This document shows, one piece after another, positions 1 through 64,000 of a DNA stretch of 64,000 nt (positions are counted from its first letter, which is position 1; every line of letters starts with the position of its first letter). The DNA lies in the NCBI RefSeq assembly GCF_054482595.1, contig NZ_CM137008.1; one strand, written 5' to 3'. The translations under genes and the position numbers were made by a program. The notes beneath the pieces were generated by a model. The model did no database searches, was not told the DNA's origin, and saw only the letters and a list, made by a program, of their open reading frames with translations.

Positions 1-812
1 TTTTCGATAAGCTCCACCTGCCGACCGCACCGTGGCAGTTACTTGCCGATCGCAGCGAGTGGCCTGCGGTGTTTGATCGTTTAGGTGAGCTGGCGATTGT
101 TAAGCGTCGCACTGGTGGCTATGACGGACGCGGTCAATGGCGTTTACGCGCCGATGAAACCGAACAGTTACCGGCTGAATGCTACGGCGAATGTATAGTC
201 GAGCAGGGCATAAACTTCTCTGGTGAAGTGTCGCTGGTTGGCGCGCGCGGTTTTGATGGCAGCACCGTGTTTTATCCGCTGACGCATAACCTGCATCAGG
301 ACGGTATTTTGCGCACCAGCGTCGCTTTTCCGCAGGCCAATGCGCAGCAGCAAGCGCAAGCCGAAGAGATGCTGTCGGCGATTATGCAGGAGCTGGGCTA
401 TGTGGGCGTGATGGCGATGGAGTGTTTTGTCACCCCGCAAGGTCTGCTGATCAACGAACTGGCACCGCGTGTGCATAACAGCGGTCACTGGACACAAAAC
501 GGTGCCAGCATCAGCCAGTTTGAGCTACATCTGCGGGCGATTACCGATCTGCCGTTACCGCAACCAGTGGTGAATAATCCGTCGGTGATGATCAATCTGA
601 TTGGTAGCGATGTGAATTATGACTGGCTGAAACTGCCGCTGGTGCATCTGCACTGGTACGACAAAGAAGTCCGTCCGGGCCGTAAAGTGGGGCATCTGAA
701 TTTGACCGACAGCGACACATCGCGTCTGTCCGCGACGCTGGAAGCCTTGATCCCGCTGCTGCCGCCGGAATATGCCAGCGGCGTGATGTGGGCGCAGAGT
801 AAGTTCAGTTAA
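1..812 (+). CDS. purK: N5-carboxyaminoimidazole ribonucleotide synthase, 3' portion (5' end outside window)
   Basis: Open frame from window edge to stop at 810-812; ATP-grasp-like translation; synteny next to ybcF. Confidence 0.85.
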   Translation, partial: FDKLHLPTAPWQLLADRSEWPAVFDRLGELAIVKRRTGGYDGRGQWRLRADETEQLPAECYGECIVEQGINFSGEVSLVGARGFDGSTVFYPLTHNLHQDGILRTSVAFPQANAQQQAQAEEMLSAIMQELGYVGVMAMECFVTPQGLLINELAPRVHNSGHWTQNGASISQFELHLRAITDLPLPQPVVNNPSVMINLIGSDVNYDWLKLPLVHLHWYDKEVRPGRKVGHLNLTDSDTSRLSATLEALIPLLPPEYASGVMWAQSKFS

Positions 813-830
813 CCTGGTGCTCATTTGATT

Positions 831-942
831 GCCGGATGCGGCGTGAACGCCTTATCCGGCCTACACCGATCCGGTACCCATTGTAGGCCTGATAAGACGC
901 GTCAAGCGTCGCATCAGGCATGGTACGCCGATTGCCGGATGC
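831..942. repeat. REP/BIME element (inverted REP pair) between convergent purK and ybcF
   Basis: gccggatgcggcgtgaacgccttatccggcctac followed by inverted gtaggcctgataagacgcg...gcatcaggc; same family as the array at 42270-43010. Confidence 0.7.
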
Positions 943-950
943 TCTCATCA

Positions 951-1844
951 CTACAGCGAAATACAGGTCCCCGCTTCGCCCGCCAGCGTCTCTTCAATTC
1001 GCGATAACGCCCCAATCCACGCGGGTTTACCACGGCTTCTGACATAACCACTCACCGCCGTTACCTTCGGCCCCATCGAACCATCGGCTTTGGCAAATGG
1101 CGCTAACTCATCCGGTGTGGCATGGCGAATGGCACGTTGCTGCGGCGTTCCCCAGTTTTCATATACCGCATCAGCATCGGTGAGGATCACCAGTCCATCG
1201 GCATTAATCTGCTCGGCGAGCAACGCAGCAGCGAGATCTTTATCAATCACCGCTTCACTCCCTGCCCCGTCTTCCGTCACAGGCACACCGCCGCCGCCAC
1301 TGCAAATCACCACATGCCCCTCTTTGAGCAACAACTCGATGGCTTCGCTGTCGAGAATTTTACGCGGTTGCGGAGACGCCACCACCCGGCGTAAATATTT
1401 ACCATCACGTTTCATCTGCCAGCCGTAAGCCGCTTCCAGTGCCTCTTGTTCTTCTGGCTGATAAACCGGACCAATAAATTTCTCTGGCTGCAAAAACGCC
1501 GGATCATCAGGCGAAACCTCAATGCGCGTCAGCACCGTCGTGACAGGCGGCATCTGCGGCTGTGCGCTCAAACTTTGCGCCAGCATATAGCCAATCATCC
1601 CCTGACTTTCCGCCACCAGCACATCCAGCGGATACGGTTCTACCTCTTTCCACGCCAGATTCTGCAATGCCAGCAGCCCCACCTGCGGCCCGTTGCCGTG
1701 AACAATCGCCAGCCGATAAGAACGGGCCAGCCGTGCCAGCGCGGGTACAGCACTGGCGATATTGCGATATTGATTTTCTGCCGTCAGCGCCTCACCGCGC
1801 TGAAGCAAGGCATTGCCCCCAAGAGCTACAACCAGTGTTTTCAT
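951..1844 (-). CDS. ybcF: carbamate kinase-like protein
   Basis: 297-aa ORF, N-terminus [13 protein letters not shown] typical of carbamate kinase; last gene of fdrA-ylbE-ylbF-ybcF cluster. Confidence 0.9.
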
Positions 1845-2656
1845 GGTTTTCCTTGTAATAATTGTTGGCCAAGCCAGAACCCCAGCAGCGTATCTGCCCC
1901 TGACGTATGCCCCAGCGCCAGCAGCGAATCAATCGCAACAGCGGTACGTTTCGGGCAACTCAGAGCATGAGCAAAGTGCAGGAGTGGCGAGGCGAAATAT
2001 CCTTGCGCGGCATAACGTAAATAACTGACGCTCACCGCTGTGGTAACGAGTTGAAGATTGTCGGAACAGGCAAAAAACGGGCGACCGGCGCGCGCATGTA
2101 AAGCACCATAATACCAGGCCGCCAGCAGCATTCCGCTCAACGTGTCATCATGACTTGGCGTTAATCCGGGGCCTTTACCCAGCCAGTGCCGCCAGTCGGT
2201 CTTAACGCCATTGAGCGCGGCCTGAAAACAGTGACGAAACTGGCGTAATTCAGCGGGCAGCGGATCGCTTGCCGCCATCGCCAGTGGCCCGAAAAGTCCG
2301 GTTTCCTCCGCGCGTTGCATCCATGCAGCTGCAAGCGGTTGAGGATGCGAAGGCGGCGTAATACGCAGCAAACAATAACGCTGTGGCTGTGTAACCGTGA
2401 AACGCCCGAGGCGAATCCCTTGAGCCACAACCTGTGGTCGTTCATTGCCGCATAATCCACCGCATAACGCATCGAATTGCGCACGGCGAAGCACCCATCC
2501 TCCGGGGCCGAAACCACTACCCTGACGATGCAGCGTTAACAGTTCGCCGCTTTCCGTCATCAGGTTAATCGCCCGCCGCCACACTCCCGCTAACCGCCAG
2601 GACTGGCGATAATTCGGTGCGCTACTACTGGCAAGCAGAGGATGGATGATCGTCAT
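1841..2656 (-). CDS. ylbF: DUF2877 protein, putative oxamate carbamoyltransferase subunit
   Basis: ORF 1841-2779; start set at internal ATG 2656 (MTIIHPLL) to give the 271-aa length I recall for YlbF. Confidence 0.8.
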
Positions 2657-2666
2657 TGCGCGTTCC

Positions 2667-3926
2667 TCAACCAATCCCCATGCTTTCAGCCAGTGCTTCC
2701 AGCGCCTGTTCAAAACACGCCAGCGGTGCCCGCACGGTGCCTGCGCCAATCTGCCCGATCCCCGCCTCTTTATGGGCAATACCGGTATTGATGAGTGGCG
2801 TAATGCCGGTTTCTACCACGCGACGAATGTCCAGCCCCAGGCACGCGCCCTGAAAATCCCAGCTTGGGATCTGCAACTGCATATTGCGTTCAAGGTAAAT
2901 TTCCGCCATCTCTTCAGATACCGCCCTGGCCGCTTCCATGCCACCCGCACCGACAAAGCGCGTTACGCCAGGCGCTGCGATCATTGCCGCACCTCCGATA
3001 CCAAAGGTTTCGGTAATCGCGCTATCGCCCATATCCGGGTTCGCCTGCTCCTGCGAGAAGCCGGTGAAAAACAGACCTTGCGGAGTGTTTACAGGCGCAG
3101 TAAACCAGCGTTCGCCCAGCCCGCTTACCCGAATCCCGAACATATTACCGTTGCGGGTCATTGCCGTGACGATGCTGCCTGCGCGGATCATCGCGCCAGC
3201 ATCCATCGCCGCCTTGCAGTAAGCCATCGCGAGGTTGAGGAAGAACTGATCGGTCACGCTGAGGAAATCCATCACTTCCGCGATGTGCTGTTTATCATGA
3301 TCGAGGCGAGCAATTTGTGGGGCCAGCGCACGCATTAACAGTGCTGAGGAAGCAATATTGCGTTGATGGAACTCATCGCCCATCGTAATGCCCTGCGCCA
3401 TCATCGCGGTAAGATCGATACCGCGCTCCATGCGCCCCAGCGCCGCGCTTAATACTGGCATTAACACATCGCGCATCCAGCGATGGCGAGTCAGGACATC
3501 TTCGCCGTAAGCGCCAAAACGCATCACTTTGCCGATACCTTCGTTGAGGTTGCAGTACGCCCGGTTGCCGTCGGTCACGTTCTCGACCACCAGCATCGGC
3601 ATACTGGCAGAAGTAATACCGCCCATTGGCCCGACGGCATTCACATGGTGACAAGGAATGAAGTTCACTTCCCCCTGCTCCAGTATTGCCAGCGCCTGCG
3701 CTTCATCTTTCGCCCAACCTTCGAACAGACATGCGCCCACGCACGCCCCTTTCATGGGTCCGGTCATCTCCTGCCAGCGCATTGGCGGCCCGGCGTGAAG
3801 CAGTGTTTTGCCCTGGTTTAGTTCGCTGATAAGTGAAGAAGCCGGTTGCACATCCAGCCAGTGTGGACGAGCGCGACGAATTTGTTCGATAACCGCAGCA
3901 TTGGCTTGCGCCACTGATGTAAACAT
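2667..3926 (-). CDS. ylbE: DUF1116 protein, intact 419 aa
   Basis: Uninterrupted 419-aa ORF between fdrA and ylbF. Confidence 0.85.
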
Positions 3927-3935
3927 GGGAACCCC

Positions 3936-5603
3936 TTATTGCAAACGTTCTAATAAACGAGCCAGTTTTTTATTGCCGCCGGCGACTGGCGACCATTGGT
4001 AATGCACAACCGGTTTGCTGGCGCTTTGTAGCTCCAGCGCAAAACTGCGTAATCCGATGTTAATCACGGCGACGTTTTCCAGTAATGACGGTGTGTGTTG
4101 CTGTGCGGCAGGCGAGAGCGGATGAATTAACGCTGCCGCCAGCAAGGTGGCTTCCGGTAGCGAACTCACGACCGCAATCCCCGCATCTTCCAGCGTGGCG
4201 ATTTGCTGCGAGCGGCATTGCGGGTCACGTTCGGTACCTGTCACCGTGGCAATGGCGTACAGCGGTTGGCTGTCTGAACGCGCGGCACAGGCTTTTTGCC
4301 AGGCGCTCACCAGCGAGGCGGCAGGATCGGCGGTCGCGCCGAAGCCAATCACGACATCAAGTAGCAATACGCGCACTGACAGTTTAGCGCCGAGATCGGC
4401 AATTAACTGGTTGCGTAAGGTTGGGTCGATCATCGGATGGGGACGCCCGACGGTGTAGAAATCATCGCCAAGGTCAATAATCTGGTGACCATCGGCGTCG
4501 AGCATCATGCCGTGATGATGGGCATCATCGGCTTCCACGCCAAGGTGTCCGGCAAGTAATCCCGCCGCTTCGGCAGCCAGCGTACCGCCGGTATACAAAC
4601 CGCAAATAAATCCGCTGCTGACAGGTGCTATTGCGTTACGTCGCGCCGTGACGCGTGAAAGCAGGCAAGCCAGGCGTGCGGCCTCATCCAGCGAGGAGGC
4701 AAACCAGACATTCTCGTCGCGGGCCACCGCCGGGGTATAACCTAAAAACAGCGCCACCGTCGGTTTGCCGGTTGCTTTCATGGCATTAACAATTTTCAGA
4801 CGCACCGCTTCGGCAGGTGGTTTTGAAACAAATGCCAGCACTTCGCTTTTCTCGTCTGCACTGAGCATTTCCAGCGCCGTCAGCGCACTGATGCCGCCCA
4901 CTTCACGGCTGAGGTCGCGGCCGCCAAGGCCAATCGCGTGAGTAATTCCCTCCCCTGCCAGCGCAATCTGCGAGCACAGCTCCTGAATCCCGGTACCGGA
5001 AGCGCCAATGACGCCAATATTGCCTTCCGGCATCACGTTAGCAAAAGCCAGCGGCGTGGCGGCAATCATCGACGTACCGCAGTCCGGCCCCATCACCAGC
5101 AAGCCTTTTTCTCGCGCGCGGGTTTTAAGTTGGATTTCATCTTCCAGCGTGACGTTATCGGAGAACATCATCACGTTGAGGTTGCGATCCAGCGCCTGAT
5201 TCGCCAGCTCCGCCGCATACTCGCCAGCCACTGAAATCAGCGCCAGATTGGCATCGGGTAATTTCTGACAGGCACTGTCCCAGCGACGCACCTGCGTCAA
5301 GGACTGGCTGCTGCCTGCCCCCTGCGCCAGTTGTTTTAGCGCCTCTTCAAGCTGCTGCATAATCGCCTGCGCGATCCCCGCATCCGCCGCTTCGCTACGA
5401 ATTGCCACGCAAATATCGTTCGGCGTGGCGTTATTAAAATCGTCATGCCAGAAACCTGTGGTATCTAATAACGCTTTATTGGCGGGCGTACCCATCATTA
5501 CGGAAACATCATCAACATTTTCTGATTCGCTGAGTTTTCGTGAAATAATCATTAAACTGACCGAATCCTGAAAACACCCTTTTTTAATAAAGGCGTGGAT
5601 CAT
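3936..5603 (-). CDS. fdrA: FdrA, acyl-CoA synthetase (NDP-forming)-like protein
   Basis: 555-aa ORF, N-terminus MIHAFIKKGCFQDSVSLMIISRKL; synteny. Confidence 0.9.
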   Translation of the reverse strand: MIHAFIKKGCFQDSVSLMIISRKLSESENVDDVSVMMGTPANKALLDTTGFWHDDFNNATPNDICVAIRSEAADAGIAQAIMQQLEEALKQLAQGAGSSQSLTQVRRWDSACQKLPDANLALISVAGEYAAELANQALDRNLNVMMFSDNVTLEDEIQLKTRAREKGLLVMGPDCGTSMIAATPLAFANVMPEGNIGVIGASGTGIQELCSQIALAGEGITHAIGLGGRDLSREVGGISALTALEMLSADEKSEVLAFVSKPPAEAVRLKIVNAMKATGKPTVALFLGYTPAVARDENVWFASSLDEAARLACLLSRVTARRNAIAPVSSGFICGLYTGGTLAAEAAGLLAGHLGVEADDAHHHGMMLDADGHQIIDLGDDFYTVGRPHPMIDPTLRNQLIADLGAKLSVRVLLLDVVIGFGATADPAASLVSAWQKACAARSDSQPLYAIATVTGTERDPQCRSQQIATLEDAGIAVVSSLPEATLLAAALIHPLSPAAQQHTPSLLENVAVINIGLRSFALELQSASKPVVHYQWSPVAGGNKKLARLLERLQ

Positions 5604-5919
5604 AACAACTCCTTAAAAATTGCACCCATGGCAATTGCACGAGCAGTGTTAATGTGGCGATTACGGTATCGATGACAACGGGTAAATAAGGTGATGAATA
5701 TCACACAGGGATTATTAACAAAAGAATTCAAATAACCGCCATGCTATTACGTGTTATTTTTTAATAAGCGTGGTTGTTTTAAAAACCAGGTTAAAAGCGA
5801 GCGGATTATCAAATAAATTCTAACTATATTTTTTTGCCTGTCTGGATCACATAATCCAGATATTTTCCCTGTATGTTAATTGCAGTCATGCTTCACACCG
5901 TCGTTAAAAAGGAAGACAG

Positions 5920-6969
5920 ATGAAAATCAGTCGGGAAACACTCCACCAGCTAATTGAGAATAAACTCTGCCAGGCTGGGTTAAAACGTGAGCACGCTGCA
6001 ACCGTGGCTGAAGTATTGGTTTACGCCGATGCCAGAGGGATCCACTCTCATGGCGCGGTGCGCGTGGAATACTACGCGGAACGCATTTCAAAAGGCGGCA
6101 CCAACCGCGAACCGGAGTTTCGTCTTGAGGAAACCGGGCCGTGCTCGGCAATTTTACATGCCGACAATGCCGCCGGACAGGTCGCGGCGAAAATGGGTAT
6201 GGAACATGCCATCAAAACCGCCCAGCAAAATGGCGTTGCGGTGGTCGGTATCAGCCGGATGGGTCACAGCGGCGCAATCTCTTATTTTGTGCAGCAGGCA
6301 GCCCGCGCCGGATTAATTGGCATTTCGATGTGTCAGTCCGATCCAATGGTGGTGCCGTTTGGCGGCGCGGAAATTTACTACGGTACTAACCCACTGGCCT
6401 TTGCCGCGCCGGGAGAAGGCGACGAGATCCTTACCTTTGATATGGCGACTACCGTACAGGCATGGGGAAAAGTGCTCGACGCCCGCTCGCGTAATATGTC
6501 TATCCCGGATACCTGGGCGGTCGATAAAAACGGTGCACCAACAACCGATCCGTTCGCGGTACATGCTCTGCTCCCCGCAGCCGGGCCGAAAGGGTATGGC
6601 CTGATGATGATGATTGACGTCCTCTCAGGCGTCTTACTCGGCTTACCGTTCGGGCGACAGGTTAGTTCGATGTATGACGATTTACACGCCGGGCGTAATT
6701 TGGGGCAATTACATGTAGTTATTAACCCGAACTTTTTCTCCTCCAGCGAATTATTCCGTCAACATCTTAGCCAGACCATGCGCGAATTAAATGCCATTAC
6801 CCCCGCGCCCGGTTTTAATCAGGTTTATTATCCCGGACAGGATCAGGATATTAAACAACGCCAAGCCGCCGTCGAAGGCATCGAAATTGTTGATGATATT
6901 TACCAGTATTTAATTTCCGACGCGCTTTATAACACGTCATACGAAACGAAAAATCCCTTTGCGCAATAA
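5920..6969 (+). CDS. allD: ureidoglycolate dehydrogenase
   Basis: 349-aa ORF, malate/L-lactate dehydrogenase-family translation; first gene of allDCE. Confidence 0.9.
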   Translation: MKISRETLHQLIENKLCQAGLKREHAATVAEVLVYADARGIHSHGAVRVEYYAERISKGGTNREPEFRLEETGPCSAILHADNAAGQVAAKMGMEHAIKTAQQNGVAVVGISRMGHSGAISYFVQQAARAGLIGISMCQSDPMVVPFGGAEIYYGTNPLAFAAPGEGDEILTFDMATTVQAWGKVLDARSRNMSIPDTWAVDKNGAPTTDPFAVHALLPAAGPKGYGLMMMIDVLSGVLLGLPFGRQVSSMYDDLHAGRNLGQLHVVINPNFFSSSELFRQHLSQTMRELNAITPAPGFNQVYYPGQDQDIKQRQAAVEGIEIVDDIYQYLISDALYNTSYETKNPFAQ

Positions 6970-6990
6970 TTATTGAGACAGGACTTTCTT

Positions 6991-8226
6991 ATGATTACAC
7001 ATTTTCGTCAAGCCATAGAAGAAGCGCTGCCCTGGCTTTCCTCTTTTGGCGCTGACCCAGCGGGTGGGATGACCCGTTTACTTTATTCGCCGGAATGGCT
7101 GGAAACCCAGCAGCAATTTAAAAAAAGAATGGCCGCAAGTGGGCTGGAAACACGTTTCGATGAAGTGGGGAATTTATACGGTCGCCTGAGTGGCACCGAA
7201 TATCCACAGGAAGTGATTCTGAGCGGTTCGCATATCGATACCGTGGTTAACGGCGGTAACCTCGACGGGCAATTCGGCGCGCTGGCGGCGTGGCTGGCAA
7301 TTGACTGGCTGAAAACTCAATACGGCGCACCGCTGCGTACGGTTGAAGTGGTGGCGATGGCGGAAGAAGAAGGCAGCCGCTTCCCGTATGTTTTCTGGGG
7401 CAGTAAAAATATCTTTGGGCTGGCGAATCCTGACGACGTGCGGAATATCTGTGATGCCAAAGGAAATAGTTTTGTCGATGCGATGAAGGCTTGCGGATTT
7501 ACTCTGCCGGACGCCCCGCTAACTCCGCGTCAGGATATTAAAGCCTTTGTCGAACTGCATATCGAACAGGGCTGTGTGCTGGAAAGTAATGGGCAATCAA
7601 TTGGCGTGGTGAATGCAATTGTCGGGCAACGTCGCTATACGGTGACGCTGAACGGCGAATCAAACCATGCAGGCACCACGCCGATGGGTTATCGTCGTGA
7701 TACGGTTTACGCTTTCAGTCGCATTTGCCATCAGTCGATCGAAAAAGCGAAAAAGATGGGCGACCCGCTGGTGCTGACCTTTGGTAAGGTGGAGCCGCGC
7801 CCGAATACGGTGAATGTGGTGCCGGGTAAAACCACATTCACCATTGATTGTCGTCATACCGACGCCGCCGTGCTGCGCGATTTCACTCAGCAGTTAGAAA
7901 ACGACATGCGGGCGATTTGCGATGAAATGGACATTGGTATTGATATCAATTTATGGATGGACGAAGAACCCGTGCCGATGAATAAGGACCTGGTCGCCAC
8001 CCTGACAGAATTGTGTGAAAGTGAAAAACTGAATTACCGGGTGATGCACAGTGGTGCCGGGCACGACGCGCAGATTTTCGCGCCTCACGTGCCGACCTGC
8101 ATGATTTTCATTCCCAGCATCAACGGGATCAGCCATAACCCGGCGGAACGCACCAATATTACCGACCTTGCCGAAGGGGTCAAAACGTTGGCACTCATGC
8201 TTTATCAACTTGCCTGGCAGAAATAA
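6991..8226 (+). CDS. allC: allantoate amidohydrolase
   Basis: ORF 6973-8226; start set at ATG 6991 (MITHFRQAIEE, 411 aa) with GAGACAGGA upstream; M20 peptidase-like. Confidence 0.9.
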   Translation: MITHFRQAIEEALPWLSSFGADPAGGMTRLLYSPEWLETQQQFKKRMAASGLETRFDEVGNLYGRLSGTEYPQEVILSGSHIDTVVNGGNLDGQFGALAAWLAIDWLKTQYGAPLRTVEVVAMAEEEGSRFPYVFWGSKNIFGLANPDDVRNICDAKGNSFVDAMKACGFTLPDAPLTPRQDIKAFVELHIEQGCVLESNGQSIGVVNAIVGQRRYTVTLNGESNHAGTTPMGYRRDTVYAFSRICHQSIEKAKKMGDPLVLTFGKVEPRPNTVNVVPGKTTFTIDCRHTDAAVLRDFTQQLENDMRAICDEMDIGIDINLWMDEEPVPMNKDLVATLTELCESEKLNYRVMHSGAGHDAQIFAPHVPTCMIFIPSINGISHNPAERTNITDLAEGVKTLALMLYQLAWQK

Positions 8227-8236
8227 GGAGTCATAA

Positions 8237-9022
8237 ATGGGATATTTAAATAACGTCACCGGTTACCGCGATGATTTACTGGCTAACCGTGCGATTGTGA
8301 AACACGGTAATTTCGCACTGTTAACACCAGACGGTCTGGTAAAAAATATTATTCCGGGCTTTGAAAATTGTGACGCGACAATCCTCTCTACGCCAAAGCT
8401 GGGTGCCTCTTTTGTTGATTATCTGGTCACACTGCATCAAAACGGTGGCAACCAACAGGGCTTCGGTGGCGAAGGCATTGAAACGTTCCTGTATGTGATC
8501 TCTGGAAATATCACTGCCAAAGCCGAAGGCAAAACATTTGCCTTAAGCGAAGGTGGCTATCTTTATTGCCCGCCAGGCTCCTTAATGACGTTTGTTAACG
8601 CCCAGGCCAAAGACAGCCAAATCTTTTTATATAAGCGCCGCTATGTTCCGGTAGAAGGCCATGCACCGTGGCTGGTTTCTGGCAATGCCAGCGAACTGGA
8701 ACGCATTCATTATGAAGGCATGGATGATGTGATCCTGCTGGATTTTCTGCCCAAAGAGTTAGGTTTTGATATGAACATGCATATCCTCTCTTTTGCACCA
8801 GGTGCCAGCCATGGTTATATCGAAACACACGTTCAGGAACACGGTGCCTATATTCTTTCCGGTCAGGGGGTTTATAACCTCGACAATAACTGGATCCCGG
8901 TGAAAAAAGGCGATTACATCTTTATGGGCGCTTATTCTTTACAGGCTGGTTATGGCGTAGGGCGTGGTGAAGCGTTCAGCTATATTTACTCGAAAGATTG
9001 CAACCGCGACGTAGAGATTTAA
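8237..9022 (+). CDS. allE: (S)-ureidoglycine aminohydrolase, cupin
   Basis: 261-aa ORF; synteny after allC. Confidence 0.9.
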   Translation: MGYLNNVTGYRDDLLANRAIVKHGNFALLTPDGLVKNIIPGFENCDATILSTPKLGASFVDYLVTLHQNGGNQQGFGGEGIETFLYVISGNITAKAEGKTFALSEGGYLYCPPGSLMTFVNAQAKDSQIFLYKRRYVPVEGHAPWLVSGNASELERIHYEGMDDVILLDFLPKELGFDMNMHILSFAPGASHGYIETHVQEHGAYILSGQGVYNLDNNWIPVKKGDYIFMGAYSLQAGYGVGRGEAFSYIYSKDCNRDVEI

Positions 9023-9064
9023 GTCATACCACTCGCCTGATTATTTTTAGCTATGTTGGATTTT

Positions 9065-9091
9065 GCCACGGTTTATACCGTGGCTTTTTTT
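9065..9091 (+). terminator. rho-independent terminator after allE
   Basis: Hairpin gccacgg-tttata-ccgtggc followed by a T7 run. Confidence 0.6.
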
Positions 9092-9099
9092 GTAACATT

Positions 9100-9204
9100 G
9101 CCTGATGCGCTTCGCTTATCAGGCCTACATGATCTCTGCAATATATAGAATTTGCGCGATTTTCAGGAAGGATATAGTGCTCATGCAGCATCCGGCATGA
9201 GCAC
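9100..9204. repeat. REP-like palindrome plus a second 27-bp dyad in the allE/glxK convergent gap
   Basis: gcctgatgcgcttcgcttatcaggcctac at 9100-9128; gtgctcatgc...gcatgagcac at 9178-9204. Confidence 0.5.
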
Positions 9205-9249
9205 TGCGCTCTTATACGAAATAAATCGCATCCGCTTTAAAGGTAAGGG

Positions 9250-10395
9250 TCAGTTTTTAATTCCCTGACCTATTTTAATGGCGCAGGCAATATTTCGCGC
9301 GCTGTTGAAGAGATTGGTTTCACCGCTGGCGAGCACTTCGGCTAAAGGTGCCAGACGAGGCAAAATGCTGAATACCGCGTCAATGCCGTACTGGTGCACC
9401 ACTTCCACGCCATCACCCAATACGCCAGCAATCCCAATCACCGGTACATTAAACTGCTTCGCCACCGACGCAACGCCCAGCGGCGCTTTACCGCCTGCCG
9501 TTTGCGAGTCAATGCGCCCTTCCCCGGTGATCACCAGTGCTGCCCCCTGCACCGCCTGCTCCAGGTTGACCGCACGCAGTACAATCTCAATACCCGGTTT
9601 AATATCCGCATTGAGAAATACCGCCGCCGCAATACCCATACCGCCCGCAGCGCCGCCGCCCGCCATCTGACAGACATTAATTTCAGTTTGCTGTTGTAAA
9701 ACACGGGCGTAATTTTGCAGCCCCTGTTCCAGCTCTTCGACCATTTCCGGCGTTGCCCCTTTTTGCGGGCCAAACACCGCCGCCGCGCCGCGTGCCCCTA
9801 CCAGCGGGTTATCAACGTCACATGCTACTTCAATATGGCAATTCGCCAGACGCGGATCGCATTCATCCATCTCAATGCTTGCCACGCGCGCTAAATTACC
9901 ACCGTTTGCCGCCAGCGCCTGACCGTCGGCATCAAGGAAACGCACACCGAGCGCCTGCGCCATGCCCATACCGCCGTCGACCGTCGCACTGCCGCCAATG
10001 CCGAGAATAATATGGCGAATGCCGTTATCCAGCGCATGACGAATTAACTCCCCCGTACCAAAACTGGAGGCCAGCAACGGATTACGCTTTTCAGGCGCGA
10101 CCAGCATCAGGCCACTTGCTGCCGCCATCTCAATCACCGCCGTTTTCCCGTCGCCGGTAAGGCCATAAAAAGCATTCACTTTTTCGCCCATCGGCCCGCA
10201 GACTTCAAGCGTCACGATGTTGCCGCCCGTCGCGGCGACCATCGCATCCACCGTCCCTTCGCCGCCATCCGCTATCGGCAAACAGATATAGTTCACATCG
10301 GGAAAGAGGGTCGAAAACCCGGCTTTAATTGCCTGACAACATTTTTCTGCACTTAAGCTCTCTTTAAAAGAGTCTGGCGCAATGACAATCTTCAT
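9250..10395 (-). CDS. glxK: glycerate 2-kinase
   Basis: ORF 9250-10401 opens on TTG; start set at ATG 10395 ([14 protein letters not shown]); glycerate kinase family. Confidence 0.9.
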
Positions 10396-10416
10396 TATCA
10401 ATCCTTTTTCAACAAA

Positions 10417-11718
10417 TTATTCGATGCGTTCCCACGGAATAAGGTTATCCATAAGAACAGCCAGTAAAATCCCGACCAATAAGCCGTTACTGAGCAGAGG
10501 ACGAAGCGTTAATGGAAGGTCTTGCAGATACACAGGCGGTAATGCCATTAAAAATATGCCGACAAATAACGGCAATGCGAGTCGATAAATGTTGCGAGCG
10601 GTAAACGTTATTTGCTGGCTAAACACCAGCGCGGAAAAGAGTAAAGGCAGATAAGAAACCAGCATGACCGCACTACTCACGGGTAAAGGGATACTGCAAA
10701 ACAGTCGCGTGAGTGCAGGAACCAGCGCCACCAGCAGGCAAATAACGCTGCCATAAATAAACGAACGCCGCGTGTAATCGCCAGTCTGGGTTAATAAACC
10801 AATGGATGAAACAAACGGTGAAAATGGAATTACCGCCAGCGGTACGGTTATCAGCGTCATAAATCCGGTCGCCACAAAGCTACGACGATAACGCGTATTC
10901 CCCGCGCCCTGCTGCGGATAAAAAACATCCGTGCCCCGAATCGCACCGTAGGTATTGCTGATATTCACCAGACCTGTAATCACCGCCGTCAGAATAATCC
11001 CCGGAGACAAAGCACCGCCACTGCCGAGCGGGAACCACTGCCAGTACAACTCACCGGAGAGCGAATGCGAAGAAGGAAAGCAAAAGTACCACAACAACCA
11101 GCCGGTTATCGTACCGACCAGCAGGCCATAACGGGCAAAACGTTGCGGCAGAAAGATAATCATCGCCAGTACCAGGCACATCACCGCCACCGAGAGCGCG
11201 AACGGCGGTAACTGAATTTTAAAATTTGGGTCGGCTATGCCAAACGGCAGCCCGAGCATACCTTTGAAAAAGATAGTGGTCAGCTGCGCGCCCAGCATCA
11301 ACATAAACAAGACCATCACCGACGGCGTAAATAACCGCGCCAGGCGATGACCTAATCCGCTAAAACCAATCAACATCGTCAGCACGCCGGAGAGTGCAAT
11401 CCCCACCGCCAGGCTGGTGGCGATATCGTTGATCGGTGTCCCGCGCGATGCTTCGCCAAGGGTGATAGTTAGGATGGTTCCCCACCACAGGCCCCCCGGC
11501 CCTTCCATAATAGCGCGACGATGGCCACAGAACGCCTGAGCGAAGCAGGCCAGTGCGGTAGCAAGAAAAGCATATTGCGTGAGCGTAAGCAGGCTACTTT
11601 GCGGCAACTGAAAAGCAGAAAGTAGCGTAGGAGGAACCACAACCGTGTTGCAAAAAATAAAGAAAAACCACTGAAATCCTGATAACAGGCTTTCGCGGCT
11701 GACTGCAAAATTGAACAT
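10417..11718 (-). CDS. ybbY: putative purine/nucleobase permease (NCS2 family)
   Basis: Polytopic membrane protein; ORF opens on GTG 11724, start placed at ATG 11718 (MFNFAVSRESLL). Confidence 0.85.
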   Translation of the reverse strand: MFNFAVSRESLLSGFQWFFFIFCNTVVVPPTLLSAFQLPQSSLLTLTQYAFLATALACFAQAFCGHRRAIMEGPGGLWWGTILTITLGEASRGTPINDIATSLAVGIALSGVLTMLIGFSGLGHRLARLFTPSVMVLFMLMLGAQLTTIFFKGMLGLPFGIADPNFKIQLPPFALSVAVMCLVLAMIIFLPQRFARYGLLVGTITGWLLWYFCFPSSHSLSGELYWQWFPLGSGGALSPGIILTAVITGLVNISNTYGAIRGTDVFYPQQGAGNTRYRRSFVATGFMTLITVPLAVIPFSPFVSSIGLLTQTGDYTRRSFIYGSVICLLVALVPALTRLFCSIPLPVSSAVMLVSYLPLLFSALVFSQQITFTARNIYRLALPLFVGIFLMALPPVYLQDLPLTLRPLLSNGLLVGILLAVLMDNLIPWERIE

Positions 11719-11774
11719 AAACACACCTTAACCGGAGAATGCCCGCCGCAAGGACGGGCATTGCAGGGGCCAGA

Positions 11775-13136
11775 TTACTGCTGATGTTTAAGGATAAATT
11801 GACCTTTCGGCGCAACAGGGAAGCCCTGTTCAATGTCGTAAATCACATCACCACGTAAGATGGTTTTCGTGATACGCGCGCCAATGGTACGGCCAACATA
11901 CGGGCTGACTTTGTGGCGATATTCCAGATCGTCATTGGTAAGAACATAGCTGCTATTCGGCTGAATGAAGACGAAGTCGGCATCTTTTCCTGGGGCGATA
12001 CGGCCTTTTTGCTGCAGACCGAAAATATCTGCTGCGTTAGTCGCCATTAATTTGCCGAACATTGGCAGAGACATTCCGCGTTTCTGTACCGCTTCATCGA
12101 ACATCACGTCCATACAGTTTTGCAGACCGGCAATACCGCCCCATGCTTCCATGATGTTGCCGGCTTTCATTTCCGGAGGGCATGGTGAGTGGTCGGAAAC
12201 CAGGCAGTCGATTTCACCGTTAAACAGTTTTTCCCACATGCCTTTCTGGTTTTCCAGATCGCGGATCGGCGGTGAACACTTCGCCAGAGTACCGATTTCT
12301 TCGAACTGATCGGTATCCAGTACAAAGTAATGCGGGCAGGATTCACAAGTAACGTCCTGACCTTCCTGACGTGCACGAGTCACTTCTTCAACGCCTTCCG
12401 GGCTGCTGATATGGCAAACGTGCAGACGGCAACCGGCAACTTTCGCCAGATACAGCACGCGGCGAATCGCTTCCACTTCGGTAAATACCGGACGCGAAGC
12501 CACATAGTCATGGGCAGTTACGCGACCTTCACGTTTCGCTTCTTCGCCCAGTGCGTCACAGATCAGCGCGTTTTCGCAGTGCACCAGCACCGGCTGCCCC
12601 AGTTCGCCCAGCTTCTGCGCACCTTTGAAGAACTGCCAGTCGTTTACATCACGGAAGTCGTTGTCGATACCGCGATCGCCACAGGTCGCAACGAAGCATT
12701 TGAAGCCGACAACGCCCACTTCATCCAGCTCATGCAGACGGTCGATGTTGTAAGACACCAGGCCACCGAGTTGTGCCGCATCGATAGTCAGCTTGCCTTT
12801 AGCGGCATCGAACTTCAGTTCAATTGAAGCGCGGTCAACCGTTGCAGGCAGCTGGTTGAGCGGCATTTCGATCATGGTGGTGATACCACCTTTTGCCGCT
12901 GCGCGAGTACCGGTTTCATAACCTTCCCAGTGGCTACGACCCGGTTCAGAAATATGGGTGTGCGCATCAACCATGCCCGGCGAAACCACCAGACCAGACG
13001 CATCCATAACTTCTTTTGCATCGCCCAGATCCTGACCGATAGCAGCAATTTTGCCGCCTTTAACGGCGATATCTACAACGCGAGCTTCGTTTTCTAAAAT
13101 AACGGTGCCGTTTTTAATGATTAAATCAAAAGACAT
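11775..13136 (-). CDS. allB: allantoinase
   Basis: 453-aa ORF; cyclic amidohydrolase HxH motif (DAHTH). Confidence 0.92.
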
Positions 13137-13195
13137 AACAAACTCCTTGTAAAATACAGATTGGTTTTTAACTCAATGTTCAATATCGGGATTAA

Positions 13196-14650
13196 TTAAC
13201 CTATGGTTTTTTGCTCTCCTGTTTTTTCTGCTGTTGTACGTTTCTTTAATAAGGCGTAGGCCGCAAAGGCGACGATGACGCCGACAAACCATGAAACACG
13301 CGATAACGGTTCCATTAAGGGAATAAACTTACCGCCAAGAGATAAAATAACGGCCACCAGAGTTACTGAAAACGCGGTGAGGTTAAAACCGTTATCGTAA
13401 TATTTATAATCGCCAGGTGCGGTGTACAGTTCATCAAGATTAATTTGCCCACGCATCACCACAAAATAATGCGCCATCATGACACCAATTACCGGCCCCA
13501 GCATTCCGCCGATAATATCGAGGAACAGATAAATACTGTCCTGATTTTCCATTAATTTCCACGGGCAGATCAGCAGACTGATAATACTGGCAATCAGTAC
13601 GCCGTTTTTATAGGTCAGTTTTGTCGGTGCAATGGCAGCAATCTGATAACCGGCCGGAATAATATTACCGGTGGCGTTAGTGGAGATAGTCGTCATCAGA
13701 ATAACCAGTACCGCAAAGAACGAGGCGAACAAGCTGTCCCAACGCTGAACAATATCCAGCACGTTCCAGGTGTCAGCGCCGTAATGAATACTGGCTCCGG
13801 CAATAATACATACCCCCGCGACCGCAAACAGAATATAGGCCACAACTAAACCCAGCGTTTGCCCCAGCGCTTGCTCACGAAACGAGTGGGCGTTTTGCGT
13901 AAAGTCGGATGCGCTCACCGCCGGTGCCGCCCAGACCGCAACTACCGCGTTAATCACCACCAGGAACAAGAATCCACTGTTTTCTGCTTTCTGAATACCG
14001 CTCGGAATGTAGTCAAAGATTGGACCGAGCCCGACCAGCGAAATCGCCCAAATCGCCATACCGCCGAAAACGATATAGATGCACGGGTTAAGAATGGCAG
14101 TGAATTTATTTAAAACTTTGCCACCGCCAAAACCTATACCAACGTTGACCAGCCAGAAGAGTAAGAAAGTAATTAAGCCCGGTAGAGAAAGGCCTAACAG
14201 AGTGAAATCACCACCGAGAGTCAAAAATCCCGGCCAGATTTTGCCAATCAGAATCAAGCAGGCCAGTGACCCTGCGTAACATTGCAGGCCAAACCACATA
14301 ATGGCAGCAATACCGCCTCTTAATAATCCGGGAAACAGTGCGCCACGTACGCCGTAAGAAGCACGCAGGATCATGGCAAACGGTACGCCGTATTTACTGC
14401 CCGCAGCACCGTTTAATACCATTACCGCGGCAATGAAAAAGGCGCTGAGGATAATTGCCAGCATAATACTAAAGGTAGACAAGCCGAGAATAAAAAAGCC
14501 GCCGACCATCACATAATTGGGAACGTTATGAACCGAACCCATCCATAAGGTAAAATAGTTAAATGTTTTCCAGGTCCGCTGGCTTTGCGTTTTCGGCAAT
14601 AGATCTTCGCTATAGCCGCGTTGCTGGAATAGTTTTCTCTGATGTTCCAT
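13196..14650 (-). CDS. ybbW: allantoin permease (NCS1 family)
   Basis: 484-aa polytopic membrane ORF; synteny. Confidence 0.9.
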   Translation of the reverse strand: MEHQRKLFQQRGYSEDLLPKTQSQRTWKTFNYFTLWMGSVHNVPNYVMVGGFFILGLSTFSIMLAIILSAFFIAAVMVLNGAAGSKYGVPFAMILRASYGVRGALFPGLLRGGIAAIMWFGLQCYAGSLACLILIGKIWPGFLTLGGDFTLLGLSLPGLITFLLFWLVNVGIGFGGGKVLNKFTAILNPCIYIVFGGMAIWAISLVGLGPIFDYIPSGIQKAENSGFLFLVVINAVVAVWAAPAVSASDFTQNAHSFREQALGQTLGLVVAYILFAVAGVCIIAGASIHYGADTWNVLDIVQRWDSLFASFFAVLVILMTTISTNATGNIIPAGYQIAAIAPTKLTYKNGVLIASIISLLICPWKLMENQDSIYLFLDIIGGMLGPVIGVMMAHYFVVMRGQINLDELYTAPGDYKYYDNGFNLTAFSVTLVAVILSLGGKFIPLMEPLSRVSWFVGVIVAFAAYALLKKRTTAEKTGEQKTIG

Positions 14651-14787
14651 AAATCCCTCTTAATTTCACGTATCGAATAACGTTGTTTTAATCTAGCTAT
14701 GAGGAACAAATAAAATAAAAATATTATTTTTAATACTGAAGCAACATCTTTGGCTGCTTTCTTTTTTAATATTGCTGGCCGATTCAT
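14509..14787 (-). CDS. ybbV: small hypothetical ORF overlapping the ybbW 5' end (ybbV-like)
   Basis: 92-aa ORF, lysine-rich, AT-rich region; coding status doubtful. Confidence 0.3.
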   Translation of the reverse strand: MNRPAILKKKAAKDVASVLKIIFLFYLFLIARLKQRYSIREIKRDLWNIRENYSSNAAIAKIYCRKRKASGPGKHLTILPYGWVRFITFPIM

Positions 14788-14818
14788 TTTCTGATATCGG
14801 CCATTTTTATTGCGGGTA

Positions 14819-15697
14819 TCAGGCCAGTTTATGATTCGCCATTAATTCCAGCGCCTGCACTAACGCAGAGTGATCCAACTGGCTGCCACCGTTTGCCGCA
14901 CAGGTATTAAATAACTCCTGGCAGGTCGCGGTGTTTGGCAGGTTCAGCGCCAGTGCCTTCGCACTTTGCAGTGCCAGGTTGAGATCTTTCTGGTGCAGCG
15001 CAATTTTGAAACCTGGATTAAAGGTGCGTTTAATCATACGCTCGCCATGAACTTCCAGAATACGTGAGGAAGCAAAGCCGCCCATCAGCGCCTGGCGCAC
15101 ACGTACCGGGTCCGCACCGGCTTTTGAAGCAAATAGCAGGGCTTCAGAAACCGCTTCAATATTGAGCGCCACGATAATCTGATTTGCCACTTTGCAGGTT
15201 TGACCGTCGCCGTTACCGCCCACGAGGGTGATATTTTTACCGAGCAATTCAAACAGCGGTTTAACACGTTCAAATACCGCTTCGTCGCCGCCAACCATAA
15301 TCGACAACGTCCCTTCACGCGCGCCGATTTCACCGCCGGAGACTGGCGCATCGAGATAATCACCACCCAGTTCATTCACCTGACGAGCGAAACGTTTAGT
15401 TTCAATCGGTGAAATGGAGCTCATATCAACAATGGTTTTGCCCTTCAGCGAGGCTTTGGTACAACCATTTTCACCAAACAGAACTTCTTCAACCTGAGGT
15501 GTGTCCGGCACCATAATAAAAATGATGTCCGCTGCTTCCGTTACCTGGCGCGCGGTGTCGACATTAACAGCACCGAGTGACAGTAATTCATCAGCAACCG
15601 GTCCAATGGTCGTGACATGCAGTTGATGACCGGCACGCGCCAGATTAATGGCCATCGGTGTACCCATAATGCCTAAGCCAATAAATCCCAGTTTCAT
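14819..15697 (-). CDS. glxR: tartronate semialdehyde reductase
   Basis: 292-aa ORF, N-terminal GxGxxG NAD-binding motif (MKLGFIGLGIMG). Confidence 0.9.
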   Translation of the reverse strand: MKLGFIGLGIMGTPMAINLARAGHQLHVTTIGPVADELLSLGAVNVDTARQVTEAADIIFIMVPDTPQVEEVLFGENGCTKASLKGKTIVDMSSISPIETKRFARQVNELGGDYLDAPVSGGEIGAREGTLSIMVGGDEAVFERVKPLFELLGKNITLVGGNGDGQTCKVANQIIVALNIEAVSEALLFASKAGADPVRVRQALMGGFASSRILEVHGERMIKRTFNPGFKIALHQKDLNLALQSAKALALNLPNTATCQELFNTCAANGGSQLDHSALVQALELMANHKLA

Positions 15698-15796
15698 AAT
15701 TAACCTCTTTTAAATTTTGCTTTTCCTGGATTCAGACAACACGATCCCCTGCCAACTTAGCGGCCTAAAAAAGCATTGCCTGAACAGCGTTACGTT

Positions 15797-16573
15797 TTAA
15801 CGGTACGGATCCATCCAGCGTAAACCGGCTTCCGTGGTGGTTTGGGGTTTATATTCACAACCAACCCAACCGTTGTAGTCAGAATTTTCGATTACCTTAA
15901 AGAGATAATCATAATTAATTTCTCCGGTCCCCGGTTCGCCGCGATGCGGATTATCGGCAATTTGCAGGTGACCAATTTTATCGGCCCACTGAGTCATGGT
16001 GTTGGTTAATTCACCTTCCATCCGCTGCATGTGATAAATGTCATACTGAATTTTCAAATTGCAGCAACCAACATCATCAATCAATTTCAGCGCCTGCCGA
16101 GTTCCGGTGAGATGGAAACCAGGAATATCAAAATGGTTAATAGGTTCAATCAGTAATAAAATATCTTCTTTCATCAGCATATTCGCGGCATAACGCAGGT
16201 TTTCTACAAGCGTTGCGTGAATCTGTTCACTGCTGAAACCAGTCGGCGTTTTACCGACCAGACAGTTAATTTTTTTATTACCCAGCGCACGAGCATAACG
16301 AATCGCTGCTGCTACGCCATCCCGAAACTCTTCTTCACGGCCAGGAATACAGGCAATACCCCGCTCGCCCGCCGCCCAGTCACCTGCCGGTAAATTGTGC
16401 AGCGTATGTTCGAGTTTATTACTCGCCAGTACCTGTTTTAATTCTTCAATGTCGTAGTCATAAGGAAACATAAATTCAACGCCGCGAAAACCACACTGCG
16501 CAGCTTTCTCAAAACGGGCGAGAAAATCATATTCACCAAATAACATCGATAAATTAGCAGAGAAACGTAACAT
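15797..16573 (-). CDS. hyi: hydroxypyruvate isomerase
   Basis: 258-aa ORF; synteny between gcl and glxR. Confidence 0.9.
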   Translation of the reverse strand: MLRFSANLSMLFGEYDFLARFEKAAQCGFRGVEFMFPYDYDIEELKQVLASNKLEHTLHNLPAGDWAAGERGIACIPGREEEFRDGVAAAIRYARALGNKKINCLVGKTPTGFSSEQIHATLVENLRYAANMLMKEDILLLIEPINHFDIPGFHLTGTRQALKLIDDVGCCNLKIQYDIYHMQRMEGELTNTMTQWADKIGHLQIADNPHRGEPGTGEINYDYLFKVIENSDYNGWVGCEYKPQTTTEAGLRWMDPYR

Positions 16574-16585
16574 TATTTATCTCCC

Positions 16586-18367
16586 TTATTCATAGTGCAT
16601 GAAGCAGGTTTCAGTCGGTGCATCCGCTGCGTTATCGGCGATATCTTCAAATTCCATGACGTTATCCAGTTCGCTGCCCATCGAAATATTTGTCACACGC
16701 TCGAGAATAACTTCCACGACTACCGGTACCCGATATTGCGCCATTAAGGCTTTCGCCTGTTCAAAGGCCGGTGCAATATCTTCCGGTTTGAAGACGCGAA
16801 TAGCTTTACAACCTAAACCTTCCGCTACTTTTACGTGGTCGACGCCGTAACCGTTCACTTCGCTGGAGTTGATATTCTCGAAAGCGAGTTGCACGCAGTA
16901 GTCCATGTCAAAGGCGCGTTGTGACTGACGAATCAGACCGAGATAGGCGTTGTTAACCAGCACATGGATGTACGGAATGTTGAACTGCGCGCCAACGGCT
17001 AACTCTTCAATCAGGAACTGGAAGTCGAAGTCACCGGAAATCGCCACCACATTGCGTTTCGGATCAGCGGCACAAACCCCCAGCGCCGCCGGAATCGTCC
17101 AGCCTAACGGACCAGCCTGACCACAGTTGATCCAGTGGCGGTCTTTAAAGACATGCAGCATTTGTGCCGCAGCGATTTGTGACAGACCAATGGTGGTGAC
17201 ATAACAAACATCGCGACCAAAGGCTTTGTTCATCTCTTCATACACGCGCTGCGGTTTCACCGGCACGTTGTCGAAGTGGGTTTTGCGCAGCAAAGTGCGT
17301 TTGCGCTGCTGGCAGTCGGCGACCCATTCTTTACGACACGGCAGACGACCCGCTTTTTGCATCTCCTGCGCCACTTCAACCAGCAGTGTCAGCGCCGCTT
17401 TAGCATCAGAGACAATGCCGAGATCCGGACACAGCACGCGGCCAATTTGCGTCGGCTCAATATCGATATGAACGATTTTGCGCCCTTCGGTGTATTTCTC
17501 TACCGAACCGGTATGACGGTTAGCAAAACGGTTACCGATACCAAACACCATGTCGGACGCCAGCAGCGTTGCGTTACCGTAACGATGCGCGGTTTGCAGA
17601 CCGACCATCCCGGCCATCAGTTCATGATCGTCCGGGATACAGCCCCAGCCCATCAGCGTTGGGATCACCGGAACGCTGGTCAGTTCAGCAAACTGTTGTA
17701 ACAGTGCAGCTGCGTCAGCATTGATTACCCCGCCCCCGGCAACAATCACCGGACGTTCGGCCTGGATTAACATTTCTACAGCTTTTTCGATCTGCATACG
17801 GCTGGCAGCAGGTTTGTAGACCGGCAGCGGTTCGTACATGTCAGGATCAAACTCGATTTCCGCAACCTGAACGTCGAACGGTAAATCCACCAGTACCGGA
17901 CCCGGACGACCAGAACGCATCAGGTGAAATGCCTGTTGCAGCACGCGAGGCACCAGCGCCGCTTCACGAACTGTAACCGCCATTTTGCTGACCGGTTTAG
18001 CAATTGCTTCAATATCTACGGCCTGAAAATCTTCTTTATGCAGACGGGCGCGCGGAGCCTGGCCGGTAATGCACAGAATAGGAATGGAATCAGCAGAAGC
18101 AGAATAGAGCGCGGTGATCATGTCCGTGCCCGCAGGACCGGAAGTCCCCAGACATACGCCGATATTCCCTGCCGTTGCGCGGGTATAACCTTCCGCCATG
18201 TGCGAAGCACCTTCCACATGACGCGCCAGAATGTGACGAATACCGCCGTGCTTACGCATCGCTGAGTAGAACGGATTGATTGCAGCTCCCGGAACACCGA
18301 AGGCGGTGGTGATACCTTCTTTCTCCAGCACATACATTGCCGCGTCAACGGCTCTCATTTTTGCCAT
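16586..18367 (-). CDS. gcl: glyoxylate carboligase (ThDP-dependent)
   Basis: ORF 16586-18457; start set at ATG 18367 ([10 protein letters not shown], 593 aa) with AGGTAGGAAT RBS upstream. Confidence 0.92.
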
Positions 18368-18387
18368 TTTATTCCTACCTCTATTTA

Positions 18388-18404
18388 TTGGAAAATTTTT
18401 CCAA
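18388..18404. promoter_or_regulatory. AllR operator in gcl promoter
   Basis: Palindrome TTGGAAAATTTTTCCAA about 20 bp upstream of gcl start; near-identical to the box at 19938. Confidence 0.7.
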
Positions 18405-18419
18405 CTTTCAAATTTTGTC

Positions 18420-18444
18420 AAAAAAACCCGCTCCGCAGAGCGGG
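18420..18444 (-). terminator. rho-independent terminator after allR
   Basis: Minus-strand hairpin cccgctctgcggagcggg followed by a U7 run. Confidence 0.6.
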
Positions 18445-18456
18445 ATGCGACAGACA

Positions 18457-19272
18457 TTATGGATGTGCTTTCAGTCCCAACGCCGTGCTGATATCGCGGG
18501 CGGTGTCTCTGACCAGCTCACCCTGACTGACAAAACGGTCTTCTGTCAGTCTTGATGAAGGCCCGGAGATGGAGATAGCGGCAACAACGCTACCTACATC
18601 ATCGTAAATTGCTGAAGCTATGCAATTCAGACCTACAACATGCTCTTCTTTATCTACGGTATAGCCCAGTTCACGCGCTTGTTCCAGGTCCTTCAGCAAG
18701 GTGGGCATATCCACAAACGTAGTTGGCGTAAACTGCTGCAAACCGGTTTGCAGAATGATGCTCATCAACTCCTCTTCCGCCAGCGGATAAAGCAGCGCTT
18801 TGCCCGCACCGGAAGCATGCAGTGGCAGACGACTGCCCAGTGGCGCACACATCCTGACCATCGATTTACACTCTAACTGACCAATTAATACCGCTTCATT
18901 GCCGTTACGGATCGCGACATTGACCGTTTCGCCGGAAAGTAACATCAGGCGGCGCATAAACGGCCCGGCGACGGAGAGGACATCGCGGTTATGGATGTAC
19001 GCTGCACCGACGTTAAAGACACCTAATCCTATATGCCACCAGCCTAACTGACTGTCCTGATAGACAAAATCCGCTGCCTGTAAAACCTTCAGCAAGCGAA
19101 AGGTCGTGGAGAGCGGCAAATCCAGATTGAGAGAAATATCGCTAACCGACGAACTTCCCCCACTTTTTTCCAGATATTGCAGAATCGCAATTCCCCGCTC
19201 TAATGCCTGTGCGCCCTTCTGTGCCACAGGCTCCGCCTGTCCTGGCCTGCCGCGCCGTCTAACTTCCGTCAT
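18457..19272 (-). CDS. allR: IclR-family repressor of the allantoin regulon
   Basis: 271-aa ORF; IclR-type HTH plus effector domain; synteny. Confidence 0.9.
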
Positions 19273-19349
19273 ACCTACGTTAACTCCGACCTACAAGTGA
19301 GCATAAACAATGAACAATTAGTTTATCTTATGCAAGTCGGTTGCAGGCG

Positions 19350-19832
19350 TCACGCAAAACAGAGTTCCTGTTCAGGAATACTTTCAACATCACAGTTGTC
19401 ACTGCCGCCGCGATCGATGGTCAGAAAATCGGTGACGCGCTGCCAGGCGAAAAGTGGGTGATGCCAGACGTTACGATGGTAATTCACTCCCTGTTCGCCG
19501 TTGGTAATAAACGCCCGCAGGGTTGACAGGTCTGGTTTGTCGTCACCTAACGCCACGACCACCACAAACACCTCACCTTTCATCGGGATAAAGGCCTGAG
19601 TACCCAGCGGATGACGTTCGAGTTCGTGAATGGTCAGCGGCAGATTCGCCGGTTGCGCGCGGTTAATGCTGATAAGCGTACGGTCTTGCTCAAGAATCTC
19701 AACCAGCGCCAAATCGTGGTAACGCTCCACCAGGCCATTGTTAATATGGAAAAAATCCCGTTGCTGCGTTTCGATTACGTCGCCATAAGCACTAAAGGCT
19801 TCCTGACTTAACGGTAATACCTGAAGTTTCAT
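19350..19832 (-). CDS. allA: ureidoglycolate lyase
   Basis: 160-aa ORF; synteny, divergent from allS. Confidence 0.9.
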
Positions 19833-19937
19833 CTTTTTGTCCTTGTAACATAATTCCGTTCAACCAGCGCCGACCGGTCAGCTTGGTTTCAATAACAGGC
19901 AATCTAAAACCTTAAGAGAACAACATCAATACAAAAG

Positions 19938-19954
19938 TTGGAATATTTTTCCAA
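19938..19954. promoter_or_regulatory. AllR operator in the allA/allS divergent intergenic region
   Basis: Palindrome TTGGAATATTTTTCCAA; one mismatch from the gcl box. Confidence 0.7.
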
Positions 19955-20061
19955 AACTAGATTTAGTCCACAAATTGAACAGGGTTATCATGTAAAAATA
20001 CTGATAAATCAGAGGATAAGAAAATCACGCAACTTGCGGATTTAAAAGGGGATACCTGAAG

Positions 20062-20988
20062 ATGTTCGATCCAGAAACCTTGCGGACTTTCATTGCGGTT
20101 GCTGAAACAGGAAGTTTTTCAAAAGCGGCAGAACGATTATGTAAAACCACGGCGACGATCAGTTATCGCATTAAACTTCTGGAAGAGAATACCGGAGTAG
20201 CGCTGTTTTTCCGTACGACTCGCAGCGTGACGTTGACAGCGGCTGGCGAGCATCTACTTTCCCAGGCCAGAGACTGGCTGAGCTGGCTGGAAAGTATGCC
20301 AAGCGAGCTGCAACAGGTGAATGATGGCGTGGAACGCCAGGTGAATATTGTCATCAACAACCTGCTCTACACCCCCCAGGCCGTCGCCCAGTTGCTGGCG
20401 TGGCTGAATGAACGTTACCCCTTTACCCAGTTTCACATCTCCCGACAAATCTATATGGGCGTCTGGGACTCGCTATTGTACGAAGGTTTTGCGCTGGCTA
20501 TCGGCGTCACGGGAACTGAGGCGCTGGCAAATACCTTTAGTCTTGATCCCTTAGGATCGGTGCAATGGCGATTTGTCATGGCGGCGGATCATCCGCTGGC
20601 GAACGTTGAAGAGCCGCTAACAGAAGCGCAGTTGCGGCGCTTTCCGGCGGTCAATATTGAAGACAGCGCCCGCACCTTAACCAAACGCGTCGCCTGGCGA
20701 TTGCCAGGGCAAAAAGAGATTATTGTTCCCGATATGGAAACGAAAATCGCCGCCCATCTGGCGGGCGTTGGCATTGGTTTTTTGCCAAAATCACTTTGCC
20801 AGTCAATGATCGATAATCAACAACTGGTCAGCCGGGTAATCCCAACGATGCGCCCTCCTTCGCCATTGAGTCTGGCATGGCGCAAATTTGGCAGCGGCAA
20901 AGCGGTAGAAGATATTGTGACCTTGTTTACCCAGCGCAGGCCGGAAATCAGCGGATTTTTAGAAATTTTCGGCAACCCACGCAGTTAA
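20062..20988 (+). CDS. allS: LysR-type activator of allDCE
   Basis: 308-aa ORF with N-terminal LysR HTH. Confidence 0.9.
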
Positions 20989-21041
20989 AAATCAAGTTTC
21001 CTTGCGCGTTGGCGCGTAAAATAGCGCGCAAGCTGATTTGA

Positions 21042-22151
<1,110 letters not shown>

Positions 22152-22266
22152 TGAGGGACGTATTTGTATTAGTCGCGACTTGATCTGACACATGGCCTTG
22201 AAAGGTTGAGAGTTACCGGTTTTGATATGAGTGTCGAATCCTTATCCAAAACAAGAGGTAACTCTC

Positions 22267-22638
22267 ATGCTTCATACTGCCAATCCCGTCATCAAACACA
22301 AAGCCGGTTTGCTCAATCTGGCTGAAGAACTCAGCAACGTATCAAAAGCCTGTAAAATCATGGGCGTTTCGCGTGATACGTTTTATCGTTACCGCGAACT
22401 GGTCGCTGAAGGCGGTGTGGATGCGCAGATTAATCGTAGTCGCCGCGCTCCTAACCTTAAGAACCGTACCGATGAGGCAACTGAACAGGCTGTTGTTGAT
22501 TACGCCGTCGCTTTCCCGACACATGGTCAGCACCGGGCCAGCAACGAGCTGCGTAAACAGGGGGTTTTTATCTCCGACAGTGGTGTCCGTTCTGTCTGGT
22601 TACTCCATAACCTTGAGAATCTCAAAAGACGATACTGA
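22267..22638 (+). pseudogene. ylbG: truncated transposase-like HTH protein (ylbG-like)
   Basis: 123-aa product from ATG 22267 with AAGAGGT RBS; HTH segment (MGVSRDTFYRYRE) typical of IS transposase N-termini; no catalytic domain follows. Confidence 0.6.
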
Positions 22639-22648
22639 ACAAATTTTA

Positions 22649-22786
22649 TCAGGTGACGTTCCGTAAAAAGTTGTATGGAGTTCTCGATGCAGTCGGCGCG
22701 ACTATCAGTACCCCCGCTGAACCCTGGACTATCGGGCCGCCGTACTGGGGCATGTCACCCTGGCGTGCCGCTGGTTTTCCGCTAAT
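22649..22786 (-). pseudogene. relic of an rhs 5' end (start codon ATT)
   Basis: Minus-strand translation [26 protein letters not shown] matches rhs N-terminus [26 protein letters not shown] at 27827; diverges after about 30 codons, stop at 22649. Confidence 0.55.
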
Positions 22787-23152
22787 GGTTTATTTCCTCT
22801 TTCTTTCCCGGCAAGAATTTATTTTAATCCGGAAGGATTATTTATTTTCAGATAGGGACTCACATTAAACACGTAACATTTTAATTAATGCATGGCTGAA
22901 TATGTATTACACAATGTCAGATATCGTAAAAGACCAGTGCAATTCTATGTAAACTCTCTGACTGTTCATTTTATTTGTTGCTTCAGGGTCGGAACTCACC
23001 CTCAATAAACAACTGAATACGAGTAGATATTCATCGTCTGAGCTATATGGCTTTACACAATAGCCGACATGTCTTTTCTCAGTCAGGATTTTTACTTTTC
23101 CTCACTACGAAGTTGACGACTTCGATATGGGATAGACTCTTAATTCAAGCAA

Positions 23153-23644
23153 TTACTCTGCACAAGCATCAGGCAATCCAGCTCCAATATTTGTTATAAA
23201 ATAATGCGTAACATTAATTTCACCAACAAAAAAAAGATTTACGCTATCCCCTTGCCCTGGTATTTTACCATATTTACACCACACTTTTTTTGTATCTGGA
23301 TCATTCTTTGATACGATTTTCGCCACTTGTTCCCTGGCCCTCACCGTCAATGTTTTCTTAAACCTCCCCCCATCATCGATTGTTAGGGAAAAATAAGAAA
23401 AAAAATAATCATCTTCTACATTTGTGGATATTGATATATCCACCGCTACGTGCGGAAAAAAATCTGGGAGCCATGTAAAAACTCCATCATTTTCTGGTAT
23501 TGCCATATAGTTTATGTAATGCTTACTTACAAGAGATTCATCTTTGTGTAAATAAAGATAAGTAGTCACGCATAAAAAAACAACGATTATAATAGCAAAA
23601 ATAAATATTACCATCTTTGAGATGTTACTTGAGATAGCCACCAT
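23153..23644 (-). CDS. putative Rhs immunity protein, N-terminal membrane anchor
   Basis: 163-aa AT-rich ORF whose ATG lies 20 nt inside the rhs 3' end; hydrophobic N-terminus ([15 protein letters not shown]). Confidence 0.7.
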
Positions 23645-26600
23645 CTTGTAAAGCCTTTATCGTTTTTTTATGCTCTGGATTAATATAATCAATACATCTA
23701 TTTGAGCAATCTTGTGTTAATGGACATGTCAACCCATGTTCATTTACAGCCAAGTCTTTTTTATTATCTTCAATCATCTCAGAATGGGATAACTTTACTT
23801 TTCTGCCGTACATACCGAACATATTTAACCCGTAATCTCTAATCTCTTTTTCATAACCCAGCCCTTTCGCCGATCGGCTAACACCAGCGTCATTTAATTT
23901 AGACACTCGACAAAATGCCATACAATGGAAAAATTGATCAGTCCCACCTAAATTTAATCTCTTCATATCATCATAAGTATCAGATAATATATCCCATGCT
24001 CTTTGATGGTTTAGTTGTTCTTTTTTTCGCATTAACGCTACATCTGCAGGACTTAACCCTAATGGATCAATACCATTCACCGGATACGCATACAGACTCC
24101 ATCCCCCCGCCAGCCCAATCGGGTCCTGAGTAATATATCGTCCCAGCAACGGATTGTAGTACCGGTTCCGGTTATAATACAGCCCCGACTCCTCATCATA
24201 CTGCTGCCCTGGCAGACGGTACGGCTGATACACATGATGCGGGTTCTCCTCATTAAGCTGGTTGCCCCATTCATCATATTCCGCGCTCCACGCCGTATTG
24301 CCGTCTTCGCTGATAAGCGCCAGCGGCAGTCCCCGGTGGTCGCAGTGATAAAGATGAGCTTTTCGCGCCGGTGTGTATTCCGGCTCCACCTGTCTGGCCA
24401 GTTGCTCCACCGTCAGCCCGCACTGCGCAAGCCACGCCCGGCTTTCACTGCTCACGCGGTCTGCCCGGATTTCTTCCTCCAGTCTGTCCAGCAGCCGCAC
24501 CAGTTCAGCCGGAAATACCACGCCGTGCCCGTCCTCGCTCCCTTCCTGCTGCAGCTTCTCCGCCAGGCTGCGGCGCTGCGCTTTCTCCCGCTCGCCGTTG
24601 TCTGTTTCGATGCGGATGAGCGGCGCGAAGCTCCCCGGCTGATATACCGTCTGGATACGCGTGGTGTCGGTCTGTACCGTCGTCAGCCGGTCGCCGTCCC
24701 ACCCGTACCACGTCACCTCCGGTTTCCGCGACAGCGACATCCATCCCGTCAGGTCACGCTCGCGACGCCACACCCGTTTCCCTGTCCGGCGACCCAGCGG
24801 GTCGTAAAGGTATCGGCTCTCGACCAGCGGCTCCTCATATTGGATACGGATGTAATGGACCAGGCGGTGCAGGCTGTCGTAATGGTAGTGATGGGTGCGC
24901 TCGTCGTCCGTCCGTATCACACCCGCCGGGATGCGGTCCGTCTTCTCCGTCAGTCTGCCGTATTCATCGTAGTGGTAAACATAGTGCGCATCCTTCGCGA
25001 TGCGGTTATCCGGCCACACTGTGAGGGTACTGTCCGGGTGCAGCTCCGGGTCCGGCAGGCGGTTTCCCGCCGGGTCGGTGGCATACGGGATGCGGATGTC
25101 CAGGTCCGGTGCGAGGGTACGCACGCTCTCCAGCCTGCCCGTGGCGCTGTAGCCGTATTCCCGCGTCTGTCGCGGGCCGCTGATGCGCACCAGGTCGCCG
25201 TTGTCATTCCACCCGTAGTCACGGTCATACACCAGGCTGTTCAGGTGCTGGCTCTGTAACTGGCCTGCGGGGGTGTATGTGCTGGTCAGTTTATATGCGG
25301 CATTACTGCCTGCCATGCTGCCAAAGCTGCGCACCGTCTCCCGGTGCATGCGGTCGCGCGTGTACTCCAGCAGCGGCGTGTCGCCAAGCTTCATGCCCGC
25401 CAGATAACCGCTGCCGTAGGTCAGCCACTCCACCGGCGGCAGGCTGTCCGGCGTGACGCGGTTTGCCAGCCCCTGTTCGTTGTAGGCGTGTGTTGTCTCA
25501 TGCTGCCACAGCAGTTCCCCCGTCTCCGGGTTCTCCACCGTCTGCCGTTCGCCGGTCAGGCGGCCCTTATCGTCGTAGCCGTAGTGGACAGCGACACGGT
25601 GGCCTTCGCTCAGGTGGCTGATGTCTGTCAGCCAGCCGTGGTCATCATACTGCCACTGCTCTGCCGGTTCGCCGTTCACCGTGCGGTGAGTGATACGGTC
25701 CGATTCATCGTAGTACCAGAGGGTGACAAGCCCCTCATCTTCACTCTGCGTGAGTTTTCCGGTCAGGTCATAATGATAACGCTGCGTCCGCCCGTCAAAG
25801 CCGCCCTGCTGTACCAACCGGTCCAGCGCATCGTAGCTGAAGTCGCTGTGGCTGCCGTTCTCGTTAGTCAGACTGATGACACGTCCGGCAGCATCGTACT
25901 CCATACTGCGCGTCAGCCCGCCCTGCGTGGTGCTGACCGCCTTTCCCCACGCATCGTACTGTGTCTCGCTCCGGTTGCCGTCCGGGGTGATAACGGCAGT
26001 CAGGTCGCCTGCGGCGTTGTACTCATACTGCGTTTCACGGCCCTGTGCGTCTTTCACCGAGGTTAACCGGCCACGGTTGTCATAGTGGCGGTAAAGGCTG
26101 ATACCTTCCTCGCGGTGAACCGCCGTCATCTGGCCGAAGCGGTCGTATTCATAGCGGGTCTGGTAGCCCGAGCAGTCGGTGAACGCCAGCAACTGACCGT
26201 AGCGGCTCCACGTCATCTGCCGGGTGCTGCCCGTCGCATCTGTTGTCGTGGCCGGTAATTCACTGTGCGCATCATCATAGCGGTAGCGTACTGTCTCCCC
26301 GCTGCGCGATGTCTCCGTTACCAGCCTGTCCAGTTCATCATATGCCCGGCGGCTCTCCAGCCCGTCCGGGGACACCACCGCCGTCAGCTGGTTCCCGTCG
26401 TTATAGTAAAATTTCGTCTCCCGCCCGTCCGGTGTGGTGATGTCCGTGATATCGCCGGACACCACATTCAGACCGTACTCTGTCCGCCGTCCCGCCGCGT
26501 CCGTCTGCGCCGTGAGCCTTCCTGCCGCGTCATACCCGCTGTGCGTGACGCTGCCATCCGCCAGTTCTTTTTTCACCACCCGTTTCAGCCCGCCTTCACC

Positions 26601-27827
26601 TTCTGTATGCAGCACCTCACGCCGGTTCAGGCTGTCGGTGACGGTGATGCGGTCCTGCTCATACTGGTAGCGGTAACTCAGGCCTGCCGGGTTAAGCTGC
26701 TCCACCACCCGCCCGGTATCGTCGTAGCGGTAGCGCATCTCCGGCCTTCCCGCATAACGGTGCCCCACCATCCGGCCCGGGTGCTGCGCGTCATACGTGA
26801 AAGCGCGCACCTGTGTCCCGCTGCGGTCATATACCGCCAGCAGTTCACCGGCTTCCGTATACGTGTACCGCGCCAGTGGCGCTCCGGGCAGGCTCTCCGG
26901 GTATGCCGGGTCGTGCATCAGCCACACCGCCAAAAGGCGGATACCCCTGTCGGGGCCGTATTCGGTACCGGGCAGTGTGTCGGGGAACGCTGAGGCTGAG
27001 AGAGGGCGGGGTGTGTCAGGGGAAGATAAGGAAGCGGTGCGCTGTTTACGGGCCTCTTCCGCACGCTGCGCCTGCGTGGTCAGCACCAGACGGAACTCCC
27101 GCCCGGCACCGTCCGTCACGCCGGTGATTTCCCCGGCCAGGTCACCGGCGGCCTCACGCCGGTACGTCAGCGTCCGCCCGAAGCGGTCTGCCAGCCCGGT
27201 AAGCACCCGGTACGGCGGCAGCGGCGCTGGCAGTACGTCCTCAGCACCCGGCACCAGCTCTGACCACCCCAGTATCCACCACGGCCCCTGTGCGCTGTTG
27301 GTCGCCAGGTAAAGATGCGGGCTTAACCGGATATCCGGCGGCAGCGACGCCCACAGCCGTGCCAGCGTATGGCCGTCCGGCTGCGTTGCCTTACCGCCAC
27401 GCACCAGCCACAGGGACTCGCTGCGGCTGTACACCGCCTCACCCGGCAGCAGCGGCTCAAAGTGAATGCTCCGTCCGCCGTTGTCGTTGAGTACCAGTGC
27501 ATCATCGCGTATCTGTAAGCGGATATCAGAAGGCGCTTTCCAGCCGGGGCCAAAAATCCCCACCGGTGCAGGCGTCTTCGTCCGGTAGCTGCTGTAGGTG
27601 CGGGAGAGAATGAACGGCAGCGGGCCGGGCAGCGCAAGGTCCGTCTCGCCGGGCAGCACCTTCGCCCCCAGCAGCGGATTTACCGGGTTGCCCGAAGTCA
27701 TCCCGCCCGGACACACCGAGCACGCCACGCCAGTTGGCGCGCCAATTCTTACACCTGCCGAACCCTGGACAATGGGACCGCCATACTGAGTCATATCTCC
27801 CTGACGCGCCGCTGGTTTTCCGCTCAT
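23625..27827 (-). CDS. rhsD: Rhs-family polymorphic toxin: PAAR-like N-terminus, YD-repeat core, variable C-terminal toxin domain
   Basis: 1400-aa ORF; many YD repeats; core ends at [10 protein letters not shown] (about 24045-24060) followed by about 143 aa of AT-rich unique sequence; sits between ybbP and selU. Confidence 0.92.
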
Positions 27828-28256
27828 ATAAAGTGCCCTTTTAGTTATTGTTCATATCCCTGTGTTAGCAACAAAAAAAATAAAATGACACACAAGACCA
27901 GCTAATGTATTTATATATTTTTCACATAAACTTATTTGTTCTCAATCAACAACAACTGTTATTACAGGTCACTTTCAATATTTTATTAAACTAACATTTT
28001 TAGCACAGATGAATTCATCATCAACAAATTCACTATATGGATAATATCCATTCAACGCATATGATTTATGATTTTATTAGTCTGAGTTATTTTTGTAGGG
28101 CTATATTTAAAATCAATAAACTCCACCGATTCAGATTAATATCAGCAATAGAAAGATAGGAAATCACCAATTCAATAACATCATCAATGAAACATATTGT
28201 AGAATTAATTTAAACAAGGCGTTCCATTCAACCAGAACGCCCCTTATTTACTCTCA

Positions 28257-30671
28257 TCACCCCGCAAACTGCCTGAACAGCGCCTTACCCTTAACCAGTC
28301 GCGCACCCAGCCAGCCGCCGAAAAGCGACAGCAGCAGCGCTCCGCTGCACGGCAGAACAATCCACAATCGCCAGTCTGGCTCCCACGGAAAATCAAACAC
28401 TTTCGCCTGCAACACTGCCAGCGCCGTTTCCGCACCAATTGCGGCCACCAGGCCGGAAACAAACCCAAGCATGGCGAACTCACACCACAACGTGGTACGC
28501 AGCAGTTTTTTCCCCGCACCGAGTGTGCGCCACACCACCAGCTCCTGGTGGCGCTGACGCATACCCACCTGCACCTGTGCCAGCAACAGCAACATACCGC
28601 AGGCGGTGACCAGCACCACCATCACCTCCAGCGCCCGACTTACCTGCTCCAGCACCTGACCGACCTGTTTTAAAATCGCGCCAATGTCTAACAGGCTAAT
28701 GGTCGGGAACTGGCGGTTGAGTTGCGTCAACATGCCGTTGCCATTCTCCCAGCGGAAACTGGTAAGCCAGCTCTGCGGTTGCCCGTCTAATGCCCCTTCC
28801 GGGAAAATAAAATAGAAATTAGGCCGCAGACTTTCCCAGTCCACTTTGCGCAGGCTGGTCACTTTAGCGCGGAACTCCTGGGTATCGCCCATAAAAGTCA
28901 CGGTATCACCGAGGGCAACCTTTAAGCGTTTCGCCAGCCCCTCTTCCATCGACACTTCATCGGCTTTTGGCGGCCAGTTACCGGCGACAATCGGATTATG
29001 ATCGGGCCGCGTATTTTGCCAGGTAAGATTGAGTTCGCGGTTAAGCGCCTCATCTTCATTACCTTCTGTCGGCTTATCGTTAATCGCCGTCAGCCGCGCC
29101 CGCACCACCGGATAAAACGATTCCGGGACTATCTGATGTTCCGCGAGGAACGCTTTTAGCGGTGCTACCTGTTCTGTGGCGATGTTAATTAAAAAGTAGT
29201 TCGGGCTTTCTGGAGGTAGCTGCTGCTGCCAGCGGTCGAGCAGATCACCACGCAACACCAGCAGCAGTGCCAGCAGCATAAAGGAGAGCGAAAATGCCGA
29301 AAGCTGGCTTAACGTTGACCACGGCTGACGTAACAGGCGGCTGACCGCCAGGCGCAGAGGCAGCGATTTCAGCGTCATGCGGCGAAGTACATTCAGCAGC
29401 ATCCAGCCCAGCACACCGCACAGCAAAGCCAGTACTACCGCGCCCGCCAGCACCGCCCAGAGCAGCATACTGCCCCCCATTAATCCGGCGAGCAGCAGCA
29501 CAACCACTACACTGACAATCGGCAGATAAAACTTCAGCGGCCAGACGTTCGCTACCACATCATTACGTAATACGCGTAAAGGCTGCGTTGCCAGCAACAA
29601 GCGGTATGGTCGTAGCCCCACCAGCAGCGAGATGACCGTCATGGTGCCCAGCGCCCATAGCCACGGCCAGAGGCTGGCTGGCGGTAGTGCAGCAGGCAGA
29701 ACGGGCTTGAGCAGCACCATCAACACGTTTTCGAACAACAGGCCTATCGCCCCACCGGTAACGGCTGAAAGCGTCAGCACCATCAACCACTGACCGACGA
29801 TTAGCTTACGCAGTTGCGCTCGCCCTGCCCCCAGCGTTTTGAGGATCGCCACCAGATCGTAGCGACTGCGACAGTAATGATTCATCGCTACCGCCACTGC
29901 TGCCACTGCCAGCAGCAAGGTCAGAAGCGCCGAAAGCAGCAGGAACTGTTGCGAGCGTTCCATCGATCGCCCCAGCGCGCCTTCGTCCTGTTCCAGACCG
30001 TACCAGCGTTGTTCGGGTTTAAGCTGGGGTAACAACCATTTCTCATAGCCGTCGAGCTGGTTCTCGTTGCCGCCGAATTTATAACGCCAGGTGACCCGAC
30101 TCCCCGGCTGCACGGCTCCGGTTTTATCGACATCCGCCAGATTCATCATCAGACGCGGAGCCATCTGGAAGGGGTTAAAACCGGAATCCGGTTCCTGAAT
30201 CACTTCTCCGGCAATCCGCAAGGTGGCATCGCCCACGTCAATGGTGTCGCCCGTTTTCAGGTTAAGCAGCGCCATCAGGCGTGGGGCCAGCAATACGCTG
30301 CCCGCCTGCGGTTTCAGGCCAGGGGGATTAGTTTGCAGATCGCCATACATCGGGTAGATATCATCCACCGCTTTGACGTTCGCCAGCTGCGGTGTGTCGC
30401 CTGCAAATGTCATGGTGGCGAAAGTCAGCTGCTTGCCGACTTTCAGGCCGCGCTTTTGCGCTTCCTCCAGCCATGCTTGCGGCACTTCGCGCGAACTGCG
30501 CAACGCCCGATCGCCCGCCATAAACTCCCGGCTTTGTTGGCTTAAGCCCTTCTCCATGCGATCGCTGATATTGCCCAGCGCCAGCACGCAGGCCACCGCC
30601 AGGCTTAGCGCCAGCCAGACAATTAATAGCGACGGCGAACGCCATTCGCGCCAGAACCAACGTGCAATCAT
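28257..30671 (-). CDS. ybbP: ABC transporter permease, FtsX/MacB-like
   Basis: 804-aa membrane ORF; 4-nt overlap with upstream ybbA. Confidence 0.9.
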   Translation of the reverse strand: MIARWFWREWRSPSLLIVWLALSLAVACVLALGNISDRMEKGLSQQSREFMAGDRALRSSREVPQAWLEEAQKRGLKVGKQLTFATMTFAGDTPQLANVKAVDDIYPMYGDLQTNPPGLKPQAGSVLLAPRLMALLNLKTGDTIDVGDATLRIAGEVIQEPDSGFNPFQMAPRLMMNLADVDKTGAVQPGSRVTWRYKFGGNENQLDGYEKWLLPQLKPEQRWYGLEQDEGALGRSMERSQQFLLLSALLTLLLAVAAVAVAMNHYCRSRYDLVAILKTLGAGRAQLRKLIVGQWLMVLTLSAVTGGAIGLLFENVLMVLLKPVLPAALPPASLWPWLWALGTMTVISLLVGLRPYRLLLATQPLRVLRNDVVANVWPLKFYLPIVSVVVVLLLAGLMGGSMLLWAVLAGAVVLALLCGVLGWMLLNVLRRMTLKSLPLRLAVSRLLRQPWSTLSQLSAFSLSFMLLALLLVLRGDLLDRWQQQLPPESPNYFLINIATEQVAPLKAFLAEHQIVPESFYPVVRARLTAINDKPTEGNEDEALNRELNLTWQNTRPDHNPIVAGNWPPKADEVSMEEGLAKRLKVALGDTVTFMGDTQEFRAKVTSLRKVDWESLRPNFYFIFPEGALDGQPQSWLTSFRWENGNGMLTQLNRQFPTISLLDIGAILKQVGQVLEQVSRALEVMVVLVTACGMLLLLAQVQVGMRQRHQELVVWRTLGAGKKLLRTTLWCEFAMLGFVSGLVAAIGAETALAVLQAKVFDFPWEPDWRLWIVLPCSGALLLSLFGGWLGARLVKGKALFRQFAG

Positions 30672-31354
30672 GCTTCCTCCTGCAACTGCCCGTTCACCAG
30701 CCGTAAGCAGCGGTCGCAGCGTGCCGCCAGTTGCAGGTCGTGGGTCACCATAATCAACGTGGTGCCATGTTCACGGTTGAGGGAAAACAGCAGGTCGGCA
30801 ATTTTATCGCCCGTCTGGCGGTCAAGGTTGCCGGTGGGTTCGTCGGCAAACAGCACATCAGGTCGACCATTAAAGGCTCGTGCCAGCGCCACTCGTTGCT
30901 GTTCACCGCCGGAAAGCTGTGCCGGAAGATGATCCAGACGTTTACCCAGCCCTAACTGTTCGAGCAACGCTTTCGCCCCGTTACGACTTTCCGCGCTACT
31001 CTCACCGCGCAGCAGAGCCGGAAGCTCGACGTTTTCCAGCGCGTTAAGGGTAGGAATTAACATAAATGACTGAAAAACAAAGCCGACGTGCTTCGCGCGC
31101 AACTTTGCCCGCGCTTCTTCGTCCATATTATGTAGCGGTTGTCCCACCAGACTCACTTCGCCACTGCTGCCGTCATCAAGCCCGGCGAGGATCGCCAGCA
31201 AGGTTGACTTACCCGATCCCGACTCGCCCACCAGTGCGATGGTCTCGCCACGTTTGACAACCAGCTCAACTCCGGTGAGGATGGAGAGTTCATGCTCCCC
31301 CTGACCGACGGACTTCTTAAGATGATGAACTTCAACAATGTTTTCCGCTGGCAT
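30668..31354 (-). CDS. ybbA: ABC transporter ATP-binding protein
   Basis: 228-aa ORF with Walker A GESGSGKST and LSGGEQQR signature. Confidence 0.9.
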   Translation of the reverse strand: MPAENIVEVHHLKKSVGQGEHELSILTGVELVVKRGETIALVGESGSGKSTLLAILAGLDDGSSGEVSLVGQPLHNMDEEARAKLRAKHVGFVFQSFMLIPTLNALENVELPALLRGESSAESRNGAKALLEQLGLGKRLDHLPAQLSGGEQQRVALARAFNGRPDVLFADEPTGNLDRQTGDKIADLLFSLNREHGTTLIMVTHDLQLAARCDRCLRLVNGQLQEEA

Positions 31355-31948
31355 TTGCCCTTCCTGTTCCTGGTCCTGTTAACCTTCCGTGCCGCCGCAG
31401 CGGACACGTTATTGATTCTGGGTGATAGCCTGAGCGCCGGGTATCGAATGTCTGCCAGCGCGGCCTGGCCTGCCTTGTTGAATGATAAGTGGCAGAGTAA
31501 AACGTCGGTAGTTAATGCCAGCATCAGCGGCGACACCTCGCAACAAGGACTGGCACGCCTTCCGGCTCTGCTGAAACAGCATCAGCCGCGTTGGGTGCTG
31601 GTTGAACTGGGCGGCAATGACGGTTTGCGTGGTTTTCAGCCACAGCAAACCGAGCAAACGCTGCGCCAGATTTTGCAGGATGTCAAAGCCGCCAACGCTG
31701 AACCATTGTTAATGCAAATACGTCTGCCTGCAAACTATGGTCGCCGTTATAATGAAGCCTTTAGCGCCATTTACCCCAAACTCGCCAAAGAGTTTGATGT
31801 TCCGCTGCTGCCCTTTTTTATGGAAGAGGTCTACCTCAAGCCACAATGGATGCAGGATGACGGTATTCATCCCAACCGCGACGCCCAGCCGTTTATTGCC
31901 GACTGGATGGCGAAGCAGTTGCAGCCTTTAGTAAATCATGACTCATAA
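31322..31948 (+). CDS. tesA: thioesterase I / lysophospholipase L1 (GDSL hydrolase)
   Basis: 208 aa from ATG 31322 (MMNFNNVFRW); signal peptide then GDSLSAGY; ORF track extends 10 codons upstream. Confidence 0.9.
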   Translation: MMNFNNVFRWHLPFLFLVLLTFRAAAADTLLILGDSLSAGYRMSASAAWPALLNDKWQSKTSVVNASISGDTSQQGLARLPALLKQHQPRWVLVELGGNDGLRGFQPQQTEQTLRQILQDVKAANAEPLLMQIRLPANYGRRYNEAFSAIYPKLAKEFDVPLLPFFMEEVYLKPQWMQDDGIHPNRDAQPFIADWMAKQLQPLVNHDS

Positions 31949-32747
31949 AGCAACGGAGATCCTGACAGGTAAAGTTATGCAAAAATCGGTCTTAATTACC
32001 GGATGTTCCAGTGGAATTGGCCTGGAAAGCGCGCTCGAATTAAAACGCCAGGGTTTTCATGTGCTGGCAGGTTGCCGAAAACCGGATGATGTTGAGCGTA
32101 TGAACAACATGGGATTTACCGGCGTGTTGATCGATCTGGATTCACCAGAAAGTGTTGATCGCGCAGCAGACGAGGTGATCGCCCTGACCGATAATTGTCT
32201 GTATGGGATCTTTAACAATGCCGGATTCGGCATGTATGGCCCCCTTTCCACCATCAGCCGTGCGCAGATGGAACAGCAGTTTTCCGCCAACTTTTTCGGC
32301 GCACACCAGCTCACCATGCGCCTGTTACCCGCGATGTTACCGCACGGTGAAGGGCGTATTGTGATGACATCATCGGTGATGGGATTAATCTCCACGCCGG
32401 GTCGTGGCGCTTACGCGGCCAGTAAATATGCGCTGGAGGCGTGGTCAGACGCACTGCGCATGGAGCTGCGCCACAGCGGAATTAAAGTCAGCCTGATCGA
32501 ACCCGGTCCCATTCGTACTCGCTTCACCGACAACGTCAACCAGACGCAAAGTGATAAACCAGTCGAAAATCCCGGCATCGCCGCCCGCTTTACGTTGGGA
32601 CCGGAAGCGGTGGTGGACAAAGTACGCCATGCTTTTATTAGCGAGAAGCCGAAGATGCGCTATCCGGTAACGCTGGTGACCTGGGCAGTAATGGTGCTCA
32701 AGCGCCTGCTGCCGGGGCGCGTGATGGACAAAATATTGCAGGGGTGA
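31938..32747 (+). CDS. ybbO: short-chain dehydrogenase/reductase
   Basis: 269-aa ORF; TGCSSGIG NAD(P)-binding motif. Confidence 0.88.
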   Translation: MTHKATEILTGKVMQKSVLITGCSSGIGLESALELKRQGFHVLAGCRKPDDVERMNNMGFTGVLIDLDSPESVDRAADEVIALTDNCLYGIFNNAGFGMYGPLSTISRAQMEQQFSANFFGAHQLTMRLLPAMLPHGEGRIVMTSSVMGLISTPGRGAYAASKYALEAWSDALRMELRHSGIKVSLIEPGPIRTRFTDNVNQTQSDKPVENPGIAARFTLGPEAVVDKVRHAFISEKPKMRYPVTLVTWAVMVLKRLLPGRVMDKILQG

Positions 32748-32765
32748 GTTGAAGCGCGCGCTTAA

Positions 32766-33662
<897 letters not shown>

Positions 33663-33692
33663 TATTCCGTTGATCGGCACATGAACCACAAC

Positions 33693-33718
33693 GCCGGATG
33701 CGATGCTGCGCATCCGGC
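33693..33718. terminator. GC-rich hairpin between convergent cnoX and fetB
   Basis: gccggatgcg-atgctg-cgcatccggc perfect 10-bp stem; no strong U-run on either side. Confidence 0.5.
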
Positions 33719-33724
33719 ATCGCA

Positions 33725-34504
33725 TCATTTCTTCTTCAATTGCGTCACCACCAACTGGTGGCGCGAATTATAAAACTTACGATAGGTTAAATAGCAGGCA
33801 ATAATGGTCGACAAGCTGGCGGTTGAGAGCAGCATAAAGGTCACCATAATCTGATATTTAATCGCCTTCACCGGATCAATCCCGGCAAATATCAGCCCGG
33901 ACATCATTCCTGGTAAACTCACTAAGCCAACCGTTTTTGCTGAATCGACCGTCGGAATTAAAGCCGCGCGAATACTGTCGCGAATCAATATCGCTGAAGC
34001 CTGCTTCGGCGTCGCACCAAGACTCAGTTTCTCCTGAATCTGTTGCTGTTCGCTAATGACCCGTTGCCCTAAATTGTTGTAACACAACCCCACCGCTACC
34101 ATGGCGTTACCGGCAATCATCCCGGCGATAGGGATCACCTGCATCGGGATAAATTCAATCGACCCAGAGAGAATCAGCACCGCCAGGGTAATTCCCGCCC
34201 CGACCGTAATGGCAATAAACGATGAGATAAAAGCTTTAGCAATATATTTACTGCGTTTTTGCGCGTTCCACGCCGCATTAAAGCAGATAAATAACACCAT
34301 CAATAATGTCAGGCTGGCATCATCCACGCTGAAAATATACTTCAGCACATAGCCGACAATAATCAGCTGAATTATCGCTCGCCCGACGCTCCAGAAAATA
34401 TCTTTCTCCAGCGCCAGTTTTTCTTTATGGCTAATTAAGATTGCCACCACCACCAGCATTAATGCCAGTGCCAATGATTCGTTAGTAATATTATGCGAGT
34501 TCAT
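33725..34504 (-). CDS. fetB: iron export ABC permease
   Basis: Start set at ATG 34504 (MNSHNITNE, 259 aa), overlapping fetA 3' end by 14 nt. Confidence 0.85.
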   Translation of the reverse strand: MNSHNITNESLALALMLVVVAILISHKEKLALEKDIFWSVGRAIIQLIIVGYVLKYIFSVDDASLTLLMVLFICFNAAWNAQKRSKYIAKAFISSFIAITVGAGITLAVLILSGSIEFIPMQVIPIAGMIAGNAMVAVGLCYNNLGQRVISEQQQIQEKLSLGATPKQASAILIRDSIRAALIPTVDSAKTVGLVSLPGMMSGLIFAGIDPVKAIKYQIMVTFMLLSTASLSTIIACYLTYRKFYNSRHQLVVTQLKKK

Positions 34505-35168
34505 AGCGTGCTTCCTGCATTTCTCCGGCATGCGGTTGCAGTGTAATCACTTTATCCGCATGATTAATTTCGTCTTTATCGTGTGTCACCCACAGCACGG
34601 CAATATTTTGCTCGCGCACATAACGATGGATCATCTCATTAACGTTATGTTTATTACTTTCATCCAGCGCACTGGTGATTTCATCCAGCAATAAAACCTT
34701 CGGCATAAATTGCAGGTTACGAATCAGTGAGATGCGTTGTTTTTCACCACCAGATAGCTCGGCGATATTTTTCGTCAAAATGCTGTCCGGCAAAGCGAAG
34801 CGTTCGAGAAAATCGAGAAAAATGGCCGGGTCAGGCTGCTGGTTACGGATCTGCCAGGGAAAGATCAGATTATCGTATACCGTATCGCCAAACAGCGTCG
34901 GCGTCTGGGCGCAGTAAGAGACTTGCTGGCGGTAGATTTCTGGCTTTAGTGTGCTGACATCCTCACCTTCAAACAGTAACGTTCCGCTGGTTGGGCTGAT
35001 CAATGAAGCAACTATTTTTAGCAGCGTACTTTTGCCACAACCGGAAGGACCGGTAATTAACTTAAATTCGCCAGCACGCAGCGAAAAATTGATGTTATTA
35101 AGAATCTTCGCATCACCCGCCAGATATCCTACGTTTTGTAGCTGAAGCAAAGGACTATTTTCCTGCAT
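34491..35168 (-). CDS. fetA: iron export ABC ATPase
   Basis: Walker A GPSGCGKST, LSGGEKQR signature; start taken at second Met (MQENSPLL). Confidence 0.88.
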   Translation of the reverse strand: MQENSPLLQLQNVGYLAGDAKILNNINFSLRAGEFKLITGPSGCGKSTLLKIVASLISPTSGTLLFEGEDVSTLKPEIYRQQVSYCAQTPTLFGDTVYDNLIFPWQIRNQQPDPAIFLDFLERFALPDSILTKNIAELSGGEKQRISLIRNLQFMPKVLLLDEITSALDESNKHNVNEMIHRYVREQNIAVLWVTHDKDEINHADKVITLQPHAGEMQEARYELA

Positions 35169-35313
35169 CACTGTTCCCTTTTTCTGATTTTTACTAAAAA
35201 CAGTTTATCCTTCGCAGGAATAAGGGGGAACTCTCTTTCAGTAATCAGGTATAATTTGTTTAATCAAGCAGCAATTTTGCTGATTATGGACGGTACAACA
35301 GGAGGTTTTTCCG

Positions 35314-36231
35314 ATGCTTATCTTTATCCCGATTCTCATTTTTGTCGCGCTGGTCATTGTCGGCGCGGGCGTCAAAATCGTGCCGCAGGGCTATCAATGG
35401 ACGGTAGAACGTTTTGGTCGCTATACCAAAACGTTACAGCCGGGGCTCAGTCTGGTGGTGCCGTTTATGGATCGCATTGGTCGCAAGATCAATATGATGG
35501 AGCAAGTGCTCGATATCCCTTCCCAGGAAGTTATCTCGAAAGATAACGCCAACGTTACCATCGACGCAGTCTGTTTTATTCAGGTGATTGACGCGCCGCG
35601 CGCGGCTTATGAAGTCAGCAATCTGGAGCTGGCGATCATCAACCTGACCATGACTAACATCCGTACCGTGTTGGGTTCAATGGAACTTGACGAAATGCTC
35701 TCTCAGCGCGACAGCATCAACTCACGCCTGCTGCGTATTGTCGATGAAGCCACCAACCCGTGGGGGATTAAAGTCACCCGTATTGAAATTCGCGACGTGC
35801 GCCCACCGGCAGAGCTTATCTCTTCAATGAACGCGCAGATGAAAGCGGAACGTACCAAACGCGCTTACATTCTTGAAGCGGAAGGGATCCGTCAGGCGGA
35901 AATCCTCAAAGCCGAAGGTGAAAAACAGTCGCAAATCCTGAAAGCGGAAGGCGAACGTCAGTCGGCGTTTTTACAGGCTGAAGCGCGTGAACGTTCCGCC
36001 GAAGCAGAAGCCCGCGCCACCAAAATGGTGTCTGAAGCTATCGCCTCCGGTGATATTCAGGCGGTGAACTACTTCGTAGCGCAGAAATACACCGAAGCGT
36101 TACAGCAGATCGGTTCCTCCAGTAACAGCAAAGTAGTGATGATGCCATTAGAGGCCAGCAGCCTGATGGGGTCGATTGCCGGGATTGCCGAGCTGGTGAA
36201 AGACAGCGCCAACAAACGGACTCAGCCATGA
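35314..36231 (+). CDS. qmcA: SPFH/band-7 (stomatin-like) membrane protein
   Basis: 305-aa ORF, N-terminal TM then SPFH domain. Confidence 0.9.
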
Positions 36232-36686
36232 TGGAGTTAATGGTCGTTCATCCACATATTTTCTGGCTCAGTCTCGGCGGTTTGCTGCTGGCAGCCGAGA
36301 TGCTGGGCGGAAATGGTTATTTGTTGTGGAGCGGCGTGGCAGCGGTGATTACCGGCCTGGTGGTCTGGCTGGTGCCGCTGGGTTGGGAGTGGCAAGGGGT
36401 AATGTTTGCCATCCTGACGCTGCTCGCCGCCTGGCTGTGGTGGAAATGGTTGTCGCGGCGGGTGCGCGAACAAAAGCACAGCGATAGTCATTTAAACCAG
36501 CGCGGGCAGCAGCTGATTGGCCGACGTTTTGTGCTGGAATCTCCGCTGGTCAACGGGCGCGGTCATATGCGCGTCGGTGACAGTTCATGGCCTGTCAGCG
36601 CCAGCGAGGATCTCGGTGCAGGTACGCATGTTGAAGTCATTGCGATAGAAGGGATAACCCTACATATCCGAGCCGTCTCGTCTTAA
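36228..36686 (+). CDS. ybbJ: NfeD-like membrane protein, partner of QmcA
   Basis: 152-aa ORF, ATGA overlap with qmcA stop. Confidence 0.88.
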
Positions 36687-37094
36687 TCACCCTGCCCGAT
36701 GATGACAGCAGCCGGAGAGATTTTCGATAATCGGGCAGTCGGCGCTGTCATCGCCAGGGCAGGCATTCGCCAGTGCCAGCAGCTGGTCGCGCATGGATTG
36801 CAGCTCCTCAATGTGTCGTTCGATCTCCGCCACCTTCTCCAGCGTGCGCCGTTTGACGTCGGCGCTGTGCCGCTGCGGGTCGTTAAACAGATTCACCAGC
36901 TCGCCGCTCTCTTCCAGGTTAAAGCCCACCTGCCGTGCCTGGCGCAGTAAGGTCAGTTCGTTGAGATGCTGCTGCGTGTAGGTGCGATAACCGTTTTCGC
37001 TGCGCATCGGCGGCGTCACCAGCCCCTTCTCTTCATAGAAGCGAATGGCTTTGCTGGTCAGGCCGGTAATTTTTGCTACATCGCTGATGTTCAT
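36687..37094 (-). CDS. cueR: MerR-family Cu(I)-responsive regulator
   Basis: 135-aa ORF; MerR HTH N-terminus, C-terminal CxxxxxxxC metal site. Confidence 0.92.
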
Positions 37095-37218
37095 CGTTCG
37101 CGCAACGCCTCCTGTGCTTTGTTAAAGGGTTTCAACAGATATTCAAGCACGTTTTTTTGCCAGTGCGAATATCGACCGCCACCACAATAATACAGGAAGT
37201 ACTGCGCACAGAGAGATG

Positions 37219-38511
37219 TTATACGGTTTTATTGCGCTTCATGACCATTGCCACAATAAGGCTGAGTAAGAGTGAGCCAATAATCCATATCAACGCACGG
37301 CTACCCTGGGACCACAGACTGTAGATAAAGCCAACGATCACCAACAACATCACCAACGTACCAACGATAAGAATCGGCAACGAGGCGTGAATATCATGAC
37401 GCAGGCGGATCGCCACCACAAACACCGCCAGGTAGCAAATCAAAAAGGTGGCGCTGGCAACACTGGCGAGTGAGCCTAAATTTAGCGCCGCCGTCATCAG
37501 CATAATCAACACCACGACAATGATGTTGCCCCAGGTACTCTGCCGCCACAGGGATTTATTCATTAGCTTCGGCAGTTCGCGTTCGCTGCCCATGTTGTCC
37601 ATGATGTTAAACACGGCGAACAGGTTCGCGTTAATGGCTGAAGCCGTCGCCAGTAAAGCGCCGATGACGACGATCACATAACCCACATGTCCGAGCAGCG
37701 GAGAAGCAGCCTGCGCTACGGCGGTATCGGCATATTTTTCTAACTCTAATGCCGATACATCGCTAAGCAAAACCAGTGCCAGCGAGATATAAAGCAACGT
37801 GGTAACGCCAATCGCCACCAGAAACGCCCGCGGCATAATGACCTGCGGATCTTTCACTTTATCCGCCGCGTTCGCCATCATGCCAAAGCCCGCATAGGCA
37901 AGGAAGGTTATCCCGATACAGGAGAAGAACGCACCGGAGCTGGGGGGCGCAGAGACGGAAATATGCGCCGGTTGCAGCGACCAGACACCGGCAATAATCA
38001 GCAATAACAGGATCATCATTTTAATGCCGACGAGGATCACTTCCAGCCGCCCTACCGCATGGTTGCTTAAGGAGTTGAAAAGCGTCATCACCGCAATGAT
38101 CCCCAACGCGTAGAGCAAAATAAGGTGCTCCTCCTGGCTGCCTTCATGCAAAAACTGCACGGCATAAGCGCCAAAAGCACGGGCGACCATAGCGATGCTC
38201 ACCGCCAGCGTCAACAGGTACAGTAACGAGAGCGCCAGCGAAAAGACGCCGTTGCCTAATCCGCGACGAAAGAAGTCGATAATGCCGCCATTGCTGGGAT
38301 AGCTCGCCCCCAGACGCGCATAGGCATAACCGGAAAACATCGCCACAATACCGCCAAAAGCAAAGGCGACCCAGGTCGAGGCTTCCATTAGCAACGCAGC
38401 CTGCCCCAGCAGCGCGAAGATCCCCGCCCCCACCATTGCCCCAATACCGATGGAAACGACATTCCATAGACCGAGGGGTTTGTTACCGTTATTACCTTCC
38501 GTGTTCATCAT
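37219..38511 (-). CDS. ybaT: APC-family amino acid transporter
   Basis: 430-aa polytopic membrane ORF; 2-nt gap to glsA. Confidence 0.88.
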   Translation of the reverse strand: MMNTEGNNGNKPLGLWNVVSIGIGAMVGAGIFALLGQAALLMEASTWVAFAFGGIVAMFSGYAYARLGASYPSNGGIIDFFRRGLGNGVFSLALSLLYLLTLAVSIAMVARAFGAYAVQFLHEGSQEEHLILLYALGIIAVMTLFNSLSNHAVGRLEVILVGIKMMILLLLIIAGVWSLQPAHISVSAPPSSGAFFSCIGITFLAYAGFGMMANAADKVKDPQVIMPRAFLVAIGVTTLLYISLALVLLSDVSALELEKYADTAVAQAASPLLGHVGYVIVVIGALLATASAINANLFAVFNIMDNMGSERELPKLMNKSLWRQSTWGNIIVVVLIMLMTAALNLGSLASVASATFLICYLAVFVVAIRLRHDIHASLPILIVGTLVMLLVIVGFIYSLWSQGSRALIWIIGSLLLSLIVAMVMKRNKTV

Positions 38512-38513
38512 GA

Positions 38514-39446
38514 TCAGCCCTTAAACACGTTATAGCCGAGTTGCTTAGCGACCGATGCCACCATTTTTTGACCGCGAACACTGTTGCCTTCTTCGTCCAG
38601 CGGTGGTGAGAACGCGGCAATTCCCATCACACCAGGGACGACCGCCAGAATACCGCCACCTACACCGCTTTTGCCCGGTAAACCAACGCGATATGCCCAG
38701 TCACCGGAGCGACCATACAGCCCTTCCATCATCATTTCGGCCAGAATGTACGGCACGTTATCGGCCTGAAGAACGCGTTTATGCGTCAGCGGATTCACTC
38801 CCCCCGCCGCCAGCGTCGCGCCAAGTGTTGCCAGTTCAACAGTATTGAGGAGCGTGGAGCACTGACGGGTGTACACGTCACAGGCTTCCATTGCATCACA
38901 ATAGAGATATCCGGCGGAGTACAGCAGCCAGGCAATGGCCCGGTTATGGAAGTTGGTTGTTTGTTCCGACTGGTTGACTTCGTCAGAGAGCGCTACCTGC
39001 TCACCAGCCAGTTGCTGTTGGATATGTAAAATTCGCTGCCAGCGTTGTTCAACATTTTCAGCGTTAATCAGGCTGGTGGTGGCAATGGCACCAGCATTTA
39101 CCAGTGGCGAAAGCGGTTTGCCGCCATGCAACTCTAAGGCGATAACTGAGTTAAAGGGCAATCCGGTCGGGTCAGCGCCAATTTTGTCCTGTACCGCCTG
39201 CGGGCCGACATCCTCTAACGCAAGGGCTAACGTACAGACTTTCGAGATGGATTCCAGCGCAAAGCGGTAATCACTGTCACCCGCACTATAGACCTTGCCA
39301 TCGCAGGTCACGATAGCCACTGCCGCCAGTTGACCAGGCACATTCGCCAGAAAGGGAATGTAGTCGGCATTTTGACCGCCGTTAAGTGAGTGAAATTGGG
39401 TGTAAGCCTGATCCACTGCCTGCTGTAATTTGTTTGCATCTAACAT
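38514..39446 (-). CDS. glsA: glutaminase 1
   Basis: 310-aa ORF; serine-dependent glutaminase family; synteny. Confidence 0.9.
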   Translation of the reverse strand: MLDANKLQQAVDQAYTQFHSLNGGQNADYIPFLANVPGQLAAVAIVTCDGKVYSAGDSDYRFALESISKVCTLALALEDVGPQAVQDKIGADPTGLPFNSVIALELHGGKPLSPLVNAGAIATTSLINAENVEQRWQRILHIQQQLAGEQVALSDEVNQSEQTTNFHNRAIAWLLYSAGYLYCDAMEACDVYTRQCSTLLNTVELATLGATLAAGGVNPLTHKRVLQADNVPYILAEMMMEGLYGRSGDWAYRVGLPGKSGVGGGILAVVPGVMGIAAFSPPLDEEGNSVRGQKMVASVAKQLGYNVFKG

Positions 39447-39636
39447 CTTTTGTTAACTCCTTTTTATAGATGCGGGAGGTAATTCCTCACCCCGGTGCCG
39501 ATTTTGAGGCATCCTGATTTAACTTAGCACCCGCAACTTAACTACAGGAAAACAAAGAGATAAATGTCTAATCCTGATGCAAATTGAGCCAATTTTTTAA
39601 TCTTTACGGACTTTTACTCGCCTGGTTTATTAATTT

Positions 39637-39670
39637 CTTGACCTTCCCCTTGCTGGAAGGTTTAACCTTT
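39637..39670 (+). promoter_or_regulatory. copA promoter with CueR operator dyad
   Basis: TTGACC -35, then dyad ACCTTCC-N7-GGAAGGT within a long MerR-type spacer, then TTTAACC. Confidence 0.7.
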
Positions 39671-39707
39671 ATCACAGCCAGTCAAAACTGTCTTAAAGGA
39701 GTGTTTT

Positions 39708-42212
39708 ATGTCACAAATTATCGACCTGACCCTGGACGGCCTGTCCTGCGGTCACTGCGTTAAACGCGTGAAAGAAAGTCTCGAACAGCGCCCGGATGTG
39801 GAACAAGCGGATGTGTCTATCACTGAAGCGCACGTTACCGGGACTGCCAGTGCAGAACAGCTGATCGAAACCATCAAACAAGCGGGTTATGACGCATCTG
39901 TAAGCCACCCAAAGGCTAAACCGCTGGCGGAGTCATCAATCCCGTCGGAAGCACTGACAGCGGTTTCTGAGGCGCTTCCGGCAGCGACCGCCGATGACGA
40001 TGACAGCCAGCAGTTGCTGCTGAGCGGCATGAGCTGCGCCAGCTGTGTCACCCGCGTACAAAATGCGCTGCAAAGCGTACCGGGCGTCACTCAGGCACGG
40101 GTAAACCTGGCGGAGCGTACTGCGCTGGTGATGGGCAGTGCCTCCCCACAAGATTTAGTGCAGGCGGTGGAAAAAGCGGGCTACGGTGCGGAAGCGATTG
40201 AAGATGACGCTAAACGCCGCGAGCGCCAGCAAGAAACCGCCGTAGCTACGATGAAGCGCTTCCGCTGGCAGGCAATTGTTGCACTGGCTGTGGGTATCCC
40301 GGTAATGGTCTGGGGGATGATCGGCGATAACATGATGGTCACCGCTGACAACCGCAGCTTGTGGTTAGTTATCGGCCTGATAACCCTGGCAGTGATGGTT
40401 TTCGCCGGCGGCCATTTTTACCGCAGTGCATGGAAAAGCCTGCTGAACGGTGCAGCGACGATGGATACGCTGGTGGCGCTGGGAACGGGTGTGGCGTGGC
40501 TCTATTCGATGAGCGTCAACCTGTGGCCGCAGTGGTTCCCGATGGAAGCGCGGCATCTTTACTATGAAGCCAGTGCGATGATTATCGGTCTGATTAATCT
40601 CGGCCATATGCTGGAAGCGCGCGCACGTCAGCGTTCTTCTAAGGCGCTGGAGAAATTACTCGATTTAACCCCACCGACGGCGCGCCTGGTTACTGACGAA
40701 GGTGAAAAAAGCGTGCCTCTGGCGGAAGTGCAGCCAGGTATGTTGCTGCGCCTGACGACCGGCGATCGCGTGCCGGTAGATGGCGAGATTACCCAGGGCG
40801 AAGCATGGCTGGATGAAGCGATGCTGACGGGCGAACCAATCCCGCAGCAAAAAGGCGAAGGCGAAAGCGTCCATGCCGGGACAGTGGTACAGGACGGTAG
40901 CGTGCTGTTTCGTGCCAGTGCGGTTGGCAGCCATACCACGCTGTCACGGATCATTCGCATGGTGCGCCAGGCCCAGAGCAGCAAGCCAGAAATCGGTCAG
41001 CTGGCGGATAAAATCTCAGCCGTATTTGTACCTGTGGTGGTGGTGATTGCGCTGGTCAGTGCGGCAATCTGGTACTTCTTTGGTCCGGCACCGCAAATTG
41101 TTTATACCCTGGTGATTGCCACCACGGTACTGATTATCGCCTGTCCGTGTGCGCTGGGGCTGGCGACGCCGATGTCGATTATTTCCGGCGTCGGGCGGGC
41201 GGCTGAGTTTGGCGTGCTGGTGCGGGACGCCGACGCGCTGCAACGCGCCAGTACACTCGATACCGTCGTGTTCGATAAAACCGGGACGCTGACCGAAGGG
41301 AAGCCGCAGGTTGTCGCAGTGAAAACGTTTGCTGATGTTGATGAAGCGCAGGCATTGCGTCTGGCGGCGGCACTGGAGCAAGGTTCCAGCCATCCGCTGG
41401 CACGGGCGATCCTCGATAAAGCAGGTGATATGCAGCTGCCGCAGGTCAACGGTTTCCGCACATTGCGCGGGCTGGGCGTGAGCGGTGAAGCTGAAGGTCA
41501 TGCGTTATTGCTGGGCAATCAGGCGCTGTTAAATGAGCAACAGGTTGGTACCAAAGCTATCGAAGCGGAGATTACTGCTCAGGCATCGCAAGGAGCAACG
41601 CCTGTGCTGCTGGCGATTGACGGGAAAGCAGTAGCCCTGCTGGCTGTACGCGATCCGTTGCGTAGTGATAGCGTGGCGGCGCTGCAACGCCTGCATAAAG
41701 CGGGATATCGTCTGGTGATGTTGACCGGGGATAACCCAACCACCGCCAATGCGATCGCCAAAGAAGCCGGGATTGATGAGGTGATAGCCGGGGTGCTGCC
41801 GGACGGTAAAGCCGAAGCGATTAAACGCCTGCAAAGTGAAGGACGTCAGGTGGCAATGGTGGGCGACGGCATTAACGACGCGCCAGCGCTGGCTCAGGCG
41901 GATGTCGGCATTGCGATGGGTGGCGGCAGTGATGTTGCTATTGAAACCGCGGCGATTACCCTGATGCGCCATAGCCTGATGGGCGTTGCGGATGCGCTCG
42001 CTATTTCCCGCGCAACGCTGCGCAACATGAAGCAGAACCTGCTCGGCGCGTTTATCTACAACAGCATCGGTATTCCGGTTGCCGCCGGTATTTTGTGGCC
42101 GTTTACTGGAACACTGCTTAACCCGGTGGTTGCCGGAGCGGCAATGGCGCTCTCGTCGATTACCGTAGTGAGTAACGCCAACCGGTTGCTGCGGTTTAAA
42201 CCGAAGGAATAA
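39708..42212 (+). CDS. copA: Cu(I)-translocating P1B-type ATPase
   Basis: 834-aa ORF: two N-terminal CxxC domains (GLSCGHC, GMSCASC), [16 protein letters not shown]. Confidence 0.95.
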
Positions 42213-42269
42213 GTACGTCATTGCGGATGCGCTGCTTTAGGGCGGCGCATTTGGCATCGACGCATGACT

Positions 42270-43010
<741 letters not shown>

Positions 43011-43032
43011 GAGATGAAGCGATGTTTTGGCC

Positions 43033-43375
43033 TTACGCGACCTTTTTTGCACGCTCTTCACGGCGTGCCAAATATTCAGCCACTGTTTCAATCCGTCCCA
43101 ATTCTTCCTGGGTACGCATGTTGTTTTCAACTTCCCAAAGATCAACTGCCGCCTGGAGGTTTAGCCAAAAATCGACTGTGGTATCAAAAACTTTCGCCAG
43201 ACGGAATGCCATTTCAGTGGTGAGTTTACGATTATTATTGATCAGTGTACTGACGTTATTACGATGAACATGCAGCAACTCTGCTAACTCATTGATTTTC
43301 AAAGCGAGCGGTTCCAGATTATTCATAGAGAAGAATATCTCCGGGTGTCGTCGGTTTTCTTGTTGCCTGTTTCAT
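43033..43375 (-). pseudogene. ybaQ: HigA/Xre-like HTH regulator, apparently frameshifted
   Basis: 18-codon ORF from ATG 43375 (MKQATRKPTTPGDILLYE) stops at TAA 43321-43319, overlapping the 97-aa HTH ORF (43326-43033) in the +1 frame. Confidence 0.6.
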
Positions 43376-43512
43376 AGTTTTTAACTGTTGCTTCCCTGTG
43401 AATAGCGATACAAGAACATACTGAATCATACAAACACATTAAACAAGTCCCCAACTCCATTTGCGCCATTCCTCCCCGCGCGCTAGCATGATATTTCACA
43501 AAGGGAGGTCGT

Positions 43513-44307
43513 ATGGATCTGTTGTACCGGGTAAAAACGCTTTGGGCCGCGCTGCGCGGTAATCATTACTCCTGGCCTGCCATCGATATCACCCTCCCCG
43601 GCAATCGCCATTTTCATCTGATTGGCAGTATTCATATGGGTAGCCACGATATGGCTCCCCTGCCCGCCCGTTTGCTCAAAAAGCTCAAAAACGCCGATGC
43701 GCTGATCGTCGAGGCGGATGTTTCCACCAGCGATACGCCTTTTGCTAATTTGCCTGCCTGCGAGGCGCTGGAAGAGCGTATTAGCGAGGAGCAATTACAA
43801 AATCTGCAGCACATTAGCCAGGTGATGGGCATTTCTCCGTCACTCTTTTCTACCCAACCGCTGTGGCAAATCGCGATGGTTCTTCAGGCGACGCAGGCAC
43901 AAAAACTGGGGCTGCGGGCAGAATACGGTATCGATTACCAGTTATTGCAGGCGGCGAAGCAACAACATAAACCCGTGATTGAACTGGAAGGGGCTGAAAA
44001 CCAGATTGCCATGTTGCTCCAGCTCCCTGACAAAGGACTGGCGCTGCTGGACGATACGCTGACCCACTGGCATACCAACGCACGGTTGCTGCAACAAATG
44101 ATGAGCTGGTGGCTGAATGCGCCGCCGCAAAATAATGAAATAACGCTGCCCAATACGTTCAGTCAGTCGCTGTACGATGTGCTGATGCATCAGCGAAATC
44201 TCGCCTGGCGGGATAAATTACGCGCCATGCCGCCGGGGCGATATGTGGTCGCGGTCGGTGCACTACACCTGTATGGAGAAGGGAATTTGCCGCAAATGTT
44301 GCGCTAA
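43513..44307 (+). CDS. ybaP: TraB/GumN-family protein
   Basis: 264-aa ORF; synteny. Confidence 0.88.
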   Translation: MDLLYRVKTLWAALRGNHYSWPAIDITLPGNRHFHLIGSIHMGSHDMAPLPARLLKKLKNADALIVEADVSTSDTPFANLPACEALEERISEEQLQNLQHISQVMGISPSLFSTQPLWQIAMVLQATQAQKLGLRAEYGIDYQLLQAAKQQHKPVIELEGAENQIAMLLQLPDKGLALLDDTLTHWHTNARLLQQMMSWWLNAPPQNNEITLPNTFSQSLYDVLMHQRNLAWRDKLRAMPPGRYVVAVGALHLYGEGNLPQMLR

Positions 44308-44389
44308 AAAAATGGCCAATATCGCTATTGGCCCGTCAAAGAGGAATTTCATTTTTTTATTATTATGCCGTCACTTTAAGCGACGGTGT
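44306..44389 (-). ncRNA. chiX: ChiX (MicM/SroB) Hfq-dependent sRNA
   Basis: Minus strand reads ACACCGUCGCUUAAAGUGACGGCAUAAUAAUAAAAAAAUGAAAUUCCUCUUUGACGGGCCAAUAGCGAUAUUGGCCAUUUUUUU, 84 nt, matching remembered ChiX. Confidence 0.85.
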
Positions 44390-44495
44390 AACTCGATTGT
44401 CGCTCAATCTCACCATCCTGCCAATACTCTTAGGCAAGATGACTCTTTTTTTTGGACCGCCATCAGGCGTATGCTTGCTTCGTTTTTTTGTTTAA

Positions 44496-44990
<495 letters not shown>

Positions 44991-44996
44991 GCATTG

Positions 44997-45025
44997 TGCC
45001 GGATGCGAACATCCGGCACTTTCGG
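44997..45025 (+). terminator. hairpin terminator between convergent ybaK and ushA
   Basis: gtgccggatg-cgaa-catccggcac then TTTCGG. Confidence 0.5.
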
Positions 45026-45026
45026 A

Positions 45027-46679
45027 TTACTGCCAGCTCACCTCACCTTTCGGTTCATAAACACTCACATCCAGCGGCGAGCTTTTCTGGATATACGCTT
45101 TCAGCACTTCGGCATCAATAAAGCCGGTATTCACATAGCCCGGTTTGTTATCAAGGCGCGGATAGCCATCACCGCCGGTGGCATTGAAGTTTAATGTCGC
45201 CATACGGTAAGTTTTCGCTGGATCGACCGGTTCGCCTTTGATTTTAAGGTCGTTCAGTTTGCCGTCTTTCGACACAAAGCTAACGTTGGCAAATTGCGGG
45301 TAGGCACCTGAATCTGGCTTCATCTGCGCGACGGCGGTCAGGTAATCAATCACCTCTTTACCGGTCATGTCGGCATACACCACCACATTGCCGAATGGCT
45401 GCACTTTCAGCACGTTTTTATAGCTGATATCGCCTGCTTCGATAGAATCACGAATTCCGCCTCCGCTCATCACCGCAAAGTCGGCACCAGTGCGATCCAT
45501 TTGTGCTGCCAGAATTAACCGCCCCATATTGGTCTGTACAAAACGCACTTTGTCACGATCGCCTTCCAGACGACCATTGGTTTCGCCTATTTTCACTTCC
45601 AGCTGCGCTTTGCCTTTGTTCTGGAACGGTGATAACAGCGAGATCATTTGCTGGTTTTCAGCGATTTCAGGAGTGTAAAGCACGCGCTCGCTTTTCCCGT
45701 CTTCCCAGGTCACTTTCTTCTTCAGGTTCACCGGAATCAGCTGGTAGTTAACCATTTTCATTTCGCCATTACGAAACTCAAAATCAGCCCGTCCCACGTA
45801 TTTGCCCCACTCATGCGCCTGCACAATCCAGATGCCGTTTTGTTGATCTGGTTTGCATGGCGTACCCGGCACGTAATCGACCTGTTTTTTGTTTTCTGCC
45901 GCCATGCAGACCGGATCTTGCGAGTGACCACCGACGATCATCGCCAGCGATCCGGCAGGCAGCGCGCGTGCCATCTCCACATCGCCCGGTGCGTTAGAGC
46001 CGTGCTCACCATTATCGTAATGCCCCATATGGGTCGCCGCGATAATAATGTCTGGCTTTTCTGTCTGTTGCAGCTCCTGAATCACCAGCTTCGCTTCATC
46101 GGCGGGCTTACGAAATTCGACATCAGTGAAGTATTCCGGGTTACCAATTTTTGCTGTGTCATCGGTTGTCAGCCCAATGACGGCAATTTTCAGATCCTGA
46201 CGCTTAAACAGCGCCCACGGTTTAAACAGGCGCTCGCCAGTACTTTTCTGGTAGATATTCGCGGAAAGCAACGGGAACTTGGCCCACTTTTCCTGCTGGC
46301 GTAATACGGTGAGCGGATTATCAAATTCATGATTACCGATCGCCATCGCGTCATAGCCCACCAGATTCATACCGCGAAAATCAGGTTCGGCATCCTGTAA
46401 GTCAGACTCGGGCACGCCAGTGTTAATGTCGCCACCGGAAAGTAGCAGCACGCTACCGCCTTCAGCCGCAACCTCTTTGCGGATACCATCCACCAGCGTT
46501 TTTTGCGCCGCCAGACCATATTCGCCATATTCATTGCGCCAAAAATGCCCATGATGATCATTGGTATGCAGAACTGTAATTTTGTAGGTTTTATCCTGCT
46601 CATACGCCAGAGCAGTTTCACTCGCCAGTGTAAATGTGGTTAACAGCGCTAACGCCACGCCCCGCTGCAATAATTTCAT
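45027..46679 (-). CDS. ushA: periplasmic UDP-sugar hydrolase / 5'-nucleotidase
   Basis: 550-aa ORF with signal peptide and metallophosphoesterase motifs (DHHGH, GNHEFD). Confidence 0.92.
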   Translation of the reverse strand: MKLLQRGVALALLTTFTLASETALAYEQDKTYKITVLHTNDHHGHFWRNEYGEYGLAAQKTLVDGIRKEVAAEGGSVLLLSGGDINTGVPESDLQDAEPDFRGMNLVGYDAMAIGNHEFDNPLTVLRQQEKWAKFPLLSANIYQKSTGERLFKPWALFKRQDLKIAVIGLTTDDTAKIGNPEYFTDVEFRKPADEAKLVIQELQQTEKPDIIIAATHMGHYDNGEHGSNAPGDVEMARALPAGSLAMIVGGHSQDPVCMAAENKKQVDYVPGTPCKPDQQNGIWIVQAHEWGKYVGRADFEFRNGEMKMVNYQLIPVNLKKKVTWEDGKSERVLYTPEIAENQQMISLLSPFQNKGKAQLEVKIGETNGRLEGDRDKVRFVQTNMGRLILAAQMDRTGADFAVMSGGGIRDSIEAGDISYKNVLKVQPFGNVVVYADMTGKEVIDYLTAVAQMKPDSGAYPQFANVSFVSKDGKLNDLKIKGEPVDPAKTYRMATLNFNATGGDGYPRLDNKPGYVNTGFIDAEVLKAYIQKSSPLDVSVYEPKGEVSWQ

Positions 46680-46896
46680 ACTTCTCTCCCTGACCTGATT
46701 TCAACGTGTTGAAAAATAGTATGACGCGACATCATAGACAAGTCTGCGTCCGGTGAAGATAAATCTGCATCCAGATTAGAAATTCTGTATTCGGCGTTGA
46801 GACTTCCTTCAGGCGACGCATACAGGTATGTTAGTCGGGTAATAATCACAAATAAGATCATTCTTTACATCGCAACCCTGAAAAAGTGACTTTCCT

Positions 46897-48117
46897 ATGG
46901 CAATGAGTGAACAACCCCAGCCTGTGGCGGGCGCGGCTGCGTCAACGACCAAGGCCCGAACATCGTTTGGTATTTTAGGTGCTATCAGCCTCTCACATCT
47001 GCTGAACGACATGATCCAATCGCTGATTCTGGCGATTTATCCGCTGCTTCAGTCAGAATTTTCTCTGACATTTATGCAGATTGGCATGATAACCCTCACC
47101 TTCCAGCTCGCCTCTTCGCTACTGCAACCAGTGGTCGGCTACTGGACCGATAAATATCCGATGCCGTGGTCGTTGCCAATTGGCATGTGCTTTACCTTAA
47201 GTGGTCTGGTGCTGCTTGCGCTGGCGGGCAGTTTTGGCGCAGTTCTGCTGGCGGCGGCGCTGGTCGGTACCGGTTCATCGGTCTTTCATCCGGAATCTTC
47301 TCGCGTAGCCCGTATGGCTTCCGGCGGGCGGCATGGCCTGGCGCAATCTATCTTTCAGGTCGGCGGCAACTTTGGCAGTTCCCTGGGACCCTTGCTGGCG
47401 GCGGTGATTATCGCGCCTTATGGCAAAGGCAACGTTGCCTGGTTTGTGCTTGCGGCACTGCTGGCGATCGTGGTGTTGGCGCAAATCAGCCGTTGGTACT
47501 CGGCACAGCACCGAATGAATAAAGGAAAACCCAAAGCGACGATTATCAATCCACTGCCGCGCAACAAAGTGGTACTGGCGGTCAGCATTCTGTTAATCCT
47601 CATTTTCTCGAAATATTTCTATATGGCGAGCATCAGCAGCTATTACACCTTTTATCTGATGCAAAAATTTGGATTATCTATCCAGAATGCTCAGCTTCAT
47701 CTGTTTGCCTTCCTGTTTGCCGTTGCGGCAGGTACGGTGATCGGCGGGCCTGTAGGGGATAAAATTGGGCGGAAATATGTGATTTGGGGCTCTATCCTCG
47801 GCGTTGCGCCGTTTACGCTGATTTTACCCTACGCCAGCCTGCACTGGACGGGGGTTTTAACGGTGATTATTGGATTTATCCTCGCTTCGGCATTCTCTGC
47901 CATTCTGGTTTACGCTCAGGAGCTGCTTCCGGGACGTATCGGTATGGTTTCTGGACTCTTTTTCGGTTTTGCTTTTGGTATGGGAGGTCTGGGAGCGGCA
48001 GTTCTGGGGCTTATCGCCGATCACACCAGTATCGAGTTAGTCTATAAAATCTGTGCTTTCCTGCCACTATTGGGGATGTTGACCATATTCCTGCCTGATA
48101 ACCGGCATAAAGACTGA
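46897..48117 (+). CDS. fsr: MFS fosmidomycin-resistance transporter
   Basis: 406-aa 12-TM ORF. Confidence 0.9.
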   Translation: MAMSEQPQPVAGAAASTTKARTSFGILGAISLSHLLNDMIQSLILAIYPLLQSEFSLTFMQIGMITLTFQLASSLLQPVVGYWTDKYPMPWSLPIGMCFTLSGLVLLALAGSFGAVLLAAALVGTGSSVFHPESSRVARMASGGRHGLAQSIFQVGGNFGSSLGPLLAAVIIAPYGKGNVAWFVLAALLAIVVLAQISRWYSAQHRMNKGKPKATIINPLPRNKVVLAVSILLILIFSKYFYMASISSYYTFYLMQKFGLSIQNAQLHLFAFLFAVAAGTVIGGPVGDKIGRKYVIWGSILGVAPFTLILPYASLHWTGVLTVIIGFILASAFSAILVYAQELLPGRIGMVSGLFFGFAFGMGGLGAAVLGLIADHTSIELVYKICAFLPLLGMLTIFLPDNRHKD

Positions 48118-48354
48118 TTTCATTGCAGCCAAAGGCAAACTTTGGCTGCATCGTTTTACAGTCGCCATAAGCCTTTCCTCTGTTAAACCGCCTTCTGTTT
48201 TCCGATCCGTGCTTTTTTTGCAGCTAATTCCATTTTTCTGCAAAATTCAATAATTATTCATGAACATCATCAATGAAATTGTCATAAACTATTACCTGTA
48301 ATTTTGGTTTTCCCGGCCAAAAATGGACAATAACCACCAGGAAAAGGAGACGGA

Positions 48355-50031
48355 ATGCATCACGCCACCCCGCTTATCACCACCATTGTTGGCGGCCTTG
48401 TGCTCGCCTTTATCCTCGGCATGCTGGCCAATAAACTACGTATTTCTCCTCTGGTGGGATATCTGTTAGCGGGTGTGCTGGCAGGACCATTCACTCCGGG
48501 CTTTGTTGCCGATACCAAGCTTGCGCCGGAACTGGCTGAACTGGGCGTCATTCTGTTGATGTTTGGCGTCGGTTTGCACTTTTCGCTGAAGGATTTGATG
48601 GCGGTAAAGGCCATCGCCATTCCCGGTGCGATCGCCCAGATAGCCGTGGCGACGCTGCTGGGTATGGCGCTCTCTGCCGTGCTGGGCTGGTCGTTAATGA
48701 CCGGTATCGTGTTCGGTTTATGTCTTTCCACCGCCAGTACCGTGGTGTTACTGCGCGCACTTGAAGAACGGCAATTAATTGACAGTCAGCGTGGGCAAAT
48801 CGCCATCGGTTGGTTGATTGTGGAAGACCTGGTAATGGTTCTGACGCTGGTGTTGCTGCCCGCAGTGGCAGGAATGATGGAACAGGGCGATGTGGGCTTT
48901 GCCACTCTTGCAGTCGATATGGGGATCACCATCGGCAAAGTGATCGCATTTATCGCCATTATGATGCTGGTAGGTCGCCGTCTGGTGCCGTGGATTATGG
49001 CACGCAGCGCGGCAACCGGTTCTCGCGAGCTGTTTACCCTGTCGGTGCTGGCGCTGGCGTTAGGGATTGCCTTTGGTGCGGTGGAGCTGTTTGATGTCTC
49101 CTTTGCACTCGGTGCGTTCTTTGCCGGGATGGTACTGAACGAGTCTGAACTGAGTCACCGTGCCGCCCACGATACGCTGCCATTGCGCGACGCGTTTGCG
49201 GTGCTGTTTTTTGTCTCCGTCGGGATGTTGTTTGATCCGTTAATTCTGATTCAGCAACCGCTGGCAGTGCTGGCGACGCTGGCGATTATTCTGTTTGGTA
49301 AGTCGTTAGCCGCATTTTTCCTGGTGCGACTGTTTGGTCACTCCCAACGTACGGCATTAACCATCGCCGCCAGCCTGGCGCAGATTGGTGAGTTCGCGTT
49401 TATCCTGGCGGGACTGGGAATGGCATTGAATTTACTGCCGCAGGCCGGACAAAACCTGGTACTGGCAGGGGCGATCCTGTCGATTATGCTCAACCCGGTA
49501 CTGTTCGCACTACTGGAGAAATATCTGGCGAAGACCGAAACGCTGGAAGAGCAGACGCTGGAAGAGGCAATCGAAGAAGAGAAACAGATCCCAGTGGATA
49601 TTTGCAACCATGCGCTATTGGTGGGTTACGGTCGTGTAGGCAGCCTGCTGGGGGAGAAATTGCTCGCCTCTGATATTCCGCTGGTGGTGATTGAGACGTC
49701 ACGAACCCGTGTTGATGAGCTGCGAGAGCGTGGGGTCCGCGCTGTATTGGGCAATGCAGCGAACGAAGAAATTATGCAACTGGCGCATCTGGAATGTGCA
49801 AAATGGCTGATCCTGACGATCCCCAACGGTTATGAAGCGGGTGAGATTGTGGCGTCTGCCCGCGCGAAAAACCCGGATATTGAGATTATCGCCCGCGCCC
49901 ATTATGACGATGAAGTGACGTATATCACCGAACGTGGCGCGAATCAGGTAGTGATGGGTGAACGTGAAATTGCCCGTACTATGCTGGAACTGCTGGAAAC
50001 GCCACCGGCGGGTGAAGTGGTGACGGGGTAA
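48355..50031 (+). CDS. ybaL: CPA2 cation/proton antiporter with C-terminal TrkA-N domain
   Basis: 558-aa ORF; membrane domain plus GYGRVG Rossmann motif. Confidence 0.9.
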   Translation: MHHATPLITTIVGGLVLAFILGMLANKLRISPLVGYLLAGVLAGPFTPGFVADTKLAPELAELGVILLMFGVGLHFSLKDLMAVKAIAIPGAIAQIAVATLLGMALSAVLGWSLMTGIVFGLCLSTASTVVLLRALEERQLIDSQRGQIAIGWLIVEDLVMVLTLVLLPAVAGMMEQGDVGFATLAVDMGITIGKVIAFIAIMMLVGRRLVPWIMARSAATGSRELFTLSVLALALGIAFGAVELFDVSFALGAFFAGMVLNESELSHRAAHDTLPLRDAFAVLFFVSVGMLFDPLILIQQPLAVLATLAIILFGKSLAAFFLVRLFGHSQRTALTIAASLAQIGEFAFILAGLGMALNLLPQAGQNLVLAGAILSIMLNPVLFALLEKYLAKTETLEEQTLEEAIEEEKQIPVDICNHALLVGYGRVGSLLGEKLLASDIPLVVIETSRTRVDELRERGVRAVLGNAANEEIMQLAHLECAKWLILTIPNGYEAGEIVASARAKNPDIEIIARAHYDDEVTYITERGANQVVMGEREIARTMLELLETPPAGEVVTG

Positions 50032-50040
50032 ACGGTGGTT

Positions 50041-50149
50041 GCCGGATGTAAAATATGAAAAATATGTAGGCATGATAAGACGCGCCAGCGTCGCATCGGG
50101 CATCGAGAGCCAAATGCCAGATGCGGCGTGAACGCCTTATCTGGCCTAC
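50041..50149. repeat. REP/BIME element between convergent ybaL and gsk
   Basis: REP-family palindromes gccggatg...gtaggcatgataagacgcgccagcgtcgcatc...gcggcgtgaacgccttatctggcctac. Confidence 0.7.
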
Positions 50150-50163
50150 GAACCGACGATAAC

Positions 50164-51468
50164 TTAACGATCCCAGTAAGACTCTTCCAGGCTGTCTTCA
50201 CGCTCCGGCAAGCCGCGCGTTAAACGAGGTGAATGCTGGTTCAGTACCTGATAGCTCACACGGTTAGCATATTTACACACCTGCGCTAACGATGAATAAG
50301 TTAACCAGGTGAATTTATGTTTGCTGGAGTTTGGTACGTTGCTACGATGGTAGCTGTTGGCGGTAATGTCATGCAGCAACGCTGCCAATGCGCCATCCCC
50401 CGCTCCATTAGTGTTCATGATTTTTTCCGGCCCGCCCATGTACGGCGCAATGTGCGAATATACACGCAGCGGATTCTGGCAATCCTTGTGGCGCATGGCG
50501 CGGCTAAACTCATACTGGTTGAATTCCGCTATAGCGCCCGGCAGCAGCGGATGCTGGGTTTTACGTTTCGCTTCGTCTTCGGTAAAGCCCGCCATATACA
50601 AGCCGATTGGCCCGGCGGTGCACAGCACCAGATCTACCCAGTCCAGCGCCTTGTCAGATGCCAACAACGGATCGCTTTCTCCGGTCAACGCTTCGGCTTC
50701 ATCTTCGTTCATCGCAAGGATAGAAACGTGGTCTTTGAGGAATTGCTGCCACCACTGCGGATTCTCGGCAATGACAAACTTGGTGCCCAGCGTCAGCACC
50801 ACCGGTACGTTATATTTCTTCGCGTACTCAATGGCTTTCATGGTTGCTTCCGGCATGGGTTCACCCGGTTTGCAACGCACCAGATAAGAGGTGAGAACCA
50901 GTGCCGAGGCTCCGGCAATCACATCTTCCGGAATGCTTTCAGCCCGCAGCTGGTTCATGTGGCCTGGACTGATAGCAAAGGTACGTTCCCCGGACTCGCC
51001 AATCAGCGTAAAGCAACGACCAATCGGGCCATCCACGCCTTGTAGATAGTTAAGATCGGTACGGCTGGAAGTGTTACACAGGTAACGATAGGCATAACTG
51101 CCAATTTCAATATTGCTGCACATGACGCCCAGCAGCACCGAACGGTCGTCCGCGAGCACCGAGTAGTTGTGCATGGTGTTACCAATGGTGCCACCCGCAA
51201 ACTGATGGGTAATCAGGTTTTTCTGTTTTAGCTCCTGATAAAGCGCTTCGGCTACGTCATCCTCAATCACCAGTGAATGCCCGGCGCTTAATCCATAACG
51301 CTCAATGAATTCATCATCCACTTTCGCTTCAATATCGACCAGCGTCTGGTCAATACCTACGACCCAGGCGGCGCTGGTTTCGTTTTCTGGCTGGAATTGC
51401 TGAAGCAGCGGATCGCGTGCATTTACAGGGAAGTAATGTTTGGATTTACGTTTACCGGGAAATTTCAT
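50164..51468 (-). CDS. gsk: inosine-guanosine kinase
   Basis: 434-aa ORF; PfkB-type sugar kinase motifs. Confidence 0.92.
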   Translation of the reverse strand: MKFPGKRKSKHYFPVNARDPLLQQFQPENETSAAWVVGIDQTLVDIEAKVDDEFIERYGLSAGHSLVIEDDVAEALYQELKQKNLITHQFAGGTIGNTMHNYSVLADDRSVLLGVMCSNIEIGSYAYRYLCNTSSRTDLNYLQGVDGPIGRCFTLIGESGERTFAISPGHMNQLRAESIPEDVIAGASALVLTSYLVRCKPGEPMPEATMKAIEYAKKYNVPVVLTLGTKFVIAENPQWWQQFLKDHVSILAMNEDEAEALTGESDPLLASDKALDWVDLVLCTAGPIGLYMAGFTEDEAKRKTQHPLLPGAIAEFNQYEFSRAMRHKDCQNPLRVYSHIAPYMGGPEKIMNTNGAGDGALAALLHDITANSYHRSNVPNSSKHKFTWLTYSSLAQVCKYANRVSYQVLNQHSPRLTRGLPEREDSLEESYWDR

Positions 51469-51619
51469 GGTTGTTTTTACGGGTGGTTAACTGAGCGGCG
51501 AATGTTAACACAATCTGACGGGAGCGCGCGAGACGCAGCCAGTTTCAATATCAGCAGGCGGGATCGCATTTTCATGGCAGTGGTTCCTTACAATGACGTA
51601 ATTTGAAAGGAGTTTTTGT

Positions 51620-52579
51620 ATGAAGCCGGAAAACAAACTACCTGTTCTGGACCTTATTTCTGCTGAAATGAAGACCGTTGTGAATACTCTTCAGCCGGAT
51701 TTACCGTCCTGGCCCGCAACGGGAACGATTGCTGAGCAACGACAGTATTACACGCTTGAGCGCCGATTCTGGAATGCGGGCGCTCCAGAAATGGCAACCA
51801 GAGCTTACATGGTTCCAACAAAATATGGGCAGGTGGAAACACGTCTCTTTTGTCCGCAGCCAGATAGCCCGGCGACGCTATTTTATTTGCATGGAGGCGG
51901 TTTTATTCTCGGCAATCTCGATACCCACGATCGCATCATGCGCCTGCTGGCAAGCTACAGCCAATGTACGGTGATTGGTATTGATTACCCCCTTTCACCT
52001 GAAGCGCGTTTTCCGCAAGCGATAGAGGAAATTGTGGCTGCTTGTTGTTATTTCCACCAGCAGGCGGAGGATTATCAAATCAATATGTCCCGCATTGGCT
52101 TTGCCGGTGATTCCGCAGGTGCCATGCTGGCGCTCGCCAGTGCGTTGTGGTTGCGTGATAAACAGATCGATTGCGGTAAAATTGCGGGTGTTTTGCTGTG
52201 GTATGGGCTTTACGGATTACGGGATTCCGTGACTCGTCGTCTGTTGGGCGGTGTCTGGGATGGCTTAACGCAACAGGATTTGCAGATGTATGAAGAGGCG
52301 TATTTAAGCAACGACGCGGACCGCGAGTCACCGTATTACTGTCTGTTTAATAATGATCTCACTCGCGAAGTTCCGCCCTGTTTTATTGCCGGGGCGGAGT
52401 TCGATCCGCTGCTGGATGACAGCCGTCTGCTTTACCAGACGTTAGCGGCGCATCAGCAGCCCTGTGAGTTCAAACTCTACCCAGGTACGCTGCATGCCTT
52501 TTTGCATTATTCACGAATGATGAAAACCGCCGACGAGGCTCTTCGCGACGGCGCTCAGTTCTTTACCGCTCAGCTTTAG
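51620..52579 (+). CDS. aes: acetyl esterase (alpha/beta hydrolase)
   Basis: 319-aa ORF; HGGG oxyanion motif and GDSAG nucleophile motif. Confidence 0.9.
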
Positions 52580-53538
52580 CGATACGCGGCAACAAGATTA
52601 GCCATCATTTCGATATGTTCCGGCGTGGCATTAAGCGCTGGAATATATTCATATTTTTTCCCGCCGGCACCGAGGAAGACCTCACGGTTTTGCTCGGCAA
52701 TCTCTTCCAGCGTCTCCAGACAATCCGCAGCAAAGCCCGGGCACATCACCTGTATATGACCTACGCCTTTTTCTCCGAGCATTTTCAGCGTTTCGTCGGT
52801 ATAAGGCATCAGCCAGGGTTCCCGGCCAAAGCGCGACTGAAAGGTCATCATCACTTTTTCCGGTGCCATCCCCAGTGCGGAAGCCAGTTCGCGAGTCGTT
52901 GTGCGGCAACGTTGCGGGTAATCATCGCCTTCATCTGCATAACGCTGGGGAATGCCATGATAAGAGAGCAGCAGCAGATCCGGTTCGCCATGTTTGGCAA
53001 AAGAAGCGCGTACGCTGTTCGCCAGTGCATTAATGTAATCGTGGTTATCGGCGTAATCACGAATAAACGATATCCCCGGAATGCTACGTTTGCGCGCCAG
53101 AATGCGTGCCAGTTCATCCCATACCGCACCGACCGTAGAACAGGAGAATTGCGGATAAAGCGGCAGCACCACAATATGATCTACATGCTCTGCCAGGAGT
53201 TCATCGACGGCGCTTTCCAGTGATGGCGAGCCGTAGCTCATGCCCAGCGCTACGGGCGTATCCGGTAAACGTTGTGCCAACGCCTGCTGTTGCTGGCGGC
53301 TGTAAACCATCAGCGGCGAGCCGTCTTCCATCCAGACCGAGGCGTACAGCTTCGCCACACGCGGCGAGCGCAGCGGCAAAATCACGCCGCGCAGCAACGG
53401 CCACCATAACAACCGTGAGGTATCAACCACGCGTCTGTCGCTTAAAAATTGTTTCAGATAGCGTTTTACCGCTTCAGGTGTGGGGGCATCGGGCGTACCC
53501 AGGTTTGCCAGCAGGATACCGGTTTTAGTCTGACGCAT
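52576..53538 (-). CDS. hemH: ferrochelatase
   Basis: 320-aa ORF; 4-nt overlap with aes stop. Confidence 0.92.
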
Positions 53539-53773
53539 TACCGCCTCTTATCGATTCAACTTGTTGATAATTGTAGCGGAAAAGTGAGGAAGAAGAACTA
53601 ATTGCTGTGAGAGGTCAAATCAGAAAAAGGAATAGCGCAGATTGAGGTTTTTGTAAAAGGCCGAATGAATATCCGGCCTGAGATTGCTGATAAGTTTGCT
53701 TGTGCGGGCCTGTTCCCCTCACCCTAACCCTCTCCCCGAGGGGGCGAGGGGACTGTCCGTGCGCGCTTTCGAA

Positions 53774-54490
<717 letters not shown>

Positions 54491-54554
54491 TCAAGAAAGG
54501 CACCTGAGGCTGAAACGGTTAATGGCGAGATAATTTGCGGAAAGTGCAGATGAT

Positions 54555-54593
54555 GAAAAGAAAAATGCCGGATGACACAAAGGTCATCCGGCA
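54555..54593 (-). terminator. rho-independent terminator after htpG
   Basis: Minus-strand hairpin tgccggatgacc-tttgt-gtcatccggca followed by UUUUUCUUUUC. Confidence 0.65.
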
Positions 54594-54598
54594 TGACA

Positions 54599-56473
54599 TC
54601 AGGAAACCAGCAGCTGGTTCATACGACGAATAAACAGGTTCGGATCTTCCAGCGTGCCGCGTTCTGCCAGCAGCGCCTGATCCAGCAGCAGTTCTACCCA
54701 CTCGCTGAACTTCGCTTCATCTTCAGTATCTGCCGCACGTTTCACCAGTACGTGATCCGGGTTCAGTTCGAAGATGTATTTCACTTCTGGCACTTTCTGG
54801 CCCGCCGCAGCGAACAGTTTCGCCATCTGAGTGCTCATTTCGTCCGCGTCGGTCGAAACGATCGCTGGCGTATCGGTCAGACGGTGAGTCAGACGGACAT
54901 CTTTCACGCGCTCGCCGAGCAGGGCTTTCACACGGTCGATGAACGGAGTCAGTGCTTTCTCCGCTTCTTTCGCGCTCTCATCAACTTCGTCAGCCAGTTT
55001 TTCCAGCGACTCGTCAACTTTAGACACCGACTGGAACGGTTTACCGTCGAACTCAGTCAGATAGTTCATCATCCACTCATCGATGCGGTCGGAAAGCAGC
55101 AGAACTTCGATGCCTTTCTTACGCAGCAGTTCCAGGTGTGGGCTGCTCTTCGCTGCCGCATAGCTGTCTGCAGTGATGTAGTAGATTTTCTCCTGCCCTT
55201 CTTTCATGCGGGAAACGTAGTCTTCCAGAGACACGGTCTGCGCAGAAGAATCGGTATAAGTAGAAGCAAAACGCAGCAGTTTGGCGATCGCTTCCTGGTT
55301 AGCGAAATCTTCCGCCGGACCTTCTTTCAGTACCAGGCCAAACTGTTGCCAGAAGGTCTGGTATTTTTCCGCGTCGTCTTTCGCCAGTTTTTCCAGCATT
55401 TGCAGCACACGCTTGGTCAGCGCATTGCGCAGGTTACGCGTTACCGTGCTGTCCTGGAGGATTTCACGGGAAACGTTCAGCGGCAGATCGCTGGAGTCAA
55501 TCAGACCACGCACGAAGCGCAGATAGTTCGGCATGAACTGTTCTGCGTCGTCCATGATGAACACACGCTGGACGTACAGTTTCAGGCCGTGTTTATGATC
55601 ACGGTTCCACATATCCCACGGAGCCTGGGACGGGATGTACAGCAGGCTGGTGTACTCCTGCTTACCTTCAACGCGGTTGTGGCTCCAGGTCAGCGGATCA
55701 TTAAAGTCGTGGGCGATGTGTTTGTAGAACTCTTTGTACTCTTCATCGGTGATTTCCGACTTGTTACGAGTCCACAGCGCCTGCGCTTTGTTGATTTTCT
55801 CCCAGGAGATAACGGTTTCGCCGTCTTTCTCTTCGCGTTTTTCGATCTCTACCGGCAGCGCGATATGGTCGGAGTATTTGCTGATGATGGAACGCACGCG
55901 CCAGTCATCGAGGAACTCGTCTTCGCCTTCACGCAGATGCAGGGTGATTTCAGTACCACGATCTTCTTTGGTGATGTCGGCAACGGTATATTCACCTTCG
56001 CCAGCCGATTCCCAGAAGACGCCGTTTTCTGGTTTTTCGCCTGCCGCGCGAGTACGCACGGTCACTTTGTCGGCCACGATAAACGCAGAGTAGAAACCAA
56101 CACCAAACTGACCGATCAGCTGGCTGTCTTTCGCCTGGTCAGAACCCAGGGATTCGAGGAATGATTTGGTACCGGATTTAGCGATAGTCCCCAGATGGTC
56201 AATCACTTCGTCGCGGGTCATCCCCACGCCGTTATCGGAGATGGTCAGCGTGCGCTTGTCTTTATCGAAAGAGACACGAACGCGCAGTTCGCCATCACCT
56301 TCGTACAGGTCCGGGTTAGATAGCGCACGGAAACGCAGCTTGTCCGCCGCATCGGAGGCGTTAGAGATAAGCTCACGCAGGAAGATTTCTTTATTGGAAT
56401 AGAGAGAATGGATCATCAGGTGCAGAAGCTGTTTCACTTCTGACTGAAAACCACGAGTTTCTTGTCCTTTCAT
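54599..56473 (-). CDS. htpG: Hsp90-family chaperone
   Basis: 624-aa ORF; GHKL ATPase N-terminus. Confidence 0.95.
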
Positions 56474-56582
56474 GTAGGTCTACCTCAATAATGCCATTTT
56501 AAGGTTAAAAACAGGATGAGGGAGAGATGGGGACAAGGGAGAATAATTTCAAGCGAGAGCAGGTGATCCTGCTCTCGTTTGC

Positions 56583-57187
56583 TTAAAAACGAATCTTATG
56601 ACGCCCGGCAAGGGAGTGTGACAGCGTGGTGCCATCGACCATTTCCAGTTCGCCGCCAACCGGTACGCCATGAGCGATTCGGCTGGCTTCCACGTCATAT
56701 TGCGCGCAAAGCTCGGCAATGTAGTTAGCGGTAGCTTCACCTTCAACCGTGGGATTGGTGGCGAGGATCACTTCAGTGATTTTTTCCTCTGCCAGACGCT
56801 GTTCCAGACGATCAAGGCCGATATCATCCGGACCGATGCCGTCCAGCGGTGACAGGTGCCCCATCAACACAAAATAACGGCCTGAAAACTGCCCCGTCTG
56901 CTCAATGGCGTAGATGTCCGCCGGACTCTCCACCACACAGATTTGACCGTTTTCCTGACGACGCGGATTCGAACAGATGTTACAGACTTCCTGTTCGGTG
57001 AAAGTGCGGCAATCGGCGCAGTGGCCGATTTCCGACATCGCCCGGGTGAGCGCCTGCGCCAGACGCATCCCGCCGCTACGATCGCGCTGAAGCAGCGTGA
57101 ACGCCATACGCTGCGCCGACTTCGGGCCAACGCCCGGCAGACAGCGCAGTGCTTCCATAAGCTGTGTTAACAGCGGGCTGGTTTGCA

Positions 57188-57188
<1 letters not shown>
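56583..57188 (-). CDS. recR: recombination protein RecR
   Basis: 201-aa ORF; C4 zinc finger (CADCRTF...CNIC), Toprim domain. Confidence 0.93.
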
Positions 57189-57532
<344 letters not shown>

Positions 57533-57569
57533 TCACGTTAAGGATGACGAACGTAAGCTGTGCTTACGA

Positions 57570-59501
57570 TCAAATGGGGCGGATACTTTCTTCATCCAGC
57601 TCCGCATCGAAGAACCGACGCAGGGTCTGAATATTATTATCCGCAATAATGGACTCGCGCGCCTGCGCAAGTTTTTCTTCGTATATCGCCTGACGCCACT
57701 CCAGCGGCGTACGCACCGCGGGATTATCATCTTCAACGATAGTCAGTTCAACCGTTGAACCTTTTAACGTGCTCAACGCTTCAGCCAGTTTTTGCTGTGC
57801 ACCGCGGTTGTTCAAATGCCGCTGAGAGGAGCGCAAATGCAGACATACTGCGTTGTCGCTCTCCTCTTTCCAGGCATTTAAGGCCACCTGTTCGACCAGT
57901 TTTGGTAGCGAAAGTTGACTCACCTGTGCCGCCCACGCGTCGCGCTCAATGGCTTCTGCCGCCAGCTTCGCCGCCAGTTCCGGCGTTTTTTCATGTTCCA
58001 GCGCTTTTTTCAGCGCCTTCGGCGTGGCGACCACTTCTTTTTGCTGCATCACTGGAGTGGTAGCCTTCCAGCGATACGCTTCTTTTTTGGCTGGCGCTTT
58101 TTCCAGCGCCGATGGCACCGGACGCGCCTGAACGCGATCGGTGACCGAAGCCAGTCTTTCCAGCGCAGCGTTATTCACCGGCCGCGCGCGGGTAGCGGCT
58201 GCCGGTTCACTCTTTTTTGCTTTGGTTGCTCCCTGCACGCGCTGCAACTGCTGGCGCGCCGCCAGCACCTGGCTGGTGGTTTCCGGGAGCGGTACAGTCG
58301 GTGCCTGCTGCGGCGCTGATTGCGGTTGCGGCGGCACCTGGGTTGGCGTCATTACTGCCGTTGGCGCGACGGGCGCAAAGGACTGGCGTGGCACTTCTGG
58401 CTCAGGCAGAGGCATACGTGGATGGAACGCCAGCGCGCGCAGCAGCGTCATCTCAACGCCCATGCGGCGGTCCGGCGCATACGGTAATTCTTTGCGACCA
58501 ATCAACAGCGTCTGATAGTAAAGCTGAATATCCGTCGGCGGTATGGTGCGCGCCAGTTCACGCATCCGCAGCTCAATGGCGGCCATGTCGTTGCCAAGTG
58601 CAGCAGGCGAAAGTTGTACCATCGCAATACGATGCAACAGGCCGAGCATTTCCACCAGCAACGCTTCCCACTCGATACCACGGGCAGCGGCTTCATTAAT
58701 CAGCGCCATTACGCGCTCGCCGTTGGCCTCGACCATCGCTTCAACCAGCGACAGCGCCTGATCGTCGTCAAGCGTACCCAGCATCGCACTGACTGCCTGG
58801 GTTGAAACCTGGCCGTCACCGCTGGCAATCGCCTGGTCGGTCAGACTTAAGGCATCTCGCAGGCTGCCTTCAGCGGCGCGCGCCAGCAATTGCAACGCCC
58901 GCGGCTCGTGAGCGATATGTTCTTCGTTGAGGATGTGCTCAAGTTGATGGCGAATTTGCTCGACATCCAGCGCCTTGAGATGAAATTGCAAACAGCGCGA
59001 CAAAATCGTCACCGGCAATTTCTGTGGATCGGTCGTCGCCAGCAGAAACTTAACGTGCTCCGGCGGCTCTTCAAGGGTTTTTAACAGTGCGTTAAAGCTG
59101 TGGCGCGACAGCATATGCACTTCGTCGATCAGATAAACTTTGAAACGACCACGCGCCGGAGCGTACTGGACGTTATCCAGCAGGTCGCGGGTATCTTCAA
59201 CTTTGGTGCGCGAGGCGGCGTCGATTTCAATCAGATCGACAAAGCGCCCCTGCTCGATTTCACGACAGTTATCGCACACGCCGCACGGCGTCGCGGTAAT
59301 GCCGGTTTCGCAGTTTAGCCCCTTCGCCAGCAGTCGGGCGATAGAGGTTTTTCCGACGCCACGGGTACCGGAAAAAAGATAAGCATGATGAATACGCCCT
59401 AACGACAAGCCGTTCGCCAGTGCGGTCAGCACATGTTCCTGGCCGACGACGTCAGCAAAGGTTTGTGGGCGCCATTTTCGGGCTAAGACCTGATAACTCA
59501 T
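57570..59501 (-). CDS. dnaX: DNA polymerase III tau subunit (gamma made by -1 frameshift)
   Basis: 643-aa ORF; AAA+ Walker A GTRGVGKTS; internal frameshift signal at 58176-58218. Confidence 0.95.
   Translation of the reverse strand: MSYQVLARKWRPQTFADVVGQEHVLTALANGLSLGRIHHAYLFSGTRGVGKTSIARLLAKGLNCETGITATPCGVCDNCREIEQGRFVDLIEIDAASRTKVEDTRDLLDNVQYAPARGRFKVYLIDEVHMLSRHSFNALLKTLEEPPEHVKFLLATTDPQKLPVTILSRCLQFHLKALDVEQIRHQLEHILNEEHIAHEPRALQLLARAAEGSLRDALSLTDQAIASGDGQVSTQAVSAMLGTLDDDQALSLVEAMVEANGERVMALINEAAARGIEWEALLVEMLGLLHRIAMVQLSPAALGNDMAAIELRMRELARTIPPTDIQLYYQTLLIGRKELPYAPDRRMGVEMTLLRALAFHPRMPLPEPEVPRQSFAPVAPTAVMTPTQVPPQPQSAPQQAPTVPLPETTSQVLAARQQLQRVQGATKAKKSEPAAATRARPVNNAALERLASVTDRVQARPVPSALEKAPAKKEAYRWKATTPVMQQKEVVATPKALKKALEHEKTPELAAKLAAEAIERDAWAAQVSQLSLPKLVEQVALNAWKEESDNAVCLHLRSSQRHLNNRGAQQKLAEALSTLKGSTVELTIVEDDNPAVRTPLEWRQAIYEEKLAQARESIIADNNIQTLRRFFDAELDEESIRPI
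58176..58218 (-). other. dnaX programmed -1 ribosomal frameshift site (slippery heptamer plus stem-loop)
   Basis: Minus strand GCA AAA AAG AGU GAA CCGGCAGCCGCUACCCGCGCGCGGCCGGUGAA; -1 frame reads GAG then UGA. Confidence 0.85.
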
Positions 59502-59629
59502 TGGCAGGCTCTGAAACGCTGGAAGGTGGATTCACGAAGGGGTAATGCTAACACAGCCCCGTCAGAACGGCGAGGCTGAATGCACATCTTGTGCTGTCCG
59601 TAGCGTGGGCAGCACAAGACTGGCGATAA

Positions 59630-60181
59630 TTAATGGCCCGGGAACGGGACAAGGCTGTAGCTGGTAATGCCCTGTTTTTCGAGACGCTGTTCGCCGCCGA
59701 GATCGAACAGGTTGATAATGAACGCAGCGTCAGCCACTTCACCACCCAGACGACGGATCAGTTTAACGGTCGCTTCGATAGTGCCGCCGGTTGCCAGCAG
59801 ATCGTCCACCACCAGAACTTTGTCGCCCGGTTTGATGGCATCAACGTGGATCTCCAGCTGATCGGTGCCGTATTCCAGGTCGTAAGTTTCACTGATGGTT
59901 TCACGCGGCAGTTTGCCCGGTTTACGGACCGGTACAAAGCCAACGCCCAGACCCAGAGCTACCGGAGCGCCAAACAAGAAGCCACGCGCTTCGGTGCCGA
60001 CAACTTTGGTAATGCCCGCATTTTTGTAACGCTCAACCAGCAAGTCGATGCTGAGAGCGTAAGCTTTCGGGTCTTCCAGTAAGCTGGTGACATCGCGGAA
60101 AAGAATGCCGGGTTTTGGGTAGTCCTGAATGCTTTTGATGCTATTTTTGAGATACTCAAGCTGCTGTGCAGTCGCGGTCAT
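59630..60181 (-). CDS. apt: adenine phosphoribosyltransferase
   Basis: 183 aa from ATG 60181 ([15 protein letters not shown]); PRPP-binding [11 protein letters not shown]. Confidence 0.92.
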
Positions 60182-60333
60182 AAGTGTATGCCTGCTTGTT
60201 ACGGTGGTACTCACGGCGCGTTTTAAACGTATCAAAAGTAACAGTTGTTTAACCTTTGACCGCCTGCGCCTGTGCTCGAAAACGCCAGAATGTACTGGCT
60301 GTACGCAATAATTGCAACTGCGATTGTTGTGCT

Positions 60334-60711
60334 TCAGTGCTTTTCTTGCTTTTCATCAATCACCGGAATTCGCCACATATAGAAAAGCAAACAGGCGAGA
60401 ATTACCAGCAACATGATGCGCACCCATGGCATCTGGACGAACCACAGAGAAATGGCAAACGTGAGCAAAATAAGCAAAATCGCCCGCGGTTTGACGCCGC
60501 GCGGCATCGCATGATGTTTCTGCCAGAAACGTAGATAGCTGCCAAACCATGAGCGGTACAGCAACCAGGCGTGAAAGCGCGGGGAAGAACGGGCAAAGCA
60601 CCAGGCCGCCAGCAGGATAAACGGCGTCGTCGGTAATACCGGTAATACCACGCCCAGCGTACCCAGCACTACCGCCAGCCAGCCAATGATGATTAAAATG
60701 ATTCGTTGCAT
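60334..60711 (-). CDS. ybaN: DUF454 inner membrane protein
   Basis: 125-aa hydrophobic ORF. Confidence 0.85.
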
Positions 60712-60780
60712 ATTGAGTGTTGTCAGCTTACAGAGTGGCTACTTTAGCATAACAATTATCATTTTCATTGAGGTCTTATC

Positions 60781-61308
60781 GTGAAAACCGCCCTGCTGCT
60801 GGAAAAACTGGAAGGACAGCTCGCTACGCTGCGTCAGCGTTGTGCCCCGGTAGCGCAATTTGCCACGCTAAGTGCCCGTTTTGACAGACACCTTTTTCAA
60901 ACCCGTGCGACAACACTGCAGGCTTGTCTCGATGAGGCGGGCGATAATCTGGCTGCGCTTCGTCATGCAGTTGAGCAGCAACAGCTGCCGCAAGTGGCCT
61001 GGCTGGCGGAACATCTGGCGGCACAACTGGAAGCCATCGCGCGTGAAGCCTCCGCCTGGTCATTGCGCGAGTGGGACAGTGCGCCACCGAAAATTGCCCG
61101 CTGGCAGCGTAAACGTATTCAGCATCAGGATTTTGAGCGGCGGCTACGTGAGATGGTTGCCGAACGCAGAGCCCGCCTGGCGCGGGTGACCGATCTCGTG
61201 GAACAGCAAACGCTGCATCGTGAAGTGGAAGCCTATGAAGCGCGCCTGGCACGCTGCCGCCATGCGCTGGAAAAAATCGAAAACAGGCTAGCGCGCTTAA
61301 CCCGCTAG
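60781..61308 (+). CDS. priC: primosomal replication protein N''
   Basis: 175-aa ORF starting on GTG; synteny. Confidence 0.85.
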
Positions 61309-61321
61309 CAATGGAGAGAGT

Positions 61322-61483
61322 ATGTCACTGGAAAATGCCCCTGACGATGTCAAACTGGCTGTCGATTTGATTGTGCTGCTGGAAGAAAATCAGATCCCAG
61401 CCCGCACCGTGCTGCGCGCGCTGGATATTGTAAAACGCGATTATGAAAAGAAATTAACGCGCGATGATGAGGCGGAAAAGTGA
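61322..61483 (+). CDS. ybaM: small DUF2496 protein
   Basis: 53-aa [26 protein letters not shown]..., below the ORF-track size cut-off, read by hand. Confidence 0.7.
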
Positions 61484-61536
61484 GAAATAAATGGGGCCGC
61501 TAAATGTCCCCTAAGATTGTGGGCAAACGCAAAACT

Positions 61537-61634
61537 GCCTGATGCGCTACGCTTATCAGGCCTACACCGCTCCTGCAATACATTGAATTCTTGCGGTTTC
61601 GTAGGCCGGATAAGGCGGTCACGCCGCATCCGGC
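61537..61634. repeat. REP/BIME element between convergent ybaM and mscK
   Basis: gcctgatgcgctacgcttatcaggcctac ... gtaggccggataaggcggtcacgccgcatccggc. Confidence 0.65.
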
Positions 61635-61694
61635 ATGAACAACGCGCACTTTGTCAGTAATCTCGGGGCAACTAAATGTCGCCCCCTTTGGTTA

Positions 61695-64000
61695 TTACCC
61701 TACCGCTGGCGTCGGGTCATCGCCTTTGTAGTCGCGTTTGACTTCCGTCACCTCATCGCCCTTCTCGTTGTGCAGATGCACTTCAAGCTGGTTAAAGGCA
61801 ATGTTGATGTCGTTTTCACGGCACAGCTGATCGATAGTACGGTTCAGCTCATCGACAGTACGACTACGGTCACGCAGTTCACGCACATACAGACGCAGCT
61901 CATGATCCAACGTGCTGGCACCAAACGCCGTAAAGAAGACTTCCGGCATTGGTTCGTGCATCACCCTTGGGTGCTCAGTCGCCGCCTTCAGTAACACTTT
62001 ACGCACTTTTTCCAGATCGGAGCCATAGGCCACGCCGAGACGGATCACCAGACGCGTAGTAGTGTCAGTCAACGACCAGTTGATCAGACGCTCGGTAACA
62101 AACGCTTTGTTCGGGATGATCACTTCTTTGCGATCGAAATCGGTAATCGTTGTCGCACGAATACGGATCTTACTTACCGTCCCCGAGAAGCTACCAATGG
62201 TTACCGTATCGCCAATACGCACCGGACGTTCGAACAGAATGATCAAACCGGAGACGAAGTTACCGAAAATTTCTTGTAAACCAAAACCAAGACCTACGGA
62301 TAATGCTGCGGCCAGCCACTGGAGTTTATCCCAAGAGACGCCCAGCGATCCGAACACCGTCATCGCACCAACGGCAATAATGATGTAGTTAAGGATGGTA
62401 GTAATGGCATACGACGCGCCCTGACGCATATTCAGTCGCGAGAGCACCAGCACTTCCAGTAAACCAGGCAGGTTGCGAATCAACGCCCAGGCCACCATTG
62501 AGGCGATAATCGCAAACAACAGACTGCCCATGGTGACGTTTTTCACCACCGCAGCGCCAGCTTCAGTGCCGTTGTAATGCCAGAGCGTGATGCTGTCGAG
62601 ATAGCTGAACACGGTGATCAAATCGGACCAAATTGCCCAGAACATGACACCGAACAGCGCAAACATCAGCAACATGGTAATACGCAGCGTCTGCTGGTTA
62701 ACTTGCTCCAGTGCAATGGTGGGTTCTTCCGGCGGTTCGGCACCTTCTGCGCCCTCTTTCACCAGATTCTGCCGACGCGCCAGCGCACGACGCCAGGCGA
62801 TACGCCGCGCCGCTACGCTTAAGCCGCGCAATACCGTCTGGTAGAGCAAGTTCCAGATGATCACCAGATAAACGGTTTCAATCCAACGCCCGGAGAGGCG
62901 CAGCGTGGTGTAGAAATAACCCGTGGCAGTCAGCACCATCAATGCAATCGGGATAATCGACAGCACGGTAATGGTGACCAGTCGCATGGTGTGCGACTCT
63001 TTATCACGCCAGCTTTCGCGGCACATTGGCCATACCAGGAAGGCAATCAGCAGCAGGTTGAAGAAAATCATCGCCTGCCCCAGCACATCATCCATCAGAT
63101 GCAGCGGGGAAAGTTCTGCCACCACAGACCAGAAATGGATAGGCAGCAACGCGAGACTGATGCGGACAATTTGCCGACGCCAGTGGCTGGTCTGCTGCTC
63201 CGGCATGCCGAAGTGACGCACGGCAACGCCATTTTTCTCCAGTACCTTCCAGCACAGGCCAAACACCAGCCAGAAAATCGCCAGTTTTTTACTGAACGAC
63301 CATAGCAGTTCGCTGATGTTGAGCTGCATGGTCAACAGAATCAGGCCAACCGCGAGAATAATCAGGCACACCGGCAGCGCGCGGATCAGGTCGATAAGGA
63401 TCGCTTTTGGTGTGTTGAGCTGGCTATCGTTACGCAGGGAACCCACAGCGGAAGCCAGTTTCTGTTGATACGCTTTCAGCCAGCCCAGACGCCAGTGGAT
63501 CAGCCCGGCAATCAACAGCAGCGGCAAACCAGCGAGGAAAGCGATAAAAACGGCAGGCCAGGCTTTTTCCCAGTTCACCGTGATTTTCATCGACTTAAAT
63601 TCATCTTTCAGGCTTTGCGGGAACGCTTTGATCCAGTCCCAGTCCATTGGACGGTTACTGTTCACCCAAAAGATTTGCTGAGTCAGGATGGATTTCAGGT
63701 TTTTCGATACGCTCATTAACTGCTGCTGGTTGATTTGCAGGTTAATGGCCATCATCAGCTGGTTACCCAACTGTTTGTTGAGTTGATCCAGCAATTCGCG
63801 ACGCATATCAACCACTTGCAATAACGCATCGTGAACTTCGCTGTTGACTTCGTTGGTGTGACCTTCTTCCAGTTTGTTGACGAACGCATCGCTCTGGAAG
63901 AGTGCATCACGCTGCTGGTTAACTTCAAACTGTTCGAGACGCAAATCCGCGATGCGGTTGGTCATGTTTTCCAGTTCATCCGCCGAGGGCAGCGTTTGTT
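61695..64000 (-). CDS. mscK: potassium-dependent mechanosensitive channel, 3' portion (5' end outside window)
   Basis: Minus frame open from the window edge to stop at 61695; MscS-family pore and beta domain. Confidence 0.88.
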   Translation of the reverse strand, partial: QTLPSADELENMTNRIADLRLEQFEVNQQRDALFQSDAFVNKLEEGHTNEVNSEVHDALLQVVDMRRELLDQLNKQLGNQLMMAINLQINQQQLMSVSKNLKSILTQQIFWVNSNRPMDWDWIKAFPQSLKDEFKSMKITVNWEKAWPAVFIAFLAGLPLLLIAGLIHWRLGWLKAYQQKLASAVGSLRNDSQLNTPKAILIDLIRALPVCLIILAVGLILLTMQLNISELLWSFSKKLAIFWLVFGLCWKVLEKNGVAVRHFGMPEQQTSHWRRQIVRISLALLPIHFWSVVAELSPLHLMDDVLGQAMIFFNLLLIAFLVWPMCRESWRDKESHTMRLVTITVLSIIPIALMVLTATGYFYTTLRLSGRWIETVYLVIIWNLLYQTVLRGLSVAARRIAWRRALARRQNLVKEGAEGAEPPEEPTIALEQVNQQTLRITMLLMFALFGVMFWAIWSDLITVFSYLDSITLWHYNGTEAGAAVVKNVTMGSLLFAIIASMVAWALIRNLPGLLEVLVLSRLNMRQGASYAITTILNYIIIAVGAMTVFGSLGVSWDKLQWLAAALSVGLGFGLQEIFGNFVSGLIILFERPVRIGDTVTIGSFSGTVSKIRIRATTITDFDRKEVIIPNKAFVTERLINWSLTDTTTRLVIRLGVAYGSDLEKVRKVLLKAATEHPRVMHEPMPEVFFTAFGASTLDHELRLYVRELRDRSRTVDELNRTIDQLCRENDINIAFNQLEVHLHNEKGDEVTEVKRDYKGDDPTPAVG

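Follow-up and report, generated by a model that had tools for sequence, protein, structure and literature searches.

Does an intact ylbE gene set an Escherichia coli sequence apart from the K-12 strain MG1655, where the gene has been described as a frameshifted pseudogene? The question is raised by a 64,000-nucleotide stretch of contig NZ_CM137008.1 (RefSeq assembly GCF_054482595.1), hereafter called the window, in which a first-pass annotation made from the letters alone found ylbE open, took it to be a pseudogene in MG1655, and counted its intactness against an MG1655 origin. When the locus was compared with K-12 reference records, with complete E. coli genomes, and with the published biochemistry, the answer was a plainer one: positions 2667..3926 almost certainly hold an ordinary functional allele of ylbE (allG), which stands second in the allFGHK operon.

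The ylbE gene and its operon in the window

The ylbE (allG) gene occupies 2667..3926 on the minus strand and runs for 1260 nt from an ATG start, encoding the 419-aa AllG subunit of oxamic transcarbamylase; the open reading frame listing of the window contains no internal stop in this frame, so that the uninterrupted 419-aa reading of the first-pass annotation stands. The protein matched the Pfam family AllG (PF06545, the AllG/YlbE family, formerly named DUF1116) with an E value of 7.9e-98 and a score of 326.7 bits (cut-off, 27); the match covered profile positions 1-215 of 215. Alignment with the MG1655 gene (b4572) was ungapped and revealed 12 substitutions, i.e., 1248 of 1260 nt were the same (~99.0%). 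Eleven of the codon differences are synonymous and one is non-synonymous, and 418 of 419 residues (99.8%) are shared with K-12 AllG/YlbE (YP_009029994.1; UniProt P77129 per PMC11326118), which has the same length, operon position, start, and stop; the flanking genes differ by 1-4%. Because the 1260-nt frame has remained open with 11 synonymous codon differences to 1 non-synonymous, ylbE is, on this codon evidence, a real gene under purifying selection and not a chance open reading frame. The profile match, the full-length collinear orthology with the K-12 gene, and the operon position all place the product in the AllG family, and strain XH990 has a ylbE 100% identical to that of the window (protein WP_000495404.1). 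A 230-aa, ATG-started reading frame lying antisense inside ylbE (2646..3338, plus strand) was taken as a chance frame in a G+C-rich gene.

The single amino acid change, E38Q, lies at 3813..3815 (minus strand), where NC_000913.3, the current MG1655 reference, has GAG (Glu) as codon 38 and the window has CAG (Gln). A silent difference in the old reference, considered below, also maps to codon 38, at its third base (gene nt 114). The only solved structure of the AllG family that we found is PDB 3CLQ, a 421-aa "uncharacterized protein" from a different organism and with a much more divergent sequence than the window AllG; it aligned to AllG residues 2-414 with an E value of 7e-112 and presumably has the same fold. 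Since residue 38 sits in a stretch that aligns poorly, and with a gap, to 3CLQ, the E38Q substitution is probably neutral.

The fdrA-ylbE-ylbF-ybcF cluster had been called complete, and this was borne out: all four genes equal their MG1655 counterparts in length and align with them gap-free, with the gene order and the junctions as in MG1655 (fdrA and ylbE are 9 nt apart, ylbE and ylbF are 10 nt apart, and ylbF and ybcF overlap by 4 nt). Compared to K-12, FdrA, YlbF, and YbcF each differ by 2-10 residues, and synonymous changes are in excess in all four genes. The first gene, fdrA (allF; 3936..5603, minus strand), encodes a 555-aa succinyl-CoA-synthetase-like subunit and differs from MG1655 at 38 of 1668 nt and at 10 aa (97.7% nucleotide identity, vs 99.0% for ylbE), with the changes lying in small clusters (residues 96/101, 361/363/372, 408/409, and 443/445) plus residue 182. 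Downstream of ylbE, ylbF (allH; 1841..2656, minus strand) encodes 271 aa from its annotated ATG, belongs to the Pfam family AllH (PF11392), and carries six substitutions relative to K-12; its start codon and length are those of MG1655 b0520, and the ATG at 2656 is also annotated in XH990. A longer, TTG-started version of this reading frame (312 aa), which would overlap ylbE, was set aside as a mechanical maximal frame, given that the annotated ATG matches both MG1655 and XH990. The last gene, ybcF (allK; 951..1844, minus strand), whose start forms the overlap with the ylbF stop, encodes a 297-aa catabolic carbamate kinase with the Pfam domain AA_kinase and a match of 621 bits to the NCBIfam carbamate kinase model NF006926.

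The rest of the allantoin region is likewise preserved. The genes for the preceding pathway steps, allD (5920..6969), allC (6991..8226), and allE (8237..9022), all on the plus strand, are intact and syntenic with MG1655, as are allS, allA, allR, gcl, hyi, glxR, allW, allB, ybbY, and glxK, the stop codon of the last having been checked directly. No Rfam family matched within window positions 1..8000, and shuffled sequence contained promoter- and terminator-like sites at least as often as did the operon and its surroundings.

Oxamic transcarbamylase in K-12 and its probable counterpart in the window

The gene, its protein sequence, the operon, the enzyme activity, and the regulation are already known and published. 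AllF, AllG, and AllH together constitute oxamic transcarbamylase in K-12 (Kim & Kim 2024, PMC11326118). Deletion of allF, allG, or allH singly abolished anaerobic oxamate formation from allantoin and diverted the flux to oxalate; the comparison of anaerobic allantoin cultures with and without ylbE that the first-pass annotation had proposed is thus in print, with 17.7 mM oxamate in the MG1655 wild type and 0 mM in the allG deletion (PMC11326118). Production by the triple mutant was restored by allF, allG, and allH together, whereas allFG gave only 7% and allGH only 16% (PMC11326118). Expression of allG alone left the allG deletion at 0 mM oxamate, and an allF plus allH combination is not reported in PMC11326118; the strict requirement for AllG may therefore be somewhat uncertain, the published deletion being possibly polar. 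That AllG is a true subunit is supported by co-purification of the untagged protein with His-tagged AllF and AllH (PMC11326118).

The purified AllFGH enzyme interconverts oxamate plus carbamoyl phosphate and oxalurate plus Pi, and its KM for carbamoyl phosphate is 1.3 mM, that for oxamate 36.9 mM (PMC11326118). Physiologically, the reaction runs from oxalurate and Pi to oxamate and carbamoyl phosphate, and oxamate is a dead-end product (PMC11326118). Co-transcription of the four operon genes was demonstrated by RT-PCR, and YbcF, once purified, proved to be a catabolic carbamate kinase (PMC9843812). The earlier reading that these genes, with ybcF, are thought to serve an anaerobic branch of allantoin breakdown is hence established for K-12, more firmly than it was worded, whereas its oxamate-to-carbamoyl-phosphate direction was mistaken, oxamate being a product.

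The type of reaction catalyzed by AllFGH, a carbamoyl transfer with carbamoyl phosphate as donor or product, is shared with the classical transcarbamylases (ATCase PyrB, OTCase ArgI/ArgF, and YgeW), but oxamic transcarbamylase is unrelated to these in sequence and, unlike them, needs three different subunits (PMC11326118). At E <= 0.001, none of the OTCase/ATCase Pfam domains was found in FdrA, YlbE, or YlbF of the window, in agreement with PMC11326118. FdrA carries the Pfam domains CoA_binding (PF02629) and Ligase_CoA (PF00549) and matches the NCBIfam entry "acyl-CoA synthetase FdrA"; it is FdrA, not YlbE, that has the domain make-up of the succinyl-CoA synthetase/ADP-forming acyl-CoA synthetase superfamily. 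Its best PDB match is 3DMY (E = 1.9e-301), and it also matches PDB succinyl-CoA synthetase alpha chains at E values of ~1e-11, in alignments that end short of where the phosphohistidine-loop histidine sits in the alpha chains. Since AllF possesses the CoA_binding and Ligase_CoA domains while no subunit possesses a classical transcarbamylase domain, the chemistry may, by analogy, be akin to the phosphorolysis step of succinyl-CoA-synthetase-type enzymes.

With AllG agreeing in all but one residue with its K-12 counterpart and the other allantoin genes intact, we infer that the AllFGHK proteins of the window act as K-12 orthologues. In this scheme, which the literature has shown for the K-12 orthologues, allFGHK would be transcribed from the promoter between allD and allF and switched on by AllS and ArcA anaerobically in the presence of allantoin; the AllF-AllG-AllH enzyme would phosphorolyse oxalurate to oxamate and carbamoyl phosphate, and AllK (YbcF) would convert carbamoyl phosphate and ADP to ATP, NH3, and CO2.

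The four-G allele and the K-12 reference records

The site at which the K-12 frameshift was recorded is a run of five Gs at ylbE nt 252-256 (window 3671..3675, minus strand; CCCCC on the plus strand). In the window gene this run is complete and nt 114 is a G. Five Gs are also present in MG1655 NC_000913.3, in which ylbE (locus tag b4572, formerly b0519) is annotated as an intact coding sequence of 1260 nt (548357..549616), and an independent MG1655 assembly, NZ_CP032667.1, carries an intact ylbE as well. By contrast, the gene in the W3110 RefSeq record NC_007779.1 is 1259 nt long and is flagged as "frameshifted" (1582..2840 of the piece read); it differs from that of NC_000913.3 only by an A at nt 114 and by four Gs at nt 252-256, and its frame reaches a stop at codon 87. 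When one G was deleted in silico from the five-G run, a stop at codon 87 likewise appeared. The legacy K-12 pseudogene thus occupies the same locus as the window ylbE, but the four Gs, the codon-87 stop, and the A at nt 114 are its own, and the window gene shows neither of its two sequence marks, i.e., the four Gs or the nt-114 A.

This pair of differences is well documented. Several studies that compared strains with the older MG1655 reference reported two changes that "make ORF", one of them silent and located at nt 114, the other an insertion of 1 nt at about nt 253 (PMC4404585, PMC5460176, PMC3045373). In PMC5460176, the comment "Two mutations make ORF" accompanies the entries A->G (position 547,694) and +G (position 547,831), and PMC3045373 states that the ylbE change "restored an intact ancestral gene"; according to the literature, the old reference with the pseudogene allele is NC_000913.2. 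These reports, together with the pseudogene that the W3110 RefSeq record still carries, are what would favor a view of the intact window gene as a strain-specific restoration relative to an MG1655 in which the gene is frameshifted. Such a restoration is very unlikely, and it is refuted for the current MG1655 reference: ylbE is intact in NC_000913.3 and in the independent assembly, the MG1655 wild type used in the published allG experiments makes oxamate (PMC11326118), and the frameshift, as described below, occurs in only 4-5 of 5,417 genomes. The pseudogene status given for ylbE in MG1655 therefore holds for the older reference, and for the W3110 record, but not for NC_000913.3. The current MG1655 gene is intact without being identical to that of the window, from which it differs by the 12 nt and 1 aa given above.

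The state of ylbE was then surveyed across 5,426 complete E. coli genomes. A match was obtained in 5,420, leaving 6 without one, and at least 80% of the gene length was present in 5,417, so that 3 matching genomes fell below this limit. In a sample of 40 records evenly spaced down the ranking of ylbE matches, 39 had a single ungapped match of 1260 nt. Thus, ylbE is a core gene of E. coli. A rare natural disruption was seen in one of these 3, strain AR_0085 (NZ_CP029741.1, 3803131..3803569), in which only ylbE nt 822-1260 are present.

The four-G allele was counted with a 75-nt probe at a threshold of at least 99% identity. Five records reached this threshold, with 100% identity in four of those listed, namely W3110, CIT, LIM, and CAR (about 4-5 of the 5,417 genomes); all other listed matches of the probe, including the independent MG1655 assembly and C600, span 76 nt, which corresponds to five Gs. 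An intact ylbE is hence the norm across essentially all complete E. coli genomes, the current MG1655 reference included. In the CIT record (NZ_CP026028.1; 4,639,673 bp), ylbE is again flagged as "frameshifted" (1287..2545 of the piece read), and its coordinates equal those in W3110; the record length and this coincidence of coordinates suggest that the CIT assembly was built on the old reference.

One might ask if the run of Gs is a slippage-prone on/off switch, with the K-12 four-G allele as a genuine "off" state. The lesion is indeed a 1-nt change in a homopolymer, and several papers refer to it as variation between stock cultures (PMC4404585). Nevertheless, a run of five bases is short for phase variation, the four listed records with four Gs are all K-12 records with ylbE at the W3110 coordinates, and the four-G state always travels with the linked difference at nt 114; we consider a switch of this kind extremely improbable. 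Rarity, confinement to K-12, and linkage to nt 114 speak for one historical sequence and against recurrent slippage. The broader proposal that the four-G/five-G difference is either a recurrent slippage switch or a lab-selected lesion turning the oxamate branch off in some K-12 lines is highly doubtful. Altogether, the first K-12 reference sequences left behind the "ylbE pseudogene" as a legacy allele, which survives in a handful of K-12 records.

The allF promoter region and the identity of the strain

The divergently transcribed allD and allF genes are separated by 316 nt (5604..5919), which hold the promoter of the allF operon. AllS and ArcA were reported to activate the operon by binding at -203/-144 and -142/-83, counted from the allF ATG, and the fragments used in the electrophoretic mobility shift assays of that study (PMC12535856) correspond to window positions 5686..5806 (121 nt). 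The intergenic region is as long as that of MG1655 and differs from it by 10 substitutions, 9 of which fall within -203..-83. These nine cluster near the predicted motif centers at -181, -163, and -134. The window version of 5686..5806 was found at 99% identity or more in 1,899 genomes, including O157:H7; it is the commonest E. coli version, and the regulatory work was done in K-12, whose own version is a minority one. The notion of an unusual regulatory allele at the AllS/ArcA-binding stretch of the window was rejected on these counts. A variant of the recurrent-switch idea, likewise highly doubtful, is that the polymorphic AllS/ArcA-binding stretch makes regulation of the oxamate branch differ between lineages.

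It could still be argued that, in this lineage, an intact reading frame goes with a silent operon or an impaired enzyme, possible causes being E38Q in AllG and the substitutions in FdrA (10), in YlbF (6), and in the AllS/ArcA-binding promoter stretch (9). All of these substitutions do exist in the window, and one FdrA substitution, D296Y, is known to alter the flux, raising that toward oxamate (PMC8550087). However, D296 is unchanged among the 10 FdrA substitutions, which rules out this flux-changing allele here; moreover, the surplus of synonymous changes extends over all four genes, the promoter version is the widespread one just described, AllG residue 38 lies in a stretch poorly conserved relative to 3CLQ, and a 12-kb block containing the operon is identical in many independent isolates. 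An impaired or silent operon is accordingly very improbable, and a functional allFGHK operon remains the preferred reading.

The first 12 kb of the window are 100% identical to XH990 (from human urine, China), to the O157:H16 strain Santai, to THO-010, and to several others, and only 30 records reach at least 99% identity over this length. Compared to MG1655 at 490-556 kb, the window has the same gene order in inverted orientation, and its genes are 94-100% identical, most of them about 96-99%. Judged by this overall divergence and by the 12-kb identity to wild strains, and not by ylbE, the window sequence is not MG1655. The first-pass annotation was right in this conclusion and in two of the differences it had listed, a frameshift in ybaQ and a different Rhs tip, but not in drawing on ylbE for it.

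Compared to MG1655, the ybaQ homologue (43033..43375) shows an indel of 1 nt (343 vs 342 aligned positions), by which the MG1655 frame runs into an early stop at codon 19. The rhsD homologue (22639..27827) aligns with MG1655 over nt 1-3737 of 4281 only, at 94% identity and with 9 gap positions. For ybbC, the only gene downstream of rhsD that was queried, no blastn match was found in the window. The differing C-terminal tip of rhsD and the lack of a ybbC match are in keeping with the exchange of toxin tips and immunity genes that is usual for Rhs loci.

The pseudogene annotation of ylbE was withdrawn in NC_000913.3 and lives on only in the records of W3110 and of a few K-12 derivatives, and analyses that rely on the W3110 RefSeq annotation or on older breseq references will still return a spurious "ylbE pseudogene". 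As nearly all E. coli, the current MG1655 among them, have the gene intact, its intactness is uninformative about strain identity. The correction gained is that an intact ylbE cannot tell a sequence from MG1655; beyond this, the finding matters little, the window carrying what essentially every complete E. coli genome carries.

Follow-up and report, generated by a model that had tools for sequence, protein, structure and literature searches.

Two near-identical palindromes in the Escherichia coli allantoin cluster correspond to the described AllR operators

Published AllR control regions

In Escherichia coli, the two control regions at which the repressor AllR acts reportedly share a highly conserved inverted repeat, which the abstract of the original 2002 description is said to identify by mutagenesis as the AllR-binding site and to call similar to the consensus of IclR. 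AllR belongs to the IclR family of repressors and combines a winged helix-turn-helix (HTH) domain at its N terminus with an effector domain at its C terminus (PMC12535856; PMC11323563); its DNA binding has been described for the control region between allS and allA and for the promoter of gcl (PMC12535856; PMC11323563; PMC13300388). Glyoxylate is its inducer and allantoin its co-repressor (PMC12535856); rising glyoxylate lowers AllR-DNA binding (PMC11323563), and abolition of this binding by glyoxylate is credited to Rintoul 2002 and Walker 2006, as cited in PMC12535856, PMC11323563, and PMC13300388. AllR represses allS, whose product activates allD and allF (fdrA); in the gap between the latter two genes no AllR site is predicted, AllS binds there, and expression of an allF'-'lacZ fusion is unchanged by deletion of allR (PMC12535856). 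In chromatin immunoprecipitation sequencing (ChIP-seq), AllR is described as highly specific, one or a few strong sites standing out far above the background (PMC12059191), and genomic SELEX has reported further AllR-bound regions, e.g., artP, with no site or regulatory effect shown there (PMC6640053).

Several published descriptions of the AllR site itself are available for comparison. A 37-nt "AllR recognition site," AAATCTAGTTTTGGAAAAATATTCCAACTTTTGTATT, is ascribed by PMC13300388 to Rintoul et al. 2002, and the same paper describes a 2026 AllR-repressible Pgcl::lux reporter built with the primers PgclinsF and PgclinsR. The AllR motif given by Suvorova and Gelfand 2021 (PMC8222616), drawn from Rintoul 2002 and comparative analysis, is KTTGGAAWAWTWTTCCAAC, and these authors place AllR among the A/T-rich palindromic motifs. 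The sites, the regulator, its effectors, and the regulatory logic are thus already known, having been published in 2002-2008 and taken up in motif compilations and engineered reporters.

The two palindromes and their match to published AllR sites

The window, i.e., the whole 64-kb stretch of DNA analyzed here, carries the E. coli allantoin cluster in inverted orientation, the minus strand encoding gcl, allR, and allA and the plus strand allS (Table 1). The first-pass annotation had proposed, from the raw sequence, that two near-identical 17-bp palindromes in this cluster, one 5' of gcl and one between allA and allS, mark AllR-controlled promoters, and the gene context it assumed agrees with the coordinates and with the RefSeq and NCBIfam identities. 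AllR scored 617.9 bits against the NCBIfam NF007548 AllR equivalog model, with a cutoff of 406, and it matched PDB 1TF1, the solved structure of its effector domain, with an E value of 6e-110. The 2.8-kb gcl-allR-allA-allS stretch around the palindromes is 100% identical to that of E. coli strain XH990 and others, and it was found in 5404 of 5426 complete E. coli genomes, the remaining 22 being without it.

Three side observations concern this stretch. Two of its 5420 matching places lie on plasmids. In E. coli strain 08_3418 (NZ_CP074911.1), it is split in two places, the best of which covers 55% (gcl and allR), a pattern pointing to an insertion or a rearrangement close to allR/allA in that strain. 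Lastly, the longest open reading frame of gcl (16586-18457, minus strand) would begin at an upstream ATG at 18457, reading through the operator and the terminator to give 623 amino acids; this version was rejected as a longest-ORF artefact in favor of the annotated and conserved start, the ATG at 18367, which gives 593 amino acids.

Table 1. Positions in the window of the genes, control regions, and sites discussed in the text
Feature	Position	Strand	Remarks
fdrA (allF)	3936-5603	-	identity confirmed
fdrA(allF)/allD divergent control region	5604-5919	.	without AllR box; under the control of AllS (and ArcA)
allD	5920-6969	+	identity confirmed
gcl, glyoxylate carboligase	16586-18367	-	first gene of the operon repressed via box 1; RefSeq annotation
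Pgcl reporter fragment, 82 bp	18375-18456	-	PgclinsF/PgclinsR mapped on the window; box 1 in downstream third
Box 1, AllR operator of the gcl promoter; TTGGAAAATTTTTCCAA	18388-18404	.	20 nt 5' of gcl ATG
allR intrinsic terminator, CCCGCTCtgcgGAGCGGG plus T run	18420-18444	-	directly 5' of the gcl promoter region
allR, IclR-family repressor binding both boxes	18457-19272	-	NCBIfam NF007548 equivalog; RefSeq
allA, ureidoglycolate lyase	19350-19832	-	repressed via box 2; RefSeq and NCBIfam
Putative allA core promoter	19901-19929	-	-35 TTGATG (19929-19924), 17-nt spacer, -10 TAGATT (19906-19901)
37-nt "AllR recognition site" AAATCTAGTTTTGGAAAAATATTCCAACTTTTGTATT	19928-19964	-	exact match; box 2 at centre
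Box 2, AllR operator common to the divergent allS/allA promoters; TTGGAATATTTTTCCAA	19938-19954	.	
allS, LysR-type activator of allD and allF	20062-20988	+	repressed via box 2; RefSeq and NCBIfam

Both palindromes were located where the first-pass annotation had put them, and they differ by a single base, at base 7 (A versus T). Box 1 forms a perfect palindrome (8+1+8), in which 16 of 17 positions are self-complementary and the unavoidable centre base is the exception; box 2 is self-complementary at 14/17, its one arm mismatch falling at the base where the two boxes differ. Each has the form of an IclR-family palindrome, being A/T-rich, about 15-19 bp long, and composed of one half-site per monomer. 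Box 2 stands almost exactly at the centre of the 229-bp allS-allA gap, 105 nt from the ATG of allA and 107 nt from that of allS.

To judge how often such boxes arise, we searched the window and shuffled versions of it. Without mismatches, the pattern TTGGAANNNNNTTCCAA occurred exactly twice in the 64 kb of the window and in none of 100 dinucleotide shuffles; when TTGGAAN5TTCCAA was searched with up to 2 mismatches, boxes 1 and 2 were still the only matches, in keeping with the claim that the cluster holds no further copies. With first-order Markov statistics taken from the window, the relaxed pattern is expected 0.0054 times per 64 kb and 0.42 times per 5 Mb; given one copy, another would fall within 1.6 kb of it with a probability of about 3e-4. 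At 3 mismatches, the window holds 23 matches to the pattern, the shuffle mean being 27.9, and there is therefore no excess of degenerate copies. Two of these matches near the operators (18361-18377 and 19843-19859) were rejected as sites, the count being at chance level. Neither half-site, TTGGAA or TTCCAA, occurs in the 316-bp fdrA/allD gap, where the best 17-mer has 4 mismatches, and the half-site is absent from the 77-bp allA/allR gap as well; the reading of the fdrA/allD gap as boxless thus stands, as does the published prediction for it.

The match to the described sites is close. The 37-nt recognition site is found in the window without a mismatch (Table 1), and both 17-bp cores fit TTGGAAWAWTWTTCCAA exactly and are contained in the published motif KTTGGAAWAWTWTTCCAAC, the flanking G/C of which is present on one side only at each box. 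Because the 82-bp Pgcl fragment is AllR-repressed in the reporter, it must hold both the promoter and the operator. Compared with the AllR operators of E. coli K-12 (Rintoul et al. 2002, J Mol Biol 324:599), the boxes are identical and come from the same species and the same control regions; nothing of substance differs, the window representing a non-K-12 strain background. The first-pass statement that AllR represses "exactly these two promoters" held for both regions, which serve three promoters (gcl, allA, and allS), and the word "exactly" is too strong genome-wide because of the additional regions, such as artP, bound in genomic SELEX (PMC6640053).

Altogether, the box sequences, their statistics, the gene identities, the identity with published sites, and conservation across genera (see below) support, with a probability of about 0.97, that the two boxes are the experimentally defined AllR operators and that the encoded AllR binds both; none of the results spoke against this. 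The binding itself and the effector responses are taken from the literature, and the place proposed below for the operators relative to -35, -10, and +1 is our reading of the sequence.

Conservation across genera and alternative readings

A search for TTGGAAWAWTWTTCCAA in 298 Gb of sequence, in which each of 100,044 species was represented by one genome, gave at least 120 loci. Among the matches listed, Enterobacterales contributed 5 loci, from Citrobacter werkmanii, Citrobacter sp. FP75, Citrobacter sp. R56, Superficieibacter electus, and a Providencia MAG, and by tblastn all of them are allS-allA-allR(-gcl) clusters. In each of the five, one box lies between allS and allA and another immediately 5' of gcl, where the locus extends that far; the gcl box of Superficieibacter was found by the relaxed pattern only, because it has a G in the spacer. 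The distance from box to box is 1548-1647 bp in six species and 1550 bp in the window. Even in Providencia, in which AllR and AllS are 65% and 52% identical to the window proteins, respectively, both boxes have perfect arms. When both gaps were aligned among the six species, 15 of the 17 box positions were invariant at each gap, compared to 31 of 96 positions (32%) outside the box 5' of gcl and 56 of 231 (24%) outside the box in the allS-allA gap, and the substitutions within the boxes lie at the palindrome centre.

The first-pass annotation had named many additional copies at unrelated loci as the outcome that would speak against its reading. Among the matches listed, the complete 4.65-Mb chromosome of Citrobacter sp. 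R56, used as a proxy for the genome-wide count in E. coli, had the all-cluster locus only, and among these matches no such accumulation of copies was seen. The other 115 loci among the matches listed are single matches in unrelated genomes, mostly A/T-rich, with a median GC content of 38%; no homologues of AllR, Gcl, AllA, or AllS were detected at these loci by tblastn at E ≤ 1e-3, and their number is consistent with the at least 279 chance matches expected in 298 Gb.

We considered whether the boxes might be bound mainly by IclR, the repressor of the glyoxylate shunt, rather than by AllR. IclR is a glyoxylate-responsive paralogue from the same family, AllR scores 247 bits on the IclR model, and the IclR boxes at aceBAK/iclR, with the consensus TGGAAATNATTTCCA, share the architecture of the AllR boxes, i.e., A/T-rich palindromes with TGGAA/TTCCA arms. 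In a manual comparison, the box core matched 12 of the 14 specified positions of this consensus (PMC8222616) at box 1 and 11 of 14 at box 2. Nevertheless, the consensus is not fitted by either box; both carry other bases at the innermost positions of the arms, and the outer T/A are different as well. Furthermore, five other species have the boxes together with allR, and in published work the factor that binds and represses in vivo at these promoters is AllR (PMC12535856; PMC13300388; PMC11323563). The regulons also differ, that of IclR being the glyoxylate shunt and that of AllR allantoin/glyoxylate catabolism. Primary binding by IclR is therefore very improbable.

Still less probable, to the point of being hardly credible, is that the palindromes act as nucleic-acid hairpins, whether as a leader RNA element or as a cruciform, instead of as protein operators. 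Folding did yield short stems of -6.5, -5.4, and -4.4 kcal/mol; these stems are nonetheless A/T-rich and of low stability; their z-scores range only between -1.0 and -2.1, and among 200 shuffles 8 to 33 folded equally well. The cross-species substitutions are central and show no pairing pattern, and the alignment places the allS-allA box probably 5' of both transcription starts, so that it would not be transcribed. Chance similarity of A/T-rich promoter regions, or generic promoter elements, would suit the low GC content of both gaps (36-38%) and the likeness of the left half of the gcl box, TGGAAAAAT, to an extended -10 element, and can be practically discounted given the empty shuffles, the 0.005 matches expected per window, and the conservation of both box positions in six species from three or more genera.

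Promoter context and a proposed mode of repression

With the boxes taken as AllR operators, their surroundings were compared among the same species; the literature yielded no usable transcription-start or footprint coordinates for these promoters. The allR terminator is strong, with a hairpin (18444-18427) followed by a T run. In all six species, the T run is followed by the box in about 15-20 nt and then by the ATG in 14-20 nt, with the Shine-Dalgarno (SD) sequence between. The position of the terminator thus squeezes the gcl promoter and operator into roughly 45 bp, and with this spacing of terminator, box, SD sequence, and ATG, any gcl promoter would have to overlap box 1. One candidate consists of a -35 element TTGACA (18421-18416), a 17-nt spacer, and a poor -10 element AAATTT (18398-18393) within the box; alternatively, TGGAAAAAT of box 1 itself might serve as an extended -10. 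The sole promoter returned by a consensus scan, TTTCCA-17-TAAAAT (18394 to 18366), was rejected, as it cannot drive gcl with its -10 overlapping the gcl ATG. As a separate observation, a hairpin and T run follow allR at the same place in six species, and the stem in Providencia is completely different (AACCGTTT...AAACGGTT); the structure of this terminator is therefore conserved without its sequence.

In the allS-allA gap, the most conserved noncoding blocks besides the box are CTTTTGTnTTGATGTT (19924-19937), which abuts the box, and GGTTTTAGATTGC (19895-19910), both given on the minus strand. We infer that these blocks are the -35 and -10 regions of allA, respectively. In the putative allA -10 hexamer, which reads TATTAT in Providencia, the T, the A, and the final T are invariant in six species. 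On the other side of the gap, 5' of allS (19991-20009, plus strand), lie two tandem -10-like elements about 10 nt apart, TGtAAAAAT and TGATAAAT. Both are kept in Citrobacter and Superficieibacter, and the corresponding elements of Providencia are TATAAT and TAATAT; the conserved TGtAAAAAT (19991-19999) is the best candidate for the allS -10. With these assignments, box 2 would lie at about -60 to -44 (near -52) relative to allA and near -60 relative to allS. Since this places the box upstream of both putative -35 elements, repression here would not be a simple occlusion of -10 and -35.

These arrangements suggest how AllR may act. The N-terminal winged helix-turn-helix domains would sit on the palindrome, each monomer taking one half-site (TTGGAA). 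At gcl, the operator would fill much of the approximately 45-bp interval between the terminator and the ribosome-binding site (RBS) and overlap the core promoter or start, such that bound AllR would occlude RNA polymerase whichever of the promoter candidates holds. At allS-allA, one central operator between back-to-back promoters would repress both. Glyoxylate frees AllR from DNA, and allantoin strengthens repression (PMC12535856; PMC11323563). Because allS is itself AllR-repressed, the allD and allF (fdrA) operons would come under indirect AllR control; the fdrA/allD gap would lack an AllR box because its control runs through AllS, and the unchanged allF'-'lacZ expression upon allR deletion is consistent with this indirect route.

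The IclR family also provides a comparison for the number of palindromes per operator. Its members bind as dimers or tetramers, many with tandem palindromes 18-22 nt apart, and a tandem second palindrome is found in more than half of the IclR orthologous groups and is not obligatory (PMC8222616). Unlike the TtgV-type tandem operators, with their 18-22 nt centre-to-centre spacing (PMC8222616), the AllR operators are each a single palindrome: within 60 nt of the operators in six species, we detected no tandem palindrome at 18-22 nt or at a conserved offset and no conserved isolated half-sites. The best conserved offset for a second palindrome, +27 at gcl, corresponds to TTGCCATTTTATTCCTA (18361-18377), a 3-mismatch box match 27 nt from the gcl operator that overlies the SD sequence and ATG of gcl; among the five Enterobacteriaceae the number of mismatches is 3-5, and in Providencia it rises to 9. 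Its likeness to the box is most simply put down to SD and coding conservation, such matches being at chance level window-wide.

AllR is reportedly a dimer of dimers, a form that work from 2006 is said to have found necessary for activity, and in this it would resemble tetrameric IclR-family regulators such as TtgV. In view of this need and of the single palindrome in each control region, one AllR tetramer might bridge the gcl and allS-allA operators, 1550 bp apart, in a loop around allA/allR that would couple the three promoters. We regard this as a speculative and unlikely arrangement, and the conserved operator spacing of 1548-1647 bp is trivially explained by conserved gene lengths.

As a discovery, the operator pair has little significance, as it rediscovers textbook regulation; its value is as validation, in that a reading of raw sequence recovered a verified operator pair together with the boxless fdrA/allD gap. 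The footprint seen across genera provides modest added support for the published AllR motif, and the comparison of clusters shows a layout of two operators, each a single palindrome, that is ancestral at least to Enterobacteriaceae and Providencia.

Follow-up and report, generated by a model that had tools for sequence, protein, structure and literature searches.

The window, by which we mean the whole stretch of 64,000 nucleotides that was analysed (contig NZ_CM137008.1 of assembly GCF_054482595.1), carries on its minus strand, at positions 22690 to 22786, the first 32 codons and one base of an rhs gene, deprived of its start codon. The explanation that accounts best for this relic, and which we hold to be probably correct, is that it represents a dead second rhs gene, fused to the wreck of an IS481-family element by an illegitimate deletion, the two pieces being those known in E. 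coli K-12 as ylbI (b4632) and ylbG (b0502). The relic is a non-functional scar, of an ordinary genomic kind, and not a new element; both it and ylbG were catalogued before in K-12, and nothing in them is new in kind.

The window covers the E. coli rhsD region, in reversed orientation compared to K-12, with the gene order ...glxR-hyi-gcl-allR-allA / allS-mnmH(selU) / ylbG / relic / spacer / rhs-adjacent gene / rhs / ybbP-ybbA.... Over positions 22100 to 23200, strain XH990 is 100% identical to the window. Comparison with empty-site strains delimits a variable island between mnmH (selU) and ybbP, at 22159 to 28250 (no strand assigned). In one such strain, XYEH3783, the backbone homology to the window stops at 22158 and restarts at 28251, and about 230 nt of REP-like repeats are found between mnmH and ybbP. 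The mnmH-ybbP site is a hot spot for toxin cargo, and in E. coli it was seen in at least four alternative states (window 22159-28250; L009, L010, L011): the rhs island, the empty site with REP-like repeats of XYEH3783, a dinQ-like type I toxin gene in RM9872-C1 and, in U14A, a 2-kb gene annotated tssD (Hcp) with three DUF2931 genes behind it.

The resident, full-length rhs gene of the island (23625 to 27827, minus strand, 1400 aa) occupies the rhsD locus, and the relic is paralogous to its 5' end. Its N-terminus contains a DUF6531 domain and a weak match to the PAAR motif. Directly downstream lies a 163-aa gene (23153 to 23644, minus strand), presumably the predicted immunity gene, which corresponds to the K-12 pseudogene ybbD. 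When K-12 was aligned with the window over 23153-24293 (L002 6999-9131), an insertion of about 985 nt was found in K-12, made of the rhsD tip, ybbC and the start of ylbH, and about 212 nt at the 3' end of the core aligned two times. The full-length rhs of the window strain still bears the ylbH-type tip, and the ybbD-type gene there is intact, whereas both are pseudogenes in K-12. This difference between the two rhs arrangements is a textbook case of C-terminal displacement.

The relic itself was identified by translation, codon comparison and blastn. Translated on the minus strand from 22786, it matches the resident Rhs N-terminus at 24 of 26 residues, or at 28 of 32 when 32 residues are considered, and its first codon is ATT where the resident gene has ATG. 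Homology to rhs stops at 22690, in codon 33, and no similarity is found from codon 33 on; in the upstream direction, a weak similarity to rhs ribosome-binding regions reaches about 22804. A first reading, made from the sequence alone, had described a near-copy of the rhs N-terminus with an ATT start that diverges after some 30 codons, and both points hold, the homology ending at codon 32/33. In a blastn search of 28 Gb of E. coli genomes, the relic matched nothing but rhs 5' ends (E = 1e-9 to 1e-17), and the 50 nt beyond it matched an IS481 family transposase gene; the comparison of the interval with other E. coli rhsD loci recovered the same arrangement, ylbI/ylbG of K-12 included. The sequence of the relic and of its junction, with the ATT codon, is identical in K-12, XH990, FT130, H9Ecoli and one metagenomic contig.

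With an ATT start and a homology that is lost in codon 33, the relic does not qualify as a functional Rhs toxin gene. No DUF6531/YD-repeat core, toxin tip or immunity gene comes after it, and its frame continues as antisense IS481 transposase sequence. Neither is it an orphan rhs-CT/immunity cassette, being a 5' end only. Its homology to the Rhs N-terminus and its position, that of K-12 ylbI between ybbD and ylbG, place it among rhs 5' fragments. In MG1655 (NC_000913.3), the homologous 96 nt are annotated as pseudogene ylbI (b4632, 529497-529592), and the neighbouring 123-aa ORF, ylbG (b0502), bears the label 'putative DNA-binding transcriptional regulator'. In other strains, PGAP annotates ylbI and ylbG both as incomplete pseudogenes, and the ylbI extent in RefSeq/PGAP is the same 96 nt. 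A literature search on ylbI, b4632 and RhsD with IS481 returned only an entry in a promoter catalogue (PMC3946193), to which we come back below.

The neighbour of the relic is an IS481-family remnant made of two pieces. The ends of the element were defined by comparing two intact copies of about 1.22 kb (L006 and L007). The left part of the remnant (22165 to 22631, plus strand) comprises the left inverted repeat, the leader and the first 122 or so transposase codons, and is 96% identical to these intact copies over 468-470 nt (22164-22631). The left inverted repeat, TGTATTAGTCGCGACTTGATCTGACA, has an exact match at 22165-22190, and a search that allowed up to 3 mismatches found no right inverted repeat in the 64-kb window. 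The ylbG ORF (22267 to 22638, plus strand, 123 aa) had been described in the sequence-only reading as transposase-like and HTH-only, and the search against IS family profiles proposed there assigned it to the N-terminal part of an IS481-family transposase: its best NCBIfam model is NF033577 (IS481 family transposase), matched at positions 2-112 of 284 with E = 2e-25, and its Pfam domains are HTH only (HTH_29, E = 2.9e-20, and HTH_32). The NF033577 score, 89.9 bits, lies under the 224-bit cut-off for full-length proteins, the ORF covering the N-terminus alone. With full-length IS481-family transposases the ORF shares 91.8% amino-acid identity.

The second piece, 69 nt long (22623 to 22691, plus strand), derives from the transposase interior (codons ~277-299 of 347; L007 2829-2897). 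It is out of frame with ylbG and abuts the relic. It translates as QKTILNKFYQVTFRKKLYGVLDA, the intact transposase having HKTILNEFYQVTFRKKLYGDLDT, and is 81-84% identical to L005, L006 and L007 and 94% identical to an intact copy on plasmid NZ_OY856300.1. Between the two pieces, about 460 nt of the transposase gene have been deleted, the junction, at about 22624-22631, showing microhomology over a few bases, and the frameshift caused by this internal deletion brings about the ylbG stop. The DDE catalytic domain is incomplete: besides these ~460 nt, the gene has lost its 3' 144 nt, and all that survives distally is 23 codons, out of frame. Of the two terminal repeats (TGT...ACA), only the left one is present. 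As most of the catalytic region and the right repeat are missing, this IS481 copy is unable to transpose. The two pieces fit different variants, the 5' one being 96% identical to L007 and 86% to L021, and the 3' one 81% to L007 and 94% to L021. Judging from these identities, they could stem from a mosaic IS481-family element, from two different copies, or from an unsampled variant. A sub-threshold match to the Rfam family psRNA2 (RF02349) was also recorded at 22093-22264 on the minus strand (31.1 bits against a gathering threshold of 65, E = 3.5e-5, full model length); it reaches from the 3' end of mnmH across the left inverted repeat of the IS481 element into the leader.

At the point of fusion, IS-derived DNA runs up to 22691 and rhs homology down to 22690; a short string that the two have in common (CAGTCGG/CAATCGG) leaves an uncertainty of a few bases. 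The rhs relic and the transposase gene are convergent, the stop of the relic frame, at 22649, lying 10 nt from that of the ylbG ORF, and within the IS the fusion point falls 144 nt short of where an intact transposase gene has its stop. A deletion or insertion made by a transposase leaves an IS terminus at the junction. Here the endpoint at 22690/22691 is an interior position of the transposase gene and not a terminal repeat. Because the relic is joined to the transposase interior, with no IS terminus in between, the event was an illegitimate deletion, by which the IS lost its right end and the rhs gene all that lay beyond the stub. The truncation was probably microhomology-mediated.

The sequence-only reading had suggested a deletion mediated by the IS, and on this point it has to be corrected. 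That the IS481 transposase truncated the second rhs, by adjacent deletion or by insertion, would agree with the presence of an IS481-family remnant directly against the relic. Moreover, on the mnmH side the intact left repeat starts 6 nt inside the island edge, and an event at the IS end may have shaped that edge. However, the rhs-side junction falls in the transposase interior, the right inverted repeat is missing, and the IS itself has been damaged twice. A transposase-mediated origin is already contradicted for the rhs-side junction, and as a whole this explanation is very unlikely. An illegitimate deletion remains our preferred account of the junction.

The distribution of the arrangement bears on where the fusion was made. 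The full mnmH-ylbG-relic-spacer arrangement is present in 2723 of the 5426 complete E. coli genomes. In this set, the spacer that separates the relic from the rhs-adjacent gene is found at the rhsD locus only, and in none of the 5426 genomes is it followed by an intact rhs. Three candidates were discarded. Strain FT130, the sole full-length match to a chimeric query (spacer, relic and rhs core), has instead lost an internal part of its main rhs by deletion; in H9Ecoli, 33 nt that match the relic leader exactly belong to the same locus after an IS1-associated deletion; and in E32, where the match ends inside ylbG, the relic has been removed by an IS3 insertion/deletion. The 22-nt rhs::transposase junction had a single match among 100,044 species-representative genomes, in a scan for exact matches with one genome per species, by which diverged copies would be missed. 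This match is on an E. coli-like contig, CASFSC010000074.1 (L013), mis-binned as Alistipes. The contig, 4 kb long and taken from an 'uncultured Alistipes sp.' bin, is 97% identical to window 21518-24293, and since this is E. coli mnmH-ylbG-ylbI-rhs tip sequence, the Alistipes bin is contaminated or mis-binned.

One could propose that the rhs stub and the IS481 fragment were fused elsewhere and arrived together as a passenger, no second rhs having ever stood at the rhsD locus. The IS481 left repeat does form the island edge, and related IS481 copies are mostly found on plasmids and islands. Nevertheless, we regard such an arrival as very unlikely: among the 5426 genomes the spacer and the relic occupy a single chromosomal locus, the plasmid matches are only chromosomal records that were mis-assigned, and no donor configuration was detected.

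Upstream of the relic, the spacer extends over 366 nt (22787 to 23152, minus strand) and stands out by its AT-rich composition (32-40% GC). It is presumed to be the former promoter and leader of the lost rhs gene. An entry of the genomic SELEX catalogue of Shimada et al. (2014, PMC3946193) places a constitutive RpoD promoter, detected in vitro, between ybbD and ylbI, and this fits with a former rhs promoter region. A simple consensus promoter scan of 22100-23700 gave no sigma-70-like site on the relic strand, and no Rfam family matched the relic itself.

The same catalogue entry might be taken to mean that the relic region was kept for some function, as an antisense-to-ylbG transcript, a small peptide, or a homology anchor for rhs cassette swaps, and the invariance of the relic among the strains inspected, as well as the presence of a 34-aa ATG-initiated ORF at 22649-22753, would go in the same direction. 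We give this possibility very little credit. The flanking non-coding spacer is equally conserved (99.5%), so that the invariance of the relic reflects recent common ancestry and not selection. In addition, the region is freely lost, through IS1 or IS3 insertions with adjacent deletions; the relic itself has no Rfam match; and past codon 32 its frame is antisense transposase sequence. Slightly more doubtful still is a domesticated regulatory or small-protein locus, in which the dead 5' end would retain a working promoter and leader and would yield a ylbG-antisense RNA or a peptide of 34-45 aa. The frame of the relic is 45 aa long from the ATT, and 34 aa long from an in-frame ATG at 22753. This predicted 34-aa ORF (22649-22753, minus strand) opens at the ATG of relic codon 12. 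On the opposite strand, a terminator-like hairpin, GGCATGTCACCCTGGCGTGCC, with a T-rich tail behind it, was noted at 22749-22769 (plus strand), antisense within the relic and downstream of ylbG; the P13 codon change of the relic adds to its stem. Two terminator-like sites were counted in the region against a shuffle expectation of 1.1, which is not above that expectation.

What kind of gene the relic comes from can be approached through its divergence. Over codons 1-32, it differs from the resident rhs at 20 of 96 nt (~21%), and 16 of these differences are at third positions, a marked enrichment (binomial P = 2.5e-5 versus the expected 1/3). Only four codons change the amino acid (M1I, T13P, R27L, G29V), in keeping with the many synonymous third-position changes claimed at first sight of the sequence. 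The identity of the relic over these 96 nt amounts to 79% with the resident rhs, 78% with K-12 rhsD, 74-77% with rhsA/B/C, and 83% with the rhs found at the asn-tRNA island of strain H5. Among themselves, rhsA/B/C/D and the asn-tRNA-island rhs are 78-89% identical. The relic has the motif GGPIVQG, of the rhsD/H5 type, rhsA-C having GGSIVQG. The 44 nt upstream of the relic are unrelated to the upstream region of the resident gene (15/44 identical), and a purine-rich, RBS-like stretch is all that the 20-44 nt upstream of the relic have in common with the resident leader. As far as can be read from the DNA, the predominance of synonymous changes and the GGPIVQG motif indicate that the relic derives from a diverged, once-coding rhs paralogue that was evolving separately, and that its sequence was not copied recently from the 5' end of the resident gene. 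It is hardly credible that the resident rhsD 5' end was recently copied, by partial duplication or gene conversion, and that the copy has since decayed into the relic, as orientation, locus and a nearly identical peptide might suggest, for the third-position bias of the ~21% differences speaks for divergence under purifying selection and not for neutral decay, the relic is no closer to the resident rhs than to the asn-tRNA-island rhs, and the upstream regions are unrelated.

The relic peptide, lengthened with resident sequence, was also compared with 5.8 billion proteins; none of the Rhs N-termini among the matches carried the P13/L27/V29 residues, and the best matches were ordinary Rhs N-termini at 95%. 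Since these residues are absent from the Rhs matches, the relic is not assignable to a living lineage. The proposal of a lost second rhs gene, made from the sequence alone, is upheld inasmuch as the dead 5' end of a non-resident rhs is found beside a transposase fragment. That the lost gene was full-length is what we infer from the 97 nt of the relic and the region upstream of it.

Returning to the loss of a second rhs by illegitimate deletion, the following order of events would account for the present state of the locus. The island would once have carried two rhs genes in tandem, the second one downstream of the resident rhs-immunity pair and in the same orientation. This second gene would have had its own AT-rich upstream region (22787-23152) and would already have been ~20% diverged from rhsD-type genes. 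An IS481-family element would have inserted at the mnmH-side edge of the island, or formed that edge. It would thus have been placed between the second rhs, or what came after it, and mnmH, with its left end a few nt past the mnmH stop codon. A first deletion, beginning at codon 33 of the second rhs, would have taken in the right end of the IS and reached the distal portion of the transposase gene, leaving two convergent genes fused tail to tail at 22690/22691. A second deletion, of ~460 nt, would have taken away most of the remaining catalytic region and produced the HTH-only ylbG. The decay of the start codon to ATT may have come later, or may have occurred already earlier.

The significance of these observations is small, as the relic is a catalogued pseudogene of the best-annotated bacterial genome. 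What is added is a clearer account of how the rhsD locus came to be, in which the IS left end now marks the island edge. Whole-gene loss takes place at rhs loci as well as the shuffling of 3' tips, and the 'putative regulator YlbG' is a transposase stump.

Among known systems, the closest is K-12 MG1655 itself, where ylbI (b4632) and ylbG (b0502) stand at the same locus, ybbP-rhsD...ylbI-ylbG-selU/mnmH, with an identical relic and an identical junction. K-12 differs from the window only upstream of the relic, the window being without the rhsD-CT/ybbC cassette of K-12. The IS copy can be compared to IS481 reference elements, which are about 1.22 kb long and encode a 347-aa transposase (WP_256878404.1, E. 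albertii pEA13_3; WP_125265101.1, E. coli P707_1). It resembles them by its exact left repeat, its leader, its first 122 codons (96% DNA identity) and its 23-codon distal piece (94%); unlike them, it is without most of the catalytic region and without the right repeat, and its pieces best fit different sampled variants.

Like the relic, orphan rhs-CT cassettes are rhs fragments that lie downstream of a full-length rhs and share its orientation. In the C-terminal displacement model (Jackson et al. 2009, PMC2935791), recombination within the core gives rise to such cassettes, which consist of the 3' core, a toxin tip and an immunity gene. The relic differs from them in that it is a 5' end, without core, tip or immunity gene, and was made by deletion into an IS. 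In searches of that paper by term, we found no mention of an N-terminal fragment, transposase or insertion sequence.

The sequence-only reading had held that 5' ends are not the usual remnants at rhs loci. The relic is indeed a 5' end, but it is not the only rhs 5' remnant of this kind, as a 77-aa Rhs N-terminal stub of Salmonella enterica, a widespread 5' remnant with an N-terminal peptide of the same family as that of the relic, exists in thousands of assemblies. In the Salmonella enterica chromosomes L018-L020 (7001-8310), the 77-aa Rhs ORF overlaps a 67-aa Ntox34 tip ORF, after which comes a HEAT-repeat gene, and this arrangement is indexed in 4919 blocks of the collection. It suggests a large internal deletion within one rhs gene. 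The Salmonella stub is thus directly followed by a toxin-tip ORF and a HEAT-repeat gene, whereas the relic runs into the interior of an IS481 transposase gene and has no 3' end left.

Follow-up and report, generated by a model that had tools for sequence, protein, structure and literature searches.

Does the AT-rich tail of an Escherichia coli Rhs protein, together with the small gene overlapping its 3′ end, represent a toxin of a recognisable kind with its immunity partner, and where would such a toxin act? The locus lies in a window of 64,000 nucleotides, which is the whole stretch of DNA analysed. An initial annotation had described a 1400-aa Rhs protein whose unique tail was without a recognisable motif, and a 163-aa open reading frame (ORF) whose start lies 20 nt within the 3′ end of rhs. 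The ORF list confirmed both reading frames and their overlap (23625-23644). The locus comprises the following features:

23625..27827, minus strand: rhs gene of E. coli, 1400 aa (ORF list; RefSeq product 'RHS element core protein')
27459..27827, minus strand: N-terminal delivery region, Rhs residues 1-123, a PAAR-like start followed by DUF6531
24054..24278, minus strand: Rhs-associated core, Rhs residues 1184-1258 (TIGR03696, Rhs_assc_core, E 7.7e-20)
23628..24053, minus strand: predicted C-terminal toxin tip, 142 aa, Rhs residues 1259-1400 (92% amino acid identity to the K-12 orphan ylbH tip)
23676..24005, minus strand: core of the tip homologous to serum amyloid A (SAA; prok-SAA/Lipocone), tip residues 17-126 (Pfam SAA, alignment invariants)
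23153..23644, minus strand: ybbD-type gene, 163 aa, putative cognate immunity gene (NF011298 end to end, E 2e-112)
23552..23623, minus strand: N-terminal transmembrane (TM) anchor of the immunity protein, approx. residues 8-31 (KD19, AF2)
23156..23548, minus strand: predicted periplasmic alpha/beta 'YbbD head' domain, residues 33-163 (AF2 secondary structure)
22690..22790, minus strand: remnant of an rhs 5′ end, equivalent to K-12 ylbI (sequence reading)

The rhsD element and its AT-rich tail

The rhs gene lies at the chromosomal rhsD site, with ybbP on one side and ylbG/selU/allS on the other, and it is collinear with K-12 rhsD as far as the end of the core. NCBIfam RHS_core covered residues 1-1258 with 2718 bits, and YD repeats were present. 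Pfam DUF6531 gave a strong match to residues 46-123 (E 1.5e-18), and PAAR_motif a weak and partial one only (E 0.091, residues 3-20). Neither a T6SS gene nor a T6SS-sized cluster was found within the 64-kb window. The core ends in a motif of ten residues read from positions 24054-24083, and at this junction the GC content drops sharply from 0.60-0.66 in the core to 0.30-0.38 over the tail and the 163-aa ORF (0.30-0.42 for the tip by itself). The initial annotation had correctly recognised the motif as well as the AT-richness of the tail, but placed the motif at about 24045-24060, off by about 10-25 nt, and counted 143 instead of 142 tail residues. Rhs and Tc proteins are cleaved after DPxGL, and the core-end motif, being of this type, is where autoproteolysis is expected to release the tip. 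The YD-repeat shell and the Rhs-associated core ending in DPxGL ahead of a variable tip mark the protein as a predicted Rhs polymorphic toxin. The downstream edge of the Rhs element is marked by the rhs 5′ remnant, whose start codon is changed from ATG to ATT; RefSeq lists it as an incomplete CDS, and the K-12 annotation has it as pseudogene ylbI.

That tail and ORF are more than a chance combination was substantiated by the end-to-end NF011298 match, by homologues in other genera and by a genome count: of 5426 complete genomes of E. coli, 2737 carry both (at least 80% coverage, 95-100% identity). Commensal, environmental and laboratory strains of E. coli all have the module. The tip is fused to a full-length Rhs protein in 963 complete genomes, O157:H7 among them, and approx. 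1770 of the 2737 carriers are K-12-like, with an orphan tip that has no Rhs body. The segment 24293..19000 of the window is collinear with K-12 527982..533283 (98.3%). The K-12 counterparts of tip and ORF are the orphan ylbH and a ybbD gene with a 1-nt frameshift. K-12 holds an extra ~985 bp, containing its own rhsD tip and ybbC, between the core and ylbH, and thereby the SAA-like tip was displaced to an orphan. As K-12 has an orphan tip and a frameshifted immunity gene, the module is dispensable in some strains. In the window, the tip is in frame on the main Rhs protein and ybbD is intact.

Relationship of the tip to serum amyloid A

Comparison of the single tip sequence with Pfam revealed a match to SAA (PF00277; E 3.3e-4), and the claim that the tail lacks a recognisable motif had to be abandoned. 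A search of NCBIfam with the tip matched no family. Since a word-indexed homology search reached only E. coli, Hafnia and fragments, an exhaustive HMMER search was needed to retrieve the wider family, which comprised 93 homologues from E. coli and other genera. A family alignment and profile were built from 58 of them (24-81% identity). The profile matched eight distinct SAA sequences in the PDB with E values of 6e-14 to 7e-7, and PF00277 was detected at E ≤ 1e-3 in 38 of the 58 members (best 5.9e-24). In all ten longer homologues examined, the homologous domain follows an Rhs-associated core. The tip shares 63% identity (E 1e-45) with WP_074823867.1 from the published Prok-SAA table. Burroughs, Nicastro & Aravind (eLife 2025, PMC12419801) assigned the prok-SAA family to the SAW (SAA-Wnt) clade of the Lipocone superfamily, listed it as a T6SS/MuF polymorphic-toxin tip with 'TM+Imm' partners and predicted SAA-type domains to be enzymes acting on lipid head groups. 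An hhalign comparison of the 58-member alignment with a 24-sequence Min-Wnt alignment reached a probability of 85% (E 6.3e-6). Judged by sequence, the tip family is unambiguously homologous to serum amyloid A, and the tip is a member of the published prok-SAA family of predicted toxins and, among the Lipocones, a bacterial sister to the SAA of vertebrates. A confident profile match to a characterised toxin family had been named in the initial annotation as an outcome that would refute it; the match obtained, to a family that is described and predicted to be toxic, goes half of that way.

The prok-SAA fold is defined as a cone of four helices with a short fifth one; AF2 modelling of the tip from its single sequence yielded an all-helical structure of low confidence (pLDDT 47). 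The top six PDB matches of this model in Foldseek were SAA structures, with E values (0.24-1.4) and TM-scores (0.3-0.4) that are not significant. With a GRAVY of -0.70 the tip is hydrophilic, as expected of a soluble prok-SAA domain. It lacks TM segments, its 19-residue windows all stay at or below 1.6, and a Kyte-Doolittle (KD) scan displayed neither an amphipathic nor a TM signal. A Peptidase_C7 match on the tip was rejected as noise (E 0.04; none of the 58 family members at E ≤ 1e-3).

Five polar residues, D39, H43, E70, D100 and N104 of the tip (Rhs D1297, H1301, E1328, D1358 and N1362), are invariant in all 58 sequences, and D73, D96 and G107 are present in 56-57 of them (D73 in 57). The Lipocone site as described in PMC12419801 combines a His in H2, a Glu in H3 and an Asp in H4 with a fourth acidic residue where H3 ends; H43, E70, D100 and D73 correspond to these positions. 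In the hhalign comparison, D39/H43, E70, D100, N104 and G107 aligned with the invariant H, E, D, N and G of Min-Wnt. The s-N-x-x-G part of the clade motif sNxxGR is present in the tip family as A/V-N104-x-x-G107 (N in 58/58, G in 57/58). Twin CX3C motifs, C44/C48 and C116/C120, are each kept in 57-58 of the 58 sequences. The tip resembles the published prok-SAA domains in its invariant H/E/D (plus N and G) positions, in its paired cysteines, in its place at the C-terminus of a T6SS/Rhs polymorphic toxin and in being partnered by a putative immunity protein with a TM anchor. It differs from them in that its subfamily is without the Arg of sNxxGR (VNEHGL in the window, where the position is Leu; L/I/A/F/M in most of the subfamily) and carries an extra Cys-Pro just after the motif. 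The invariant polar residues display the pattern of a predicted active site, not that of a lipid-binding surface.

Vertebrate SAA (PF00277; PDB 4ip8, 4q5g, 7zh7) is homologous to the tip over ~90 residues with aligned His, Glu, Asp, Asn and Gly, but has none of the four CX3C cysteines (FHARGNYDA versus FHCMAFCRV). Because the His but not the Cys is preserved in SAA, the His-Cys pair of the tip is better read as a catalytic His next to a structural Cys. Vertebrate SAA is moreover an acute-phase apolipoprotein that is secreted and for which no enzymatic activity is known, and it has neither a Rhs carrier nor an immunity partner.

A relationship of this kind had been noticed before. An in silico study of 2020 (PMC7216683) reported that RhsD (z0651) of EHEC O157:H7 EDL933, encoded together with the proposed immunity protein RhsDI (z0654), is similar to human SAA1 (4ip8A, TM-score 0.623), and that PF00277 matches occur in seven O157 PAAR-Rhs proteins. 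RhsD of EDL933 and the protein in the window share the chromosomal element and the kind of tip. In that study the similarity was read as host mimicry or aggregation and nothing was found for the immunity protein; the evidence presented here points instead to an antibacterial enzyme and a periplasmic immunity protein. SAA-like tips are not mentioned in the effector-immunity screen of Geller et al. 2024. Computationally, the tip-immunity pair is already known. It is not a discovery, since the likeness to SAA has been in print since 2020 and the toxin family since 2025, and Pfam already includes the immunity family.

The overlapping ybbD-type gene

The 163-aa ORF had been described as AT-rich and as encoding a hydrophobic N-terminal anchor. 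Both features were confirmed by its low GC content and by one strongly hydrophobic segment at residues 8-26 (KD 19-residue mean 3.03), which coincides with an AF2 helix at residues 6-32. The AF2 model of the whole protein (pLDDT 82) has about seven strands and three helices. Foldseek comparison of the model with AFDB retrieved entries named 'YbbD head domain-containing protein' with E values of 4e-25 to 1e-4 and TM-scores up to 0.81; AFDB relatives are annotated as lipoproteins, and homologues exist in other genera. PF26610 (YbbD_head) is precomputed for proteins 97% and 70% identical to the ORF product and for the neighbour of the homologous tip at locus L004. A TM anchor or a lipobox was present in 22 of 22 YbbD family members, a lipoprotein signal (LLAAC) taking the place of the TM helix in distant homologues. 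The cysteine pair Cys123/Cys161 of the head is kept in 19 of the 22 and absent in three.

YbbD-like ORFs directly follow or overlap homologous tips at L004, L007, L008 and L009, which are all four other loci with recovered DNA (tail identities 55, 50, 47 and 38%). Because they adjoin the tails in all four, the 163-aa ORF is the best candidate for the cognate immunity protein of the tip, in agreement with the role initially proposed for it behind a Rhs C-terminal toxin. Two known immunity types do not correspond to the protein. The type iii domain linked to Min-Wnt and prok-SAA (PMC12419801) has one helix, four strands and four absolutely conserved cysteines; the YbbD head has two cysteines, and the model about seven strands plus three helices. 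A BamE-like arrangement, in which a two-helix hairpin precedes three strands, was not found either. NCBIfam NF007301 also matched the ORF (E 1e-16). An equation of this family with K-12 YbfC, which would have made ybfO a second SAA-like orphan, was rejected, as YbfC proved to be a signal-peptide protein of no relation and the tip of YbfO showed no relationship either.

Proposed action of the pair

With moderate confidence, we favour a polymorphic-toxin module of the rhsD element in which a prok-SAA tip, paired with YbbD as immunity protein, is delivered by a T6SS and cleaves a lipid head group in the periplasm. The tip would reside unfolded inside the Rhs cocoon, be freed by autoproteolysis after DPLGL and be fired by a T6SS encoded elsewhere in the genome. 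In the oxidising periplasm of the target cell it would fold, C44/C48 and C116/C120 forming two helix-stapling disulfides; such a disulfide dependence would leave it inactive in the cytoplasm of the producer. A pocket of His43, Glu70, Asp100 and Asn104 could then attack a phosphate ester in the head group of a lipid on the outer side of the inner membrane. TelC and colicin M suggest, by analogy, lipid II or another carrier linked to undecaprenyl-(pyro)phosphate as the most probable substrate, with a phospholipid as the alternative; cleavage of either one would stop the synthesis of the envelope. In sibling cells, YbbD may sit in the inner membrane, its head facing the periplasm, and there bind and block incoming toxin. 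The membrane anchor of YbbD indeed points to the envelope or periplasm as the site of toxin action, a hint already taken from it in the initial annotation, and PMC12419801 places Lipocone toxins at a periplasmic or intramembrane site.

Two known systems resemble the proposed action. Colicin M acts in the periplasm, where it splits the undecaprenyl-phosphate linkage of lipid II; Cmi, which confers immunity to it, is small, with an N-terminal TM helix in the inner membrane and a periplasmic disulfide-containing domain. TelC of Streptococcus intermedius, placed in the same superfamily by PMC12419801 and the sole characterised Lipocone toxin, is a T7SS lipid II phosphatase according to the account in PMC12419801 of Whitney et al. 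2017; it is described as soluble and active only outside the cytoplasm, where the membrane-associated immunity protein TipC neutralises it. Unlike the pair in the window, TelC is an LXG protein secreted by a T7SS, and the TipC fold is unrelated to YbbD. The hhalign comparison of the tip alignment with a 20-sequence prok-TelC alignment gave a probability of 0.2%, and no TelC chain occurred among the PDB matches of the tip family HMM search at E ≤ 10. Since TelC is not detectably related to the tip family, the lipid II analogy draws solely on the published superfamily argument. Tentatively, the tip may instead be an active enzyme on another periplasm-exposed head group (for instance a phospholipid, C55-P/C55-PP or a carrier of O-antigen or ECA), with the CX3C disulfides as a redox switch that confines activity to the oxidising periplasm reached on delivery, and YbbD_head as an immunity fold uncatalogued for Lipocone toxins. 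We found no biochemical or genetic test of any prok-SAA toxin in the literature consulted.

It is rather unlikely that the tip is a non-enzymatic, SAA-like lipid binder causing harm by lipid extraction, by membrane insertion or perturbation, or by aggregation. Binding functions (lipoprotein, retinol and OmpA for the vertebrate protein) are the only ones established for SAA, SAA3-retinol structures were among the PDB matches, the Arg of sNxxGR is absent from the tip subfamily and PMC7216683 proposed for EHEC that 'RhsD could auto-aggregate'. Against this stand the five polar residues that stay invariant in 58 sequences down to 24% identity and align with the Min-Wnt H/E/D/N, as well as the hydrophilic character of the tip. 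An effector mimicking host SAA in inflammation or chemotaxis, with no antibacterial role, is the least credible of the readings, although PMC7216683 assigned z0651 (rhsD) to 'chemotaxis, inflammatory response' from its I-TASSER match to 4ip8A: a co-varying immunity-type gene, the hallmark of an interbacterial toxin, follows the tip in every locus examined, the module is not confined to any one of the commensal, environmental and laboratory groups, and PMC12419801 argues for descent of animal SAA from a bacterial toxin.

A further alternative is a toxin acting in the target cytoplasm, for example on a soluble substrate or the inner leaflet, with the YbbD TM helix tethering an immunity domain that faces the cytoplasm. 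Most characterised Rhs tips in the accounts available (nucleases, ADP-ribosyltransferases, NADases) are cytoplasmic, and the charge bias around the helix is weak, with one Lys before and K/D/E/K after it. The lipoprotein signal of distant YbbD homologues, however, can only put the domain outside the cytoplasm, AFDB relatives are annotated accordingly, and cysteine pairs are conserved in both the toxin and the immunity domain; we regard a cytoplasmic site as highly improbable. We also consider it improbable that the module is an inert relic at the rhsD site, neither expressed nor delivered and functionless in the source strain. The numerous orphan tips, the frameshifted K-12 ybbD and the lack of T6SS genes in the window are consistent with a relic. 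A promoter and terminator scan can be put on the same side, but it was uninformative, as its promoter matches were of consensus level only and counts did not rise above those in shuffled sequence. On the other side, the tip of the window is in frame with a complete Rhs protein next to an intact immunity ORF, all invariant residues are retained and the Rhs-tip fusion recurs in the 963 genomes. In comparison with K-12, dN/dS was below 1 for both the tip (0.59) and the immunity gene (0.26), pairwise values based on 17 and 20 substitutions, which are too few to conclude from.

Half of the complete E. coli genomes carry a homologue of human serum amyloid A and, paired with it, a membrane-anchored partner of its own. 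There is still debate about the molecular activity of SAA, a major acute-phase protein, and the pair at the rhsD site offers a well-documented experimental target, in the best-understood organism, for the prediction that prok-SAA domains are enzymes. If the tip acts on a head group other than lipid II, the activity of the E. coli pair would reveal the long-sought biochemistry of SAA; it would be informative for the vertebrate protein because the predicted catalytic residues are common to both. Compared with EHEC O157:H7, the allele in the window displays a 9-bp deletion at the junction and a nucleotide difference of about 4-6%.

Architecture of the rhs gene and its C-terminal tip

According to the ORF table and the translations, the 1400-aa Rhs protein and the following 163-aa protein are encoded on the same strand by ORFs sharing 20 nt. 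The NCBIfam model RHS_core spanned Rhs residues 1-1258 (2718 bits) and the Rhs-associated core model covered residues 1184-1258. The conserved body therefore ends at window positions 24054-24083, and the remainder constitutes the tip.

23625..27827, minus strand: rhs ORF, 1400 aa (ORF table)
24054-24083, minus strand: end motif of the conserved Rhs body (limits of RHS_core and Rhs-associated core)
23628-24053, minus strand: tip, 142 residues (remainder after the core)
23153..23644, minus strand: downstream ORF, 163 aa (ORF table)

The GC content dropped from 0.60-0.66 in the Rhs core to 0.30-0.38 across the tip and the downstream ORF, and the downstream protein displayed a hydrophobic N-terminal stretch (KD19 3.03 at residues 8-26). 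These data bear out the initial annotation of an Rhs protein with a unique AT-rich tail and an overlapping, equally AT-rich ORF for an anchored product. The end of the core, which it had placed at about 24045-24060, had to be shifted slightly upstream. At the Rhs N-terminus, DUF6531 gave a strong match (E 1.5e-18) and PAAR a weak, partial one (E 0.091). Because of this weak PAAR match, and since no T6SS genes were found within the 64-kb window, T6SS delivery of the tip is what we infer from the family.

Homology of the tip to serum amyloid A and the prok-SAA family

The tip alone matched the Pfam model of serum amyloid A (SAA, PF00277) with an E-value of 3.3e-4 (21.4 bits, model positions 9-84 of 102) and, among PDB entries, weakly matched chains of SAA. 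When 1.84 billion representative proteins were searched exhaustively with HMMER, 93 tip homologues were recovered, 38 with E-values of 1e-10 or lower. In 10 of 10 longer homologues examined, the domain directly followed the Rhs-associated core. A profile was built from A1, an alignment of 58 non-redundant domain segments with 24-81% identity to the window tip. Against the PDB it retrieved eight distinct SAA sequences with E-values from 6.1e-14 (7zh7) to 7e-7; human SAA1 (4ip8) was matched at 1.6e-11 and no non-SAA entry scored under E 0.08. Individually, 38 of the 58 A1 members matched PF00277 at E<=1e-3 (best 5.9e-24). With the profile matches and these individual matches, the sequence-based case for homology to SAA is solid, and the initial description of the tip as lacking a recognisable motif does not hold.

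An in silico study of EHEC EDL933 from 2020 had modelled the C-terminus of RhsD (z0651) on human SAA1 (4ip8A, TM-score 0.623) and reported PF00277 in seven O157:H7 PAAR-Rhs proteins (PMC7216683). Burroughs, Nicastro and Aravind (eLife 2025) defined prok-SAA within the SAA-Wnt clade of the Lipocone superfamily as one of the families recruited as polymorphic-toxin tips (PMC12419801). Their Prok-SAA sequence table includes close relatives of the tip, among them WP_074823867.1 (63% identity, E 1e-45). Assignment of the tip to prok-SAA is close to certain.

The inferred ancestral Lipocone active site consists of His in helix 2, Glu in helix 3 and Asp in helix 4, to which an acidic residue closing helix 3 and, from helix 4, a polar residue and Gly are added (PMC12419801). 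In all 58 A1 sequences we found D39, H43, E70, D100 and N104 (Rhs D1297, H1301, E1328, D1358 and N1362), and D73, D96 and G107 (Rhs D1331, D1354 and G1365) were kept in 56-57 of 58. This invariant polar constellation is of the kind seen in active sites. To test the wider relationship independently, A1 was compared by hhalign with 24 Min-Wnt sequences from the published data (PMC12419801). The two alignments matched with a probability of 85% (E 6.3e-6), and the A1 polar residues were aligned with the H, E, D, N and G that are invariant in Min-Wnt. The same comparison with 20 prok-TelC sequences indicated no relation (probability 0.2%), and the link to the lipid II phosphatase TelC, the sole biochemically characterised relative, thus derives from the published analysis (PMC12419801).

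The subfamily of the window tip deviates from the clade motif sNxxGR in that the Arg is replaced by a hydrophobic residue, and the motif is followed by Cys and then Pro in 48 and 44 of 58 sequences, respectively. A twin CX3C arrangement (C44-x3-C48 and C116-x3-C120) was present in 57-58 of the 58 sequences, whereas in an alignment to the A1 profile vertebrate SAA lacked these four cysteines. Twin-CX3C helical hairpins are well known, and by analogy we infer two inter-helix disulfides in the tip, which would imply folding in an oxidising compartment.

The YbbD family of putative immunity proteins

The downstream ORF matched NCBIfam NF011298 from end to end (E 2e-112), and for its close relatives the Pfam assignment PF26610 (YbbD_head) is precomputed. 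Contigs encoding tips of falling similarity were inspected for the next ORF, which was YbbD-like and tightly coupled to the tip at every locus where DNA was found.

Loci encoding tip homologues (L004-L009) and the ORF following the tip
L004-L006: tip 55% identity; 173-aa YbbD_head protein; 1-nt overlap
L007: tip 50% identity; 168-aa downstream ORF; 4-nt overlap
L008: tip 47% identity; uncalled 171-aa ORF, 1226..1741, plus strand; 2 nt past the stop
L009: tip 38% identity; 143 aa, weak YbbD_head match; 14-nt overlap

This coupling agrees with the initial proposal of a real toxin-immunity module, and we regard a toxin-immunity relationship of tip and YbbD as very probable. A profile search widened the YbbD family to 82 proteins. 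At the N-terminus, each of the 22 members aligned has either a hydrophobic anchor or a lipobox, and a pair of cysteines spaced by about 38 residues is conserved in 19 of 22. In the L009 homologue (1256-1687, plus strand), the lipobox LLAAC replaces the TM helix and the Cys pair is missing; as predicted from its sequence, the anchoring mode is switched within one immunity family. AF2 modelling of the downstream protein with the 22-member alignment (pLDDT 82) predicted a compact alpha/beta domain behind a TM helix at residues 6-32. Foldseek searches of AFDB50 with this model returned 'YbbD head domain-containing protein' entries from Enterobacterales, Delftia, Xanthomonas and Photobacterium as well as from Clostridium, Streptococcus and Fusobacterium, several of the relatives being annotated as lipoproteins. 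The topology differs from that of BamE-like proteins. For the immunity domain that the Lipocone study associates with prok-SAA, four invariant cysteines are described (PMC12419801); YbbD lacks them.

Three further observations were made on these genes. The 171-aa YbbD-like ORF of L008 lies directly behind an orphan SAA-like tip and is absent from the source annotation. In L004 (CP029992.1, 1800-6200), an orphan array downstream of another Rhs comprises, in this order, an Ntox16 fragment, a DUF6714 protein, an SAA-like orphan tip with YbbD_head, and a TseH-like protein with Imm58, a putative multi-cassette toxin/immunity 'graveyard'. Residues 34-153 of the downstream protein also matched NCBIfam NF007301 'hypothetical protein' (PRK09781, 181 aa; E 1e-16), implying a candidate paralogous YbbD-like family in enterobacteria. 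NF007301 was considered as K-12 YbfC and is not that protein.

Proposed mode of action

Prok-SAA membership, invariant polar residues, recurrent placement as an Rhs tip and pairing with an anchored small protein are established for the tip. In the mechanism that we favour somewhat over all others combined, the tip would be released after DPLGL, delivered by a T6SS and folded oxidatively in the target periplasm. On the outer side of the inner membrane it would then attack a lipid head group linked through phosphate; the cases of TelC and colicin M point to an undecaprenyl-phosphate carrier, for instance lipid II, as the likeliest substrate. In sibling cells, periplasmic YbbD would neutralise the toxin. 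The initial suggestion of an envelope target is judged correct, as the membrane anchor of the putative immunity protein points to such a site of action.

Chief among the rival explanations is that the tip binds lipids or perturbs membranes in an SAA-like manner, with no catalysis involved. This reading would draw on the same SAA homology; the active-site-like constellation fits catalysis, and we consider this rival improbable. The SAA likeness of EHEC RhsD has been taken as host mimicry or aggregation (PMC7216683). Host mimicry is less likely for a tip that is paired with YbbD, as are a cytoplasmic target, given the anchored immunity family, and an inert relic, given the residues kept in all A1 sequences. 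No experimental work on any prok-SAA toxin and no functional work on ylbH or ybbD was found in the literature searched. The tip-ybbD pair therefore offers a good experimental handle on the action of SAA-type domains.

The rhsD locus and its K-12 counterpart

The window derives from E. coli, and its stretch 22600-24300 was matched at a coverage of at least 80% by 2730 of 5426 complete genomes of this species. The neighbouring genes in the best match are ybbP, 'RHS element core protein', a hypothetical protein, ylbG, mnmH/selU and allS; the locus is the rhsD site. By alignment, window 31000..24082 corresponds to K-12 MG1655 520087-526997 (from ybbP through the rhsD core) and window 24293..19000 to 527982-533283. 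Between both blocks K-12 has about 985 additional bases holding its own rhsD tip and ybbC, followed by the pseudogenes ylbH, ybbD and ylbI. The ylbH translation corresponds to the C-terminal part of an Rhs protein, and its tip shares 92% identity with the window tip; K-12 ybbD matches the 163-aa ORF but is disrupted by a 1-nt frameshift near codon 80. What was noted is thus the ylbH/ybbD module, an orphan in K-12 but located on the main Rhs protein in the window. The module is already catalogued, through the SAA similarity of EHEC RhsD (2020), the prok-SAA family (2025), YbbD_head in Pfam and the ylbH/ybbD annotation in K-12. Tip and downstream ORF occur in 2737 complete genomes overall and a junction-spanning query detected the fused arrangement in 963, including O157:H7 strains, so that roughly 1770 carry the module as a K-12-like orphan.

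About 210 bp of Rhs core are duplicated in K-12 (526787-526997, rhsD end, and 527982-528190, ylbH start) and present once in the window (24082-24293). Simple recombination between the repeats would account for the two arrangements, as would the gain of a new tip/immunity cassette by K-12. At the core/tip junction (24054-24090, minus strand), just ahead of the presumed autoproteolytic site, the window is 9 bp (3 aa) shorter than K-12 ylbH. In most other carriers, including O157:H7, a 701-bp query gave 710-bp matches, 9 bases longer, which suggests the same insertion there. A further feature lies just downstream of the putative immunity gene.

22690-22790, minus strand: rhs 5'-end remnant, equivalent to K-12 pseudogene ylbI

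Its start codon reads ATT in place of ATG, an RBS-like AGGAAATA is retained upstream, and the truncated HTH gene ylbG comes next. The remnant resembles a scar left by recombination or by a second rhs copy that was once present. Long ORFs (341, 240, 242 and 171 aa) antisense to the GC-rich rhs core (24234-27312, plus strand) are most likely artefacts of high GC content and stop-codon depletion, not genes. The intergenic leader between ybbP and the rhs start (27830-28250) is very AT-rich (GC 0.26-0.35), a composition that would fit H-NS-type silencing, and contains the sole promoter-like match on the rhs strand (27945-27917).

Follow-up and report, generated by a model that had tools for sequence, protein, structure and literature searches.

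Introduction

The rhs genes of E. coli K-12 are known for their low expression in the laboratory. In the Rhs literature of the 1990s, Hill and colleagues reportedly described a GC-rich core that is joined to an AT-rich core extension and to AT-rich flanks. In Salmonella, full-length rhs and its type VI secretion system (T6SS) island are strongly silenced by H-NS (PMC7043789), and derepression upon loss of H-NS has been demonstrated for this SPI-6 locus as well as for bgl of E. coli. A further group of regions that must be considered here are the 78 catalogued 'promoter islands' of E. coli K-12, which as a class are described to bind RNA polymerase and to form open complexes, and to yield very little transcript and only oligonucleotides of 9–14 nt (PMC3661553). 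For E. coli appY, likewise counted among the targets of H-NS xenogeneic silencing, the group behind the promoter-island concept later argued that interference of RNA polymerase and not binding of H-NS is the cause of silencing (PMC7054387).

Here, we describe the spacer between ybbP and rhs in a stretch of E. coli DNA of 64,000 nucleotides, referred to as the window. A sequence-only reading of the window had pointed to an AT-rich gap of approximately 430 bp ahead of rhs, which contains no ORF of 60 aa or more and whose composition was compared to that of nucleoid-protein-silenced promoters of acquired toxin genes. Promoter prediction, H-NS ChIP data and a scan for small ORFs or sRNAs were named as possible checks. 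We establish the anatomy of the spacer, its identity with the K-12 sequence and its membership in an accessory island, while the published binding of RNA polymerase and H-NS concerns the K-12 sequence. The spacer corresponds to a feature catalogued before, the ybbP-rhsD 'promoter island' of E. coli K-12, and the finding is therefore correct and ordinary. Its value as a discovery is small, as the locus, its AT-richness, the binding of RNA polymerase and H-NS and the horizontal origin have all been published for K-12. New are the assignment of the spacer to the RhsD island rather than to the core genome and the terminator-like hairpin of ybbP at its start; in addition, we show that the density of promoter-like signals is at the level set by base composition, that polymorphism is lower than in the flanks, and that the spacer matches no Rfam family and contains no conserved small ORF. 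We propose that the spacer probably represents the leader of the RhsD island, in which a coat of H-NS keeps transcription of rhs low.

Results and discussion

Composition and coding content of the ybbP-rhsD spacer

The spacer and the two genes flanking it are located as follows:

28257–30671, minus strand: ybbP, an 804-aa ORF for a core-genome ABC transporter permease, the stop codon of which forms the island junction
27828–28256, minus strand: ybbP-rhsD intergenic spacer, 429 bp, 28.4% GC
23625–27827, minus strand: rhs gene, 1400 aa, comprising an N-terminal DUF6531 domain, RHS repeats, the RHS core and a variable C-terminal tip

The ORF coordinates place the ybbP stop codon at 28257–28259 and the rhs ATG at 27827, both on the minus strand, with ybbP upstream of rhs and both genes transcribed in the same direction. 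In the annotation of matching genomes, rhs is designated 'rhs element protein RhsD / RHS element core protein' and ybbP 'putative ABC transporter permease subunit YbbP', and the host species of the window is E. coli. The AT-rich gap noticed previously is real: its GC content of 28.4% contrasts with 63.6% in the first 3 kb of rhs, 58.0% in ybbP and a mean of 52.9% in the window. Among all 429-bp windows in the 64 kb, merely 0.013% are at or below this value, and the lowest one (28.2%), which starts at 27824, differs from the spacer by less than 0.3 percentage points. The approximately 300 bp past the hairpin described below have a GC content of 22–30% (roughly 26%) and contain nine A/T tracts of at least four bases, and TpA steps occur 10.5 times per 100 bp of spacer as compared to 4.2 times in the window. 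Near-matches to the H-NS motif TCGATAAATT (at most two mismatches) are enriched approximately four-fold (4.7 versus 1.1 per kb), the best matches in the spacer still having two mismatches. Thus, the spacer has the AT-rich tract, far below the genome average and of sufficient length for spreading of H-NS, that characterizes H-NS-silenced regions.

No ORF of at least 60 aa in the ORF list lies wholly within the spacer, in agreement with the sequence-only reading. The longest contained ORF has 40 aa (28037–28159, plus strand), and a 91-aa out-of-frame ORF in ybbP reaches 13 bp into the spacer.

A second AT-rich zone, with a GC content falling to 31%, is present at 23121–24100 and covers the C-terminal tip of rhs and an overlapping downstream ORF of 163 aa (23153–23644), which has no Pfam match. 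These two presumably form a toxin/immunity pair. The rhs tip yields a sub-threshold Pfam match to serum amyloid A, and a resemblance to this protein has likewise been reported for RhsD of EDL933. The arrangement of a 63.6% GC core (first 3 kb) between a 28% GC leader and a tip and immunity region falling to 31% GC resembles the Rhs architecture described by Hill and colleagues, as does the presence or absence of the RhsD element as a unit between mnmH and ybbP. In contrast to other H-NS-silenced regions, the coding core of RhsD is GC-rich and AT-richness is restricted to the leader and the 3' toxin/immunity end.

Transcription and translation signals in the spacer

Inspection of the spacer revealed the following elements:

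28216–28243, minus strand: terminator-like hairpin, 13 nt after the ybbP stop codon, with a stem of 10–11 bp and a loop of 6 nt, followed by UUGUUUAAAUU
27989–27961, minus strand: predicted sigma-70 promoter TTAATA-17-TGTAAT, the -10 hexamer of which ends 134 nt upstream of the rhs ATG
27945–27917, minus strand: second promoter-like site in the sense of rhs, TTGAGA-17-AAAAAT, a consensus match only (9/12)
27836–27840, minus strand: Shine-Dalgarno-like AAGGG, 8 nt before the rhs ATG, read off the sequence

A stretch of 67 nt that includes the hairpin folds with -17.1 kcal/mol (centroid -15.2; z = -2.9 as compared to shuffles), and the U-tract UUGUUUAAAUU following it is interrupted. Judged from these features, the hairpin most likely terminates the ybbAP transcript. 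Termination at this position would imply that rhs needs a promoter of its own. The hairpin and the second promoter-like site at 27945–27917 were found by consensus scanning. The sequence TTAATA-17-TGTAAT at 27989–27961, which is published for the K-12 spacer (see below), has one exact match only in the window and is the best candidate for the promoter of rhsD. The putative 5' UTR of approximately 130 nt shows no structure beyond chance (z = +0.56 relative to shuffles).

A simple consensus scanner reports 39.6 promoter-like sites per kb of spacer (at least 8 of 12 matches) as compared to 8.3 per kb in the window, a 4.8-fold difference. However, the 17 sites observed in the spacer, 7 in sense and 10 in antisense orientation, compare with 24.8 ± 7.0 expected from first-order Markov simulations with matched dinucleotide frequencies, and in another scan, two sites were observed versus 1.4 expected in dinucleotide-preserving shuffles. 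As the density does not exceed the expectation from base composition, the 'island of promoters' is a by-product of AT-richness and not a designed feature.

Published binding data for the K-12 spacer

The sequence of K-12 MG1655 is 99.8% identical to the spacer over the 423 bases compared (27828–28250). The sole difference is one extra A of K-12 in the homopolymer at 27872. The K-12 spacer comprises positions 522831–523260 of NC_000913.3, with ybbP ending at 522830 and rhsD starting at 523261, and no annotation is present within it in this curated record or in the E. coli records listed. Presuming an offset of 776 bp between NC_000913.3 and the older U00096.2 numbering, the following feature could be mapped onto the window:

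~27909–28212, no strand: footprint of promoter island 522099_304, covering ~304 of the 429 bp, mapped from K-12 coordinates with an error of ~1 bp

This region is listed in Table 1 of Panyukov & Ozoline 2013 as '522099_304 ybbP(+)/rhsD(+)', one of the 78 promoter islands, and carries four flags of horizontal transfer, as GIST assigns it to a genomic island and three further predictors consider it foreign (PMC3661553). Its H-NS code 'A' denotes interaction according to all studies, that is, those of Grainger, Oshima and Kahramanoglou. Thus, H-NS occupancy has been detected at the K-12 spacer in every ChIP study compared (PMC3661553). Shimada et al. 2014 recovered the ybbP>rhsD spacer in vitro by genomic SELEX with RpoD holoenzyme alone, marked it 'HNS' for the H-NS SELEX site it contains and gave TTAATA-17-TGTAAT as its predicted promoter (PMC3946193).

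With a single base separating the two sequences, the window spacer is itself a member of the K-12 catalogue: it represents the same locus as 522099_304 of Shavkunov, Panyukov and Ozoline (PMC3661553), and nothing of substance differs. The features in common are AT-richness, a high density of promoter-like signals on both strands and the position beside a horizontally acquired gene, H-NS binding being published for K-12; by our simple scanner, however, the signal density is that of the base composition. The spacer also resembles the cases of H-NS xenogeneic silencing, such as appY and bgl of E. coli and the T6SS/rhs locus in SPI-6 of Salmonella, in that an AT-rich tract with published H-NS occupancy lies upstream of an acquired toxin gene and laboratory expression is low. 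The comparison with silenced promoters of acquired toxin genes made in the sequence-only reading is therefore supported by the binding of H-NS and RNA polymerase in K-12 (PMC3661553, PMC3946193) and by the membership in an accessory island. All binding data refer to K-12 and not to the strain of the window.

The spacer is the ybbP-proximal end of the RhsD island

Comparison with genomes lacking rhsD delimited the following region:

~22154–28254: variable RhsD island (~6.1 kb) between mnmH and ybbP, with the spacer as its ybbP-proximal end, defined by homology with rhsD-less genomes

Of 5426 complete E. coli genomes, 2868 (53%) carry the spacer, with 98.3–100% identity and in a single copy in every case. 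Genomes without the spacer retain ybbP, but homology ends 2–5 bp past the ybbP stop codon and resumes on the far side just past the stop codon of mnmH. As homology breaks at the ends of both genes, the spacer is the end of an accessory island and not intergenic DNA of the core genome. Carriage by just over half of the genomes and the alternative cargo found at the same site, which is described below, mark the region as horizontally acquired or accessory DNA.

By sequence comparison, the leader is restricted to the RhsD locus. Within the 5426 complete genomes it occurs at one place per genome, and no copies were detected upstream of other E. coli rhs loci, which differs from the Rhs architecture of Hill and colleagues. 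A 21-mer from the promoter block that is invariant among strains (see below) had no exact match in ~100,000 species-representative genomes. A degenerate pattern for the first 13 codons of rhs retrieved 14 loci from E. albertii, Pseudocitrobacter, Lelliottia, Paracidovorax/Acidovorax and metagenome-assembled contigs. The DNA upstream of these 14 loci had no significant similarity to the leader, and comparable AT-richness was found only in two of the metagenome-assembled contigs. In other genera, rhs genes that share this N-terminus are preceded by unrelated DNA.

Polymorphism of the spacer

Diversity was determined from an alignment of nine sequences (seven distinct over the full 3.4 kb), which were picked across the identity range. 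Variable columns and mean pairwise differences were as follows:

Spacer: 14 of 429 columns variable (4 indels), mean pairwise difference 1.2%
ybbP 3' end, all sites: 87 of 1494, 2.1%
ybbP third codon positions: 73 of 497, 5.5%
rhs 5' 1500 bp, all sites: 185 of 1500, 5.1%
rhs third codon positions: 106 of 500, 8.5%

Within the 3.4 kb compared, polymorphism is lowest in the spacer (Fisher p = 7e-10 for the spacer relative to ybbP third positions), and the segment 27874–27994, which contains the predicted promoter TTAATA-17-TGTAAT, is invariant in the nine strains. With a single exception among 2906 genomes, divergence from the window allele stays within ~1.7%. Within the rhs core, diversity reaches a peak of 9–11% at 26728–27127, as compared to 2–5% around it, which points to a mosaic formed by exchange with the rhs cores of paralogues. 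Diversity in the first 100 bp of rhs is 1.1%.

The low diversity of the spacer could reflect constraint. It could equally result from a young island and a lower mutability of A/T sites, seen beside an rhs core whose diversity is inflated by exchange with paralogues. A more specific proposal would be purifying selection on a regulatory switch, composed for instance of an H-NS nucleation site and an anti-silencer site that turns rhsD on. Insertions of IS elements or MITEs near the -35 hexamer, such as the one in strain 24AR0357, might then be activating alleles, and IS insertions are known to activate bgl. We regard such a switch as doubtful, as a young island with low A/T mutability leads to the same low-diversity numbers.

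The insertion in strain 24AR0357 (L006, ~473–585) is an element of 109 bp, which is flanked by a TTAG target duplication and resides at the position equivalent to 27999/28000 of the window, 10 bp upstream of the predicted -35 hexamer of rhsD. It has terminal inverted repeats of 16 bp (GGAAGGTGCGAATAAG...CTTATTCGCACCTTCC), which we take to resemble the ends of IS5. Among 5426 complete E. coli genomes, only 32 contain the element, one of them in as many as 31 copies; it resides on chromosomes as well as on plasmids and is mostly unannotated. It appears to be a rare MITE with recent activity.

Proposed H-NS silencing and alternative explanations

How could the spacer keep rhs transcription low? 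According to the proposed silencing by H-NS, the hairpin would end the ybbAP transcript at the start of the spacer, and the ~300 bp of ~26% GC DNA that follow would offer many weak sigma-70-like sites on both strands as well as an extended surface for binding of H-NS. A weak promoter, with TTAATA-17-TGTAAT ~130 nt upstream of the rhs start codon as best candidate, may then generate an mRNA with an unstructured 5' UTR and the AAGGG ribosome-binding site. RNA polymerase can bind the leader DNA alone; in the cell, H-NS may coat the AT-rich tract and allow little productive transcription of the rhs toxin gene. In this regard, the sequence-only reading matches the published binding data and is supported by them. 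We infer that occupancy by H-NS, and not weakness of the promoter alone, would limit rhsD expression. The locus would represent a textbook-clean case, in which the terminator of a core gene is directly followed by an island-borne, AT-rich and silenced leader ahead of a toxin gene. In contrast to bgl and SPI-6, derepression upon loss of H-NS, or an expression value from an hns mutant, was not found for rhsD in the literature mentioning this gene together with H-NS. Similarly, a mapped transcription start was not found in the rhsD literature covered here.

Alternatively, overlapping weak promoters on both strands could hold RNA polymerase in complexes that abort or collide, in which case H-NS would not be the cause. 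The sense and antisense promoter-like sites in the spacer and the open complexes and short oligonucleotides reported for promoter islands as a class (PMC3661553) are in line with this possibility. Moreover, in the appY study, mutants with altered activity had lost surplus start points, with H-NS binding virtually unchanged (PMC7054387). Nonetheless, we regard promoter crowding as an unlikely explanation: the density of promoter-like sites is no higher than composition predicts, the experiments in question concern appY or the island class and not the rhsD island specifically, and H-NS occupancy is documented for the ybbP/rhsD spacer of K-12 (PMC3661553). In addition, crowding and silencing by H-NS are not mutually exclusive. 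It is also rather improbable that AT-rich junction DNA simply came along with the island and that the promoter is weak or activator-dependent, with H-NS binding being inconsequential. K-12 is not known to possess a T6SS, and thus there may be no selection for rhsD expression in this strain. Even the best promoter candidates reach no more than 9 of 12 consensus matches, and the failure to find derepression data for rhsD would also fit. However, RpoD holoenzyme alone selects the spacer in genomic SELEX (PMC3946193), and its position as the least polymorphic part of the region is unlike what is expected for neutral junk.

The conservation of the spacer might also be explained by a hidden small gene, encoding either an sRNA or a small protein. 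Indeed, the mean pairwise difference is far below that of ybbP third codon positions, and in the 'empty' allele of the same site there is a small gene for a type I toxin, annotated as dinQ. All the same, we consider a hidden gene highly improbable. Scanning of 27300–28800 against Rfam in E-value mode gave no match at E ≤ 1, and no conserved small ORF was found, so that the scan for sRNAs and small ORFs suggested earlier remained without a candidate. The putative 5' UTR is no more structured than shuffled sequences, no Shine-Dalgarno-like sequence precedes the start of a 29-aa ORF at 27905, the sole start that was inspected, and the curated K-12 record has no annotation there. Coding by the small ORFs of the spacer was rejected, as all of them have at most 40 aa and the two that span position 28144, with 40 and 27 aa, are frameshifted by a 1-bp indel in three of nine strains. 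Likewise, we discarded the possibility that the spacer represents a type I toxin locus in decay, since it shares no similarity with the dinQ-like 'empty' allele beyond the end of ybbP.

Alternative alleles of the mnmH-ybbP site

Across strains, the mnmH-ybbP site carries three kinds of toxin cargo, namely Rhs, an Hcp-fused effector with DUF2931 genes, and a DinQ-like toxin. In the 'empty' allele (L002 and L003, 7706–7789 each), a gene of 27 aa, annotated by PGAP as type I toxin DinQ (dinQ), is flanked by hairpins and REP-like sequence. The Hcp(TssD)-DUF2931 island (L004) represents another alternative. At its start (L004, 7842–8009), it has its own terminator-like hairpin after ybbP and a spacer of 168 bp with 23.8% GC before the toxin gene. 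Thus, the Hcp-DUF2931 leader repeats the layout of the RhsD leader with unrelated sequence.

In strain AL.H8 (L007, 5249–6042), an IS1 element is located 36 bp past the ybbP stop codon, just after the hairpin, and the remainder of the spacer as well as rhsD are absent. This allele looks like an IS1-associated deletion inside the AT-rich leader. Finally, the island end distal to ybbP harbours an ORF of 135 aa (22231–22638) with winged helix-turn-helix domains (HTH_29 and related), with mnmH on one side and the rhs immunity region on the other. Its counterpart in other strains is annotated as the pseudogene ylbG, and the ORF probably represents what is left of a transposase.

Follow-up and report, generated by a model that had tools for sequence, protein, structure and literature searches.

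The window, a stretch of 64,000 nucleotides, holds an ordinary copy of ybbAP from the E. coli core genome. The two genes occupy the minus strand between tesA, divergent and upstream, and an Rhs protein gene downstream, where the preliminary description had placed them. Its coordinates for ybbP and ybbA and the ATGA overlap between them were likewise recovered, and the list of open reading frames gives identical positions. The features at the locus are the following.

23625..27827, minus strand: Rhs protein gene (1400 aa), downstream of ybbP
28216..28243, minus strand: terminator-like hairpin of 11 pairs, 14 nt past the ybbP stop (consensus scan)
28257..30671, minus strand: ybbP, 804 aa, ATG start, ABC permease of type VII in one fused chain (two FtsX modules, 10 TM helices)
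28635..29255, minus strand: second periplasmic domain of YbbP, from TM7 to TM8 (residues ~473-679; hydropathy and AF2 model; limits approximate)
29946..30572, minus strand: first periplasmic domain of YbbP, from TM1 to TM2 (residues ~34-242; hydropathy and AF2 model; limits approximate)
30668..30671, minus strand: ATGA, in which the TGA stop of ybbA overlaps the ATG start of ybbP (direct reading)
30668..31354, minus strand: ybbA, 228 aa, ATG start, ABC ATPase
30675..30681, minus strand: Shine-Dalgarno AGGAGGA of ybbP, within the 3' end of ybbA (direct reading)
31322..31354, no single strand: 33 nt shared head-to-head by the coding starts of tesA and ybbA, or 30 nt when counted from the second tesA ATG
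31322..31948, plus strand: tesA, periplasmic GDSL/SGNH hydrolase (thioesterase I / protease I / lysophospholipase L1; Pfam, NCBIfam and PDB)
31938..32747, plus strand: ybbO, SDR-family NADP+-dependent aldehyde reductase (annotation and Pfam)

Profile scores mark ybbP and ybbA as genuine genes. Against their NCBIfam equivalogs, YbbP reaches 1458 bits (NF041854, cut-off 999) and YbbA 478.8 bits (NF007879, cut-off 336). Pfam assigns FtsX (PF02687) to two stretches of YbbP (E=1.7e-21) and ABC_tran to YbbA. The junction of the two genes reads, on the minus strand, ...GCAGGAGGAAGCATGATTGCA, with AGGAGGA located 5 nt upstream of the ybbP ATG. As read from the sequence, translation of ybbA and ybbP is coupled through the ATGA overlap. 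The 4-nt overlap recurs in nearly all Enterobacterales loci (tblastn coordinates; best 80 loci), and in seven distant relatives the junction varies between a gap of 13 nt and an overlap of 23 nt. The hairpin past ybbP is likely the end of the ybbAP transcript, as judged from a pattern match with a weak T-tract. On the opposite side, RefSeq starts tesA at the second ATG (31325), and the tesA stop is overlapped by the start of ybbO by 11 nt. TesA is matched by Pfam Lipase_GDSL and, with 413 bits, scores over the cut-off of its NCBIfam equivalog; the catalytic residues D35, S36, N99, D180 and H183 are all present.

Architecture of YbbAP and its identity with a solved complex

The hydropathy peaks of YbbP, its two long hydrophilic stretches and the secondary structure of the AF2 model (pLDDT 82) indicate 10 TM helices and two periplasmic domains. 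No hydrophobic segment is seen by hydropathy between residues 33 and 243. In the model, domain 1 contains a mixed beta/alpha region at 55-224 and domain 2 contains strands at 492-662. The topology, with the second periplasmic domain between TM7 and TM8, agrees with that published for the protein, in which Porter and Sabre subdomains are described for the periplasmic region (PMC12646458). The preliminary description attributed one "large extracytoplasmic domain" to YbbP; hydropathy, the model and the published work all give two such domains. The model aligned to 9GE7_A with a TM-score of 0.81 over 804 columns, and the Foldseek matches that followed this entry were BceB, LolE/LolC, HrtB, MacB and YtrF. 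Domain 1 resembled in fold the periplasmic domains of LolE (5udf) and MacB (5c59, 5lj8) in the model search. Pfam MacB_PCD was found neither in full-length YbbP nor in either periplasmic domain, even at E<=10, and the family membership of these domains is therefore based on fold. BLASTP of the N-terminal half of YbbP against the C-terminal half gave a weak alignment within the TM region only (E=4e-4) and did not recover the identity of ~26% between the periplasmic domains given in PMC12646458.

All ATPase motifs of YbbA are intact: Walker A (G43-S50), the signature (L147-E151), Walker B (V167-P173) with the catalytic E172, and the H-loop (204-206) with H205. Apart from itself, YbbA finds its best PDB matches in LolD and MacB, with E values of about 1e-54 to 1e-50, and its NCBIfam ranking lists LolD, MacB, DevA and FtsE after YbbA itself. 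A separate ATPase with a fused permease, together with the Pfam, NCBIfam and fold matches, bears out the earlier assignment to the MacB/FtsX-type (type VII) ABC systems.

The system had also been called uncharacterised, a label that no longer holds: a near-identical protein has been solved by cryo-EM (9GE6-9GE8), and the YbbAP-TesA complex was identified, purified and described in 2025. YbbP of the window is identical to PDB 9GE6/9GE7/9GE8 (9GE6 chain A) at 803 of the 804 positions, over residues 1-804. The sole substitution is K584 here for N584 in the PDB entry and falls in periplasmic domain 2. YbbA matches 9GE6 chain B over all 228 residues (E=2.9e-145), and TesA matches 1IVN and chain T of 9GE8. 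The locus encodes the same system as the YbbAP-TesA of E. coli K-12, with the same gene order and with every residue named in PMC12646458 at the same number. The interface residues N138, R141, R142 and Y143 of TesA and D145, D148, R235 and R239 of YbbP are all present. The naming in RefSeq and NCBIfam, "putative ABC transporter permease subunit YbbP", is behind the literature.

In the published work (McAndrew et al., PLoS Biol 2025, PMC12646458), YbbA2-YbbP binds one TesA, a 2:1:1 stoichiometry established by co-purification and by cryo-EM (9GE8). TesA sits atop both periplasmic domains of YbbP and points its active site downward into the transporter, and D145 and D148 of YbbP contact R142 and R141 of TesA, respectively. 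The structures, determined with and without AMP-PNP and for the protein alone and bound to TesA (9GE6-9GE8), reveal a pocket on the periplasmic side, open in the nucleotide-free state and shut when the ATP analogue is bound. They have neither a central pore nor a transmembrane pathway, and mechanotransmission is the mode of action described for the K-12 protein. The complex is active as an esterase and as a thioesterase, and lyso-PG goes into the pocket of YbbAP in molecular dynamics (all PMC12646458).

Linkage of tesA and rhs to ybbAP

The genome scan for ybbAP loci used a search pattern from a seven-sequence alignment and covered the best 80 loci, all from Enterobacterales and at 69-99% identity. 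With the scan limited to these loci, distant relatives (30-43% identity) were reached by a representative search, in which the family comprises some 2600 representatives at E<=1e-30, and exact-sequence contig look-ups. In all 76 Enterobacterales species loci with upstream DNA among the best 80, tesA is divergent from ybbA and overlaps it, and ybbO is co-linear with tesA. The block ybbP-ybbA-tesA-ybbO is found in 5415 of the 5426 complete E. coli genomes. The order of GDSL hydrolase, divergent ABC ATPase and fused FtsX permease is kept in each of the seven distant relatives, Ferrimonas and Vibrio included, and these conserve the catalytic residues of TesA and the interface residues N138 and Y143. 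In one of the seven (L086), both salt bridges, between TesA 141/142 and YbbP 148/145, are changed on both sides together. No SDR gene lies beside the GDSL gene in any of the seven loci, so that the co-linearity of ybbO with tesA is confined to Enterobacterales. The preliminary description had allowed that the proximity of tesA may be coincidental and had proposed that gene order be checked outside E. coli. For tesA the order is conserved there, with the linkage reaching down to 30% identity, and TesA is a physical partner of YbbAP; coincidence is thus set aside. The synteny provides independent comparative support for the published TesA-YbbAP partnership.

The second neighbour is a different matter. 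The proximity of rhs had been called suggestive, and a functional tie of YbbAP to the Rhs toxin (its export, immunity, or lipid repair after attack) would account for the position of ybbAP. rhs does adjoin ybbP in the window, as it does in roughly half of E. coli genomes. Yet an intact junction of rhs and ybbP is present in just 2852 of the 5426 complete genomes, compared to 5415 for ybbAP-tesA, and no Rhs gene is found within 6 kb downstream in any of the 80 best loci of the species scan (E. albertii and another E. coli among them), nor in the seven distant ybbAP loci. The gene order on this side is thus not kept in other species. A strain that lacks rhs has mnmH directly beside ybbP, which identifies rhs as an insertion between the two. 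A spacer of 429 nt with 28% GC, together with the terminator-like hairpin, stands between ybbP and rhs. The Rhs protein of the window, at 1400 aa, differs from that downstream of ybbAP in K-12, RhsD, which has 1426 aa. We rejected the functional link on synteny, which effectively refutes it and leaves it a negligible probability: the proximity of rhs to ybbAP is coincidental. The single repeat found in the AT-rich spacer, a weak 22-nt pair, is probably due to chance.

Probable extraction of a membrane amphiphile for TesA, and its alternatives

[quoted passage not shown] In the nucleotide-free state a membrane-embedded amphiphile would enter the open pocket, the likeliest one being a lysophospholipid, such as the by-product of lipoprotein N-acylation. 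The binding of ATP would squeeze it upward from the bilayer into the active site of TesA, where its acyl ester would be hydrolysed, and hydrolysis of ATP would reset YbbAP. The divergent and overlapping tesA provides the third subunit. As nothing would pass through the membrane, YbbAP would be an extractor working by mechanotransmission. The term exporter, used for it previously, is accordingly doubtful, given structures without a transmembrane pathway and a proposed action of outer-leaflet extraction. Lysophospholipid recycling through LplT and Aas, the subject of PMC13170283, is an established pathway in E. coli, and since it is already present, lysophospholipids may not be the main or only substrate of YbbAP-TesA. 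The evidence in favour of a lysophospholipid is confined to simulation. The preliminary description held the substrate not to be established, and the physiological substrate is indeed still unproven (PMC12646458). A 2026 mBio paper on lysophospholipid signalling (PMC13170283) used cytoplasmic TesA as a tool only and does not mention YbbAP.

The MacB/FtsX fold of YbbAP, and the nearness of its ATPase to those of MacB and LolD, would also suit a conventional MacB-like efflux pump that exports some substrate across the envelope, perhaps via TolC. With MacAB-TolC the system shares the permease module, the Porter/Sabre-type periplasmic fold (5c59, 5lj8, 5nik) and mechanotransmission. In contrast, MacB carries a fused ATPase, whereas YbbA is separate from its permease, and MacB is a homodimer of 4-helix units that depends on MacA and TolC. 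The score against the MacB equivalog, 205 for a cut-off of 966, places YbbAP outside that family. The 27 features annotated in the 12 kb to each side include no gene for a membrane-fusion adaptor (MacA/HlyD type), and none lies beside the seven distant homologues, apart from an RND pair in L087 that is unrelated. TesA takes the docking position of the adaptor above the periplasmic domains, the structures show neither a pore nor an alternating-access path, and resistance to beta-lactams is unchanged by over-expression or deletion (PMC12646458). Such a pump is thus very unlikely. LolCDE, also of the type VII fold and with the closest solved relative of the YbbA ATPase (E about 1e-54), takes an acylated molecule out of the outer leaflet and passes it to a periplasmic partner on its periplasmic domain. 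It differs in having two separate 4-helix permeases, LolC and LolE, in place of one fused 10-helix protein, and its partner, LolA, is a chaperone and not a hydrolase, with a different mode of binding. YbbA scores 254 against the LolD equivalog TIGR02211 (cut-off 307.75), and the score against NF008639, 221, is likewise below its cut-off (360). The BceAB-type systems have the fused 10-helix permease with a separate ATPase, rank first among the structural matches other than YbbP (8s5g_A, 7tcg_A) and have a lipid-binding site in a comparable place. BceB, unlike YbbP, has only the second extracytoplasmic domain, and its partner is the membrane histidine kinase BceS; neither a histidine kinase nor a response regulator was found within 12 kb on either side of ybbAP, which sets it apart from the BceAB type.

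The extraction of an amphiphile must also be weighed against a role as a platform, in which YbbAP tethers, positions or gates TesA at the inner membrane, or against action on a molecule other than a lysophospholipid (membrane-partitioned acyl-CoA, acylated xenobiotics or other esters). Several published observations favour such a role and count at the same time against extraction: ATP does not stimulate the hydrolysis of soluble test substrates by purified YbbAP-TesA, the substrate profile of the purified complex is that of free TesA, and the deletion mutants have no distinctive phenotype (PMC12646458). TesA is itself broad in spectrum, as it acts on p-nitrophenyl esters, acetyl-CoA and nitrocefin (PMC12646458). 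Three scattered hints concerning ybbP point toward general envelope stress and not to one particular lipid, namely a mutation in a high-permeability ethanol-tolerant strain, a D54E change fixed in long-term stationary phase and up-regulation in copper-evolved lines. However, a passive anchor poorly explains why a hydrophobic pocket accessible to lipids, right under the active site of TesA, opens and closes widely in an ATP-dependent manner, nor does it sit well with the intact ATPase motifs of YbbA and with the linkage of the ATPase and hydrolase genes kept down to 30% identity. We regard these roles as unlikely.

The head-to-head overlap of tesA and ybbA

The preliminary description had placed tesA next to ybbA. 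The two adjoin, but they are more than adjacent, as their coding 5' ends overlap by 30-33 nt. The overlapping starts imply that the mRNAs of tesA and ybbA have complementary 5' ends over both ribosome-binding regions. Such an arrangement might serve as an antisense, "excludon"-like device that balances or alternates the output of hydrolase and transporter, beyond being a by-product of gene compaction, a proposal that we consider quite unlikely. No promoters were found near the starts of tesA and ybbA, either by a standard scan or by a relaxed 8-of-12 scan, and none are known. Rfam returned no RNA families at E<=1 within 27000-33000. A 2009 study of transcription start sites designed a primer for ybbA, and a ybbA product was not obtained. 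All 75 of the 75 Enterobacterales sequences retain the ATG of ybbA and the second ATG of tesA, and the overlap is 96.9% conserved, compared to 82% and 90% in its flanks. In the more distant relatives the starts of the two genes vary from an overlap of 2 nt to a distance of 121 nt, a range over which overlapping 5' UTRs may be general.

Identity and layout of the ybbAP locus

From purK to mscK, the window covers ordinary E. coli chromosomal DNA. The features at and around ybbAP are listed here.

Features at and around ybbAP
23625-27827, Rhs protein of 1400 aa, downstream of ybbP
429 nt of 28% GC, spacer between ybbP and rhs, downstream of ybbP
28216-28243, terminator-like hairpin downstream of ybbP (pattern scan)
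28257..30671, minus strand, ybbP, 804 aa, ATG start (ORF list)
30668..31354, minus strand, ybbA, 228 aa, ATG start (ORF list)
Upstream of ybbA and divergent from it, tesA, then ybbO

The preliminary description had the positions of both genes exactly right, and its placement of the pair between tesA and rhs is confirmed. So is the ATGA overlap that it reported, the ATGA at 30668-30671 being common to the stop of ybbA (TGA) and the start of ybbP (ATG) (minus-strand junction GCAGGAGGAAGCATGATTGCA). An AGGAGGA ribosome-binding sequence for ybbP lies within the 3' end of ybbA. These are not chance ORFs, because YbbP scores 1458 bits against its NCBIfam equivalog (cut-off 999) and YbbA 479 bits against its own (cut-off 336), with Pfam matches to FtsX (twice, in YbbP) and ABC_tran (in YbbA).

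The same description called the exporter uncharacterised, which no longer holds. A search of the PDB sequences with YbbP gave a single match, "Uncharacterized ABC transporter permease YbbP" (9GE6, 9GE7, 9GE8), aligned across residues 1-804 and differing at one position. Chain B of the three entries corresponds to YbbA and chain T of 9GE8 to TesA, all from McAndrew et al., PLoS Biol 2025 (PMC12646458; preprint 10.1101/2025.05.16.654284). Every residue named in that paper is found here under the same number: D35, S36, N99, N138, R141, R142, Y143, D180 and H183 of TesA, and D145, D148, R235, R239, L403 and L754 of YbbP. The Walker A, signature, Walker B (catalytic E172) and H-loop motifs of YbbA are intact. 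The ybbAP of the window is thus the YbbAP-TesA system itself, already known. The sole difference in the 804 YbbP residues falls in periplasmic domain 2, at codon 584 (28920-28922), which encodes K584 here and N584 in the K-12 protein of 9GE6. The preliminary description probably reflects the state of knowledge in a 2018 review, where the function of YbbP is still listed as unknown. Database names are behind the 2025 characterization: PDB entries label YbbP and YbbA "Uncharacterized", while RefSeq and NCBIfam (release of June 2026) give "putative ABC transporter permease subunit YbbP" and "putative ABC transporter ATP-binding protein YbbA", for example at 12458-15555 of locus L001 (NZ_CP019359.1).

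Conservation of the tesA linkage and the rhs insertion

The co-occurrence analysis with tesA and rhs that had been proposed separated the two neighbors. The ybbP-ybbA-tesA-ybbO block is found in 5415/5426 complete E. coli genomes. In a scan of Enterobacterales with one genome per species (best 80 loci, about 30 genera, 69-99% identity), tesA is divergent from ybbA and followed by ybbO at all 76 loci with upstream DNA. HMMER, run in full against 1.84 billion representatives, returned 2592 relatives at E<=1e-30, mostly of 800-850 aa. Seven of these, at 30-43% identity and including Ferrimonas and Vibrio, served as a distant set; at 7/7 loci a GDSL hydrolase gene lies divergent beside genes for an ABC ATPase and a fused FtsX permease, and the TesA catalytic residues are conserved along with N138 and Y143 of the interface. 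The tesA linkage of ybbAP is thus old and tight, and it lends independent support to the published partnership. In the distant locus L086 (3718-7505), P and V correspond to E. coli TesA R141 and R142, and K and Y to YbbP D145 and D148. Both halves of the two published salt bridges have been swapped together, as expected for co-evolving contacts.

The proximity of rhs had also been regarded as suggestive, if possibly coincidental, and the hint did not survive. The rhs-ybbP junction (probe 27300-28800) is intact in 2852/5426 E. coli genomes, the ybbP part alone matching elsewhere. None of the 80 other species loci, among them those of E. albertii and a second E. coli, has an Rhs homologue in the 6 kb downstream of ybbP, and neither do the seven distant loci. 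One E. coli lacking the element has a small dinQ-like ORF and mnmH directly after ybbP. On these grounds rhs is an accessory insertion, and its nearness to ybbAP is without functional meaning. The rhs element and its 429-nt flank of 28% GC (23625-28256) are inserted between mnmH and ybbP; ~53% of complete E. coli genomes carry the element. The mnmH-ybbP gap of the rhs-less strain GF3-3 (L093, 5258-6007) contains an annotated dinQ-like type I toxin ORF. No Pfam family was matched in the Rhs protein past the RHS core motif at residues 1158-1193.

Fold and proposed action of YbbAP

Structure prediction, suggested beforehand for the periplasmic domain, supports the MacB/FtsX-type assignment. YbbP was modelled with AlphaFold2 from 26 diverse homologues (pLDDT 82), and the model superposes on 9GE7_A with a TM-score of 0.81; the next matches are BceB, LolE/LolC, HrtB, MacB and YtrF, and the isolated periplasmic domains of LolE and MacB. 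The predicted fold belongs to the type VII family alone. In action YbbAP is likest LolCDE, which passes an acylated molecule, taken from the outer leaflet, to a periplasmic partner, and in appearance BceAB, with its fused 10-helix permease. Membership in LolCDE, BceAB or MacAB was considered, and the defining tests failed for all three. YbbAP scores under the LolD and MacB equivalog cut-offs (NCBIfam), and YbbP is one fused permease with two periplasmic domains. The annotated neighbors of ybbAP include no adaptor gene or two-component system. In one public assembly YbbA and YbbP are joined in a 1037-aa protein (P0002), a frameshift ~20 codons before the ybbA stop carrying the frame into ybbP. 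As a single member sequence it is probably a sequencing error; a 2018 MacB review describes ATPase-to-fused-permease fusions as absent from this superfamily.

In the published work (PMC12646458), YbbA, YbbP and TesA co-purified as a 2:1:1 complex, and cryo-EM resolved apo YbbAP, AMP-PNP-bound YbbAP and the full complex. The 10 transmembrane helices of YbbP reflect an ancient duplication of the 4-helix MacB-type module plus two linker helices, with periplasmic Porter/Sabre domains between TM1-TM2 and TM7-TM8. TesA caps the two domains, its active site pointing down. Without nucleotide, a hydrophobic pocket opens to the outer leaflet; once the ATP analogue is bound, the ATPase dimer is closed, the four stalk helices form a bundle and the pocket is shut. 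In simulations lyso-PG entered this pocket, partly out of the bilayer. The authors proposed that lysophospholipids or other hydrophobic compounds are extracted for hydrolysis by TesA, by their own statement still to be confirmed, and a commentary in the same journal agrees on these points (PMC12654888).

We consider this the best-supported account, YbbAP being an ATP-driven extractor that works at the periplasmic side of the inner membrane and feeds TesA. Component identity, complex formation, architecture, nucleotide-dependent opening and closing of the pocket, and hydrolase activity are demonstrated. The cargo would be a lipid of the membrane, with lysophospholipids the likeliest candidates, and ATP binding would push it into TesA. 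The main rival reading, conceivable if unlikely, accepts the complex and doubts that ATP drives lipid extraction: hydrolysis of p-nitrophenyl esters, acetyl-CoA and nitrocefin has the same profile as with free TesA and is not stimulated by ATP (PMC12646458), a knockout phenotype is absent, and the LplT/Aas recycling route exists. MacB-like efflux is highly improbable for a system in which the adaptor gene, the fused ATPase and the pore are all missing, the structures containing no transmembrane pore (PMC12646458). A role tied to Rhs, contradicted by synteny, can practically be dismissed. The question of the natural substrate of the extractor is already stated in PMC12646458 and is beyond the reach of sequence analysis.

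Three reports hint at a role of YbbP in envelope stress: D54E became fixed in long-term stationary-phase evolution (PMC7858067), a high-permeability ethanol-tolerant strain carried a ybbP mutation (PMC5907409), and all eight copper-evolved lines showed up-regulation of ybbP (PMC9219993). The D54 column (30510-30512) is at least 90% conserved among 26 diverse homologues.

The tesA/ybbA head-to-head overlap

The coding starts of tesA (plus strand) and ybbA (minus strand) overlap head-to-head by 33 nt (31322-31354), or by 30 nt from the second tesA ATG (31325), the RefSeq start. The overlap of the two operons was already noted in PMC12646458; that of the coding starts is the only unreported angle that we spotted on ybbAP-tesA. 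All 75 Enterobacterales sequences compared retain the ATG of ybbA and the second ATG of tesA, ACG stands in place of the first tesA ATG in 12, and the overlap is 96.9% conserved, compared to 82% and 90% in the flanks. Dual coding alone accounts for this conservation, since the wobble position of each gene is the first codon position of the other. A role in antisense regulation is conceivable, but unsupported and, in our estimate, distinctly improbable. No sigma-70-like promoter was recognizable for tesA or ybbA, and so each promoter must lie within the coding sequence of the other gene.

At its other end, the tesA stop overlaps the ybbO start by 11 nt (31938-31948). In the distant relatives ybbO follows tesA at 0/7 loci, compared to 76/76 in Enterobacterales. 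In the Vibrio locus L088 (2426-4310), a FabV-type enoyl reductase gene, another lipid-metabolism enzyme, stands beside the GDSL gene in the place of ybbO.
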